From Candidatus Saccharimonadota bacterium (lineage in GTDB: Bacteria; Patescibacteriota; Saccharimonadia; Saccharimonadales; Saccharimonadaceae): a stretch of DNA of 32,000 bases. The DNA lies in NCBI GenBank assembly GCA_023898645.1, contig CP060232.1:750001-782000 (forward strand). Reading direction: 5' to 3'. The notes under the pieces were generated by a model, which did not search any database, had not been told where the DNA came from, and saw only the letters and a program-made list of their open reading frames with translations. Positions 1 to 32,000 of the stretch are shown here, in pieces. The position numbers and the translations under genes are program-made. The number at the start of each line of letters is the position of its first letter. Positions within the stretch are counted from its first letter, which is position 1.

Positions 1-94
1 ACACACCAATCTCTCCTGCAGCAGTCGGCAACACGACTTCGTAGGCTTCCTGGTCGACTTTAGTACCCAGAAGTGTAATCAGTTGAAATTTCAT
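1..94 (-). CDS. atpC: F1 ATP synthase epsilon subunit, 5' part only (continues past window start)
   Basis: Own translation of the minus strand from ATG at 94: MKFQLITLLGTKVDQEAYEVVLPTAAGEIGV... This matches the conserved epsilon N-terminus (lPt..GeiGv). It is absent from the ORF track because it is truncated. Confidence 0.8.
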   Translation of the reverse strand, partial: MKFQLITLLGTKVDQEAYEVVLPTAAGEIGV

Positions 95-142
95 TAGTTT
101 TATTCTATCAAATTATCGCTAAAAAATCACCTGCAATACCCA

Positions 143-170
143 TTGACATAGCAAACCATAAGCATATAAT
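143..170 (+). promoter_or_regulatory. sigma70-type promoter: TTGACA 143-148, 16-nt spacer, TATAAT 165-170
   Basis: Near-consensus hexamers read directly from the sequence. The ATTGACATA context recurs at 8012 and 9679. It lies upstream of the 44-codon ORF. Confidence 0.45.
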
Positions 171-261
171 CGCATACTGCAGTCGTGAGTCGAGCTGCTA
201 ACGAGGAGGGGATACGTTTGAATTTTTAGCAGCTTACAGGCACGTACGAGCTAACTACGAG

Positions 262-396
262 ATGTGGCGAGAAGATCGGAGTCCTCTTATAGAATATGAA
301 GTACTAACAGCGCTCGAATGGCTTGAAAAATACGGCAATCATTCACGCGATGAGAACAAGGACGAAGAAGATATAAATAAGGATGACAATCAATAA
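262..396 (+). CDS. hypothetical 44-aa acidic mini-protein (MWREDRSPLIEYEVLTALEWLEKYGNHSRDENKDEEDINKDDNQ)
   Basis: ATG..TAA ORF below the track's size cut-off. It is flanked by the promoter at 143-170 and the hairpin at 399-425. It has no good SD and no recognisable family. Confidence 0.3.
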   Translation: MWREDRSPLIEYEVLTALEWLEKYGNHSRDENKDEEDINKDDNQ

Positions 397-425
397 AAAA
401 CGCCACCTCACTACGAGACGGCGTT
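394..425 (-). terminator. intrinsic terminator immediately after atpD
   Basis: Stem AACGCC 399-404 / GGCGTT 420-425. On the minus strand it is followed by a run of 6 T (complement of A395-400). It lies 17 nt after the atpD stop. Confidence 0.65.
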
Positions 426-441
426 TCTTAGTTCGACGAAT

Positions 442-2095
<1,654 letters not shown>

Positions 2096-2099
<4 letters not shown>

Positions 2100-2965
2100 T
2101 TCATCGCCTCCACACCGCCGCTAATCTCGGCAAGCTCTTGGGTAATTGCGCTCTGGCGAGCTTTGTTCATTTCAAGCGTCAGGTCATCAATTAGATCGTT
2201 TGCGTTGTCGGTAGCATTTTTCATGGCTAGCATACGCATGATGTACTCGCTGGCGCGGGCGGTCAAAAGTGCATGGTACACCTGTGCTTCAATCAAGCGA
2301 TAGGTGATAGCAGCCAAGACTTCTTCAGTACTTGGTTCGAACTCGGCGGTTCGTACGGCTTCACTGACTTCTGTTTTTTCAAAACCTGCAGGCAAAATTC
2401 GCTGCGTGGTCGCTTGTTGCTGGACAGTACTGATAAACTCGGTAAATACCACGTCAACGGCGTCAACGTCTCCCTTTTTGAATGCCTCGACGGCAGTGTC
2501 GACGATTGTACGTAATTGATTGCCAGCCGGATCGTCAGGCAAGTCCTGGTAGGCGGCAATGACCGGCGTATCTTTAAGTCGTGCAGCGAACCTGTTAGCA
2601 CGACGACCGACGGCGATTGTCTGATTCTTTACGCCCGCGGCATCGTCTTCGATGAGATGACGATGATATAGCTTCAACACGTTCGAATCATACGCTCCTG
2701 CCAAACCTTTGTCAGTTGCTATTACTATAAGTAAGCGACTTTTGATTTTGTCGGCCTTGCGAAACAGGGGATCACGATCGGTCTCGCCCTGACTAGCCAG
2801 ATAGGTAAGAAGTTCGTTGGCAGCTTGTGTATATGGACCAGACGCCTTTTCATTTTCTTGTGCTTTTCGCATCTTGCTAGCGGCGACCAGCTGCATAGCC
2901 TTAGTAATCTGCTTCGTTGATTTGACTGAGCGAATTCGGGTCTTTAGTGCTCTTGTTGACGACAT
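2096..2965 (-). CDS. atpG: F1 ATP synthase gamma subunit
   Basis: MSSTRALKTRIRSVKSTKQITKAMQLVAASKMRKAQ is a typical gamma N-terminus. I prefer the ATG at 2965 (GGGAGG SD, TAATG overlap with the upstream ORF) over the track start at 2980. Confidence 0.95.
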
Positions 2966-3231
2966 TACTTCGCCTCCCAATCGGGCCCAAGCATGTCATG
3001 GCCCGAATCATTCAGTTTAGCCGGCCGCACGTTAACGTAGCCATAGTTACGGTTCATTCGAACGGCAACCGCCGCATCATCAATGGCGTGCGTTGCGAAG
3101 CTTCGTGATTTCTTACGACTAAGAATAGATCGGAGCGATTTTATCACCTCTTTGCAATCTTCCACTATCGAATCCGAAGGCGCATTAAACACCTCAGGAA
3201 TCATAGTCATTTTTGCTCCTTCGAAAGGCAT
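2965..3231 (-). CDS. hypothetical 88-aa protein encoded between atpA and atpG
   Basis: The ATG lies 3 nt after the atpA stop and has a GAGGAG SD. An alternative start is M8 at 3210 with AAGGAG. The stop overlaps the atpG ATG (TAATG). No recognisable family. Confidence 0.5.
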   Translation of the reverse strand: MPFEGAKMTMIPEVFNAPSDSIVEDCKEVIKSLRSILSRKKSRSFATHAIDDAAVAVRMNRNYGYVNVRPAKLNDSGHDMLGPDWEAK

Positions 3232-3234
3232 CGA

Positions 3235-4770
3235 TTACTCCTCAAATCCTTTCGCTACAGCCTTGGCAACCTTTTCGAGCAACTTGGCAGTGTCGGTATC
3301 ATCGGCGATTTTTTCCTCACCCTTGTTGAGTTCTTGCATGTCCTTTTTGTGATCAGTCCATAGGCGAGTTAGCAAAGCAGTCTTAGCCTCTTGGATTTTA
3401 GCAACAGGAACTTTGTCGAACGAACCGCTGTTAACGGCATAGATACTAGCAACCTGCTCCCAGACACCCATCGGTGTGTACTGATGCTGTTTGAGTAGCT
3501 CGGTCAAGCGCTGGCCGCGTTCAATTTGCGACTTAGTTGCTTCGTCTAGGTCACTACCAAACTGCGCAAAGCTTGCGAGTTCGCGATACTGACTTAGGCC
3601 AAGCTTCAAGTGTGAACCGACGGATTTCACGGATTTTGTTTGCGCGTCACCACCGACACGGCTCACTGACAAACCAGCACTAATAGCCGGACGGATACCT
3701 TGGTTAAACAGATCAGTTTCCATAAAGATCTGACCGTCAGTGATGGAAATAACGTTAGTCGGAATATACGCAGAGATGTCGCCAGCTTGCGTTTCAATGA
3801 TTGGCAGAGCAGTCAATGAACCAGCACCGAGGTCGTCAGACAACTTAGCTGAACGCTCGAGAAGGCGAGAGTGCAGGTAGAACACGTCCCCAGGGAAGGC
3901 TTCGCGGCCTGGTGGACGGCGAAGTAGAAGTGACATCTGGCGATAGGCGACAGCATGCTTCGTAAGATCGTCGTAAATAATCAGCGCGTGCTTCTTGTTG
4001 TCGCGGAAGTATTCACCCATGGCAGTTGCGGCATATGGAGCAAGGTAAAGCAGAGAAGCGGGGTCAGACGGACCGGTCGCAACTACTATAGTTTGGTCCA
4101 TAACGCCTTCGGCCTTCAAACGTTCAACCAAGCGTGCGGTTTTACTGAGCTTCTGACCGATAGCGACATAAATATTCACGACGCCAGTCTTTTGACGGCC
4201 TTGGTTGATCATAGTGTCAATCGCAATAGCAGTCTTACCGGTCTGGCGGTCGCCAATGATCAACTCACGCTGACCGCGACCAATAGGGAACATCGCGTCA
4301 ATCGACATAACACCAGTCATCATAGGCTCATGCACGTGCTTACGGCCAAGTACGCCGATTGCTTCGCGCTCAACCAAGCCGCGTTGCTTCGTTTTGATTT
4401 CTGGACCGCCATCAAGCGGGCGTCCGAGTGGGTCAACCACTCGTCCAAGGAGCTCTTCGCCCACAGGCACGTCAAGCACCGTACCCTTAAGCTTCACTTT
4501 ACTACCAGCAGATACCGTTTCGTCACCGCCCAGCAATACGGCGCCGATTTCATCTTCATTCAAGTTCAGGGCAAACGCCTCAACAATTCCTTTGTCTGTC
4601 TCGATCTCGAGCACCTCGCTATAACCGGCTGCACGCAGGCCGTACACCCATGCCACGCCGTCACCAACGCGGGTAACGATCCCGACGCTTTCCAAATCAC
4701 CCGACACTTCGAGTGCCGTGATAGCGTCGCGGAGTTCTTTGCTGAGGTCTGTAACTGATAGTTCTGCCAT
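3235..4770 (-). CDS. atpA: F1 ATP synthase alpha subunit
   Basis: 511 aa. Walker A GDRQTGKT and full-length alpha-subunit similarity. Confidence 0.97.
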
Positions 4771-4780
4771 AATTTCTTCC

Positions 4781-5170
4781 TTATATCTTGCTTGCTGTTA
4801 ATTGGTTGAGTCGATGACGGAGTGTCATGTCTAGCCGCTGGTCTGGAGTCTCTATGCGCACACCACCGAGCAAAGTCGGGTCGACCGACGATCTAAGGTG
4901 GATTTGCTTAGCGTTTGTTGCGTGTTTCAAAAAGCTAGAGACAGCAGCTTCGGTGTCCGCGGTCAGTTCGCGGCTACTCGCAATGTCTGCTAGTAATACA
5001 CCGCGATCCGAAAGGGCAGCCTCGATATCTCGTACAAACAGTACTGTTTCGCGCGTTCGTTTGGCTTCTACCAAATACGCGGCAAGCTCCTTTGTGACAC
5101 TCCGGCCAGCCAGTAGCTCATCGGCAAAATACGCAGCAACTTTACGCCGCGACAACCGGACTCCTGCCAT
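4781..5170 (-). CDS. atpH: ATP synthase delta (OSCP) subunit, unusually short at 129 aa
   Basis: The position between atpF and atpA fits delta. The C-terminal [28 protein letters not shown] matches the delta/OSCP signature. Confidence 0.8.
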
Positions 5171-5703
5171 TAAGAATTCTCCTTGACCGCTTCGGCAATA
5201 ATCTTCTTGTCTACGTCGGCGTTCACTGCCTTGCCCACAACCTTTTCAGTAGCCAGAGCGACCAGTTCGATAGTGTCATTGTGTAATACCTTACGCGCAG
5301 CGATAACGTCTTTTTCCAGCTGATCATGTGCATCTGTAACGATTTTTTCAGCACGTTTCTTCGCCTTGTCTTCAGAATCGGCAATCATGGCCGTCGCTTC
5401 GTCTTTAGCAGTTATCACGATATCTTTAGCTTCTTCGCGTGCTTCTTTAAGCAACTTGGCAACTTCCTTTTGTGCTTCGGCTGCCTTTTCTTCGGCGGCG
5501 GCAGCAGCTTTGGCGCCGGCGTTAATTGCTTCCTGACGGTCATCAACGGTTTTCATCAGTACAGGAAAAACCCACTTATTAAGCACGAATACCAGTATGA
5601 GAAACGCGACCATCTGGAACAACAACATCTGTCCATTAATACCCAGAGAGGTAAAGATATCTCCCGAGTTTGAAGCTGCAAATTGTTGGAACGGTTGTGT
5701 CAT
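5170..5703 (-). CDS. atpF: Fo ATP synthase b subunit
   Basis: 177 aa. One N-terminal TM helix followed by a long Ala/Lys/Glu-rich helix. Operon position fits. TAATG overlap with atpH. Confidence 0.85.
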   Translation of the reverse strand: MTQPFQQFAASNSGDIFTSLGINGQMLLFQMVAFLILVFVLNKWVFPVLMKTVDDRQEAINAGAKAAAAAEEKAAEAQKEVAKLLKEAREEAKDIVITAKDEATAMIADSEDKAKKRAEKIVTDAHDQLEKDVIAARKVLHNDTIELVALATEKVVGKAVNADVDKKIIAEAVKENS

Positions 5704-5722
5704 ATATTTCCTTGGGTATTAA

Positions 5723-5938
5723 TTAGCCGACAGATTTCGCAATGAAGGCCACGACGATACCGATGATAGCTAGAGAGTCGGCAAAGACAATCGCAGTAAT
5801 CATCAGCGTACGGATCTGACCTAGTTGTTCAGGGTTACGACCAAAGGCACCAAGTGCACCACCACCGATAACGCCGATACCGATTGCGGCGCCCAGAGCT
5901 GGCAATGCATACGCAAGCACAAATGCTAATTCATTCAT
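5723..5938 (-). CDS. atpE: Fo ATP synthase c subunit
   Basis: 71-aa two-helix hairpin. Gly-rich helix 1 (AIGIGVIGGGALGA) and an acidic residue in helix 2 (FADSLAIIG). Confidence 0.9.
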   Translation of the reverse strand: MNELAFVLAYALPALGAAIGIGVIGGGALGAFGRNPEQLGQIRTLMITAIVFADSLAIIGIVVAFIAKSVG

Positions 5939-5976
5939 TTATTTTTTCTCCTTTTAAAATTACCTATATTATATCA

Positions 5977-6795
5977 TCATTCCGTCGACACGGCCGTGTG
6001 TTTATGAGTGCCGTTTGGAGAATGATCGATAGAAGTGAGCGGTTCTTCGTGCGAACCATGACTTTCAACAGCCAGTGACGTAAAGATAACGGTAAGTATA
6101 AAGAATACATACGCCTGCACGAAACCGATGAACAATTCGAAGCCCATAAATAAAGGCAACGCCAAAACAGAGAAGTAGCTCGTGAGTACACCGATGATAA
6201 CGAGGAGAATCTCGCCCGCAAAACAGTTACCGAACATTCGGACGCTTAGCGCGGCATAACGTGAGAATTCTCCGATAAATTCCAATGCGCCTTCAAATGA
6301 TCCGATGGGATCTTTCAGTGGGTTGCGGAAATACCGACCCATGTTTCCGATAGGTCCATGGGCGCGGATGGCATGGTACTGCACGGTTATTAGCACGATT
6401 ATCGCTACCGCGAAGGTGAAGTTCAAGTCGGCAGCCAACGACCGCAGCACCGGCACGTCGTTATATTTGACAGAGTCTAGCCCTGGCAAGACACTCATCC
6501 AGTACGAAAACAACATGATGAAAAAGATACTGAGCGCGAGCGGCGCAACTTTACGAGCAAGCCGTGGGTCCGGTATGACACTTTCCACCTGACCGAGCAT
6601 TCCCTCGAAAGCCCACTGCACTAGTCCGACAAAGCGGTTATAACGACCTCGTTTTAGCATATAAACGACGTAGGCGAACACGGCTAGCATCACCGTAACA
6701 CCAGCGGCTCCAGTTAGTTCAGAATTAGTTACAGGAAAACCAGCTACTTTAAATAGCTCCTGAGCACCGACACTAATTTCTATTCCGCTAGACAT
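5977..6795 (-). CDS. atpB: Fo ATP synthase a subunit
   Basis: 272-aa polytopic protein. The conserved LSVRMFGNCFAGE motif carries the essential Arg. Confidence 0.9.
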   Translation of the reverse strand: MSSGIEISVGAQELFKVAGFPVTNSELTGAAGVTVMLAVFAYVVYMLKRGRYNRFVGLVQWAFEGMLGQVESVIPDPRLARKVAPLALSIFFIMLFSYWMSVLPGLDSVKYNDVPVLRSLAADLNFTFAVAIIVLITVQYHAIRAHGPIGNMGRYFRNPLKDPIGSFEGALEFIGEFSRYAALSVRMFGNCFAGEILLVIIGVLTSYFSVLALPLFMGFELFIGFVQAYVFFILTVIFTSLAVESHGSHEEPLTSIDHSPNGTHKHTAVSTE

Positions 6796-7048
6796 CTTTT
6801 GCCGCCTTTACATATTGTTGTCTTATCAAAAACGCCGTCACAACGATACCGATTGTTAGGCCACCGATGCCATACCATGGCTCAGTCTTAAATTGGCCGT
6901 CGAGCCAGAGACCTATTCCTGTACCGCCAAGTGTCGGTAGAAACATCCTCCAGGTCGTATCCGCAGCTGTCGCAAACAATAAAATGACCGTCGATTTCTC
7001 AGGCGGTGTAGGCTTGTCGTCGCTTTTTTTAGCCGCGGCAGCGCTCAT
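6788..7048 (-). CDS. AtpZ/AtpI-like small membrane protein (ATPase_gene1 family)
   Basis: Two TM helices, and it is the first gene of the atp operon. I prefer the start at M23 (ATG 7048) because the longer form would overlap the divergent gene at 7089. Confidence 0.6.
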   Translation of the reverse strand: MSAAAAKKSDDKPTPPEKSTVILLFATAADTTWRMFLPTLGGTGIGLWLDGQFKTEPWYGIGGLTIGIVVTAFLIRQQYVKAAKDV

Positions 7049-7088
7049 TACGGTATATACTGTAACAGAGAAAGTACCCCATATCAAG

Positions 7089-7289
7089 ATGCCTCGACGA
7101 CATAAACCAATCAAACATACGCCCTACAGTTTACCCGATAACGAAAGGGGCAAGACACGCTATCCTAGCGAACTGGCAGCCAAAAAAGCAGCAGAATTAA
7201 TCATGCTTCAGAACCCTCATCTTGAACTACGAGTCTATCAAGCATCAAACGGCGGTTGGTATTTAACCAGACAAAACACCGACAGATAA
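7089..7289 (+). CDS. hypothetical 66-aa basic protein (..RVYQASNGGWYLTRQ C-terminus)
   Basis: Internal ATG of track ORF 6867..7289. It is divergent from the atp operon. It resembles small proteins that end in a G-W-[HY]-L-T motif, recalled from memory only. Confidence 0.5.
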   Translation: MPRRHKPIKHTPYSLPDNERGKTRYPSELAAKKAAELIMLQNPHLELRVYQASNGGWYLTRQNTDR

Positions 7290-7318
7290 TTGACACCACA
7301 TAAAACATATCGTAATAT
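7290..7318 (+). promoter_or_regulatory. promoter of cassette A: TTGACA 7290-7295, 17-nt spacer, TAATAT 7313-7318
   Basis: Hexamers read directly from the sequence. The predicted TSS is near 7325, inside the palindrome TGACGTCA (7318-7325). Confidence 0.5.
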
Positions 7319-7349
7319 GACGTCACTTCACGTAGGTGGTGTAACTGAG

Positions 7350-7488
7350 GTACCTTGACAAGCAGACAAGCACAAGGTGAGGTGCAGAGGCGCGGACAAC
7401 GGCGCCACTCCATCTCATCTTGTGTTGGTAAGAATACACAAGCAGGGTTAGCCCTGAGGACAATCGCCTGTGAGAAACCGGAAGGAAA
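7350..7488 (+). promoter_or_regulatory. conserved structured 5' leader, copy A (139 nt, identical to 8093-8231)
   Basis: Base-for-base identity with copy B. Hand fold gives a 16-bp helix 7369-7384/7411-7426, an alternative hairpin 7419-7425/7436-7442, and a hairpin 7443-7447/7452-7456. It ends in the SD GGAAGGA. Confidence 0.6.
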
Positions 7489-7493
7489 CTGCG

Positions 7494-7898
7494 ATGACAA
7501 TCGCAATCCAAAAGGGCCGGGCGATAGTCTTGGCCTTACTGATGGCAATAGCAATGCTATTTGCAACAGGGGTTTCGACCTCGGTACTGCCACGAGCTCA
7601 TGCCGACAACTGGACGCGCATTGAAAACTACGCGTGGCAAGGAGGCAACTTCGCATGCGATGCCGTGCGAGTCATCGGACCGTATTGGGGTGCCGCGTCC
7701 TACGCCAACTGGAACCTGTGGCGCATCAATGATAATAAATCTTGGACACGACAAGATCTCTCTATCGTGCTTGCGCTTGGTGCCGCCCAGAAGTGTCCTG
7801 AATACTTCTGGATTTTCGCGTACCAGATACCTCCGGAAATCGCACAGCGCATCGCACCGCCACCCCCGCCCGCACCCGCACCACCAGCTCTACCGTAG
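7494..7898 (+). CDS. small secreted protein with a signal peptide and a Pro-rich C-terminal tail
   Basis: MTIAIQKGRAIVLALLMAIAMLFATGVSTSVLPRAHA|DNW has the n-h-c regions of a signal peptide and an AHA cleavage site. The tail is APPPPPAPAPPALP. SD GGAAGGA lies 7 nt upstream. The track start at 7470 (GTG) is rejected. Confidence 0.75.
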   Translation: MTIAIQKGRAIVLALLMAIAMLFATGVSTSVLPRAHADNWTRIENYAWQGGNFACDAVRVIGPYWGAASYANWNLWRINDNKSWTRQDLSIVLALGAAQKCPEYFWIFAYQIPPEIAQRIAPPPPPAPAPPALP

Positions 7899-7920
7899 AA
7901 AACTCTTTTAAATAGAGCAC

Positions 7921-7970
7921 GGAAGTGGCAAGCAGGCGGGTGTATTCATACCCGTCTGTTTGTCGCTTTC
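7921..7970 (+). repeat. conserved 3' UTR stem-loop, copy A (20 bp, 10-nt loop)
   Basis: 7921-7940 pairs with 7951-7970. The stem has 5 G-U/U-G wobbles that are valid only in a + strand transcript. It is homologous to 9595-9643. Confidence 0.6.
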
Positions 7971-7977
7971 ATTTCAC

Positions 7978-8002
7978 AGCCCCTTCGGGGGCTTATTTTT
8001 TT
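7978..8002 (+). terminator. intrinsic terminator of cassette A
   Basis: AGCCCC-TTCG-GGGGCT followed by TATTTTTTT. Identical to 9646-9670. Confidence 0.85.
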
Positions 8003-8092
8003 GAAGCAGTAATTGACATAATGCTAATGATTATGTTGTAGTTGTAGTTATTTATAAAATATGTCAAAATACCACCAACTTCAGTCACTGAA

Positions 8093-8231
8093 GTACCTTG
8101 ACAAGCAGACAAGCACAAGGTGAGGTGCAGAGGCGCGGACAACGGCGCCACTCCATCTCATCTTGTGTTGGTAAGAATACACAAGCAGGGTTAGCCCTGA
8201 GGACAATCGCCTGTGAGAAACCGGAAGGAAA
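8093..8231 (+). promoter_or_regulatory. conserved structured 5' leader, copy B
   Basis: Identical to 7350-7488. Preceded by the TTGACA box at 8013-8018. Confidence 0.6.
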
Positions 8232-8234
8232 ACG

Positions 8235-8327
8235 ATGAAAATCGCAATCCCAAGGTGCCGGGCGATAGTCTCGGTACGCACCATCGTCACCTACGACACG
8301 AATCGAACTGGAGGCTACGTATCATGA
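8235..8327 (+). CDS. 30-codon upstream ORF / leader peptide ([30 protein letters not shown])
   Basis: It uses the same SD and ATG position as the cassette A gene. Its first 13 codons are homologous to that signal-peptide start. Its stop TGA overlaps the ACAD ATG (ATGA at 8324-8327). Confidence 0.35.
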
Positions 8328-9559
8328 CCGAATCGAAACCGACATTCTCGCTGGAACTACCCGAAGACGTAGCCGATCTACGTGACTGGATCCATGAGTT
8401 CGCGGCGAATAAAGTTCGCCCGGCAGGGCATGAGTGGGACGAGCGTGAGGAAACGCCTTGGCCTATCATCAAAGAAGCGGCCAAAGTCGGAATCTATACG
8501 CCAGAGTTCTTTGCTCAAATGGCGTTCGACAAAAGCGGCCTCTTGATGCCCGTTGCGCACGAAGAGCTGTTCTGGGGTGACGCCGGTATCGCGCTGTCGA
8601 TTCTTGGCACCGGATTGGCCGCCGCCGCACTCTCAACGAATGCAATTGCGGGCGGCAGACCCGATCAGCTCCAGTGGTTAGCACCGATGTTTGGTACTCC
8701 CGAGGACCCCAAAGTCGCCGCATTCTGTTCTTCGGAACCGGGTGCGGGATCTGATGTTGGCGCCGTACGTACTCGTGCGCGCTACGATCAAGCAACAGAC
8801 GAATGGGTGCTTAACGGTACCAAAACGTGGGCGACCAATGGCGGTATCGCCAATATCCACATTGTCGTTGCATCGGTTTATCCCGAGCTCGGCAGCCGTG
8901 GACAAGTGTCGTTCATCGTGCCACCGAACACCCCGGGATTGTCTCAGGGGCAAAAGTTCAAGAAGCACGGCATCCGTGCATCGCACACTGCCGAGGTCGT
9001 ACTTGACAACGTACGACTTTCCAGCGACCTTCTCATCGGTGGTATGGAAAGTTTCGAAAAGCGAATTGCCAAAGTGCGCGCAGGCGGCAGTGCTGGCGGG
9101 CAAGCGGCAATGGCGACGTTCGAAAAGACACGTCCGTCGGTTGGCGCAATGGCCGTTGGCGTAGCGAGAGCAGCGTACGAGTACGCTCTCGAGTACGCCG
9201 GTCAGCGCGAGCAGTTCGGTCATAAGATCGGTGATTTTCAGGCCGTCGGGTTCAAACTCGCCGACATGAAAACGCAGATCGATGCCGCTCGACTGCTGGT
9301 CTGGCGTGCGGCTTGGATGGGCGCGAACAATAAGCCCTTCAACAGTGCCGAAGGCTCCATGGCCAAACTGTTTGCCAGTGAGACCTCCGTCCGAGTCACC
9401 GAAGAGGCTATTCAAATCCTCGGTGGTAACGGCTACACGCGGGACTACCCGGTGGAACGCTGGCATCGCGATTCCAAGATCTTTACGATCTTCGAAGGCA
9501 CCAGCGAAATCCAACGGCTAGTCATCGCACGAAGGCTCACCGGCCTGCCGCTCCGCTAG
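8324..9559 (+). CDS. acyl-CoA dehydrogenase (FadE-like)
   Basis: 411 aa with full-length ACAD similarity ([23 protein letters not shown] catalytic-Glu region). GGAGG lies 10 nt before ATG 8324. The 37-codon N-terminal extension in the track (GTG 8213) lies inside the leader and is rejected. Confidence 0.93.
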
Positions 9560-9594
9560 CGTCACTTTCAACAACTGAATAACAATTTCATCGT

Positions 9595-9643
9595 GGAAGT
9601 GACAAGCAGACGGCGTATTCACACCCGTCTGTTTGTCACTTTC
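9595..9643 (+). repeat. conserved 3' UTR stem-loop, copy B (19 bp)
   Basis: 9595-9613 pairs with 9625-9643. Three differences from copy A all preserve pairing (G-U to A-U or U-G to U-A). Confidence 0.6.
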
Positions 9644-9645
9644 AT

Positions 9646-9670
9646 AGCCCCTTCGGGGGCTTATTTTTTT
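9646..9670 (+). terminator. intrinsic terminator of cassette B
   Basis: AGCCCC-TTCG-GGGGCT followed by TATTTTTTT. Confidence 0.85.
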
Positions 9671-9679
9671 AAATAATCA

Positions 9680-9709
9680 TTGACATAAATCCAATAAAGT
9701 AATTATATA
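9680..9709 (+). promoter_or_regulatory. promoter: TTGACA 9680-9685 with TTATAT/TATATA about 17-18 nt downstream
   Basis: The -35 box is part of the conserved 3' module (ATTGACATA). The downstream ATG at 9720 would give a very short leader. Confidence 0.4.
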
Positions 9710-9719
9710 CATTACTACC

Positions 9720-10799
9720 ATGGGAAAACGAATGGCCGATTGCCTTGCTCTCTCTAACCGCATAGAGGAGTATTCAATCGGTGCCGACCTCATACACATT
9801 CCACCATCTCGCGACTACACCATTGGCGGCATTCACGCACTCCGCAGCCATATATACAAACTTCTTGAATTAGGTGATAACGATGATCTGTCTGTGTCCA
9901 GAAGCGTAAATCACTTTTTCAACCGTACCGACTACAAGGTTGCACGAGACGATCTAAATGAAAATCTCGACACACCGATCCAGCCAGATATCGTCGAATG
10001 GATAAGTACGGCATCCGACCATGACATAGAGCAATTCTGTATATGGAGTCTTTGCCGGACCATCTATCTTACTGGTTCACTTTCGCGCGATAAATCAAAA
10101 TTCACGGACCACGCTATGGACAAAACAGAAAAACTTATCTCTATCGGCCTGTTCCCGCCGTTTGCTCATTCCATTATGCGCAATGCAACCAATCGCTACG
10201 ACCTACGAGGGCTCGACTCATTTCATAGTGTAGGTTTACATAGGATTGCTTATTGCGGCGACGACGAAATTGGTGTTAGCAATCTATATGTTAATCGGAA
10301 AAATATGTCTATTCCGTCAAAGGAAATGAAAAGAACTATGTTTCATGAATACATTCATGGTGGTGGAAATGATCGTGGCTTCTTTAATGGCATTACAGGC
10401 AGTCATTGCATGCGCATCCTCGAAGAAGCGTTTGTCGAACATGCTACCGTAGTCGCTCATACGACACTCATCAGACAACCCAGTGTTATTCACCCTAAAA
10501 AACGCCTAAAACTATTCGAAGAAACCAGTGGCACATACGTGCCCGAACGAACCTTCCTCGCGACCACGTGCGATTATACCGGTATCTCCATCGAACACCT
10601 TAGCGAGGCATACTTCAGCCCTCGTGGAGACAGGCGTGGAGAATGGCTGCGCCATGGCATCGAGCGTAAAATTGGTAAATTCTTTGGTAGTCGTGAAAGT
10701 TTTTATAACTTTATTAATGCATATGAAAATATCAAACACACCGATCGCAACAGTTTCGTCTATGGCACGATTAACGAATTAACGAAGTGCGTCACATAG
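9720..10799 (+). CDS. hypothetical protein with a zincin-like HExxH motif (putative metallopeptidase)
   Basis: 359 aa. MFHEYIHG, plus EEAFVEH 24 residues downstream, gives gluzincin-like spacing. No signal peptide. The gene looks AT-richer than its neighbours by eye. The function is inferred from the motif only. Confidence 0.7.
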   Translation: MGKRMADCLALSNRIEEYSIGADLIHIPPSRDYTIGGIHALRSHIYKLLELGDNDDLSVSRSVNHFFNRTDYKVARDDLNENLDTPIQPDIVEWISTASDHDIEQFCIWSLCRTIYLTGSLSRDKSKFTDHAMDKTEKLISIGLFPPFAHSIMRNATNRYDLRGLDSFHSVGLHRIAYCGDDEIGVSNLYVNRKNMSIPSKEMKRTMFHEYIHGGGNDRGFFNGITGSHCMRILEEAFVEHATVVAHTTLIRQPSVIHPKKRLKLFEETSGTYVPERTFLATTCDYTGISIEHLSEAYFSPRGDRRGEWLRHGIERKIGKFFGSRESFYNFINAYENIKHTDRNSFVYGTINELTKCVT

Positions 10800-10889
10800 C
10801 TTATGTTTTTGCTATAATTGCCTTATATGCGTTTGCGAGGTGGGCGTAAGTTTGATATACTAAGTATAGTAAGTAAAGGGGTAACTCAT

Positions 10890-11165
10890 ATGAGCGACGA
10901 CAAGCCACAAATAACCATCTACAGCACCAGCTGGTGCGCGTTTTGTCATACAGAGGCACAATGGCTTGACCACCTTGGCATCCCATACGTCAAAAAAGAC
11001 ATCGAACAAGATAAAGAAGCCTATGAAGAACTCATGAGCAAAAGCAAAGGTAGCTACTCGGGCGTACCCGTGACAGATGTTGCCGGCACTATGATTCTCG
11101 GTTTTGACCGACCAAAATTGCTTGAAGCTATCAAAGCAAACAATCTCAACCCATCAGCAGCCTAA
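10890..11165 (+). CDS. glutaredoxin-like protein (NrdH/YruB-type thioredoxin fold)
   Basis: ITIYSTSWCAFCH carries a CxxC motif, and GVPV is followed by ILGF. 91 aa. ATG 10890 has an AAGGGG SD. The track start at 10818 (TTG) is rejected. Confidence 0.85.
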   Translation: MSDDKPQITIYSTSWCAFCHTEAQWLDHLGIPYVKKDIEQDKEAYEELMSKSKGSYSGVPVTDVAGTMILGFDRPKLLEAIKANNLNPSAA

Positions 11166-11184
11166 TCGCCTGCAAACATGAAAA

Positions 11185-11206
11185 CGCCCACAACTGGGCG
11201 TTTTTT
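11185..11206 (+). terminator. intrinsic terminator after the glutaredoxin-like gene
   Basis: CGCCCA-CAAC-TGGGCG followed by TTTTTT. It lies inside the 5' part of track ORF 11178.., which argues against that start. Confidence 0.8.
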
Positions 11207-11243
11207 CATAGTAAGAGGTAATTCGTTATATAATCATGAACCA

Positions 11244-12692
11244 ATGAACGAACAACGGGAACATGATTACGCTTTTGACGACTATCGTAACGACTTGCCG
11301 CCACGCGCCATGGGCAGTGAAACCGAATATACCAACGATTGCAACGTCGAAAAGTTGCTTAATCGCAGTCATTACGGCGGGCTTAATCGTAAACTGACGC
11401 ATTTTATACACCCGCGCTACTTTATCTCACCTGGTCGACACACAGCTCCCAGCGCCGTCACAAGTAACGGTGGCGAAGTATACTTAGACGTCACCGTACT
11501 CGAATACGCCACACCGGAATGCACGTCGTCAGAAGAACTTGTACTCCACGAGCGTAGTGGTGAGCAAATCATATGTGACACCATTGCAAGAATCGGCCTG
11601 TCAAATAGACTCCAGCCAAAAGTATACAAACGCAGTGGCTACGTAGAGGTCTGGGCAAAAAACCATTCCGTGCCCATCCTCGATGAAACAAGCATCGGTC
11701 ACCACGAAAGCTATACGAGCCTCAACGTCTTTTCGGCTATGCCGCTCGCAAATAGGGAAAACGAGATGTGCCGCAATACTGAAGCTCGTCAGTTCGCCGA
11801 CTACCTTGCCTTACGAAAACTTATAGACGGCGTAGGCATGGTAGCGGGCGACCATTTCTCAATCACTCAAAAACCACGCGCTATCGATTACAATTCTTTT
11901 ACCCGCGATACCGGTAGAGTAGGGAAAAAGCCTTTTCAGCAAAAAATGTCCCGACTCGAAGTTCGAAGCGGCGAAGGAAATAAATCCGACTGGGCCGTCG
12001 AGTTTAAGGCAGGACTGACGTCTCTCGTGCTACGACTCATCGAGCACAGAAGTTATCCGAAACAGCTGAAGCTATACGATCCAAATACTGCCGTCTTGAG
12101 AATCGCGCGCGACCCTATGGCCGACGTCTTACTCGAATCAGGCGCATACATGAAGGCGGTCGACGTGCTAAAAGGCATCGTCGACGCCGCCTACGAACTT
12201 GGACAAAAATTTGAAAACCTTCCCGCATACGAGCAAAAAGCCTACAATGATTTCATCCAATTCTATGACGATTTGCACAAAGTCAATCTGAAAGAAAACG
12301 ACGTTTCCGCGCTTTCCGATCGCATAGACTGGGCGGCGCGTTATGAATTCCTTATGCGACGCGGCGCGTCTTATGACACCATCACGACCGATGATCTACA
12401 GCAAGTCCAATACGATTTACTCTGGGATCGAATCGGTGAAAAAGACATCGCTCGCAAATGGTTTTCTCGATTCGGCCACACGGCCCTTTCGGTAGAAATT
12501 CCTGCACCGCCTCAAACACGCGCCGAAACACGTGTCCAAATCGCTAAAGAACTTTACGCAGCCGGCACCTTACGCAACGTCGATTGGAATAACATTTCGA
12601 CCAATGATGGTCACAGATACATTTCGCGTCATCCTTTAAGCAAAACTATGGAACGAATCGAAGACGATCAACCAACTGCTTATTATTCCTAA
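11244..12692 (+). CDS. PafA/Dop family amidoligase (Pup-ligase / depupylase family)
   Basis: Collinear matches to PafA/Dop blocks recalled from M. tuberculosis: MGSETEY (GIETEFG), NGGEVYLDVTVLEYATPEC ([20 protein letters not shown]), SIGHHESYT (SYGCHENYL), RLEVRSGEGN..LVLRLIE (RLHVIVGDSN..LVLEMIE), RIDWAARYEF (EIDWVIKRKL), PPQTRAE (PPQTTRA). The start at 11244 follows the terminator and TATAAT 11229-11234. An alternative start is 11310. Confidence 0.85.
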   Translation: MNEQREHDYAFDDYRNDLPPRAMGSETEYTNDCNVEKLLNRSHYGGLNRKLTHFIHPRYFISPGRHTAPSAVTSNGGEVYLDVTVLEYATPECTSSEELVLHERSGEQIICDTIARIGLSNRLQPKVYKRSGYVEVWAKNHSVPILDETSIGHHESYTSLNVFSAMPLANRENEMCRNTEARQFADYLALRKLIDGVGMVAGDHFSITQKPRAIDYNSFTRDTGRVGKKPFQQKMSRLEVRSGEGNKSDWAVEFKAGLTSLVLRLIEHRSYPKQLKLYDPNTAVLRIARDPMADVLLESGAYMKAVDVLKGIVDAAYELGQKFENLPAYEQKAYNDFIQFYDDLHKVNLKENDVSALSDRIDWAARYEFLMRRGASYDTITTDDLQQVQYDLLWDRIGEKDIARKWFSRFGHTALSVEIPAPPQTRAETRVQIAKELYAAGTLRNVDWNNISTNDGHRYISRHPLSKTMERIEDDQPTAYYS

Positions 12693-12812
12693 CCCGCAAT
12701 CTCGATACATTGCAAGTATTTCGTATATCGTTCACACAGATTAGTAAAAATCAGCAACCTCAGTACCAAGAAGGCTTAACTCATTCGCCATAATCTAGTA
12801 TGCTATGTCTAT

Positions 12813-14252
12813 ATGAATCGAGACATGAGTGACCGCCCGCACGAAAAGTGTGCGGTCGTTGGGGTATCGACAGCTGAAAAAAACAGCGACGCCGCCCGTA
12901 TTGCTTATCAAGGCTTGTTTGCTTTGCAACACCGCGGAGTCGAAGGCTCGGGCATTGTAGCGACGGGCGGTCGTGTACTCAAAGAAAAACGAGGACCAGG
13001 AATGGTGAGAGACGTTTACAGCGAAGCCGACATGAATCATTTAAACGGCTCTATCGCTGTTGGGCATAATCGTTACTCAACACACGGCGACAAATATTCA
13101 CATCTGCAGCCCGTCATAAGCGAAGCGATAGGCGCTGCATTCGCACACAACGGGACAATACCCGATACCGATGCCTTGAAAAAATACCTCACAGAACGCC
13201 GCTATCATACAGAGCAATACAATGATTCGGAATTATTTGGTCAAGCACTCTTTAGTAAATTACACGGCGGACGTGATTTTCCCGGCGCCATTCTCGAAGT
13301 TAGTCAACTGGCAATTGGCGCATATGCCTGCGTTGCGACGCACGGTGGCACACTAGTAGGATTTCGAGATCCGCACGGTATTCGACCGTTAGAACTTGGG
13401 CAATTCGAAGGCGGACTTATGCTGGCTTCAGAAACATGTGCCTTCGATACTGTCGGTGCCGAGCACGTGCGTTCAATCGAACCAGGAGAATTAGTAATGA
13501 TTCGAGGCGACCAGATGCAATCAACGCAATTCGCCGAGCCAGACCTAAAACTAGACGCGTTCGAACTGGTGTATTTCGCACGTCACGACAGCGTTATGGC
13601 AGGGCAACGGGTTAATGAAATCCGACGGCGTTTCGGCGAAGAGCTCGCCATTCTTCATCCTCCTTGGCAGAGCGATCACGATTCCATACTAGTCACGCCC
13701 GTGCCGGACACGTCAGTGCCAGCGGCAGAAGCCTACGCCCAAAGCCTTGGACTACGCCACGAAACTGCCATTATAAAAAACAGGTTCATCGGACGGACGT
13801 TCATGCGGCCGACTCACGCATCGCGTCATGACGACCTCAGGCTGAAACACACGATGATTCCAGAGCGCATTGAAGGCCGAGACCTTTACATGATCGACGA
13901 TTCAATCGTGCGAGGCAACACGCTACCGAGACTAGTAAAACTTGCACGCCACCTAGGAGCTCGGTCAGTGTCTGTACTTATTGCATCGCCTCCAATCCGT
14001 TACCCAGATTTCTACGGCGTTGACACTCCAAACCAAGACGAACTCATGGCCGCAAAACTGACAGTTGATCAGATGCGTAACGAAATCAATGCGGATTATC
14101 TAGGATTCTTATCTGTTTCAGCTCTCGTAAACGCAACTCGCATGCCTCGCGACGAACTGAACCTATCTGCCTTTACGGGCGAGTATCCGGCTAGTATCGG
14201 CAAGCAGGCACGTACCGTCGGCCAGCCAATTAGTCTCGAATACGTAGAGTAG
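12813..14252 (+). CDS. purF: amidophosphoribosyltransferase (class II glutamine amidotransferase + PRTase)
   Basis: A 12-aa propeptide precedes the Cys (HEK-CAVVGV). Also LQHRGVEGSGIV, GHNRYSTHG, and the PRTase motif YMIDDSIVRGNT. Confidence 0.9.
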   Translation: MNRDMSDRPHEKCAVVGVSTAEKNSDAARIAYQGLFALQHRGVEGSGIVATGGRVLKEKRGPGMVRDVYSEADMNHLNGSIAVGHNRYSTHGDKYSHLQPVISEAIGAAFAHNGTIPDTDALKKYLTERRYHTEQYNDSELFGQALFSKLHGGRDFPGAILEVSQLAIGAYACVATHGGTLVGFRDPHGIRPLELGQFEGGLMLASETCAFDTVGAEHVRSIEPGELVMIRGDQMQSTQFAEPDLKLDAFELVYFARHDSVMAGQRVNEIRRRFGEELAILHPPWQSDHDSILVTPVPDTSVPAAEAYAQSLGLRHETAIIKNRFIGRTFMRPTHASRHDDLRLKHTMIPERIEGRDLYMIDDSIVRGNTLPRLVKLARHLGARSVSVLIASPPIRYPDFYGVDTPNQDELMAAKLTVDQMRNEINADYLGFLSVSALVNATRMPRDELNLSAFTGEYPASIGKQARTVGQPISLEYVE

Positions 14253-14347
14253 TAAACGTATCTGTTCTACGCTGCGCATATGGACAAAAATGAACGCTTA
14301 TGCTATAATATTACCAAAGCTCAACGGACCCGAACGGAGAATGAGCG

Positions 14348-14635
14348 ATGGAACATTTGTTATCAACCCTGACGTCGCCATCGGTCGACATCGGATTCAC
14401 TCTACAACTGTGGATCCTGCTGCCGATCATGGCTGGTATCATCGCGCTTGCATGGAGATACCGGCACAACCAGATCGAAGACAAGATTTGCAACTCGTAC
14501 AAGCGTGGGTATAGGGAAGGTCTGTCTGCCGGATACACGTCCGGCAAAGAGGCAGGGCTCAACACCTTCGTATACCAAGACATGGTCGACAAGGGACTGG
14601 CTGAAATCAGTTTATACCTGAATAACCAGCCATGA
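14348..14635 (+). CDS. hypothetical small membrane protein (95 aa)
   Basis: GGAGA SD 8 nt upstream, with TATAAT at 14304. One TM helix (LQLWILLPIMAGIIALAW). The stop overlaps the next ATG (ATGA). Confidence 0.55.
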   Translation: MEHLLSTLTSPSVDIGFTLQLWILLPIMAGIIALAWRYRHNQIEDKICNSYKRGYREGLSAGYTSGKEAGLNTFVYQDMVDKGLAEISLYLNNQP

Positions 14636-15555
14636 AAATCACCCTCGCACGTATCCCAATCGGGACAACGGCGGGGGTGAACTCATTTTTAAGGTCTTGT
14701 ATAATGGTTCCAATGACAAAACATGAAATAAAACTGCCCTCAGGCGACATAGTTGCATATTGGGAGCATCACGCCGACAAAAAGCCGACAATCATACTGG
14801 TACACGGTTTCACAGGTTCACACGAAGGATTCCAATACCTCGTGCCGCTTTTGACCGACTTTCATCTGATTATTCCTGATCTCCCTGGTTTTGGCGTCAG
14901 TCCACTGCCACATGATCGCCTCACTCTGCACGGGCTAGGGGAATTGCTTGTTGATTTCGTCGAAACAATCAACTTACCCGAAAAACCGCACCTGCTTGGC
15001 CACTCTATGGGGTCGCTCGTTGTTTCCGAGGCCGCCCGACAACATTCGTCCGCATTTGCCAAAAAACTCATCTTGATCAGCCCCGTGCCAGCACCGATTG
15101 GCTGGGTAGATGAGCGCCGACCGGGTGCAATTTTTGGTCAGCTCTACTACAAAGCCAGCCACCGTTTACCGATTGTTGGCAAACATATCGCGACCAGCTC
15201 AAAGCTCACGCGGTTCAGTACGAGACTCATCATGACCGCTAAAGACGCGGACTTGCGTCGCGTTATCCATGGCCATCATTTAAACAATCTGAACTTCATC
15301 AGCAGTATCAGTTGGTACAGTCGCCTTCACAGTGAAATTAACCGTACCGGCATCAGCCGATACAAAGCTGCGCTACGTCAGTTTAACGTCCTTCTCGTCG
15401 GCGGTGACCGCGACAACGTGACCCCACTTCGCTTGCAGCGCCAAGCAGCAAAAAAAATAGGCGCCAAGCTCGTCTCCATACCTGGAGTAGGGCACCTAGC
15501 TCATTACGAAAAGCCAACCGAGTTGGCGCAAGCTATTGTTCGTTTTCTGAGATGA
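14632..15555 (+). CDS. alpha/beta-fold hydrolase
   Basis: HGFTGS oxyanion region, GHSMGS nucleophile elbow and a C-terminal GHLAHYE histidine motif. The start could instead be 14704 or 14713. Confidence 0.85.
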   Translation: MKITLARIPIGTTAGVNSFLRSCIMVPMTKHEIKLPSGDIVAYWEHHADKKPTIILVHGFTGSHEGFQYLVPLLTDFHLIIPDLPGFGVSPLPHDRLTLHGLGELLVDFVETINLPEKPHLLGHSMGSLVVSEAARQHSSAFAKKLILISPVPAPIGWVDERRPGAIFGQLYYKASHRLPIVGKHIATSSKLTRFSTRLIMTAKDADLRRVIHGHHLNNLNFISSISWYSRLHSEINRTGISRYKAALRQFNVLLVGGDRDNVTPLRLQRQAAKKIGAKLVSIPGVGHLAHYEKPTELAQAIVRFLR

Positions 15556-16708
15556 CTGTTTCGTACAATTCGACAAATTGCGGTATGACCGTCTTTACGT
15601 CATGACGCGTCGCCATCTTGCGGCTATTTTTGCCCAAGCGGTTTCTTTCTTTCGTATTGTCTAGCAGCTCGCTGAGAGCTTTTGCCATGGCTTCATAGTC
15701 GTCGACCGGCACCAAAAAGCCCGTCTCGCCAGTAATACACAGTTCACCAAGCGCCCCTGCGTCAACCGCAACTGCCGGTTTACCGCACGCCATTGCCTCA
15801 AGCATGGCCAAGCACTGCAATTCAGTTGGTGAAGGCACGGCAAACATGTCGCCAACATGGTGAAGCTCAACCAATTCTTCGTCGGAAACCAATCCTGTAA
15901 ACGTCACGACATCACTGAGGTTAAGCTTTTCGACCAATTCTTTGAGACTTTCAGATGCATTACCACCACCTACGAACAGGCCGTGAAACGTATGACCGGA
16001 GCGATGTAGTAAATCAAGCGAATGCATCAATATGTGTAGATGCTTTTCCTCGTCAATTCGCCCAATCCAGCTAATAATCGGCTTATCCGTAGGTAAATGA
16101 AACTTTTTGTAAATTTCAGGGCTTGGTTCTTCTGGGTGAAACCGCTGCAAATCAATGCCATTGCTAATTGCCACCGCTGGAGCTTCTGTTCGATCCATAT
16201 TGAACAGAGCAATCGCCGACTCAGTCGGCATAATTATACGCTTAGCGCCTCGATATAGTAGCTGGCCGTATTCACTAATTACATAGCTAAGAGGCCTCGA
16301 CATGGTAGAGAGTCCCTTGACGTTCTTTATGATATTGTCGGGCATGACGTGGTTGGTCGCAACTACTGGGATACCACGATGAACCGCCGCACGTAGCATA
16401 CTAAGGCCAACTGTCAGCTGTGTCTGTACATGTACGACATCCGGCTGAAATTCATCAAGGATTCGACGCATTTCACGATCATACGTAACTGACACACGTA
16501 AATTCTTGCGAAAGGGCAGGGCAAACGAACGAATACGAGTAATCTCATAATTTTTGTCTATTTCTTTGTAACCGCGACCTGTTTGCGAAGGGGCGACAAC
16601 CATAACGTTGTGACCAGCTGCAGCCAAACCTTGAGCCAGAGTTCGTACCGCAGTGGCAACACCGCTCCTCATCGGCCAATGTTGGTCGTTGGCAATTAAA
16701 ATACGCAT
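15533..16708 (-). CDS. GT4-family glycosyltransferase
   Basis: 391 aa. MRILIAND..SGVATAV N-terminus and an E-x7-E-like region (PSPTELQCLAMLEAMACGKP). Confidence 0.9.
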   Translation of the reverse strand: MRILIANDQHWPMRSGVATAVRTLAQGLAAAGHNVMVVAPSQTGRGYKEIDKNYEITRIRSFALPFRKNLRVSVTYDREMRRILDEFQPDVVHVQTQLTVGLSMLRAAVHRGIPVVATNHVMPDNIIKNVKGLSTMSRPLSYVISEYGQLLYRGAKRIIMPTESAIALFNMDRTEAPAVAISNGIDLQRFHPEEPSPEIYKKFHLPTDKPIISWIGRIDEEKHLHILMHSLDLLHRSGHTFHGLFVGGGNASESLKELVEKLNLSDVVTFTGLVSDEELVELHHVGDMFAVPSPTELQCLAMLEAMACGKPAVAVDAGALGELCITGETGFLVPVDDYEAMAKALSELLDNTKERNRLGKNSRKMATRHDVKTVIPQFVELYETVISENEQ

Positions 16709-16777
16709 TTACTAGCCATCGTACCACAAAACGTCCTATTTTCTCCAGCGCATTAAGCTATGGTAAAATTGAGACCA

Positions 16778-17077
16778 ATGGGTTACAACCATCCCTTCGG
16801 TAAAGCCGTCCTATATGCAATCGTCTTATTCGCTGTTGCCCACTTGGCACTCAGCCTTTTTTACGGCATCGTCCACAGCGATCCGGAAATCGCCAATATG
16901 TTCCACGTACTTGGCATTGATTTATTCTGGCCACAGCTAGGCCTAGGGAGATTAAACGCCGTACTTGGCGTCGTCATGATCGTGGCAGTCTGGCTATTCG
17001 TCGGCCTTATGTTAGTGATTGCTAACAATATAAAGGTAACTAAAAAGGTGGTAAAAGAGGAAAAGAAGAAGAAATGA
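16778..17077 (+). CDS. hypothetical small membrane protein with a Lys-rich tail
   Basis: Three predicted TM helices. The stop overlaps the downstream GT4 ATG (ATGA). ATG 16778 lies 8 nt after TAAAAT 16764-16769, which suggests a leaderless start. The track start at 16760 is also possible. Confidence 0.55.
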   Translation: MGYNHPFGKAVLYAIVLFAVAHLALSLFYGIVHSDPEIANMFHVLGIDLFWPQLGLGRLNAVLGVVMIVAVWLFVGLMLVIANNIKVTKKVVKEEKKKK

Positions 17078-18150
17078 GGCTCTTTTTCGACGCTCGGTTC
17101 ATACGAACCGATTTTCATGATGGCATCAGCCGTTATACCACGGAGCTCGGAAACGCACTCGCACGACACACGGCCGTCACGTTTATTATTTCCGATCATG
17201 CTCAGCTAAAATTTTTGCCCGAAAACGCTGAATACATCGAACTACACCCCGTTACTTCATGGCGCGAACCACTCTCAAGCTTGTGGCTCAATAAACACAA
17301 ACCCGACGTTGTCGTGTCGCCACTGCAGACAATCGGTACTGTTGGTCGCCGATTCAAGATGGTACTCACGCTGCACGACCTTATTTACTACAAACATCGC
17401 ACTCCGCCGCCGCAATACAATATCAGTCTGCGCCTTCTGTGGCGTCTATACCATCTGTCGTATGTACCGCAGCGATTCACGCTCAATGGCGCCGATATCG
17501 TCGCCACGGTGAGCGATACGAGCAAAAAAGAAATCCTCGAAGCCCACCTGACCAAACGCCCTATCATAGTAGTGCCAAATGCCGCGCGCGACCTGGCAGA
17601 ATTATTAAGCCAGCCCGTCACGCAAGGGGAAAAAGCGCCACGCAATCTCGTATACATGGGGTCGTTCATACCGTACAAAAACGCCGAGACGCTCATCAAA
17701 TCCCTCGCGTTCCTCACACCGAAGCGCACGTTGCATCTACTCAGTCGCATATCACCAGCCCGCAAGGCACAACTAACGAAATTGATTCCCGACGGTGCCA
17801 ACGCGGTCTTTCATGGCGGCGTCAGCGACGAAGACTATGCCAAATTACTAGCCGACGACGCAATCATGGTCAGTGCCTCCAAGGCCGAAGGCTACGGCCT
17901 GCCGCTTGCCGAAGCCCTGAAGCTCGGCGTACCGGCGGTTGTCAGCGACATGGAGATATTTCGAGAGGTGGCTGGCGACGGCGCATTGTACGCCGACCCG
18001 GACAGTCCGCAAGATTTCGCCGCCAAAATTGCTTCGCTCAACAGCCAAAAACACCGCGAACAAATCGTCGCGGCGGGGCAGAAACACATTGCCAAATACA
18101 GCTGGGATGATTCAGCAAAGACACTGCTAGACGCAGTTGAAAAACTTTGA
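17074..18150 (+). CDS. GT4-family glycosyltransferase
   Basis: 358 aa. MRLFFDARFIRTDFHDGISRYT N-terminus and a SKAEGYGLPLAEALKLGVP motif. Confidence 0.88.
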   Translation: MRLFFDARFIRTDFHDGISRYTTELGNALARHTAVTFIISDHAQLKFLPENAEYIELHPVTSWREPLSSLWLNKHKPDVVVSPLQTIGTVGRRFKMVLTLHDLIYYKHRTPPPQYNISLRLLWRLYHLSYVPQRFTLNGADIVATVSDTSKKEILEAHLTKRPIIVVPNAARDLAELLSQPVTQGEKAPRNLVYMGSFIPYKNAETLIKSLAFLTPKRTLHLLSRISPARKAQLTKLIPDGANAVFHGGVSDEDYAKLLADDAIMVSASKAEGYGLPLAEALKLGVPAVVSDMEIFREVAGDGALYADPDSPQDFAAKIASLNSQKHREQIVAAGQKHIAKYSWDDSAKTLLDAVEKL

Positions 18151-18158
18151 AAAAGTAA

Positions 18159-18184
18159 ATGCCCCCGATCGAAATCGGGGGCAT
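18159..18184. terminator. bidirectional terminator hairpin between convergent genes
   Basis: Perfect 11-bp stem ATGCCCCCGAT / ATCGGGGGCAT with loop CGAA. There is a T-run on the minus-strand side. Confidence 0.7.
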
Positions 18185-18196
18185 TCACACCTTTAA

Positions 18197-19132
18197 CTAC
18201 TTTGATTCCCTGAAACACCACGAAAGGTTCTTACCAACCTTGCTACGCCACAGCTTTGGCATCTGGGCGTACGCGTCGTGCGGTGACTTAACCTCGACGG
18301 CGTTAAATGGCACCCTGGCTTTAGAAGCAGCATTGCGCCATTTCCGAGCCTCTTTAGGTTGCTGAACAGTCACGTTATCCAACGTACAGCAGTAATACTG
18401 AACGTACGAGAAATTTCGCAACTTCTCAGGCGTGACCTTGGTGGCACTCATGTGGGCTGTCTGACGAAACAACGTCGTAAAGACGGCATATCCCGCCATG
18501 TCTTTTCGCGCCTTGTCTTGGATGGCTTTTTTATTCAGGCCATCTTCGATCTCGTCGTCCTTCGGCAGCGCGCCTTCGTTCATCCGCTTGGCAATCGGCA
18601 TAAGCACCAGATTCAGTAACGTAATGCCGACAAAACCCAACGGAATCAACCAGCGACCATACCGAACGACTGGCCCCAGTATCTTTCCGGGACCTTTGAG
18701 GTTGCTAGAGCCGGCAATGCCGTCGAACACAATCAGACCCGGTTTGATGTCGGGTGCGATTTCGTGTAGGCGTTCGCCGACGTCCAACGACACTGAGCCG
18801 CCCAAAGATGATGCGACGAGCACGATGTCTCCCGCGTCATACTGCCGTCTATCCTCAACGATGCGTTGAGCGAGTACGTGCTTATTCATACTGGGGGAGT
18901 AGAACCACTTGCCCCAGTTAACATAGATCAGACGACCCCATTGCGACAAAATCGGACGAAGCGGACTGATCTGATTTTTGGCCTCAGCCAAAACGCCGGG
19001 GATGACATATAAACGGCGTTCACCGTCCTTCAGTAGACCGTCCGGCTGGATATTCAGTCCACCCCATGCGATTATCCGCGCAACGATATCGAGCCCCCAA
19101 AGGACCACGACCGTAACCCACAACCACGACAC
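18197..19132 (-). CDS. hypothetical membrane-anchored protein, possibly alpha/beta-hydrolase-like
   Basis: 311 aa. N-terminal TM helix. VLVASSLGGS resembles a nucleophile elbow. The functional call is weak. Confidence 0.7.
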   Translation of the reverse strand: MSWLWVTVVVLWGLDIVARIIAWGGLNIQPDGLLKDGERRLYVIPGVLAEAKNQISPLRPILSQWGRLIYVNWGKWFYSPSMNKHVLAQRIVEDRRQYDAGDIVLVASSLGGSVSLDVGERLHEIAPDIKPGLIVFDGIAGSSNLKGPGKILGPVVRYGRWLIPLGFVGITLLNLVLMPIAKRMNEGALPKDDEIEDGLNKKAIQDKARKDMAGYAVFTTLFRQTAHMSATKVTPEKLRNFSYVQYYCCTLDNVTVQQPKEARKWRNAASKARVPFNAVEVKSPHDAYAQMPKLWRSKVGKNLSWCFRESK

Positions 19133-19262
19133 AGGTCACCCCTTTCAGGTGAGTAGTTTTTAAGATGCGAGTTAAGCAAAGATAAGTATTCGCTTAATAA
19201 GTTATTTATAGCATAAATTTAGATATTTTTCAAGCTAGCTCGTTAATCGAGAATGGTTTGCT

Positions 19263-19970
19263 CTATGCGCTAATCGTCGTGCCGATAGATTCGCCAGCAA
19301 CTGCGCGAGCAATATTACCCTCGGTCAAAAGTTCGAAGACGACAATTGATTGTCCATGGTCTTCAGCAAGCGCGATGGCAGAGTTATCCATCACCTTGAT
19401 ATCAGGTTTTTCAACAGCCTCACGAAGAGTAAGATGATCGTATTTTTTAGCGTCGGGGTTTTTATGTGGATCACTGTCATAAACACCGTCGACTTTCGTC
19501 GCCTTGAGTATTACGTCGCATTCTAGCTCCAGTGCCATAATTACAGCTGCAGTGTCTGTCGTCACAAATGGACGGCCAGAACCACCACCGATAACCACCA
19601 CGCGGCCCTTCTCGAGATGGCTCAGCGCTCGTCGGTGAGTGAACTGATCAGCCACTTGGTCTGTCTTAATATTCGTAAGCGTTCGAGCTGGTAGTCCTTC
19701 GGCGTTAAAAATATCTTGCAACGCAACAGCATTAATAAGCGTCGCCAACATACCCATATTGTGCGCAGTTGGGCTCTGAAGCCCGTTGCCTTCAACTTGT
19801 GCACCGCGCACATAGTTGCCGCCACCAATCATCAGTACTATCTGCGTACCGTTGCCGTGCGCTTTTTTTATTTCATCAGCAATCCAAACAACTCGTTCGG
19901 CATCGAACCCAGCGTCGTGCTGCCCCTGCAGCTGCTCGCCAGAAAGTTTGAGTAAGACTCGTTTATACAT
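19263..19970 (-). CDS. pyrH: UMP kinase
   Basis: MYKRVLLKLSGEQL N-terminus and GGGN motif, with full-length similarity. Confidence 0.95.
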   Translation of the reverse strand: MYKRVLLKLSGEQLQGQHDAGFDAERVVWIADEIKKAHGNGTQIVLMIGGGNYVRGAQVEGNGLQSPTAHNMGMLATLINAVALQDIFNAEGLPARTLTNIKTDQVADQFTHRRALSHLEKGRVVVIGGGSGRPFVTTDTAAVIMALELECDVILKATKVDGVYDSDPHKNPDAKKYDHLTLREAVEKPDIKVMDNSAIALAEDHGQSIVVFELLTEGNIARAVAGESIGTTISA

Positions 19971-19981
19971 CCTTACCAGTA

Positions 19982-19987
19982 TATAAT
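19982..19987 (+). promoter_or_regulatory. -10 box TATAAT 8 nt before the smpB ATG (leaderless-type start)
   Basis: Read directly from the sequence. There is no SD between the box and the ATG at 19996. Confidence 0.4.
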
Positions 19988-19995
19988 AAAATCAT

Positions 19996-20472
19996 ATGTC
20001 TGCCAAAAAGCCAGTCAAGAAGAAACCAAGTGCCATAGTTAACCGTCGAGCACGGTTTGATTATGCGTTGGGAGACGAACTGACGGCGGGACTTTCACTG
20101 ACCGGTCCCGAAGTCCGTGCTGCCCGTGACGGGCACGTGCAGCTCAAAGGCTCCTACGTACAACTGCGTAATGGCGAGCTCTGGTTGCAAGGCGCCAGCT
20201 TTAGCTTGCAACTTAACGAACGAGGCAAACCAGGCGCGCGCGCCATCGACACCGAACCACGCAAGCTTCTCGTGCACCGCAAACAAATTGAAGCCCTCGA
20301 AGCAAGCAAGGCTCAGGGCAACACCATCGTGCCACTTAGGCTCCAAACCGGAGGCCGCTTCATAAAACTCGTCATCGCAGTGGGCAAGGGCAAGAAAAAT
20401 TACGACAAGCGTGAAACACTCAAACGCCGCGACCAAGAACGCGAAGCGCATCGAGCAATCAAGTCAGCTTAA
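19996..20472 (+). CDS. smpB: SsrA-binding protein
   Basis: 158 aa. NRRARFDY and LTGPEV..L.G..V motifs, and a basic C-terminal tail. Confidence 0.95.
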   Translation: MSAKKPVKKKPSAIVNRRARFDYALGDELTAGLSLTGPEVRAARDGHVQLKGSYVQLRNGELWLQGASFSLQLNERGKPGARAIDTEPRKLLVHRKQIEALEASKAQGNTIVPLRLQTGGRFIKLVIAVGKGKKNYDKRETLKRRDQEREAHRAIKSA

Positions 20473-20539
20473 AGCTTATTTAAAAAAAGCCATTTATATG
20501 GTATAACTATGTATGTCCTGTTGTTGCATAGGAGGCACC

Positions 20540-20629
20540 ATGACTTACGTGATTTGCGGTATCTTTTTAGGGATGACCGGCTTACTCGTACACCTCGTGA
20601 ACGTCCATAATCAACACATCAAGAAGTGA
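20540..20629 (+). CDS. hypothetical 29-aa hydrophobic peptide (MTYVICGIFLGMTGLLVHLVNVHNQHIKK)
   Basis: AGGAGG at 20530-20535 lies 4 nt before the ATG. A GC-rich hairpin follows at about 20646-20673. The ORF is below the track's size cut-off. Confidence 0.3.
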   Translation: MTYVICGIFLGMTGLLVHLVNVHNQHIKK

Positions 20630-20726
20630 CACCGGTCACACATCACCCCCGTATCGCTTATGGCGTGCGGGGGCTTTACTTAGTTACGAAAGTGACCGTC
20701 TCAATATCAAATGCTACACTAAATAC

Positions 20727-21524
20727 ATGAAAATCTACTCTTGGAACGTCAACGGCATTCGTGCCGTGGTAAACAAAGGCGCCTTTGCTGAATTTATCGC
20801 CAAGCATCAACCGGACATCCTTTGTCTACAAGAAACCAAAGCCAAACAAGGCCAGGCCGAAATTGATCTGCCCGACTACGAAGAATACTGGAACAGCGCC
20901 GATAAACCTGGCTACAGTGGCACTGCGATATTCAGCAAAATCAAACCGCTATCTGTCGTATACGGCTTCGCCGACGATATCGCCGCCAAATACAATCTGG
21001 CCAGCGATGGCTATGGCGACCCGACCAAAGAGGGCAGGGTAATCAGCGCCGAGTTCGACGATTTTTGGATAGTGACCGTTTATACGCCCAACAGCAAGGG
21101 CGACTTGTCGCGACTTGAGCTGCGACACGATAAGTGGGACCCAGCATTCCTGGAACACGTCAAAGAACTAGAAAAATCCAAACCGGTACTATTTTGTGGC
21201 GACCTGAACGTTGCCTACGCCGAAGATGACCTGGCAAACCCTAAGCAAAACGTTGGCAAGCACGGCTTTACCGACGAAGAGCGCGCTGGCTTCCAAAAGT
21301 TCCTGGACGCTGGTTTCGTAGACACCTTTCGCAAATTCACTCCAACTGGCAACGGCCACTACACCTGGTGGACACACTGGGCCAACGCTCGCGCCCGCAA
21401 TGTCGGCTGGCGTATCGACTACTGGCTAGTGAGCAAAAGCATTGCCGACCGCGTACAATCTGCCGCTATCCATGCCGACCAAATGGGCTCCGACCATTGT
21501 CCGGTAAGCATTGAGATTTCGTAA
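20727..21524 (+). CDS. xth: exodeoxyribonuclease III (AP endonuclease)
   Basis: MKIYSWNVNGIRA, LCLQETK and a C-terminal SDHCPV motif. Confidence 0.95.
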   Translation: MKIYSWNVNGIRAVVNKGAFAEFIAKHQPDILCLQETKAKQGQAEIDLPDYEEYWNSADKPGYSGTAIFSKIKPLSVVYGFADDIAAKYNLASDGYGDPTKEGRVISAEFDDFWIVTVYTPNSKGDLSRLELRHDKWDPAFLEHVKELEKSKPVLFCGDLNVAYAEDDLANPKQNVGKHGFTDEERAGFQKFLDAGFVDTFRKFTPTGNGHYTWWTHWANARARNVGWRIDYWLVSKSIADRVQSAAIHADQMGSDHCPVSIEIS

Positions 21525-21595
21525 TTTTAATGTTATAAATACATACATTCGAACTTCGAAGAACCTTATAGGGTAGTAGCAGAACGGAAAGCAAC

Positions 21596-21805
21596 ATGTA
21601 TGAGCAAGCGCTTGAAGGCAAAGCTGTCGTAGAAGAACAGCGTGGCCAATGGGCAGTGTATGTGATTGTGAAGTTTCAAGACGAAACCCACATCGGCTAT
21701 ATCAACACGTTCATCCACCGTCACGTAGCAGAATTCGCCGCAAAGGTAATCACTACCGCGATGAACCGGACCGATCTGAGAGAAAGAGGCCCAATAGACT
21801 ACTAA
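21596..21805 (+). CDS. hypothetical 69-aa protein
   Basis: ORF followed by the long terminator hairpin. No family recognised. Confidence 0.5.
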   Translation: MYEQALEGKAVVEEQRGQWAVYVIVKFQDETHIGYINTFIHRHVAEFAAKVITTAMNRTDLRERGPIDY

Positions 21806-21832
21806 GCCTTTAATGTCGGGTTAGCACAGCAC

Positions 21833-21892
21833 TCGTCACTCATAACTGACTCGGCGCTACACGCCATCAGTTCACTGAGTGACGATTTTTTA
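21833..21892 (+). terminator. long imperfect hairpin plus T6 terminator
   Basis: Outer stem 21833-21842/21876-21885, middle stem 21844-21849/21867-21872, inner stem 21853-21856/21862-21865, then ATTTTTT. Confidence 0.75.
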
Positions 21893-22009
21893 TGCATCAT
21901 CGCATCTGGCTTGCGTTGAAGTCATCTATATATATGTTATAGTTTTCGAACTAACCAACTTGTTAACTATTGTTGGCGCACCTACGAATTGGAAAGAGTA
22001 TCAAACAAA

Positions 22010-22396
22010 ATGTCGAAAATACGTACATTTTTCCGCGTGAATTTTATCGCAAGGGTAGAGCAGCGCCACGTCAAAACAATGTACACGCTGTCAGGAATAG
22101 CAGTATTTTTATTGTTCCTGCCTCTCGCATTGGCAATGTACGGCTTTTTCTCTGGCATCTTACTGCACACGTGGTTTCTTTGGACGCTCATGTCAGCGCT
22201 GGCAATAACAGCCCTTGCTTCATTTTCAGTCGAATGGCTGATCAAGCCACCGCGCGACGAGAGCCGCCCAATTATCGAGACAAAATCTCTGTTACCCGAT
22301 AAAAATGCATCGATAATCGTACCGCCCGTAGCTATAGGTGGCAGCATCACCATGTGGCCGAATGCCTGGGCTCGCAAACTAGAAGATTCCAATTAA
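22010..22396 (+). CDS. hypothetical membrane protein (2 TM helices)
   Basis: Hydrophobic helices (IAVFLLFLPLALAMYGFFSGILL, WTLMSALAITALASF). A terminator follows directly. I prefer the ATG at 22010. The track start at 21989 is TTG. Confidence 0.6.
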   Translation: MSKIRTFFRVNFIARVEQRHVKTMYTLSGIAVFLLFLPLALAMYGFFSGILLHTWFLWTLMSALAITALASFSVEWLIKPPRDESRPIIETKSLLPDKNASIIVPPVAIGGSITMWPNAWARKLEDSN

Positions 22397-22400
22397 CAAT

Positions 22401-22431
22401 ATGCCACCCGGCATCACTGGGTGGCATTTTC
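22401..22431 (+). terminator. intrinsic terminator
   Basis: 9-bp stem ATGCCACCC / GGGTGGCAT followed by TTTT. Confidence 0.75.
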
Positions 22432-22464
22432 ATTTGTTATACTATGTGGAACACAGGAGGAACT

Positions 22465-23259
22465 ATGGACTTACAGCAACGACTGGATCAGCTAACGACC
22501 GACCGAAACAATTACGAATGCAAGGACAAAGAACGCAACAGGGGCAAACATGTCATTGCGCTACTCGGAGCTTCTGCCGTAGGTAAATCAACCATCATCG
22601 GAGCCTGCAAAGAACGAGCGTTTGACTGGGGAATCGAATCGATTGCAGAGGCCGGCACGACTGGCACACGAGCCCCACGCCCTGGCGATCCGTCAAATTA
22701 CAACATGGGCGTCCCGCGCGAAGAAGCTATAGACATGATCGAGCAGGGCGAGCCCGCCAATTGGTCGCTCATGCCCACGGGTGAAATTTACCTCACATTA
22801 CCAAGTGATTTTCCGGCCCAATACAACTTCATGGCTTGCTTGCCTGACAGCATACCCATGCTTAAACGAGCCGGTTTTGACAAAATACACTCCATATACG
22901 TCGTTACAGAAGTGGACGCATGGGTTGATCAGCTTGCAAGCAGGCTTTACACTGCCGACACCATAAGCCTACCCGAAGAAGAGCGTCAATACCGTCCAGA
23001 TGCTCTCGGGCGAGTAGAGGAGGCTATATCGTCTCTCGAGTACGCCATGTCCACCTGCTCAATTCTGAAAATATCAAACACCCCTGGCGAAGAGGCTCTA
23101 ACAAAAACAGCAGATGCAATTTTAGCAACAGCCAAAGGTCTATCCGTTGTCTATGCCATCAATACTTCACAGTTGGACATGTTCGAAAAAAACGCACGTG
23201 AAATGTACAGTCGCGCAATCGACATCGCTTATAAAATCCGAGTCGCGACGCAAAAGTAG
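22465..23259 (+). CDS. guanylate-kinase-like P-loop kinase
   Basis: Walker A GASAVGKST and TGTRAPRPGD (compare Gmk TTRxPRxGE). TATACT and an AGGAGG SD lie upstream of ATG 22465. The longer track start spans the terminator and is rejected. Confidence 0.75.
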   Translation: MDLQQRLDQLTTDRNNYECKDKERNRGKHVIALLGASAVGKSTIIGACKERAFDWGIESIAEAGTTGTRAPRPGDPSNYNMGVPREEAIDMIEQGEPANWSLMPTGEIYLTLPSDFPAQYNFMACLPDSIPMLKRAGFDKIHSIYVVTEVDAWVDQLASRLYTADTISLPEEERQYRPDALGRVEEAISSLEYAMSTCSILKISNTPGEEALTKTADAILATAKGLSVVYAINTSQLDMFEKNAREMYSRAIDIAYKIRVATQK

Positions 23260-24071
23260 TGCCTCTGCATTACAATAGTCGTATGCAACAGTTTACGTAC
23301 TGGAAACAACAGACACCCGGTAAGGCACTTTTTCCTGATATCGAGTGGAACAAACCCGAGCAACGTACACATGCAGGCAAACTTGGTATCATCGGCGGCA
23401 ACAAACTCGGCTTCGTGGCCGTAGGCGACGCCTACGGAATCGCCACCAGTGCCGGAGTGGGGCAGGTGCGCGTGTTACTTCCTGACATGCTCAAAAAATC
23501 CGTTCCGCCGCTCATCACCGACGTCATTTATGGCGCCAGCAATCCATCCGGCAGCCTTGCGCGCGAGGCAAGTACGGAAATGCACGTTCTCGGTGCCTGG
23601 GCCGACAGTGTACTGCTCATTGGCGACGCTGGTCGCAACTCCGAGACGGCCATAGTCTATGAAGACTTCATCCGCAACTATAGTGGCATGCTCACCATTA
23701 CCCGCGACGCCGTCGACCTGCTTCTCAACGCGCCCGAAGCGCTCGTCGAACGCGACCGCACACTACTCGTCGTATCATTCGCTCAACTGCAAAAACTCTT
23801 TACTAAAGTGTATTATCCTAAAGTTCTGACATTTAGCATGCAGCTGCAGCAGCTCGTCGAAACTCTGCATAAATTCACCATCACATACCCCATCACGGTC
23901 GCTACATTTCATCAGGAACACGTAGTTGTTGCTAGCGCCGGACAAGTAACGACGACGCCATGGGAAAACCCTATGAGCATCTGGAAGGGAGCTGTCGCTA
24001 CAAATGCAGCCGCTTACTGGCTCTGGAATCCGAAAAAACCTCTTGAAGCGGTAACCGCCAGTCTCGTATAA
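23259..24071 (+). CDS. YjeF C-terminal-like (NAD(P)HX dehydratase / carbohydrate kinase fold) protein, divergent
   Basis: HAGKLGIIGGNKLGFVAVGDAYGIATSAGVGQVRV resembles the YjeF_C N-terminal block. I did not see the C-terminal GGxGD motif. The start is GTG 23259 or ATG 23283. Confidence 0.6.
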   Translation: MPLHYNSRMQQFTYWKQQTPGKALFPDIEWNKPEQRTHAGKLGIIGGNKLGFVAVGDAYGIATSAGVGQVRVLLPDMLKKSVPPLITDVIYGASNPSGSLAREASTEMHVLGAWADSVLLIGDAGRNSETAIVYEDFIRNYSGMLTITRDAVDLLLNAPEALVERDRTLLVVSFAQLQKLFTKVYYPKVLTFSMQLQQLVETLHKFTITYPITVATFHQEHVVVASAGQVTTTPWENPMSIWKGAVATNAAAYWLWNPKKPLEAVTASLV

Positions 24072-24080
24072 ATAAAATCA

Positions 24081-24108
24081 CCCCCGACCCGCAATTGCGG
24101 GCCAGGGG
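24081..24108. terminator. GC-rich hairpin between convergent genes
   Basis: CCCC..CCCGCAATTGCGGG..GGGG nested palindrome. A T-run lies on the minus-strand side. Confidence 0.55.
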
Positions 24109-24128
24109 ATGTAAGGCAGGACAGTTCA

Positions 24129-24422
24129 TCAAGCGGCGGCGCGCTGCTCGATCAAATAAACGAGCCAGTCACGCTCACTGTCAGCGATACCGCCAACCAA
24201 CGGAAGCCTCGCTTCAACTTTTTCCAACTTCTGGGCTGGAGTCAGTAGCAGTGATTCGGTCATGATGCGAGCAACAGTTGACGCTTTGTCGGCCTGGCGT
24301 TGACACCAGTATTGCTGTGCACATTCATGTGCATAGCCCGTTGCGTGACGACGGCTGAACCAGCCCGGCTGCGCATTCTTGCTGGCTGGGCGCTCAACCC
24401 TAATCGATTTGTCCTTAGCCAC
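24129..24422 (-). CDS. hypothetical 97-aa protein
   Basis: GTG at 24422 lies 6 nt after AAGGAG (24429-24434). The longer ATG form in the track lacks an SD. Confidence 0.5.
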   Translation of the reverse strand: MAKDKSIRVERPASKNAQPGWFSRRHATGYAHECAQQYWCQRQADKASTVARIMTESLLLTPAQKLEKVEARLPLVGGIADSERDWLVYLIEQRAAA

Positions 24423-24548
24423 AAGGTACTCCTTTGTCGAAGGTATCAGCTCAACATGAGCCTTGACAGAAAACAGCCGTATCCGGCTGCCTGATATTAC
24501 TATGGCATAAATAGTATTATAAGTCAATCAATTTATCCGGATATAAAA

Positions 24549-24576
24549 AGCCCCAGGCACCAAGGTACCGGGGGCT
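24549..24576 (-). terminator. intrinsic terminator after the 126-aa gene
   Basis: AGCCCC..GGGGCT stem, followed on the minus strand by TTTTTATAT. Confidence 0.65.
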
Positions 24577-24596
24577 GTTGCACCGCTTTTCTCAAA

Positions 24597-24977
24597 TCAG
24601 GTCTTCTTTGAAAGTTCGAGCTCTAGCAACTCCGCAAAATTGCAGACCAAGCCGATCACATCTTTGTTGTCACATGACTGACACAATCGAACATCAGAAG
24701 TACGAGCGAGACTAACGACTTCTACATCATAGTAGAGTCTGTAAAGTCCAAACCATTCGTAGCCCTCAGTGGTGATCAAAAGATTGAGCTTTTCTTTTAA
24801 ACCTCGTCGTCCAATCCTGTACAGGTCACCGTTCTCGTATCGACGCTCCTGGTAGTAATTATCCATACCGTCGTCGCCATATTGCTTGAGAATCTGCGTG
24901 ACTGCATCCATTATTCGTTTGCCAGAGACTCCCGAATTTACACGAACCTTCTTCAAGGCAATAGGGAAATCGCACAT
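24597..24977 (-). CDS. hypothetical 126-aa protein
   Basis: ORF with a TAAGGA SD-like sequence upstream and a terminator downstream. No family recognised. Confidence 0.6.
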   Translation of the reverse strand: MCDFPIALKKVRVNSGVSGKRIMDAVTQILKQYGDDGMDNYYQERRYENGDLYRIGRRGLKEKLNLLITTEGYEWFGLYRLYYDVEVVSLARTSDVRLCQSCDNKDVIGLVCNFAELLELELSKKT

Positions 24978-25197
24978 ATCATGTCCTTACTTGTCGAGCG
25001 GCACTCCACAGAGCAAACTACTCTGCTGGTGGTGGAATTTTACAATAAAAGTTTAACTACGTCAAAACAAAAAGACTTCCATGAAGTCCTTTCTCGTGAC
25101 ACTATCGATTGAATTTGTATGAACGCCTGTTAAGAATTCAGATCATCTTGGTCGCACGACAGCTGCAAGGCAACTGACTGACGTAAAATCCCATTCC

Positions 25198-25284
25198 TGG
25201 TACCGCGGGCCGGACTTGAACCGGCACGTCCTTGCGAACACCAGATTTTGAGTCTAGCGCGTCTACCAATTCCGCCACCGCGGC
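25198..25284 (-). tRNA. tRNA-Leu (anticodon CAA), class II with long variable arm, CCA encoded
   Basis: The reverse complement reads GCCGCGGUGGCGGAAUUGGUAGACGCGCUAGACUCAAAAUCUGGUGUUCGCAAGGACGUGCCGGUUCAAGUCCGGCCCGCGGUACCA. The cloverleaf folds by hand, and the D-arm is identical to E. coli tRNA-Leu. Confidence 0.92.
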
Positions 25285-25321
25285 ACAAGGCATGGGATTT
25301 TCATGACTGTAGAAAATTGTT

Positions 25322-25340
25322 TACCAATTCCGCCACCGCG
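25322..25340 (-). repeat. 19-nt duplicate of tRNA-Leu positions 3-21 (acceptor 5' strand + D-arm), upstream of the tRNA
   Basis: TACCAATTCCGCCACCGCG occurs at 25264-25282 (inside the tRNA) and again at 25322-25340. Confidence 0.8.
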
Positions 25341-25419
25341 TCATGTGCTAAGCAAAAGAGTTATATCTTCTACTAGTTCGGTGTATATTGTATACTAATC
25401 TCTGTAGGGAAGCTAGTCA

Positions 25420-26499
25420 ATGCAACCAGAAAATGACAATTCAGAATTCAAGCAAGCGCAACGCGATGCCGCCGCAAATGTGGTTCGCGATCAGTTAGAT
25501 GCACTCTATGATAACCAACCAAAAGTAATGGCCGCACCCAAACAAGACGAATCAGGCCAAACGAAAGAGCAAGCATACCAGCGTGCAAATGGTTGGCAGC
25601 AATACCATACCGAATGGCAAAACTACTATCGAAAGTACTATGAACATTATTATGTCGGCAAGCTTCACCAAGCGATCAATGAACACGAAGACGCCAAAAG
25701 AACACCTGATGAAAAACAACAGGCAGAAATCGAAGAACTACGCGCCAAGATAGTCGAAGGCGCCAAAAAGAATGTCAAAAAAGCACGAAAAAGTCGCCAC
25801 TTCATTCCGCTCGTTAGCGCAGTTGTGGTCGTATTAGTCGTCGCATTTTTACAATACAACGAAATCATCTTTGCAAACGTCCAGGCGTACATAAGCCCGG
25901 GCAACATCGACCCACAAAACATCGTCGTCGACCCGAATGCCAGCACACACGTACCACCAGCTCCGAAGCTTATCATCCCCAAAATCAACGTCGACGTGCC
26001 TGTCGTTTATAACGTGCCCAGCGATTACAACGACCTGATGTCCGCCATGAAAAAAGGCGTGGCGCATTTTTCTATACCAGGAGCAAATAGCGTACCAGGG
26101 CAGCTTGGTAACACCGTCTACTCAGGCCATAGCAGCAACGATCTGTTCGACCCCGGCGATTACAAATTCATCTTTGCCCAACTAGAGAAACTAAAAAAGG
26201 GCGACACGATTTTCGTCAATTACAATTCAACACGATACACGTATACAGTTACCAAGATGCAAGTCGTGGAACCAACCGACGTCCAGGCGCTGCTCGGCCA
26301 CAACGACAAACCATATCTGACACTCATTACGTGCACGCCGCTTGGTACAGCACTCCACCGCCTACTTGTTACAGCCGAGCAGATTTCGCCCGATCCTTCC
26401 AAGGCTAAAGCTGAAAATACATCAGGGAATTCACAGTCCAACACAGCGATGCCGGGTCAGGCACCGACAGTCTTAGAGCGACTCTTCGGCGCACGCTAA
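25420..26499 (+). CDS. sortase-family transpeptidase with a long N-terminal region and a TM anchor
   Basis: TLITCTP catalytic Cys motif, upstream YSGHSS His, downstream Arg (HRLLVTAE), and a TM helix (FIPLVSAVVVVLVVAFL). Confidence 0.85.
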   Translation: MQPENDNSEFKQAQRDAAANVVRDQLDALYDNQPKVMAAPKQDESGQTKEQAYQRANGWQQYHTEWQNYYRKYYEHYYVGKLHQAINEHEDAKRTPDEKQQAEIEELRAKIVEGAKKNVKKARKSRHFIPLVSAVVVVLVVAFLQYNEIIFANVQAYISPGNIDPQNIVVDPNASTHVPPAPKLIIPKINVDVPVVYNVPSDYNDLMSAMKKGVAHFSIPGANSVPGQLGNTVYSGHSSNDLFDPGDYKFIFAQLEKLKKGDTIFVNYNSTRYTYTVTKMQVVEPTDVQALLGHNDKPYLTLITCTPLGTALHRLLVTAEQISPDPSKAKAENTSGNSQSNTAMPGQAPTVLERLFGAR

Positions 26500-26506
26500 C
26501 GAAACC

Positions 26507-27970
26507 TTATGGCAATATAAGCCGTGCTCGTTGAAATACGTAGCCTTTGTCAGTCTTGGCTATGTCGTAGACGTATTTATCATTCACACTCAAGCTGACA
26601 GCAAGTCCCTCGGCAGCAGGCATAATATCCTGCTGATTTGCGCCGTCAAATTCATAAAAACGCAGCGTCCCGCCATAATCCGACCAAAGCATGAAATCAT
26701 CCAACCACTGAAGCGGGCGTTGTGATTTAGCCGAATACTTCCATGTTGTCTCGTCGTATTTTTGCAGCTCTAAATCATACGTCGCATAACCGTTTAGTAG
26801 TGTTGCTACGATGAATCTGTCGCTACCACGAACCTCTAAGTTCCATGTACCATCCGGCAAAGTATGCTCGCCATACTGCTTTAGAGAACCTTTGTTGTTT
26901 GGTGTCGGCAACGTACCGGTCAGTACCGTCATATCGTTTCCGTGCACGATTCCCACATAGGATTGGCCAAAATATTGAGACAAAGCGGCAAAAAGCGGCT
27001 TTTTATCAGCAGGGTAGGTGGCGATTGTTTGCGGCTGAGGTATGTCAATTGCCGCGTAGCCAACCGACATCTGAGACTTAGCGTCTACTTTGGTTGAGTA
27101 GGCGATCGTTTTGTCGTCATACGTCGTAAAGTCTCTAACATTCGTCACGAGCGGACGTGACAATGTTTGCTCGTCGAGATTAATTCGCTGTACTATATCG
27201 CCATTTTGCACGAACAACAGTGAGTGGTTGCCGCCAGCAAACTCAATCCTTGATGGTGATATTGCGTAAGTAGTATTAAGATCGATAGATTGATCAGGCG
27301 AGTTGCGATTTAACAAAAGCCATTCCATTTTGTTGTTGTCGTACGTATGGCGAATGAGTACTACTTGATTATCACCGCTCCAGCTATCCAGGGCGAATGA
27401 TTGCTTTTTGCCAGCCGATGGGGCCGTATAACTTCCTACCGGTAGCGTTAACGTACTGTATTTCGGAGTGTCGTTTTGGATATCAACCAACGTAAAAGCC
27501 GGTTGGTCGGCAGCTTGATGAAGCAACATATAGTGGCGATCCGGAGAGGCTAAGGCGCTAGTCAGCACAGCATATGTCTGCAGCGACTCTGGAGTAATGG
27601 TTTGAGGGATTAAGCGTGCATACGATAGCCAAGCAACTTGCCCAGGTTTAACCATTATTGATTTTTGCCACACTCTATAACCATTGTCACTAAACGTAAC
27701 GAAATGATTTCCACTATCTACTGTCGTCTTAGTATTCGTTAGTGATCCGAGCTTCATTTCGTCCAGCGTTACCTGGGCGCCGGTCGGTATGCTATAAAAC
27801 TGAAGCAGGCCGCCTTGTTCCAGCTTGCCATCTTTTTGATTGAACTGGTAGCCAAGGACGACCAGCATCAAAAGCGATACGATTACCGTGACAGAAAGCG
27901 TCATAAAGGTGTAAACGGCTGTACGCATCCATGTTTTGCGCTCTGAAGAAACGAGTCGTGACATATGCAA
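26507..27970 (-). CDS. PEGA-domain membrane-anchored protein
   Basis: N-terminal TM helix, then SIPTGAQVTLDEMKLGSLTNTKTTVDSGNHFVTFSDNGYRVWQKSIMVKPGQ, a PEGA-like pattern. A large beta-rich ectodomain follows. Confidence 0.8.
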   Translation of the reverse strand: MHMSRLVSSERKTWMRTAVYTFMTLSVTVIVSLLMLVVLGYQFNQKDGKLEQGGLLQFYSIPTGAQVTLDEMKLGSLTNTKTTVDSGNHFVTFSDNGYRVWQKSIMVKPGQVAWLSYARLIPQTITPESLQTYAVLTSALASPDRHYMLLHQAADQPAFTLVDIQNDTPKYSTLTLPVGSYTAPSAGKKQSFALDSWSGDNQVVLIRHTYDNNKMEWLLLNRNSPDQSIDLNTTYAISPSRIEFAGGNHSLLFVQNGDIVQRINLDEQTLSRPLVTNVRDFTTYDDKTIAYSTKVDAKSQMSVGYAAIDIPQPQTIATYPADKKPLFAALSQYFGQSYVGIVHGNDMTVLTGTLPTPNNKGSLKQYGEHTLPDGTWNLEVRGSDRFIVATLLNGYATYDLELQKYDETTWKYSAKSQRPLQWLDDFMLWSDYGGTLRFYEFDGANQQDIMPAAEGLAVSLSVNDKYVYDIAKTDKGYVFQRARLILP

Positions 27971-28075
27971 TTAGTATAGCAAAACGACACCCTTAATGCG
28001 ATTATGATAATAACTCTTGCAAAATTATTAATAGACGCCTAACATAAGTATTACATATATACATAAGGGGATACG

Positions 28076-29044
28076 ATGACGAAAGCCGCCACAGTCAGCA
28101 TCGATGGTCAGGAATACGACGCCAAGACTGGCTTGCCTGTATCTGCTGAGTCAAAAACTTCGCCTCATCACTCATCGGTCCGCTCATCTCATGTCGTTGG
28201 CGCAAAGACACCGGCGAAAAAGCTACATAGTACAACACGACGTTCTATGACGTTGCGTCGCCAGGCGCTCAAAAGGCCAGTCCCCGCCAAGCACGCCATT
28301 ACTGGTCATAAACCCGTAAAACACATGGATATCGCTCGTCCACAACAACATGCGAAAATACATCGCTTCGCACCGCACCCAGTTGGCGCGCTAAAGCCAA
28401 AACCGAAGTCTATGGACATCGGCCCTGTCGTACACCCGCATGTTGCCAAAGCGCACGCCGCATCCGCTGCCAAAGCGCAGCCACTTGCTCGCAGTCTGAC
28501 AGCTAGTGAGATCAAGAACGAAGCCATTAAAAACGCCATCGCGAACACTCACAAGCGCCCTTCGCTTAAAAGCAAGTTACGCCCACGCCAACGCGTCATG
28601 GCCGTACTAAGCGCAACGCTCGCAATCGTTCTACTCGCAGGGTACGTTACATACCTAAATATGCCGTCACTGTCCGTCCGTGTCGCTGCAGTCCAAGCGG
28701 GAATCGATGCAAATTATCCTGAGTACCGTCCAGATGGCTACAGCCTCAACGGACCGGTTACGTATTCAAGTGGCGAAGTTAGTATGAACTTCAAGGCGAA
28801 CGGTAGTTCACTTGCGTTTAAAGTCAACCAAAGCAAGAGTAGTTGGGACTCCAACGCAGTACTCGACAACTACATTACACCTCGAGCGGGCAGCAACTAC
28901 GTACCGTATACCGAACGTGGTCTGACAATCTACACCTATGGAACTAACGCCGCATGGGTCAACGGTGGCATCCTGTACACCATCGAAGGCAATGCGCCTC
29001 TCAGTAGCAGCCAGATTCGTCACATCGCTACAAGTCTGCTCTAG
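28076..29044 (+). CDS. hypothetical single-pass membrane protein (basic N-terminal region; DUF4367-like C-terminal domain)
   Basis: AAGGGG SD. TM helix (VMAVLSATLAIVLLAGYVTYL). The domain call is from memory and is weak. Confidence 0.7.
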   Translation: MTKAATVSIDGQEYDAKTGLPVSAESKTSPHHSSVRSSHVVGAKTPAKKLHSTTRRSMTLRRQALKRPVPAKHAITGHKPVKHMDIARPQQHAKIHRFAPHPVGALKPKPKSMDIGPVVHPHVAKAHAASAAKAQPLARSLTASEIKNEAIKNAIANTHKRPSLKSKLRPRQRVMAVLSATLAIVLLAGYVTYLNMPSLSVRVAAVQAGIDANYPEYRPDGYSLNGPVTYSSGEVSMNFKANGSSLAFKVNQSKSSWDSNAVLDNYITPRAGSNYVPYTERGLTIYTYGTNAAWVNGGILYTIEGNAPLSSSQIRHIATSLL

Positions 29045-29072
29045 CAGTTCGCAATCTGTTATACTACTGTAA

Positions 29073-30497
29073 ATGACAAGAACAAGGTTTGCCCCAAGTC
29101 CTACAGGCTATTTACACGTCGGCGGTATCCGTACCGCGCTCTTTGCGTGGTTAGTTGCACGTCATGCTGGCGGTCAATTTATCTTGCGACTTGAAGATAC
29201 CGACAAAAACCGCGAAGTCGAAGGTTCGGCGGAGCACCTCATCGAAAGTCTAAAAGCACTCGGTTTGAACTATGATGAAGGCCCAGACACAGGTGGTCCA
29301 CACGGACCGTATCGTCAGAGCGAACGCCTTGATATCTATAAAGAATGGGCTCAAAAACTCATAGACGCGGGCAGAGCATATGCCGACCCTTATACAGCCG
29401 AGGAAGTGCAACAATTCCGCGAACAAGCTCAAGCCGAGAAACGTCCGTTTCTGTACCGCAATCATCGACCAGAAAACCCACCAGCATGGGACGGCTCGGC
29501 GCCACTTCGGTTCAAGTCAGACCCGAAGGGCTATCAATGGGACGACCTCGTGATGGGAAAACGCGCCGCGGGACCCGAAGTAATAGACGATTTTATACTG
29601 ATTAAATCTGACGGCTACCCAACGTACAACTTCGCACATATCATCGACGATGCCCTGATGGAAATCACGCACGTTATCCGCGGCCAGGAATTCATTTCCA
29701 GCATGCCGAATTACCTGAACCTGTACGAAGCACTTGGTTTGGACCGTCCATACTTCGCCACTATGCCACATATCATGAACGAACAGGGCAATAAAAAACT
29801 TTCTAAACGAGACGGAGCCAAGGACGTACTCGATTACATCCGAGATGGCTACTTGCCAGAGACTTTGTTTAGTTTCATCGCAACACTGGGCTGGAACGAC
29901 GGTACCGAACAAGAAGTTTTCACCCGAGACGAGCTCATCACCAAATTCAGCTTAGACCGCGTGCAACACAGTGGTGCGCGATTCGACGAAAAGCGCCTGC
30001 TTTGGATGAACGGTCAATTTATCCGTCAACTATCACTTGATGATTTGTGGAACCGTGTTACTGAATTCTGGTCACCTGAGGCAAGCGGTGCGGACGAAGC
30101 ATACAAGCGTCGCGTACTCGCCCTGGCGCAGGACCGCCTGAAAACTTTGTGCGACCTGCCGACATTAACCAGCTATTTCTTTACCGAACCAACACCCGAC
30201 TGGACTATGATCGAAGGCAATAAACAACTTGCCAAGTTTGAACGACAACGACTCGTAGAACTGTTAGGGCAGGCTAAAGTAGCGCTAGAATCGTCTGACT
30301 TTTCCGCCGACGCACTACAACAAACGCTTAATAATCTACTCGAACAAACTGGCGAAAAACCTGGCACGTTGTTTAGCCTTATTCGCTTTGCCATCACCTG
30401 GGCGCCATTTAGCCCAGCGCTACCTGAAACTATGGAAGTTTTGGGAAGAGACAAGACTCTTAGCCGCTTGCAAGCTGCTATTAATAACGCAAACTAA
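29073..30497 (+). CDS. gltX: glutamate--tRNA ligase
   Basis: RFAPSPTGYLHVGG (HIGH motif) and KLSKR (KMSKS motif). TATACT 29060-29065 lies 7 nt before the ATG, giving a leaderless-type start. Confidence 0.95.
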   Translation: MTRTRFAPSPTGYLHVGGIRTALFAWLVARHAGGQFILRLEDTDKNREVEGSAEHLIESLKALGLNYDEGPDTGGPHGPYRQSERLDIYKEWAQKLIDAGRAYADPYTAEEVQQFREQAQAEKRPFLYRNHRPENPPAWDGSAPLRFKSDPKGYQWDDLVMGKRAAGPEVIDDFILIKSDGYPTYNFAHIIDDALMEITHVIRGQEFISSMPNYLNLYEALGLDRPYFATMPHIMNEQGNKKLSKRDGAKDVLDYIRDGYLPETLFSFIATLGWNDGTEQEVFTRDELITKFSLDRVQHSGARFDEKRLLWMNGQFIRQLSLDDLWNRVTEFWSPEASGADEAYKRRVLALAQDRLKTLCDLPTLTSYFFTEPTPDWTMIEGNKQLAKFERQRLVELLGQAKVALESSDFSADALQQTLNNLLEQTGEKPGTLFSLIRFAITWAPFSPALPETMEVLGRDKTLSRLQAAINNAN

Positions 30498-30503
30498 CAA
30501 TTT

Positions 30504-30540
30504 GTTCTTTCTCTGCCGATACGAGAAAGAACGACTTTTG
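30504..30540 (+). terminator. intrinsic terminator after gltX
   Basis: 10-bp stem GTTCTTTCTC / GAGAAAGAAC (30504-30513 / 30523-30532) followed by GACTTTTGG. Confidence 0.7.
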
Positions 30541-30628
30541 GTACTTTGGGGCACCAAAGTACATTAAGCTTGGTTCTTGGAATCGCAAGAACAAAAGATG
30601 GCTCTATCTGTTACAATAAGCATAAGCT

Positions 30629-31732
30629 ATGCATGCATTACATAGGTCAATTATGGATCGTATCCATAAATGGATGGGCAAGCACCACGCAGCAACCATA
30701 GCAATTGCTGTTTGTGGCCTATTGCTCGCAACCGCAATGGCGGTCTTTGCAGTGCTGTATCAATCTCCCAAGCAAGTCGCCGCTCCAAACGCCAATCCTA
30801 CACCTACACCCACGGCTACGCCCGCACCTATCTATTACTCGCCGCTGACCGGTGAAAAGGTGCCAGACCAAGCGTCGACACAACAAGTAGTTACCGGCGT
30901 TATGATCGAAAACAGCCTTAACGCGCGACCACAGTCCGGCCTCCAGCAAGCAGGCGTTGTCTTTGAAGCCATCGCCGAAGGCGGCATTACGCGCTTCTTG
31001 GCTTTGTACCAGCAAGAAAAGCCGCAGATGATCGGACCCGTTCGCAGTTTACGCCTATATGACATCGACTGGTTTGCGCCGTTTCAAGCATCCATTGCAC
31101 ACGTTGGCGGCAGCTTATATGCGCTTCGCGAGGTCAGAAACGGCAGCTACCGCGACATCGACCAATTCTTCAACAGCGCATACTACTGGCGCTCAACCGA
31201 CCGCTGGGCACCACACAACGTCTACACTAGTTTCGCCAAACTAGATCAACTCAACAGCAGGCGAGGGTACTCCACGTCCACCTTTACGGCCTGGCCACGC
31301 CAAGACGGTAAACCTGCTAGTAAAATCGACGCAAACAGTGTAGACGTTACCATCAGCGGGCCGCTCTACAACAGCCACTACGCTTACGACAAGACGACTA
31401 ATTCATACGTCCGTTACCAAAACGGAGCACCGCACCTAGACCGCGAAAAGGGCAAAATCAAGCCGGCAGTCGTCATTGTCATGGACGTACAGGAACAAAC
31501 GGTGCTGCAAGACGGATATCGCGAACAAATCACGACAAAAGGCATTGGCAAAGCGCATATATTTCAAAATGGCACCGAAACTGAAGCATATTGGCACAAA
31601 AAAGACCGTGGTAGCCAAATTCGATTCACCGATGCGTCAGGCAAGGACATTCCGCTCAATCGCGGACAAACGTGGATTTCTGCAGTACCAGCAAATGAAG
31701 GGGGAGGAGTGACATGGAAACTCACGAAGTAA
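30629..31732 (+). CDS. DUF3048 (YerB-like) secreted / membrane-anchored protein
   Basis: N-terminal TM/signal region. PLTGE..GVMIENSLNARPQSGLQQAGVVFEAIAEGGITRFLALYQ matches the DUF3048 core. The start may instead be ATG 30653. Confidence 0.8.
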   Translation: MHALHRSIMDRIHKWMGKHHAATIAIAVCGLLLATAMAVFAVLYQSPKQVAAPNANPTPTPTATPAPIYYSPLTGEKVPDQASTQQVVTGVMIENSLNARPQSGLQQAGVVFEAIAEGGITRFLALYQQEKPQMIGPVRSLRLYDIDWFAPFQASIAHVGGSLYALREVRNGSYRDIDQFFNSAYYWRSTDRWAPHNVYTSFAKLDQLNSRRGYSTSTFTAWPRQDGKPASKIDANSVDVTISGPLYNSHYAYDKTTNSYVRYQNGAPHLDREKGKIKPAVVIVMDVQEQTVLQDGYREQITTKGIGKAHIFQNGTETEAYWHKKDRGSQIRFTDASGKDIPLNRGQTWISAVPANEGGGVTWKLTK

Positions 31733-32000
31733 AACCCGACCCTATAAATAAACCTCTTATGCGTGACTATTGGCCAAAGTATCGCAACCGAGCATATATT
31801 ATCATCACAGCCGCTCAATCGAGCGCCATATTGGTGATTATGCTGACCTTACAGCTGACAGGTGCCATGCATCTTAATTTTTATTGGTTCTTTGCAGCTG
31901 CGCTCCTGTCGTCAATTCTCATGAACTCAGCAACACTATTATTGGCTATCGTGCTCGGGGCACCGTTCCGCGACCTCGTCTATGCAATTGTGCTTGCGGC
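31714..32000 (+). CDS. hypothetical polytopic membrane protein, 5' part (runs off window end)
   Basis: GGGGAGGAG SD at 31701-31709. ATG 31714 overlaps the end of the upstream gene. The frame stays open to 32000 and shows two hydrophobic helices. Not in the ORF track. Confidence 0.6.
   Translation, partial: METHEVKPDPINKPLMRDYWPKYRNRAYIIITAAQSSAILVIMLTLQLTGAMHLNFYWFFAAALLSSILMNSATLLLAIVLGAPFRDLVYAIVLA

Follow-up and report, generated by a model that had tools for sequence, protein, structure and literature searches.

Two tandem genes on the plus strand of the window (the 32,000-nt stretch of DNA analyzed, to which all positions refer) belong to a family of self-contained monocistronic transcription units that extends across Saccharibacteria. 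Taken as a whole, the best explanation of the locus joins this family to an inferred mRNA chassis, provided by the shell around each ORF, and to recombination of cargo from shell to shell; we put its probability at roughly 70%. Each unit follows the order promoter, P0 hairpin, 12- to 13-nt 5′ box, P1 hairpin, SD leader, ORF, local arm, 3′ box, and ribozyme or terminator. Related loci and contigs that were compared carry L-numbers below.

Anatomy and distribution of the shell

Pairwise alignment of unit A with unit B gave a leader repeat of 148 nt at 99% identity (7341 to 7488 and 8084 to 8231; offset, 743 nt), of which 139 nt are perfect. The first-pass annotation had described these same perfect direct repeats of 139 bp, offset by 743 bp, as the identical leaders of two tandem units that also share a 3′ hairpin and terminator, and alignment reproduced all of these elements. 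The repeat extends at 88% identity into the first 14 codons (7492 to 7533 and 8233 to 8274), and the 3′ modules (7925 to 8005 and 9594 to 9673) are 91 to 94% identical, with a hairpin, the terminator GCCCCTTCGGGGGCTTATTTTTTT, and TTGACATAA in that order within each. As the annotation had also noted, the GACAAGCAGAC motif brackets the ORF of both units in inverted orientation: exact TGACAAGCAGAC copies lie at 7356, 8099, and 9600, with degenerate or inverted ones at 7926, 7954 (minus strand), and 9627 (minus strand). Allowing up to two mismatches, seven matches to TGACAAGCAGAC were observed, versus 2.5 expected by chance.

Unit A begins with a predicted sigma-70-type promoter, TTGACA-17-TAATAT (7290 to 7318), of a type that takes the corresponding position before the first unit of L004, L005, and L033. 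Its transcript would open with P0 (ACUUCA...UGAGGU; 7325 to 7351), a 5′-terminal hairpin read by inspection, followed by the 5′ box TTGACAAGCAGAC (7355 to 7367), the P1 hairpin CACAAGGTGAG...CTCATCTTGTG (7371 to 7424), assigned by fold and covariation, and the 3′ part of the leader (7425 to 7493), which holds two small hairpins and the SD GGAAGGA (7480 to 7486). Downstream of the cargo gene (7494 to 7898), a 3′ hairpin (7924 to 7967) comprises the local arm TGGCAAGCAGGC (7926 to 7937) and the 3′ box GTCTGTTTGTCG (7954 to 7965). A predicted intrinsic terminator (7978 to 8002; hairpin at 7978 to 7993 plus T7) completes the unit.

The promoter region of unit B (8013 to 8075) contains TTGACA at 8013 and a candidate TTGTAG-17-CAAAAT, the −35/−10 assignment being tentative; homologous sequence precedes the acyl-CoA dehydrogenase (ACAD) units in L001, L002, L004, L017, L007, and L008. 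Next come P0 (ACUUCAG uca CUGAAGU; 8078 to 8094; by inspection), the 5′ box (8098 to 8110; by motif search), P1 (8114 to 8167; by alignment to unit A and covariation), and the 3′ part of the leader with its SD (8168 to 8234; by alignment to leader A). We considered the TTGACA of the 5′ box as a second promoter and rejected it, as there is no usable −10 element 17 nt downstream. A short relic ORF (8235 to 8327) and the ACAD gene (8324 to 9559) are followed by the 3′ untranslated segment CAACAACTGAATAACAATTTCAT (9560 to 9593), a 3′ hairpin (9594 to 9644) with local arm TGACAAGCAGAC (9600 to 9611) and 3′ box GTCTGTTTGTCA (9627 to 9638), and a second predicted intrinsic terminator (9646 to 9670; hairpin at 9646 to 9661 plus T7). 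The next gene (9720 to 10799) is conserved and has its own promoter, TTGACA-17-TTATAT, with a very short leader (9680 to 9719); this arrangement, which recurs in L004 and L033, lies outside the shell.

Both units have the anatomy of the family. A promoter, P0, and a TTGACAAGCAGAC-type 5′ box occupy 7290 to 7367 and 8013 to 8110, the P1 base CACAAGrTGAG/CTCATCTTGTG is present in each, and each 3′ box is complementary to its own 5′ box and accompanied by a local arm. Exact-pattern scans found the shell in 44 loci of species-representative genomes, nearly all from Saccharibacteria, and in more than 120 metagenome contigs or loci, so the shells are far from confined to the window; the 147 nonidentical units gathered share phylogeny, and unit and pair counts are to be read as nonindependent events. 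Downstream of the shells, at unrelated loci, are more than 30 unrelated ORFs, mostly small, one of which encodes a Tad4 domain. This reuse bears out the earlier suggestion that the shell predates its cargo. A scan of IMG/VR with the P1 pattern returned 0 matches; thus, the units do not reside in recognized viral contigs. In the searchable literature, we found no description of the 5′ box, P0, P1, the 3′ box, or their covariation, and nothing relevant on RAGATH-10 or on hammerheads in Saccharibacteria, Patescibacteria, or TM7.

Pairing within the transcript and formation of its 3′ end

Across the family, the 5′ and 3′ boxes occur in 45 distinct combinations in which 93% of cells are paired and 9 of 12 pairs are altered on both sides, a level reached by 0 of 500 shuffles and compared with 27 to 43% in slid controls; these counts are biased, since the 3′ boxes were found by complementarity to their own 5′ boxes. 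A perfect 12-mer is nevertheless expected only ∼1.5e-4 times in 2.5 kb, and the position of the 3′ box beside the ribozyme or terminator is evidence independent of the complementarity search. Changes in the 5′ box are matched in the cognate 3′ box (GGCAATC/GATTGCC, GTAGAC/GTCTAC, and TGATAAGTAGAC/GTCTACTTATCA), and L002, L004, L019, and L057 each hold differing matched pairs on a single contig. Box pairs that are unit specific yet self-matching are expected of base-pairing, not of sites for one enzyme.

The local arm and 3′ box form 416 Watson-Crick, 125 G-U, and 6 A-C combinations (P = 5e-30), and this excess of G-U over A-C indicates pairing in the sense RNA. For the 5′ box against the 3′ box, we counted 542 Watson-Crick, 15 G-U, and 5 A-C combinations; a separate test on this pair alone gave 28 G-U versus 21 A-C, a weak asymmetry. 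The RNA-level reading therefore rests on the local arm signal, the adjoining ribozyme, and the position of the promoter. Together, these data indicate that the box pairings operate in the sense RNA, with unit-by-unit specificity. Where the first-pass annotation had seen potential sites of DNA recombination in the inverted motifs, the evidence favors base-pairing within the transcript.

A related alternative is that the boxes are the recombination sites of integron- or MITE-like cassettes whose recombinase or transposase is encoded elsewhere. Inverted 12- to 13-nt repeats do bracket each ORF, the cargo is highly diverse, whole units are present or absent between two tRNA genes, and a cargo-less palindrome exists (L074). 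Against this, neither an integrase nor a transposase family is found among the matched families listed for the ORFs of the 32 kb (25 of 30), and no GTTRRRY core is visible in either hairpin, in agreement with the earlier statement that no such enzyme or attC-like core was seen. Every unit also has its own promoter, located beyond the repeats, and the L055 insertion spans promoter and terminator with no target duplication visible. Units on the same contig can differ in their box pairs, each pair matching within its own unit, G-U outnumbers A-C by 125 to 6 in the local arm, and a ribozyme adjoins the 3′ box. We regard DNA recombination sites as improbable.

Only slightly less improbable is a second alternative, in which the 5′ box and local arm are two sites for a trans-acting small RNA or RNA-binding protein, the 3′ box merely belongs to a stabilizing or terminator-proximal hairpin, and 5′-3′ pairing never occurs. 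Two points favor this alternative: in the minimum-energy fold of the window, a local 23-bp hairpin holds the 3′ box and the 5′ box is unpaired, and the box core TGACAAG is highly conserved. However, altered 5′ boxes stay almost perfectly Watson-Crick with their own 3′ boxes, with variants coexisting on one contig; G-U pairs systematically weaken the local arm and not the 5′ box; and in the cargo-less unit L074, the boxes extend P1 as one continuous hairpin. These observations favor pairing between the ends of each transcript. Because the local arm is almost fully Watson-Crick in the window, this distal 5′-3′ pairing may be little used in its lineage.

P1 comprises 22 pairs, 11 of them with compensatory changes among 80 sequences. 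By inspection, most family members have a hairpin equivalent to P0 (yTyGTTGAG..CTCCrArG) upstream of the 5′ box; RNAalifold did not recover it because MAFFT misaligned this region. In L011, L023, and L027, RF03147 (RAGATH-10) hits the part of the leader nearest the SD, about half of it, at 44 to 60 bits (gathering cutoff, 41.2 bits); this model pairs CUCAUCUUG with GAUGAGGAG. The window leaders gave no RF03147 match within 7200 to 9800, even at E ≤ 10; in the window as a whole, a tRNA alone reached an Rfam gathering score, and the matches at E ≤ 10 were at chance level. We also looked for the RAGATH-10 closing stem, that is, CUCAUCUUG paired with a purine-rich stretch at the SD and enclosing small hairpins. 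In the window fold, UCUCAU can face GUGAGA (7470 to 7476) with two small hairpins between them, a pairing that lacks covariation and leaves the SD uncovered. The 3′ part of leader A, homologous to the portion that RF03147 hits in L011, L023, and L027, is probably a divergent counterpart of the RAGATH-10 domain.

Of 109 units, 56 have a type III hammerhead immediately 3′ of the 3′ box. Its 16 pairs in three stems include 13 with compensatory changes, the core CUGAnGA/CGAAA is invariant, and hammerheads in sister units score 33 to 39 bits against RF00008. The window contains no RF00008 match at the gathering score or at E ≤ 10. Only CTTTCAT is left 3′ of each window 3′ box, followed by a GC-rich hairpin and a T run in both units; thus, the window units appear to have lost the hammerhead and to end in predicted intrinsic terminators. 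The link of the family to RAGATH-10 and the hammerhead, which was absent from the first-pass annotation, derives from related loci and not from the Rfam search of the window itself.

Cargo origins and history of the locus

Cargo B is an ACAD of 411 amino acids that matches PF02771, PF02770, and PF00441 (Acyl-CoA_dh N, M, and C; E values of 2.6e-8 to 8e-55) and is 75 to 79% identical to Mycolicibacterium and Mycobacterium enzymes, with 79% to Mycolicibacterium; it descends from a Mycobacteriales-type gene. Cargo A is a predicted secreted, all-alpha protein of 134 amino acids with two Cys residues. Its family consists of 12 close homologues, with only 2 representative clusters among 1.84 billion proteins. 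Cargo A has no match in Pfam (one paralogue has a subthreshold match to DUF732; E = 0.068), its AlphaFold model (pLDDT 80) has no structural match in the PDB, and a profile search with the family retrieved nothing beyond the family itself. Cargo A thus appears to be a lineage-restricted orphan with no detectable foreign origin, and of the two genes proposed to be foreign and perhaps actinobacterial, only the ACAD fits that description.

Both cargo genes had also been judged by eye to be GC rich. The ACAD (GC, 0.576) and the secreted-protein gene (0.560) are indeed the two GC-richest genes of the window, versus 0.497 ± 0.029 for the other 30 genes, and their GC3 values are 0.626 and 0.578, versus 0.512 ± 0.052 elsewhere. 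The excess is modest, with z values of only ∼2.2 to 2.7 and a GC3 of 0.631 in one native window gene.

The relic ORF of 30 codons, which the annotation had placed correctly as an upstream ORF before the ACAD, has a stop codon that overlaps the ACAD start (8324) as ATGA. It is open in all 7 distinct ACAD units at a length of 26 to 30 codons, and in the other 6 it ends 5 nt upstream of the ACAD ATG. Its first 14 codons are 88% identical to the start of cargo A, and the first 14 codons of the shell belong to the cargo A family; the relic is probably the remnant of a unit A-type signal-peptide start, to which translation of the ACAD may be coupled. At the other end, the CAACAACTGAATAACAATTTCAT segment is common to L002 unit 3, L017, and L033, and in the secreted-protein unit L002 unit 3, it contains the stop codon of that gene.

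In related genomes, the flanking genes of the locus are kept while the number, order, and type of cargo vary, which is the cargo variation predicted for this locus and not uniform vertical synteny. In L033, a different ACAD lies between the same relic ORF and the same 3′ untranslated region, and the distant contigs L007 and L008 carry the ACAD in a short-leader version of the shell. We considered the latter two as mycobacterial donor contigs and rejected this; their GC contents (52% and 47%) and shell motifs are Saccharibacteria-like. The ACAD is syntenic in at least six related assemblies and partly ameliorated in composition, and the promoter type of ACAD units is also found in more distant Saccharibacteria; capture of the ACAD therefore appears to be old, with vertical inheritance since.

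The near-identity of the window shells could be read as a sign of recent insertion. Leaders A and B are 99% identical in the window, versus 78 to 87% within relatives, and the window leaders are nearer to ACAD-type leaders (87 to 88%) than to A-type leaders (77 to 81%). These values fit recent gene conversion instead, which probably homogenized both ends of the shell in the direction from the ACAD unit to unit A. Such conversion would have replaced the unit A hammerhead with a terminator; a hammerhead follows the cargo A orthologue in L001, L004, and L005 in the place where unit A has its terminator.

A simpler history would be a one-off tandem duplication of a gene with its untranslated regions, followed by entry of a foreign ACAD into one copy, with shells that have no role. 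The signal-peptide relic in unit B, the tandem arrangement, and the 3′ segment common to unit B and a secreted-protein unit agree with it. Yet the shell recurs in more than 140 nonidentical units spread over many Saccharibacteria species, where neither the ORFs nor the loci are related; the boxes, P1, and hammerhead covary; and the ACAD also occurs in the short-leader shell on L007 and L008. We consider this account very improbable, and as a complete explanation it is refuted by the distribution of the units; local duplication and recombination still form part of the history of the locus.

The patterns suggest that cargo is relocated, duplicated, deleted, and exchanged by homologous recombination from shell to shell, which could happen inside a single genome or involve imported DNA. 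With a shell of 100 to 150 nt common to every unit end, no dedicated recombinase would be needed. Presence or absence of a whole unit is seen between two tRNA genes (L055 versus L135), where the L055 insertion includes promoter and terminator.

Proposed working and comparison with known systems

We propose that the shell is an mRNA chassis whose 3′ end is defined by the ribozyme or terminator. The 3′ box would toggle between a weak local hairpin, protecting the 3′ end, and a strong duplex with the 5′ box. This duplex would abut P1, forming one continuous helix with it in the cargo-less unit, and would favor the fold that keeps the 3′ strand of P1 from pairing with the SD region. Stability and translation of the mRNA would thereby be tied to a complete transcript. 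A phylum-wide chassis for accessory genes, with a RAGATH-10-type leader, unit-specific end pairing, a hammerhead 3′ end, and shells that act as homology arms, is a broader claim, for which we judge the odds to be a little short of even.

The purpose of many bacterial hammerheads and the role of nearby RAGATH motifs have been open since their discovery, and both are placed here in one unit. A leader motif in the 5′ untranslated region, a ribozyme in the 3′ untranslated region, and covarying ends replace a loose association with a testable model of 3′-end processing, mRNA end pairing, and translational licensing. If true, bacterial hammerheads and RAGATH motifs would have a concrete job in 3′-end formation and completion-dependent control, and the shells would double as homology arms for cargo that includes host-derived metabolic genes and antidefense genes such as Tad4. 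Mycolic-acid bacteria are the kind of organism parasitized by some Saccharibacteria. These ultrasmall parasitic bacteria may plug acquired genes into ready expression modules, of which the fatty-acyl-CoA dehydrogenase would be an example, and the shell is a candidate native expression cassette for Saccharibacteria genetics.

What defined the RAGATH motifs was their association with genes close to hammerhead and twister ribozymes, and for most of the motifs the function is reported as unknown (PMC11061315). Sister units resemble this arrangement in carrying an RF03147 leader and a full-core hammerhead 3′ of the ORF, whereas the window units have neither match; the Rfam model covers neither the 5′ box, P0, P1, and the 3′ box nor their covariation.

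Integron cassettes consist of an ORF plus attC and depend on the IntI integrase. Similar to these shells, they form arrays of short, unrelated ORFs, often of unknown function, each with a conserved imperfect palindrome, and their cargo varies between related genomes. In contrast, the window has no IntI family among the matched families listed and no attC core (R″/L″-L′/R′, GTTRRRY) in its hairpins, the halves of the shell palindrome flank the ORF rather than follow it, and every unit carries a promoter and a terminator or ribozyme of its own, with RNA-type tolerance of G-U in the pairing. Unlike MITEs and insertion sequences, the units place promoter and terminator or ribozyme outside the repeats, no transposase family is among the matched families listed for the window, and no target-site duplication is visible at the L055/L135 insertion; a transposase supplied in trans is conceivable.

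The exchange of sequence between units has parallels of its own. The leaders, at 99% identity in the window versus 78 to 87% in relatives, recall concerted evolution of tandem paralogues, except that the putatively converted tracts are noncoding shells and the enclosed ORFs are unrelated. The different ACAD behind the same relic ORF in L033 resembles xenologous gene displacement.

Interactions between the 5′ and 3′ untranslated regions of one mRNA are known for icaR of Staphylococcus aureus and hbs of Bacillus subtilis; in icaR, the 3′ untranslated region pairs with the SD. The shell shares with these the long-range pairing of both ends of one mRNA, which in icaR and hbs affects stability or translation. 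Those are single-gene cases, whereas the shell is modular and recurs in more than 100 units with different ORFs, with pairing that falls upstream of P1, not at the SD, and that goes together with a 3′ end which a ribozyme would define.

Two expression units in the window

The first-pass annotation described two tandem cassettes with identical shells at 7290-9719, and this description was borne out by repeat detection, pairwise alignment, and reading of promoters, terminators, and ORFs. Repeat detection in the window found a 148-nt direct repeat (7341-7488 and 8084-8231; 99% identity). Pairwise alignment of the leaders of unit A (the secreted-protein unit; cargo 7494-7898) and unit B (the acyl-CoA dehydrogenase, or ACAD, unit; cargo 8324-9559) gave 139 consecutive identical columns at an offset of 743 nt, and 88% similarity extends into the ORFs 3′ of both leaders, over their first 14 codons. 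The 3′ modules are 91 to 94% identical and comprise a hairpin, the terminator GCCCCTTCGGGGGCTTATTTTTTT, and then TTGACATAA. Exact copies of TGACAAGCAGAC lie at 7356, 8099, and 9600 of the window; two further copies, at 7954 and 9627, are degenerate and in inverted orientation. Unit A has the promoter TTGACA-17-TAATAT, and in unit B the terminal ATGA of a short ORF (8235-8327) overlaps the start of a bona fide ACAD. The cargo genes had also been judged GC-richer than their surroundings; their GC contents (0.576 and 0.560 versus 0.497 ± 0.029) are indeed the two highest among the 32 genes of the window, although only by a modest margin and without a GC3 that sets them apart.

Leaders of the window type recur in related syntenic contigs, with four units in L002, three in L004, and two in L001. 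When one genome per species was scanned with an exact pattern, the 5′ box together with the P1 hairpin was located in 44 loci, almost all labeled Saccharibacteria. A P1-only pattern scan returned at least 120 loci from metagenome contigs and no match from viral contigs. In total, 147 different units were retained after de-duplication, and the window units belong fully to the family that these define. Lined-up units share one order of parts: a sigma-70-type promoter, P0 (a hairpin at the predicted transcript start), a 5′ box that looks invariant and single-stranded (consensus TTGACAAGCAGAC), P1, and a leader domain with the SD at its end. P1 is a long hairpin whose base is conserved (CACAAGrTGAG / CTCATCTTGTG) and whose top varies; across 80 sequences, 11 of its 22 predicted pairs show compensatory changes. 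The cargo ORFs are mostly 60 to 300 aa and without kinship to one another; Pfam matches almost none of them, and a few have matches to phage protein families of unknown function. A domain of the type I Thoeris inhibitor Tad4 is present in one 254-aa ORF (L010:133-897; E = 1.4e-29), which hints at an anti-defense role for part of the cargo. L010 is a short contig binned as "Spirochaetia" and probably mis-binned.

Paired boxes, ribozymes, and leader folds

Located 3′ of nearly every ORF is a 12-nt word, the 3′ box, complementary to the unit's own 5′ box. It always stands just before the ribozyme or terminator, with ∼550 to 750 nt (median, 645) between it and the 5′ box; the expected number of perfect 12-mers in 2.5 kb is ∼1.5e-4. 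Altered 5′ boxes have matching 3′ boxes, as in GGCAATC/GATTGCC (∼30 units), GCAGAT/ATCTGC, GCAGCC/GGCTGC, GACAGAC/GTCTGTC, TGATAAGTAGAC/GTCTACTTATCA, and TAACAAGTAGGC/GCCTGCTTGTTA. Among 45 distinct box combinations, 93% of cells are paired, a count biased by the identification of 3′ boxes through complementarity to the 5′ box, and 9 of the 12 positions are changed on both sides. This level of covariation was reached by none of 500 shuffles, and slid registers pair at 27 to 43%. Differing matched pairs coexist on single contigs (L002, L004, L019, and L057); thus, pairing within the unit is favored over a shared protein site.

A second partner of the 3′ box, the local arm, lies 10 to 60 nt upstream and covaries with it (e.g., TGGCAGGTGATT with GATTGCCTGTCA). 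For the 5′/3′ box pair alone, G-U (n = 28) and A-C (n = 21) mismatches are about equally common. When pairs were counted in 47 distinct units with scoring that rates G-U and A-C alike, the local arm and 3′ box gave 416 Watson-Crick, 125 G-U, 6 A-C, and 17 other pairs, and the 5′ and 3′ boxes gave 542, 15, 5, and 2, respectively. The excess of G-U over A-C in the local pairing shows that the sense-strand RNA is under selection. The 3′ box has two partners, a deliberately weak local one and a strong distal one. In a unit lacking an ORF (L074:2140-2265, minus strand), a single continuous hairpin (CGACAAGTAGACAGCACAAGGTGAG...CTCATCTTGTGCTGTCTACTTGTCG) takes in the 5′ box, P1, and 3′ box. An odd hairpin with CGAAA at its end and no CUGAUGA core comes next, and the 3′ module of this unit is repeated ∼240 nt upstream. 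The unit for a 193-aa secreted paralogue (L004:7871-8570) has a short leader and no P1; its 5′ box, TTGACAAGCAAAC, is followed 20 nt on by the SD, and it has its own matching 3′ box, GTTTGCTTGCCA.

Within a few nucleotides 3′ of the 3′ box, a type III hammerhead is present in 56 of the 109 units with enough downstream sequence; the remainder end in terminator-like hairpins. A typical hammerhead reads ...GTCTGCTTGTCA TATTCGCTC|CACAAATGTGTATTTGTG CTGATGAG TCCAAAAGGA CGAAA GCGAA. Its core is invariant, and all three stems covary (16 pairs, 13 compensatory); the Rfam type III model gives sister-unit hammerheads 33 to 39 bits (cutoff, 48.5 bits). Window units A and B have lost the ribozyme: the 3′ box is followed by just CTTTCAT and then an intrinsic terminator. 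L001, L004, and L005 keep hammerhead-like sequence in their orthologues of the secreted-protein unit. The core after this unit in L001 (600-650) and L004 (7741-7790) is CCGACGAG, with U4 changed to C; in these close relatives of the window, the ribozyme is probably a variant or has been inactivated. L002 contains two hammerhead-like elements (8896-9010 and 10494-10610; 90% identical) with a ∼100-nt stem II insertion (CTGACGAG tgcggattttgagag...ggggagtccaaaaggaCGAAA) that includes the perfect palindrome TCAAAATGTTTACATTTTGA.

The Rfam model of RAGATH-10 (RF03147) has hits of 44 to 60 bits in three sister units, over the SD-proximal half of the leader. That model gives CUCAUCUUG, the 3′ strand of P1, a different partner, GAUGAGGAG at the SD; thus, the leader would have two exclusive folds. 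An Rfam search gave no RF03147 match for the window leader; by Rfam tests, the window units fall outside both RF03147 and RF00008, although sister units belong to them. Apart from proven ribozymes, RAGATH motifs are reported to be of unknown function (PMC11061315).

Locus history and cargo origins

Related genomes have in common a left flank with the ATP synthase operon plus a gene of 66 aa and a right flank with a 360- to 390-aa gene, glutaredoxin, and Pup ligases. The units run, in order, A and ACAD in the window and L001; A, 193 aa, and ACAD in L004; 193 aa, 213 aa, A, and ACAD in L002; and 191 aa, 238 aa (weak Xre-like HTH), and a divergent ACAD (76%) in L017. L033 has only one unit, whose ACAD is 49% identical. 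The 238-aa ORF (L017:4064-4780), between the secreted-protein and ACAD units, has no recognizable long family leader. The conserved 66-aa ORF (window:7089-7289; MPRRHKPIKH...GGWYLTR) had no family match and lies directly upstream of the first unit in the window, L002, L004, L005, L017, and L033.

The L033 ACAD is nearer Acidimicrobiia enzymes (57 to 58%) than the window type (48 to 51%), with the same relic ORF ahead and the same 3′ UTR behind as window-type ACAD units. This relic ORF is open in all seven distinct ACAD units (26 to 30 codons); in six of them, 5 nt separate its end from the ACAD ATG, and in the window it overlaps the ATG, an arrangement that fits translational coupling. Unit B has as its 3′ UTR (CAACAACTGAATAACAATTTCAT) the 3′ end of a secreted-protein unit; thus, an ACAD took the place of such a gene's body. 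The shell of unit A was also overwritten by that of unit B through gene conversion. A-type and ACAD-type leaders are 78 to 87% identical within relatives versus 99% in the window, where both are closer to ACAD-type (87 to 88%) than to A-type (77 to 81%) leaders, and unit A ends in an ACAD-type terminator in place of the hammerhead. Elsewhere, tRNA-Leu(tag) and tRNA-Val(cac) lie 15 nt apart in contigs L135 (6054-6067), L020, and L052 and ∼900 nt apart in L055 (7256-8155), L070, L086, and L115. The longer spacer holds one whole minus-strand unit (TTGACAGGCAATC clade), promoter and terminator included, along with a tRNA-Val promoter. Comparison of L055 with L135 shows no target-site duplication at the insertion.

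The proposal that the cargo is foreign holds for the ACAD, as an old capture, but not for unit A. The window ACAD is 75 to 79% identical to many Mycolicibacterium/Mycobacterium proteins and 88 to 93% identical to relatives within the same Saccharibacteria lineage. ACADs in a different gene context (L007:9931-11300 and L008:3716-5040) are 79 to 81% identical to it, and that of L008 is closer to Mycolicibacterium (84%). Both have a promoter region homologous to that of unit B and a short-leader shell (P0, 5′ box, SD, and ATG) with neither P1 nor relic ORF. Because this is a version of the same shell, acquisition preceded the divergence of these lineages. Both contigs are Saccharibacteria-like; a mycobacterial source was ruled out by their GC (52% and 47%) and shell motifs.

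The unit A protein carries a signal peptide, and its predicted model is all-alpha (pLDDT, 80). Searches found 12 close homologues and, among 1.84 billion representatives, two clusters; they gave no relatives in Pfam or PDB, no distant ones by sequence, and no sign of foreign origin. The signal peptide recurs in longer paralogues (191 to 213 aa), as does a weak Cys-...-CP pattern. Pupylation is a typically actinobacterial trait. Two neighboring genes of the Pup ligase family (PafA/Dop-like; window:11178-14252) lie beside glutaredoxin in this small Saccharibacteria-type genome and could be another host-lineage trait.

Proposed mechanism and known systems

Our proposal builds on the anatomy, RNA-level pairings, ribozyme, cargo turnover, and gene conversion shown by the sequence comparisons. 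The ribozyme or terminator would fix a defined 3′ end. The 3′ box could then either form the local hairpin, protecting that end, or pair with the 5′ box beside P1. The latter pairing would stabilize P1 and hold CUCAUCUUG off the SD region, tying stability and translation to a complete transcript. Shared shells would act as homology arms, with recombination between them shuffling cargo. The predicted fold in the window is dominated by the local hairpin, whose pairs are almost all Watson-Crick; the likely main role of the 3′ module in this case is that of a stabilizer ahead of a conventional terminator. The earlier idea of a reusable shell with exchangeable cargo was largely right, the module being lineage-wide and its units varying, while the mechanism points to RNA structure and homologous recombination.

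The window units are most probably neither integron cassettes nor TIR elements. They differ from both in having no recombinase family among the matches listed for the window ORFs, a promoter for each unit, and RNA-type pairing, and from integron cassettes also in having no attC core. Through their sister units, they are assigned to RAGATH-10/hammerhead-associated gene units.

Follow-up and report, generated by a model that had tools for sequence, protein, structure and literature searches.

A structured 5′ leader shared by tandem gene cassettes at a single locus in Saccharibacteria-like Patescibacteria

The locus and its two cassettes

The window analyzed is a 32,000-nucleotide stretch of contig CP060232.1 from a Candidatus Saccharimonadota bacterium. 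Two tandem cassettes are found in it, each with the same order of elements: a predicted promoter, a hairpin termed P0, a 13-nt box, hairpins P1 and P2, an initiation domain, the cargo gene, a 3′-UTR hairpin and a terminator. The genes, promoters, terminators and leader copies are as follows.

7290–7318, + strand: predicted promoter A, TTGACA-17-TAATAT (10/12 in a consensus scan)
7341–7533, + strand: leader copy A, repeat unit, with exact core at 7350–7488; covariance model R1 gives 118.9 bits at 7352–7463
7494–7898, + strand: cargo A, 134 aa secreted all-alpha protein with two conserved Cys residues
7978–8003, + strand: intrinsic terminator A, repeated at 9646–9671
8042–8070, + strand: predicted promoter B, TTGTAG-17-TGTCAAAAT, extended −10 type (manual reading)
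8084–8274, + strand: leader copy B, from the sequence repeat; covariance model R1 gives 118.9 bits
8235–8327, + strand: 30-codon upstream open reading frame (uORF), codons 1–13 of which carry the 3′ strand of helix P3
8324–9559, + strand: cargo B, 411 aa acyl-CoA dehydrogenase (Pfam, NCBIfam)
9646–9671, + strand: intrinsic terminator B

A promoter of the type TTGAC(A/T)-17-TAnnAT is likewise predicted behind the gene for p66, a 66 aa basic protein, at the homologous loci L006, L014, L015, L016 and L020. The TTG, TG and A.AAT positions of promoter B are invariant across 8 aligned inter-cassette spacers.

Cargo A is a paralogue of two-domain proteins of 193/213 aa, and these paralogues display a weak, below-threshold match to DUF732. 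Cargo A itself has no significant match in Pfam or NCBIfam, a Foldseek search of its AF2 model (pLDDT 82) against PDB gave nothing better than E = 1.2, and an exact-protein look-up found the protein absent from the records under the start at 7494.

Cargo B has a GC content of 56–59%, compared with mostly 42–50% in the flanks, and is Actinobacteria-like. Its aa sequence is 60–63% identical to Acidimicrobiia/Microthrix proteins and 49–56% identical to the dehydrogenases of L015 and L017. The dehydrogenase gene is horizontally acquired.

An earlier note on this DNA described the two leader copies as standing in front of unrelated genes, with start codons at 7494 and 8235. Both ATG positions are confirmed and the cargos do differ, but the ATG at 8235 opens the uORF and not the enzyme gene itself. 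The uORF stop codon overlaps the dehydrogenase start (ATGA, 8324–8327). Eight of the nine distinct dehydrogenase leaders examined have a uORF of 25–30 codons that ends 0–7 nt from the acyl-CoA dehydrogenase ATG and has a GGAGG-like SD inside its end; gaps of 1–7 nt between uORF and start are found in L004, L006, L010/L014, L015, L016, L017 and L025. A stop near a start together with an internal SD is the geometry of translational coupling, and coupling is predicted here.

The repeated leader

A base-by-base comparison shows 7350–7488 and 8093–8231 to be identical over 139 nt with 0 mismatches, as the earlier note had it. With two mismatches the repeat spans 7341–7488 and 8084–8231, and with a 2-nt indel it reaches 7533 and 8274, i.e. 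193 nt at 95% identity. The sequence 5′ of the two copies is unrelated, as had been claimed, and contains two differing promoter types. Homology indeed ends 39 nt (13 codons) beyond the ATGs, although an ungapped recount gives 32 rather than 34 matches in these 39 nt. The SD sequence GGAAGGA is present in each copy (7480–7486 and 8223–8229), but its spacing from the ATG is 7 and 5 nt, where 7–8 nt had been given. Similarly, the heptamer ACAAGCA does occur at 7358, 7366 and 7438, but only two of the three are conserved in homologues. The 3′ flanks of the cassettes are also repeated, with positions 7921–8021 being 84% identical to 9595–9688.

At the gathering threshold, Rfam 15 detects only a tRNA at 25201–25284 in the whole window, and there is no T-box match. 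With E ≤ 10 the best match in 7200–8400 is mir-4861 (22.8 bits, against a threshold of 100), and the homologous region of L004 gives only sub-threshold miRNA hairpin matches. The absence of a match to known riboswitch-type families is thus upheld across 4227 families.

Occurrence in other genomes

About 20 diverged copies of the leader are found on 13 independent contigs, all from Saccharibacteria/Patescibacteria and all at one syntenic locus, which has the ATP-synthase operon/p66 on one side and a conserved HExxH protein on the other. The p66 gene lies directly 5′ of the first leader at every locus that reaches that far. Core identity is 46–95% (mostly 60–90%) across the 13 contigs, which come from different samples and species. 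Behind the copies lie either genes for small secreted Cys proteins or a short uORF with predicted coupling to the acyl-CoA dehydrogenase gene; across loci the cargos comprise secreted DUF732-like proteins, acyl-CoA dehydrogenase and an Xre-like HTH protein, with no obvious common functional theme that points to a signal.

A genome scan gave nine loci, four of which are chance matches: the Aminicenantes, Bacteroidota, Udaeobacter and Paenibacillus loci show neither HMM nor covariance model matches. There is one leader locus per genome (5 genomes). A long dehydrogenase open reading frame, P0018, was considered as a further leader locus, but it is on a 69% GC actinobacterial contig that lacks the leader and it served as a negative control. 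When metagenomes were scanned for a pattern built on the 5′ box and the CGCCTRTGAGA block, only two contigs came up. The leader family is rare in the scanned metagenome collection; it is confined to one locus, and the Saccharibacteria-like Patescibacteria that carry it form a narrow clade.

The earlier note held that perfect conservation is confined to the untranslated leader. This has to be corrected, because paralogous leaders in other genomes are only 48–78% identical, compared with 98.5–100% in the window genome; the perfect identity appears to be a local effect of gene conversion and not of purifying selection. Copy A is 86–87% similar to dehydrogenase-type leaders and 65–68% similar to the secreted-gene type. 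The identity in the window is best read as recent gene conversion or recombination, in which a dehydrogenase-type leader would have overwritten the leader of the secreted gene.

One could also regard the repeat as a functionless recent tandem duplication or an assembly artefact, in which a promoter-proximal segment was copied together with a gene start. In favor are the identity and adjacency of the copies and the repeated 3′ segments on their flanks; moreover, L003, a contig from another sample, matches exactly a leader-to-leader deletion of 743 bp, and short-read contigs break at the repeat. However, the leader is conserved across 13 contigs with compensatory changes in four helices, and independent assemblies break exactly at the repeat end, as is expected of a real repeat. 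This explanation is very improbable. It is contradicted as a full account and holds only for the 100% identity, as gene conversion.

The number of cassettes per locus varies from 1 to 4, and their number, order and content differ between genomes. This variation, the imperfect hairpin that closes every cassette and the horizontally acquired dehydrogenase might suggest the end of a mobile element (MITE/IS), or a site of integron-like recombination by which cassettes are moved. Yet the called genes at the locus include no transposase or integrase by their Pfam annotation, and terminal inverted repeats or target-site duplications were not seen. An IS/MITE end had been named as an identity to be checked; a covariance model picks up just the two copies in the 32-kb window, each genome has a single locus, and the leader is not such an end. 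Searches of plasmid, phage and viral sequences with the leader gave no matches. An integron-like array was rejected, as no integrase family is found in the Pfam annotations at the locus and each cassette has its own promoter-like region. The helices are strand-specific and G-U-rich, which indicates RNA and not DNA structure, and homologous recombination between the repeated modules is enough to explain the rearrangements. A mobile element is the least probable of the explanations considered and is extremely unlikely.

Secondary structure of the leader

The leader is predicted to fold into five helices, P0–P4. Their positions in copy A, and in copy B where listed, are as follows.

7325–7351, + strand: P0 of copy A, 5′-terminal hairpin ACUUCA...UGAGGU, at the predicted transcript start
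7369–7426, + strand: P1, long hairpin with an invariant 12-bp base CACAAGRUGAG/CUCAUCUUGUG and a variable, covarying apex
7443–7456, + strand: P2, hairpin CAGGG-loop-CCCUG, 5 pairs, 3 of them compensatory, loop variable
7458–7470 (5′ UTR) with 7518–7530 (codons 9–13), + strand: P3, long-range helix that encloses the SD and AUG
7480–7509, + strand: translation initiation region, with SD GGAAGGA at 7480–7486 and P4 at 7490–7505 over the AUG at 7494
8078–8094, + strand: P0 of copy B, ACUUCAG-UCA-CUGAAGU
8098–8110, 8112–8169 and 8186–8199, + strand: 5′ box, P1 and P2 of copy B
8201–8213 with 8259–8271, 8223–8229 and 8233–8244, + strand: P3, SD and P4 of copy B

The fold z-score against shuffled sequences is −3.3 for the + strand and −1.6 for the − strand. 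In an alignment of 19 copies, 90.5% of the cells are paired and 17 pairs show compensatory change, a result reached by 0 of 500 shuffles, where the shuffle controls may overstate the support since the sequences are few, related and in several cases paralogous. Slid controls of the alignment give 34–45% paired. P1 consists of 19 pairs (97.5% paired, 7 with compensatory changes) and P3 of 13 pairs (87.6% paired, 3–4 with compensatory change). RNAalifold returned P1, P2 and P3, and single-sequence MFE folds of five diverged copies (wB, L4c4, L6a, L15 and L17) reproduced P0–P4. The promoters, transcript ends and all structures are predictions. Compensatory substitutions in the alignment show the predicted helices P1–P4, together with the pairing of the 5′ box to a 3′ arm described below, to be kept; these changes bear out the claim of a structured, conserved leader at the RNA level.

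The hand fold in the earlier note agrees with this model as far as it goes. Its 16-bp helix (7369–7384/7411–7426, with 3 G-U pairs) and GC cap (7389–7393/7402–7406) are found exactly as given, and its second hairpin (7443–7447/7452–7456) is present; all three are kept in homologues by the test of compensatory change. The hand fold lacks P3, which is added by the present analysis. Through P3 the functional element reaches into the first 13 codons and is therefore not limited to the untranslated region, as had been supposed.

Within the initiation region the SD nucleotides GGA (7484–7486) are predicted to pair with UCC (7507–7509). P4 is also present in MFE folds, and one of its pairs changes between C-G and U-A in 7 of 19 copies, although such compensatory changes may in some cases be single events. 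A thermodynamic model gives a probability of being unpaired of ~0.55 for the SD and ~0.35 for the AUG, i.e. occlusion of the SD is only partial. In the uORFs of L016 and L025 two indels shift the frame of the segment between them, yet GGCCGGGCGAUUGUCUCGGC stays the same. Retention of the nucleotides in a frameshifted segment points to constraint on the RNA and not on the peptide.

A P0-type hairpin is predicted 5′ of the 5′ box in nearly all of 21 copies, and by inspection the changes in its stem are compensatory (ACUUCAG/CUGAAGU, ACUUCAU/AUGAAGU, ACUUCAA/UUGAAGU and ACUUUA/UAGGGU). Some leaders are reduced. L018 has neither P3/P4 nor a uORF, and two cassettes (L006 6542–6632 and L014 about 4055–4140) have only P0 and the box; some cargos can therefore do without the P1–P4 part.

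The covariance model scores 48–125 bits on the + strand compared with 23–37 bits on the − strand, and matches neither the four chance loci nor an actinobacterial dehydrogenase locus. The G-U-dependent helices and strand-specific model scores do not fit a DNA operator or palindrome. Leader-peptide attenuation was also rejected: in copy B a 46-codon open reading frame with a TTG start spans the P1 apex, but its frame is not kept because the apex length varies by 1–3 nt among homologues (spacings of 46/47/48/49). The same P1-apex indels break the frame of the leader read as a coding region.

An alternative pairing

The earlier note also proposed two mutually exclusive folds. The second fold involves one further segment.

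7436–7442, + strand: segment Z, ACACAAG, which could pair with 7419–7425 in place of the P1 5′ strand

The alternative pairing is possible, with 97.7% of the cells pairable; the Z helix can form in all copies but one, and a shifted equivalent is present in L004 c1. Its covariation is weak, however. There is one compensatory pair (L009), a result equalled by 41 of 500 shuffles and hence not significant, and the helix has 7 bp against about 20 bp in P1.

These properties bear on the possibility that the leader is a riboswitch, where P1, the conserved linker and P2 would form the aptamer, a ligand would shift the balance between the P1 pairing (X:Y) and the Z pairing (Y:Z), and P3/P4 would gate the ribosome binding site. 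The leader does have covarying stems beside highly conserved unpaired nucleotides, as riboswitches in general do. The P1 base is invariant on both strands, as expected of bases with alternative partners, the SD/AUG domain could be an expression platform, and the lack of an Rfam match also speaks for this reading. Against it, nothing in the structure was found to connect the P1 switch with P3/P4, and a search for complementarity of the freed P1/Z strands to the initiation region gave nothing convincing. Nor do the cargos across taxa share a pathway or a role in transport; they are heterogeneous, ranging from secreted proteins to a dehydrogenase and an HTH protein. The same cargo type occurs with and without P1–P4, e.g. 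the p193 leader is full in L004, L009 and L020 and short in L006. The leader is also very restricted in its distribution across taxa, and each genome has a single locus. A riboswitch is on the whole unlikely. Transcription attenuation was rejected as well, as there is no + strand terminator-like site in 7341–7493 or 8084–8234.

The 5′ box and the 3′-UTR hairpin

Upstream of P1 is a short single-stranded box whose complement is found at the other end of the predicted transcript.

7355–7367, + strand: 5′ box UUGACAAGCAGAC, single-stranded; it can pair with the 3′ arm of the 3′-UTR hairpin of its own cassette
7924–7967, + strand: H3 of cassette A, 3′-UTR hairpin with 3′ arm GUCUGUUUGUCGC at 7954–7966
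9594–9644, + strand: H3 of cassette B, 3′-UTR hairpin with 3′ arm at 9627–9639

H3 is conserved behind every cassette at all loci, and its structure is strand-specific because the 5′ arm pairs largely via G-U. Box and arm are complementary at 12 of 13 positions, with three cassette-specific double changes; in the three variant cassettes the box matches its own arm better than it matches other arms. Tested over 15 cassettes, the pairing is 89% complete and 5 pairs are compensatory (0–2 of 500 shuffles). The complementarity amounts to 12–15 bp and −15 to −22 kcal/mol in 16 of 17 cassettes. The sequences thus display both the complementarity and the evolutionary maintenance of an intramolecular 5′–3′ UTR interaction, and the interaction is predicted. 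In whole-mRNA folds the duplex is predicted in 3 of 6 mRNAs (P 0.86–0.99), the mRNA of window gene A not being among them. In the window cassettes equilibrium prediction does not give the duplex (−18 to −19 kcal/mol), because the 3′ hairpin is itself at −30 to −35 kcal/mol.

The box is also relevant to the suggestion that a trans-acting factor binds the leader and so co-regulates all the cassettes, be it an RNA-binding protein (e.g. p66), an sRNA, or RNase III with the long helices as its target. That the leader is such a platform, and that the factor would recognize the invariant base of P1 and the repeated boxes of the CAAGCAG type, are both rather doubtful. In the P1 base and 5′ box not only the pairing but the sequence itself is invariant, and ACAAGCAG is repeated in the box and at the Z/P2 junction. 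P1 and H3 are near-perfect helices of 18–22 bp, and the p66 gene always adjoins the first leader where the locus reaches it. However p66 has no match to a known RNA-binding family and no solved homologue, a candidate sRNA was not found, and the cassette-specific compensatory changes in box and arm favor direct pairing in cis.

Proposed function

The ~190-nt structured leader is the common 5′ module of the tandem cassettes, and it probably provides cis-acting, post-transcriptional control of translation initiation and mRNA stability. The leader would act in cis, after transcription. The P3/P4 domain would hold the SD and AUG, and translation initiation would be limited or tuned by it. Candidates for the factor that opens the domain are a ligand, a protein, an RNase, temperature and the 3′ UTR. 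P0 and the 5′–3′ UTR pairing may affect the stability or processing of the mRNA. The cargos are arranged in keeping with an element that includes the first 13 codons: secreted cargos start their signal peptide with these codons, and the cytoplasmic dehydrogenase instead sits behind the 25–30 codon uORF. Control of the dehydrogenase may be relayed from the leader by translational coupling through the uORF.

A more far-reaching and rather unlikely reading is that of a portable “expression cassette” system made up of the leader, the 13 codons embedded in it and the matching 3′-UTR hairpin. In such a system the 5′ domain would be a true sensor, either a riboswitch or a switch under protein control, pairing of box and arm would close the mRNA, a family of surface or secreted proteins would be co-regulated, and genes captured from actinobacterial hosts, the dehydrogenase among them, would be domesticated via the uORF relay.

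Relation to known systems

Structured leaders that mask the site of ribosome binding include translational riboswitches, ribosomal-protein leaders and RNA thermometers. The present one resembles them in having a long conserved 5′ UTR with covarying helices, and an SD and AUG inside a folded domain (here P3/P4) directly 5′ of the open reading frame. The present leader differs in that it matches none of 4227 Rfam families and occupies a single locus in a narrow clade. It also reaches 37 nt into the coding region, and its SD is only partly paired.

Pairing between the two ends of an mRNA is known from Bacillus subtilis hbs, where a 14-bp 5′-UTR/3′-UTR interaction modulates RNase Y cleavage (PMC5737220), and from Staphylococcus aureus icaR, where pairing of the 3′ UTR with the SD region goes together with RNase III cleavage (PMC3868564). 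The cassettes share with these a 12–15 nt 5′-UTR/3′-UTR complementarity in one transcript, here with cassette-specific compensatory changes and a predicted interaction. Unlike in icaR, the 5′ partner is about 115 nt upstream of the SD and not over it. Unlike in both systems, a hairpin of its own normally keeps the 3′ partner locked, and one pair of modules serves several different genes.

The short ORF-11 of the class 1 integron attI1 site helps translate cassettes that lack an initiation region of their own. The uORFs described here are comparable, being short open reading frames that start from the SD and AUG of the leader, stop where a foreign gene starts, or no more than 7 nt away from that point, and have an SD-like GGAGG within their end. 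They differ in that their 5′ part is kept as RNA (the P3 strand) and not as peptide, there is no integron machinery, and coupling is predicted. Stabilizing stem-loops are found at the 5′ termini of E. coli ompA and of the B. subtilis aprE and ermC leaders; P0 is similar in that it begins a few nt from the predicted transcription start with both promoter types.

The genomes of Patescibacteria/Saccharibacteria are tiny. In the literature searched we found no described RNA regulator from these organisms, and riboswitch-type 5′ UTR control has been named in a perspective as a desired tool for them (PMC11665869). The leader is a natural, compact and conserved element with a defined architecture that is open to direct testing. 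It would represent a regulatory RNA that extends into the coding region and can still be reused across cargos, either as the start of a signal peptide or as a uORF that feeds a horizontally acquired enzyme. If its trigger is a metabolite or a host-derived signal, the leader may offer a handle on how these epibionts sense their hosts.

The repeated cassette

An exact 139-nt repeat had been reported in the earlier note, and it is borne out base for base, as is the lack of relatedness between the sequences 5′ of the two copies:

7350–7488, plus strand, exact core of leader copy A
8093–8231, plus strand, exact core of leader copy B

Similarity begins at 7341/8084, with two mismatches there, and after a 2-nt indel beyond the SD continues to 7533/8274, giving 193 nt at 95% identity. 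The perfect match is indeed confined to the untranslated leader in the exact core, but similarity runs through the first 13 codons. The leaders do precede different cargos, i.e. gene A (a secreted Cys protein) and an acyl-CoA dehydrogenase gene; however the ATG at 8235 opens a 30-codon upstream open reading frame (uORF) and not the enzyme gene. The uORF stop overlaps the dehydrogenase start (ATGA at 8324–8327). Repetition extends to the 3′ flanks of the two genes (7921–8021 and 9595–9688, 84%); each contains a hairpin of about 20 bp, a predicted intrinsic terminator and the next predicted promoter. Thus, from the uORF start and the repeated 3′ flanks, the repeated unit is the whole cassette frame around a different cargo.

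Paralogous leaders within other genomes (L004, L006, L014, L025) are 48–78% identical over the core, compared with 98.5–100% in the window. Copy A is 86–87% identical to dehydrogenase-type leaders of other genomes and 65–68% identical to leaders of orthologous gene A cassettes, so its sequence has recently been replaced by that of the dehydrogenase leader next to it. The repeat is real, since short-read assemblies made independently stop exactly where it ends (8202, which is 8231 minus 29). Contig L003 from another sample (ENA ERZ27248697 k141_105927) equals 6491–7488 joined to 8232–9656 with 0 mismatches in 2423 nt. This is the precise product of a leader-to-leader deletion with gene A gone, and its layout agrees with the natural single-cassette layout of L015 and L016. 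The contig may represent a true strain variant that arose by leader–leader recombination, or else an assembly shortcut.

Chromosomal locus and cargo genes

The gene A product (134 aa, 7494–7898) has an identical protein in an NCBI MAG labelled Candidatus Nomurabacteria, on a 1.13-Mb contig, and only 11 further relatives among 5.8 billion proteins. The contigs of these relatives, together with a pattern scan of metagenomes and another of genomes, yielded 13 independent Saccharibacteria/Patescibacteria loci with about 20 leader copies, all at one syntenic site. On one side are the ATP-synthase operon and a conserved 66-aa gene; on the other are genes for a conserved HExxH protein, glutaredoxin and Pup ligase. 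Cassettes number 1 to 4 per genome and their order also differs.

Kinds of cargo in the cassettes
Kind 1: gene A-like proteins
Kind 2: paralogous secreted Cys proteins with two domains (193 and 213 aa) and a weak, sub-threshold DUF732 match
Kind 3: Xre-like HTH protein, with a shortened leader
Kind 4: dehydrogenase, in nearly every genome

The HTH cargo is a 238 aa Xre/ParS-antitoxin-like protein (L014, about 4140–4860; L010, 4102–4818, minus strand), whose cassette retains only helix P0, the 13-nt 5′ box and a 3′ hairpin matching that box. The 66-aa basic protein gene (7089–7289, plus strand) is directly 5′ of the first leader wherever the locus extends that far; no Pfam or NCBIfam family or solved structure matched it, and its position alone makes it a candidate partner for the leader. 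Downstream of the array, a conserved 359-aa protein (9720–10799, plus strand) displays the HExxH motif (MFHEYIHG) with no Pfam or NCBIfam match. In this Patescibacteria genome a Pup-ligase gene (PafA/Dop-like, PF03136; 11178–12692, plus strand) adjoins glutaredoxin, and related loci have two adjacent Pup-ligase copies (L004, 9833–12402).

Secondary structure of the leader

All transcript ends and structures given here are predicted, on the basis of about 20 related sequences. RNAalifold was applied to 15 copies, and pairs were counted on 19 MAFFT-aligned copies in an alignment not fitted to any structure. The 16-bp helix described earlier (7369–7384/7411–7426, three G-U pairs), its GC cap (7389–7393/7402–7406), the hairpin at 7443–7447/7452–7456 and the three ACAAGCA heptamers per leader are all present. 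The leader fold is better than shuffles on the plus strand (z = -3.3), whereas the minus strand of the region is not (z = -1.6).

Conserved helices of the leader
P1, 7369–7426: 97.5% paired, 7 pairs with compensatory change
P2, 7443–7456: 91.5% paired, 3 pairs with compensatory change, loop variable
P3, 7458–7470 with 7518–7530: 87.6% paired, 3–4 pairs with compensatory change
P4, 7490–7505: 73.7% paired, 2 pairs with compensatory change

The 12-bp base of P1 is invariant in sequence, and its apex varies freely yet remains paired. P3 is a new long-range helix from the UTR to codons 9–13, with the SD and AUG inside. P4 is a small hairpin over the AUG, with a C-G to U-A swap in 7 copies; beside it the SD GGA (7484–7486) pairs with UCC (7507–7509). 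Together the four helices have 90.5% of cells paired in the 19 copies and 17 pairs with compensatory change, a combined pairing and compensatory total matched by 0 of 500 shuffles; sliding the partners by 1–3 columns lowers pairing to 34–45%. When five diverged copies were each folded alone by MFE, P0–P4 were recovered independently. The L016 and L025 uORFs have a frameshift between two indels but an unchanged GGCCGGGCGAUUGUCUCGGC, so the conserved codons are kept as RNA and not as peptide.

A covariance model of the box–P1–P2 part gives exactly two matches, both at 118.9 bits, across the 32 kb of the window and finds every known copy on the plus strand (48–125 bits). On the minus strand it detects only the P1 palindrome (23–37 bits), and it has no match in four chance loci or an actinobacterial dehydrogenase locus. 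Weak matches to its P1 part occur in the 3′-UTR hairpins at 7922–7969 and 9596–9642 (10–11 bits, E 0.3–0.5). Both P1 and the 3′ hairpin have ACAAG...CUUGU and may be evolutionarily related.

The alternative pairing proposed earlier (7419–7425/7436–7442) can still pair in 97.7% of cells and shows one compensatory change, and the most diverged copy has a shifted equivalent. However, 41 of 500 shuffles do equally well, and the helix is much weaker than P1. It is a possible second fold.

The dehydrogenase and its uORF

A uORF of 25–30 codons, with GGAGG inside its end, precedes the enzyme in eight of nine dehydrogenase leaders and ends 0–7 nt from its ATG; the L018 leader is without it. The dehydrogenase gene (8324–9559) has 56–59% GC against about 47–50% in its surroundings, and its product is 60–63% identical to Acidimicrobiia/Microthrix proteins. 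The L015 and L017 enzymes are only 49–56% identical to that of the window and up to 72% identical to Acidimicrobiales proteins. From these comparisons, Actinobacteria are the probable source of the dehydrogenase, which may have entered this leader slot more than once.

Complementarity of the 5′ box and the 3′ UTR

P0 directly follows the predicted start in every cassette, including two with shortened leaders. After it comes the box UUGACAAGCAGAC (7355–7367 and 8098–8110), a Watson-Crick complement at 12 of 13 positions to the conserved 3′ arm of its own cassette's 3′-UTR hairpin (7954–7966 and 9627–9639). Where the box is variant, in three cassettes, the 3′ arm of that cassette is changed to match; neighbouring cassettes are standard.

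Box:arm double changes
L004 p193 (193-aa secreted Cys protein), 4062/4853: A-U to C-G
L006 p193, 6556/7244: G-C to A-U
L014 HTH, 4074/4844: G-C to A-U

Among 15 cassettes, 89% of the duplex is paired and compensatory change is seen at 5 pairs, which 0–2 of 500 shuffles equal. These cassette-specific double changes suggest 5′–3′ UTR pairing within each mRNA. The 3′-UTR hairpin is an RNA structure on this strand, since its 5′ arm depends largely on G-U pairs. The duplex has energies of -15 to -22 kcal/mol, compared with -12 to -35 kcal/mol for the 3′ hairpins. Whole-mRNA folds place the duplex in the MFE of the three variant cassettes (probability 0.86–0.99); the very stable hairpin of the window's gene A mRNA brings that probability to about 0 there. 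The nearest experimentally studied parallels to this pairing, here predicted from sequence, are B. subtilis hbs, where a 14-bp 5′/3′-UTR interaction modulates RNase Y cleavage (PMC5737220), and S. aureus icaR, where the 3′-UTR pairs with the SD (PMC3868564).

In other genomes the interval from the 3′ hairpin to the following promoter contains a further conserved multi-hairpin element, which may be an unusual terminator or sRNA:

L004, 6460–6608
L006, 6420–6495
L014, 6532–6610
L025, 590–665

It displays a closing stem UUUCGCUU/AAGCGAAA, a covarying hairpin CAUAGAU..AUCUGUG and GUCC-AAAA-GGAC, with z down to -6.9. In the window, canonical intrinsic terminators (7978–8003, 9646–9671) replace it.

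Possible function and novelty

With the architecture, the maintenance of P1–P4 and of box:arm pairing, the uORF geometry and the restriction to one locus established, the leader is most likely a cis-acting post-transcriptional module. P3/P4 would fold the SD and AUG into a domain, so that initiation would need unfolding; the modelled unpaired fraction is about 0.55 for the SD and 0.35 for the AUG. Since the element includes 13 codons, secreted cargos would use these as a positively charged signal-peptide start. The cytoplasmic dehydrogenase would receive the leader output by translational coupling from the uORF, and P0 with the 5′–3′ pairing would probably act on mRNA stability or processing. 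Against a strict requirement, P3/P4 are absent from L018, two cassettes retain only P0 and the box, and the cargos have no obvious common theme. A small-molecule trigger, which would make the leader a riboswitch, seems unlikely, and a trans-acting protein, RNase or sRNA as trigger is if anything slightly more doubtful; most of the remaining weight falls on a constitutive or physically tuned element.

Rfam searches of the window and of the homologous L004 locus, at gathering thresholds and at E ≤ 10, gave no known family for the leader, in line with the undescribed RNA proposed in the earlier note. At gathering threshold, the window matches Rfam only at a tRNA gene (25201–25284, minus strand). 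Plasmid, phage and viral collections contained no similarity to the leader, and literature searches turned up no description of the family. This is a real RNA leader family without an Rfam match, more elaborate than first noted and unusual in its reach into the coding region, its reuse across cargos, its uORF relay and its covarying 5′–3′ UTR complementarity, and its range is limited to a narrow, uncultured clade.
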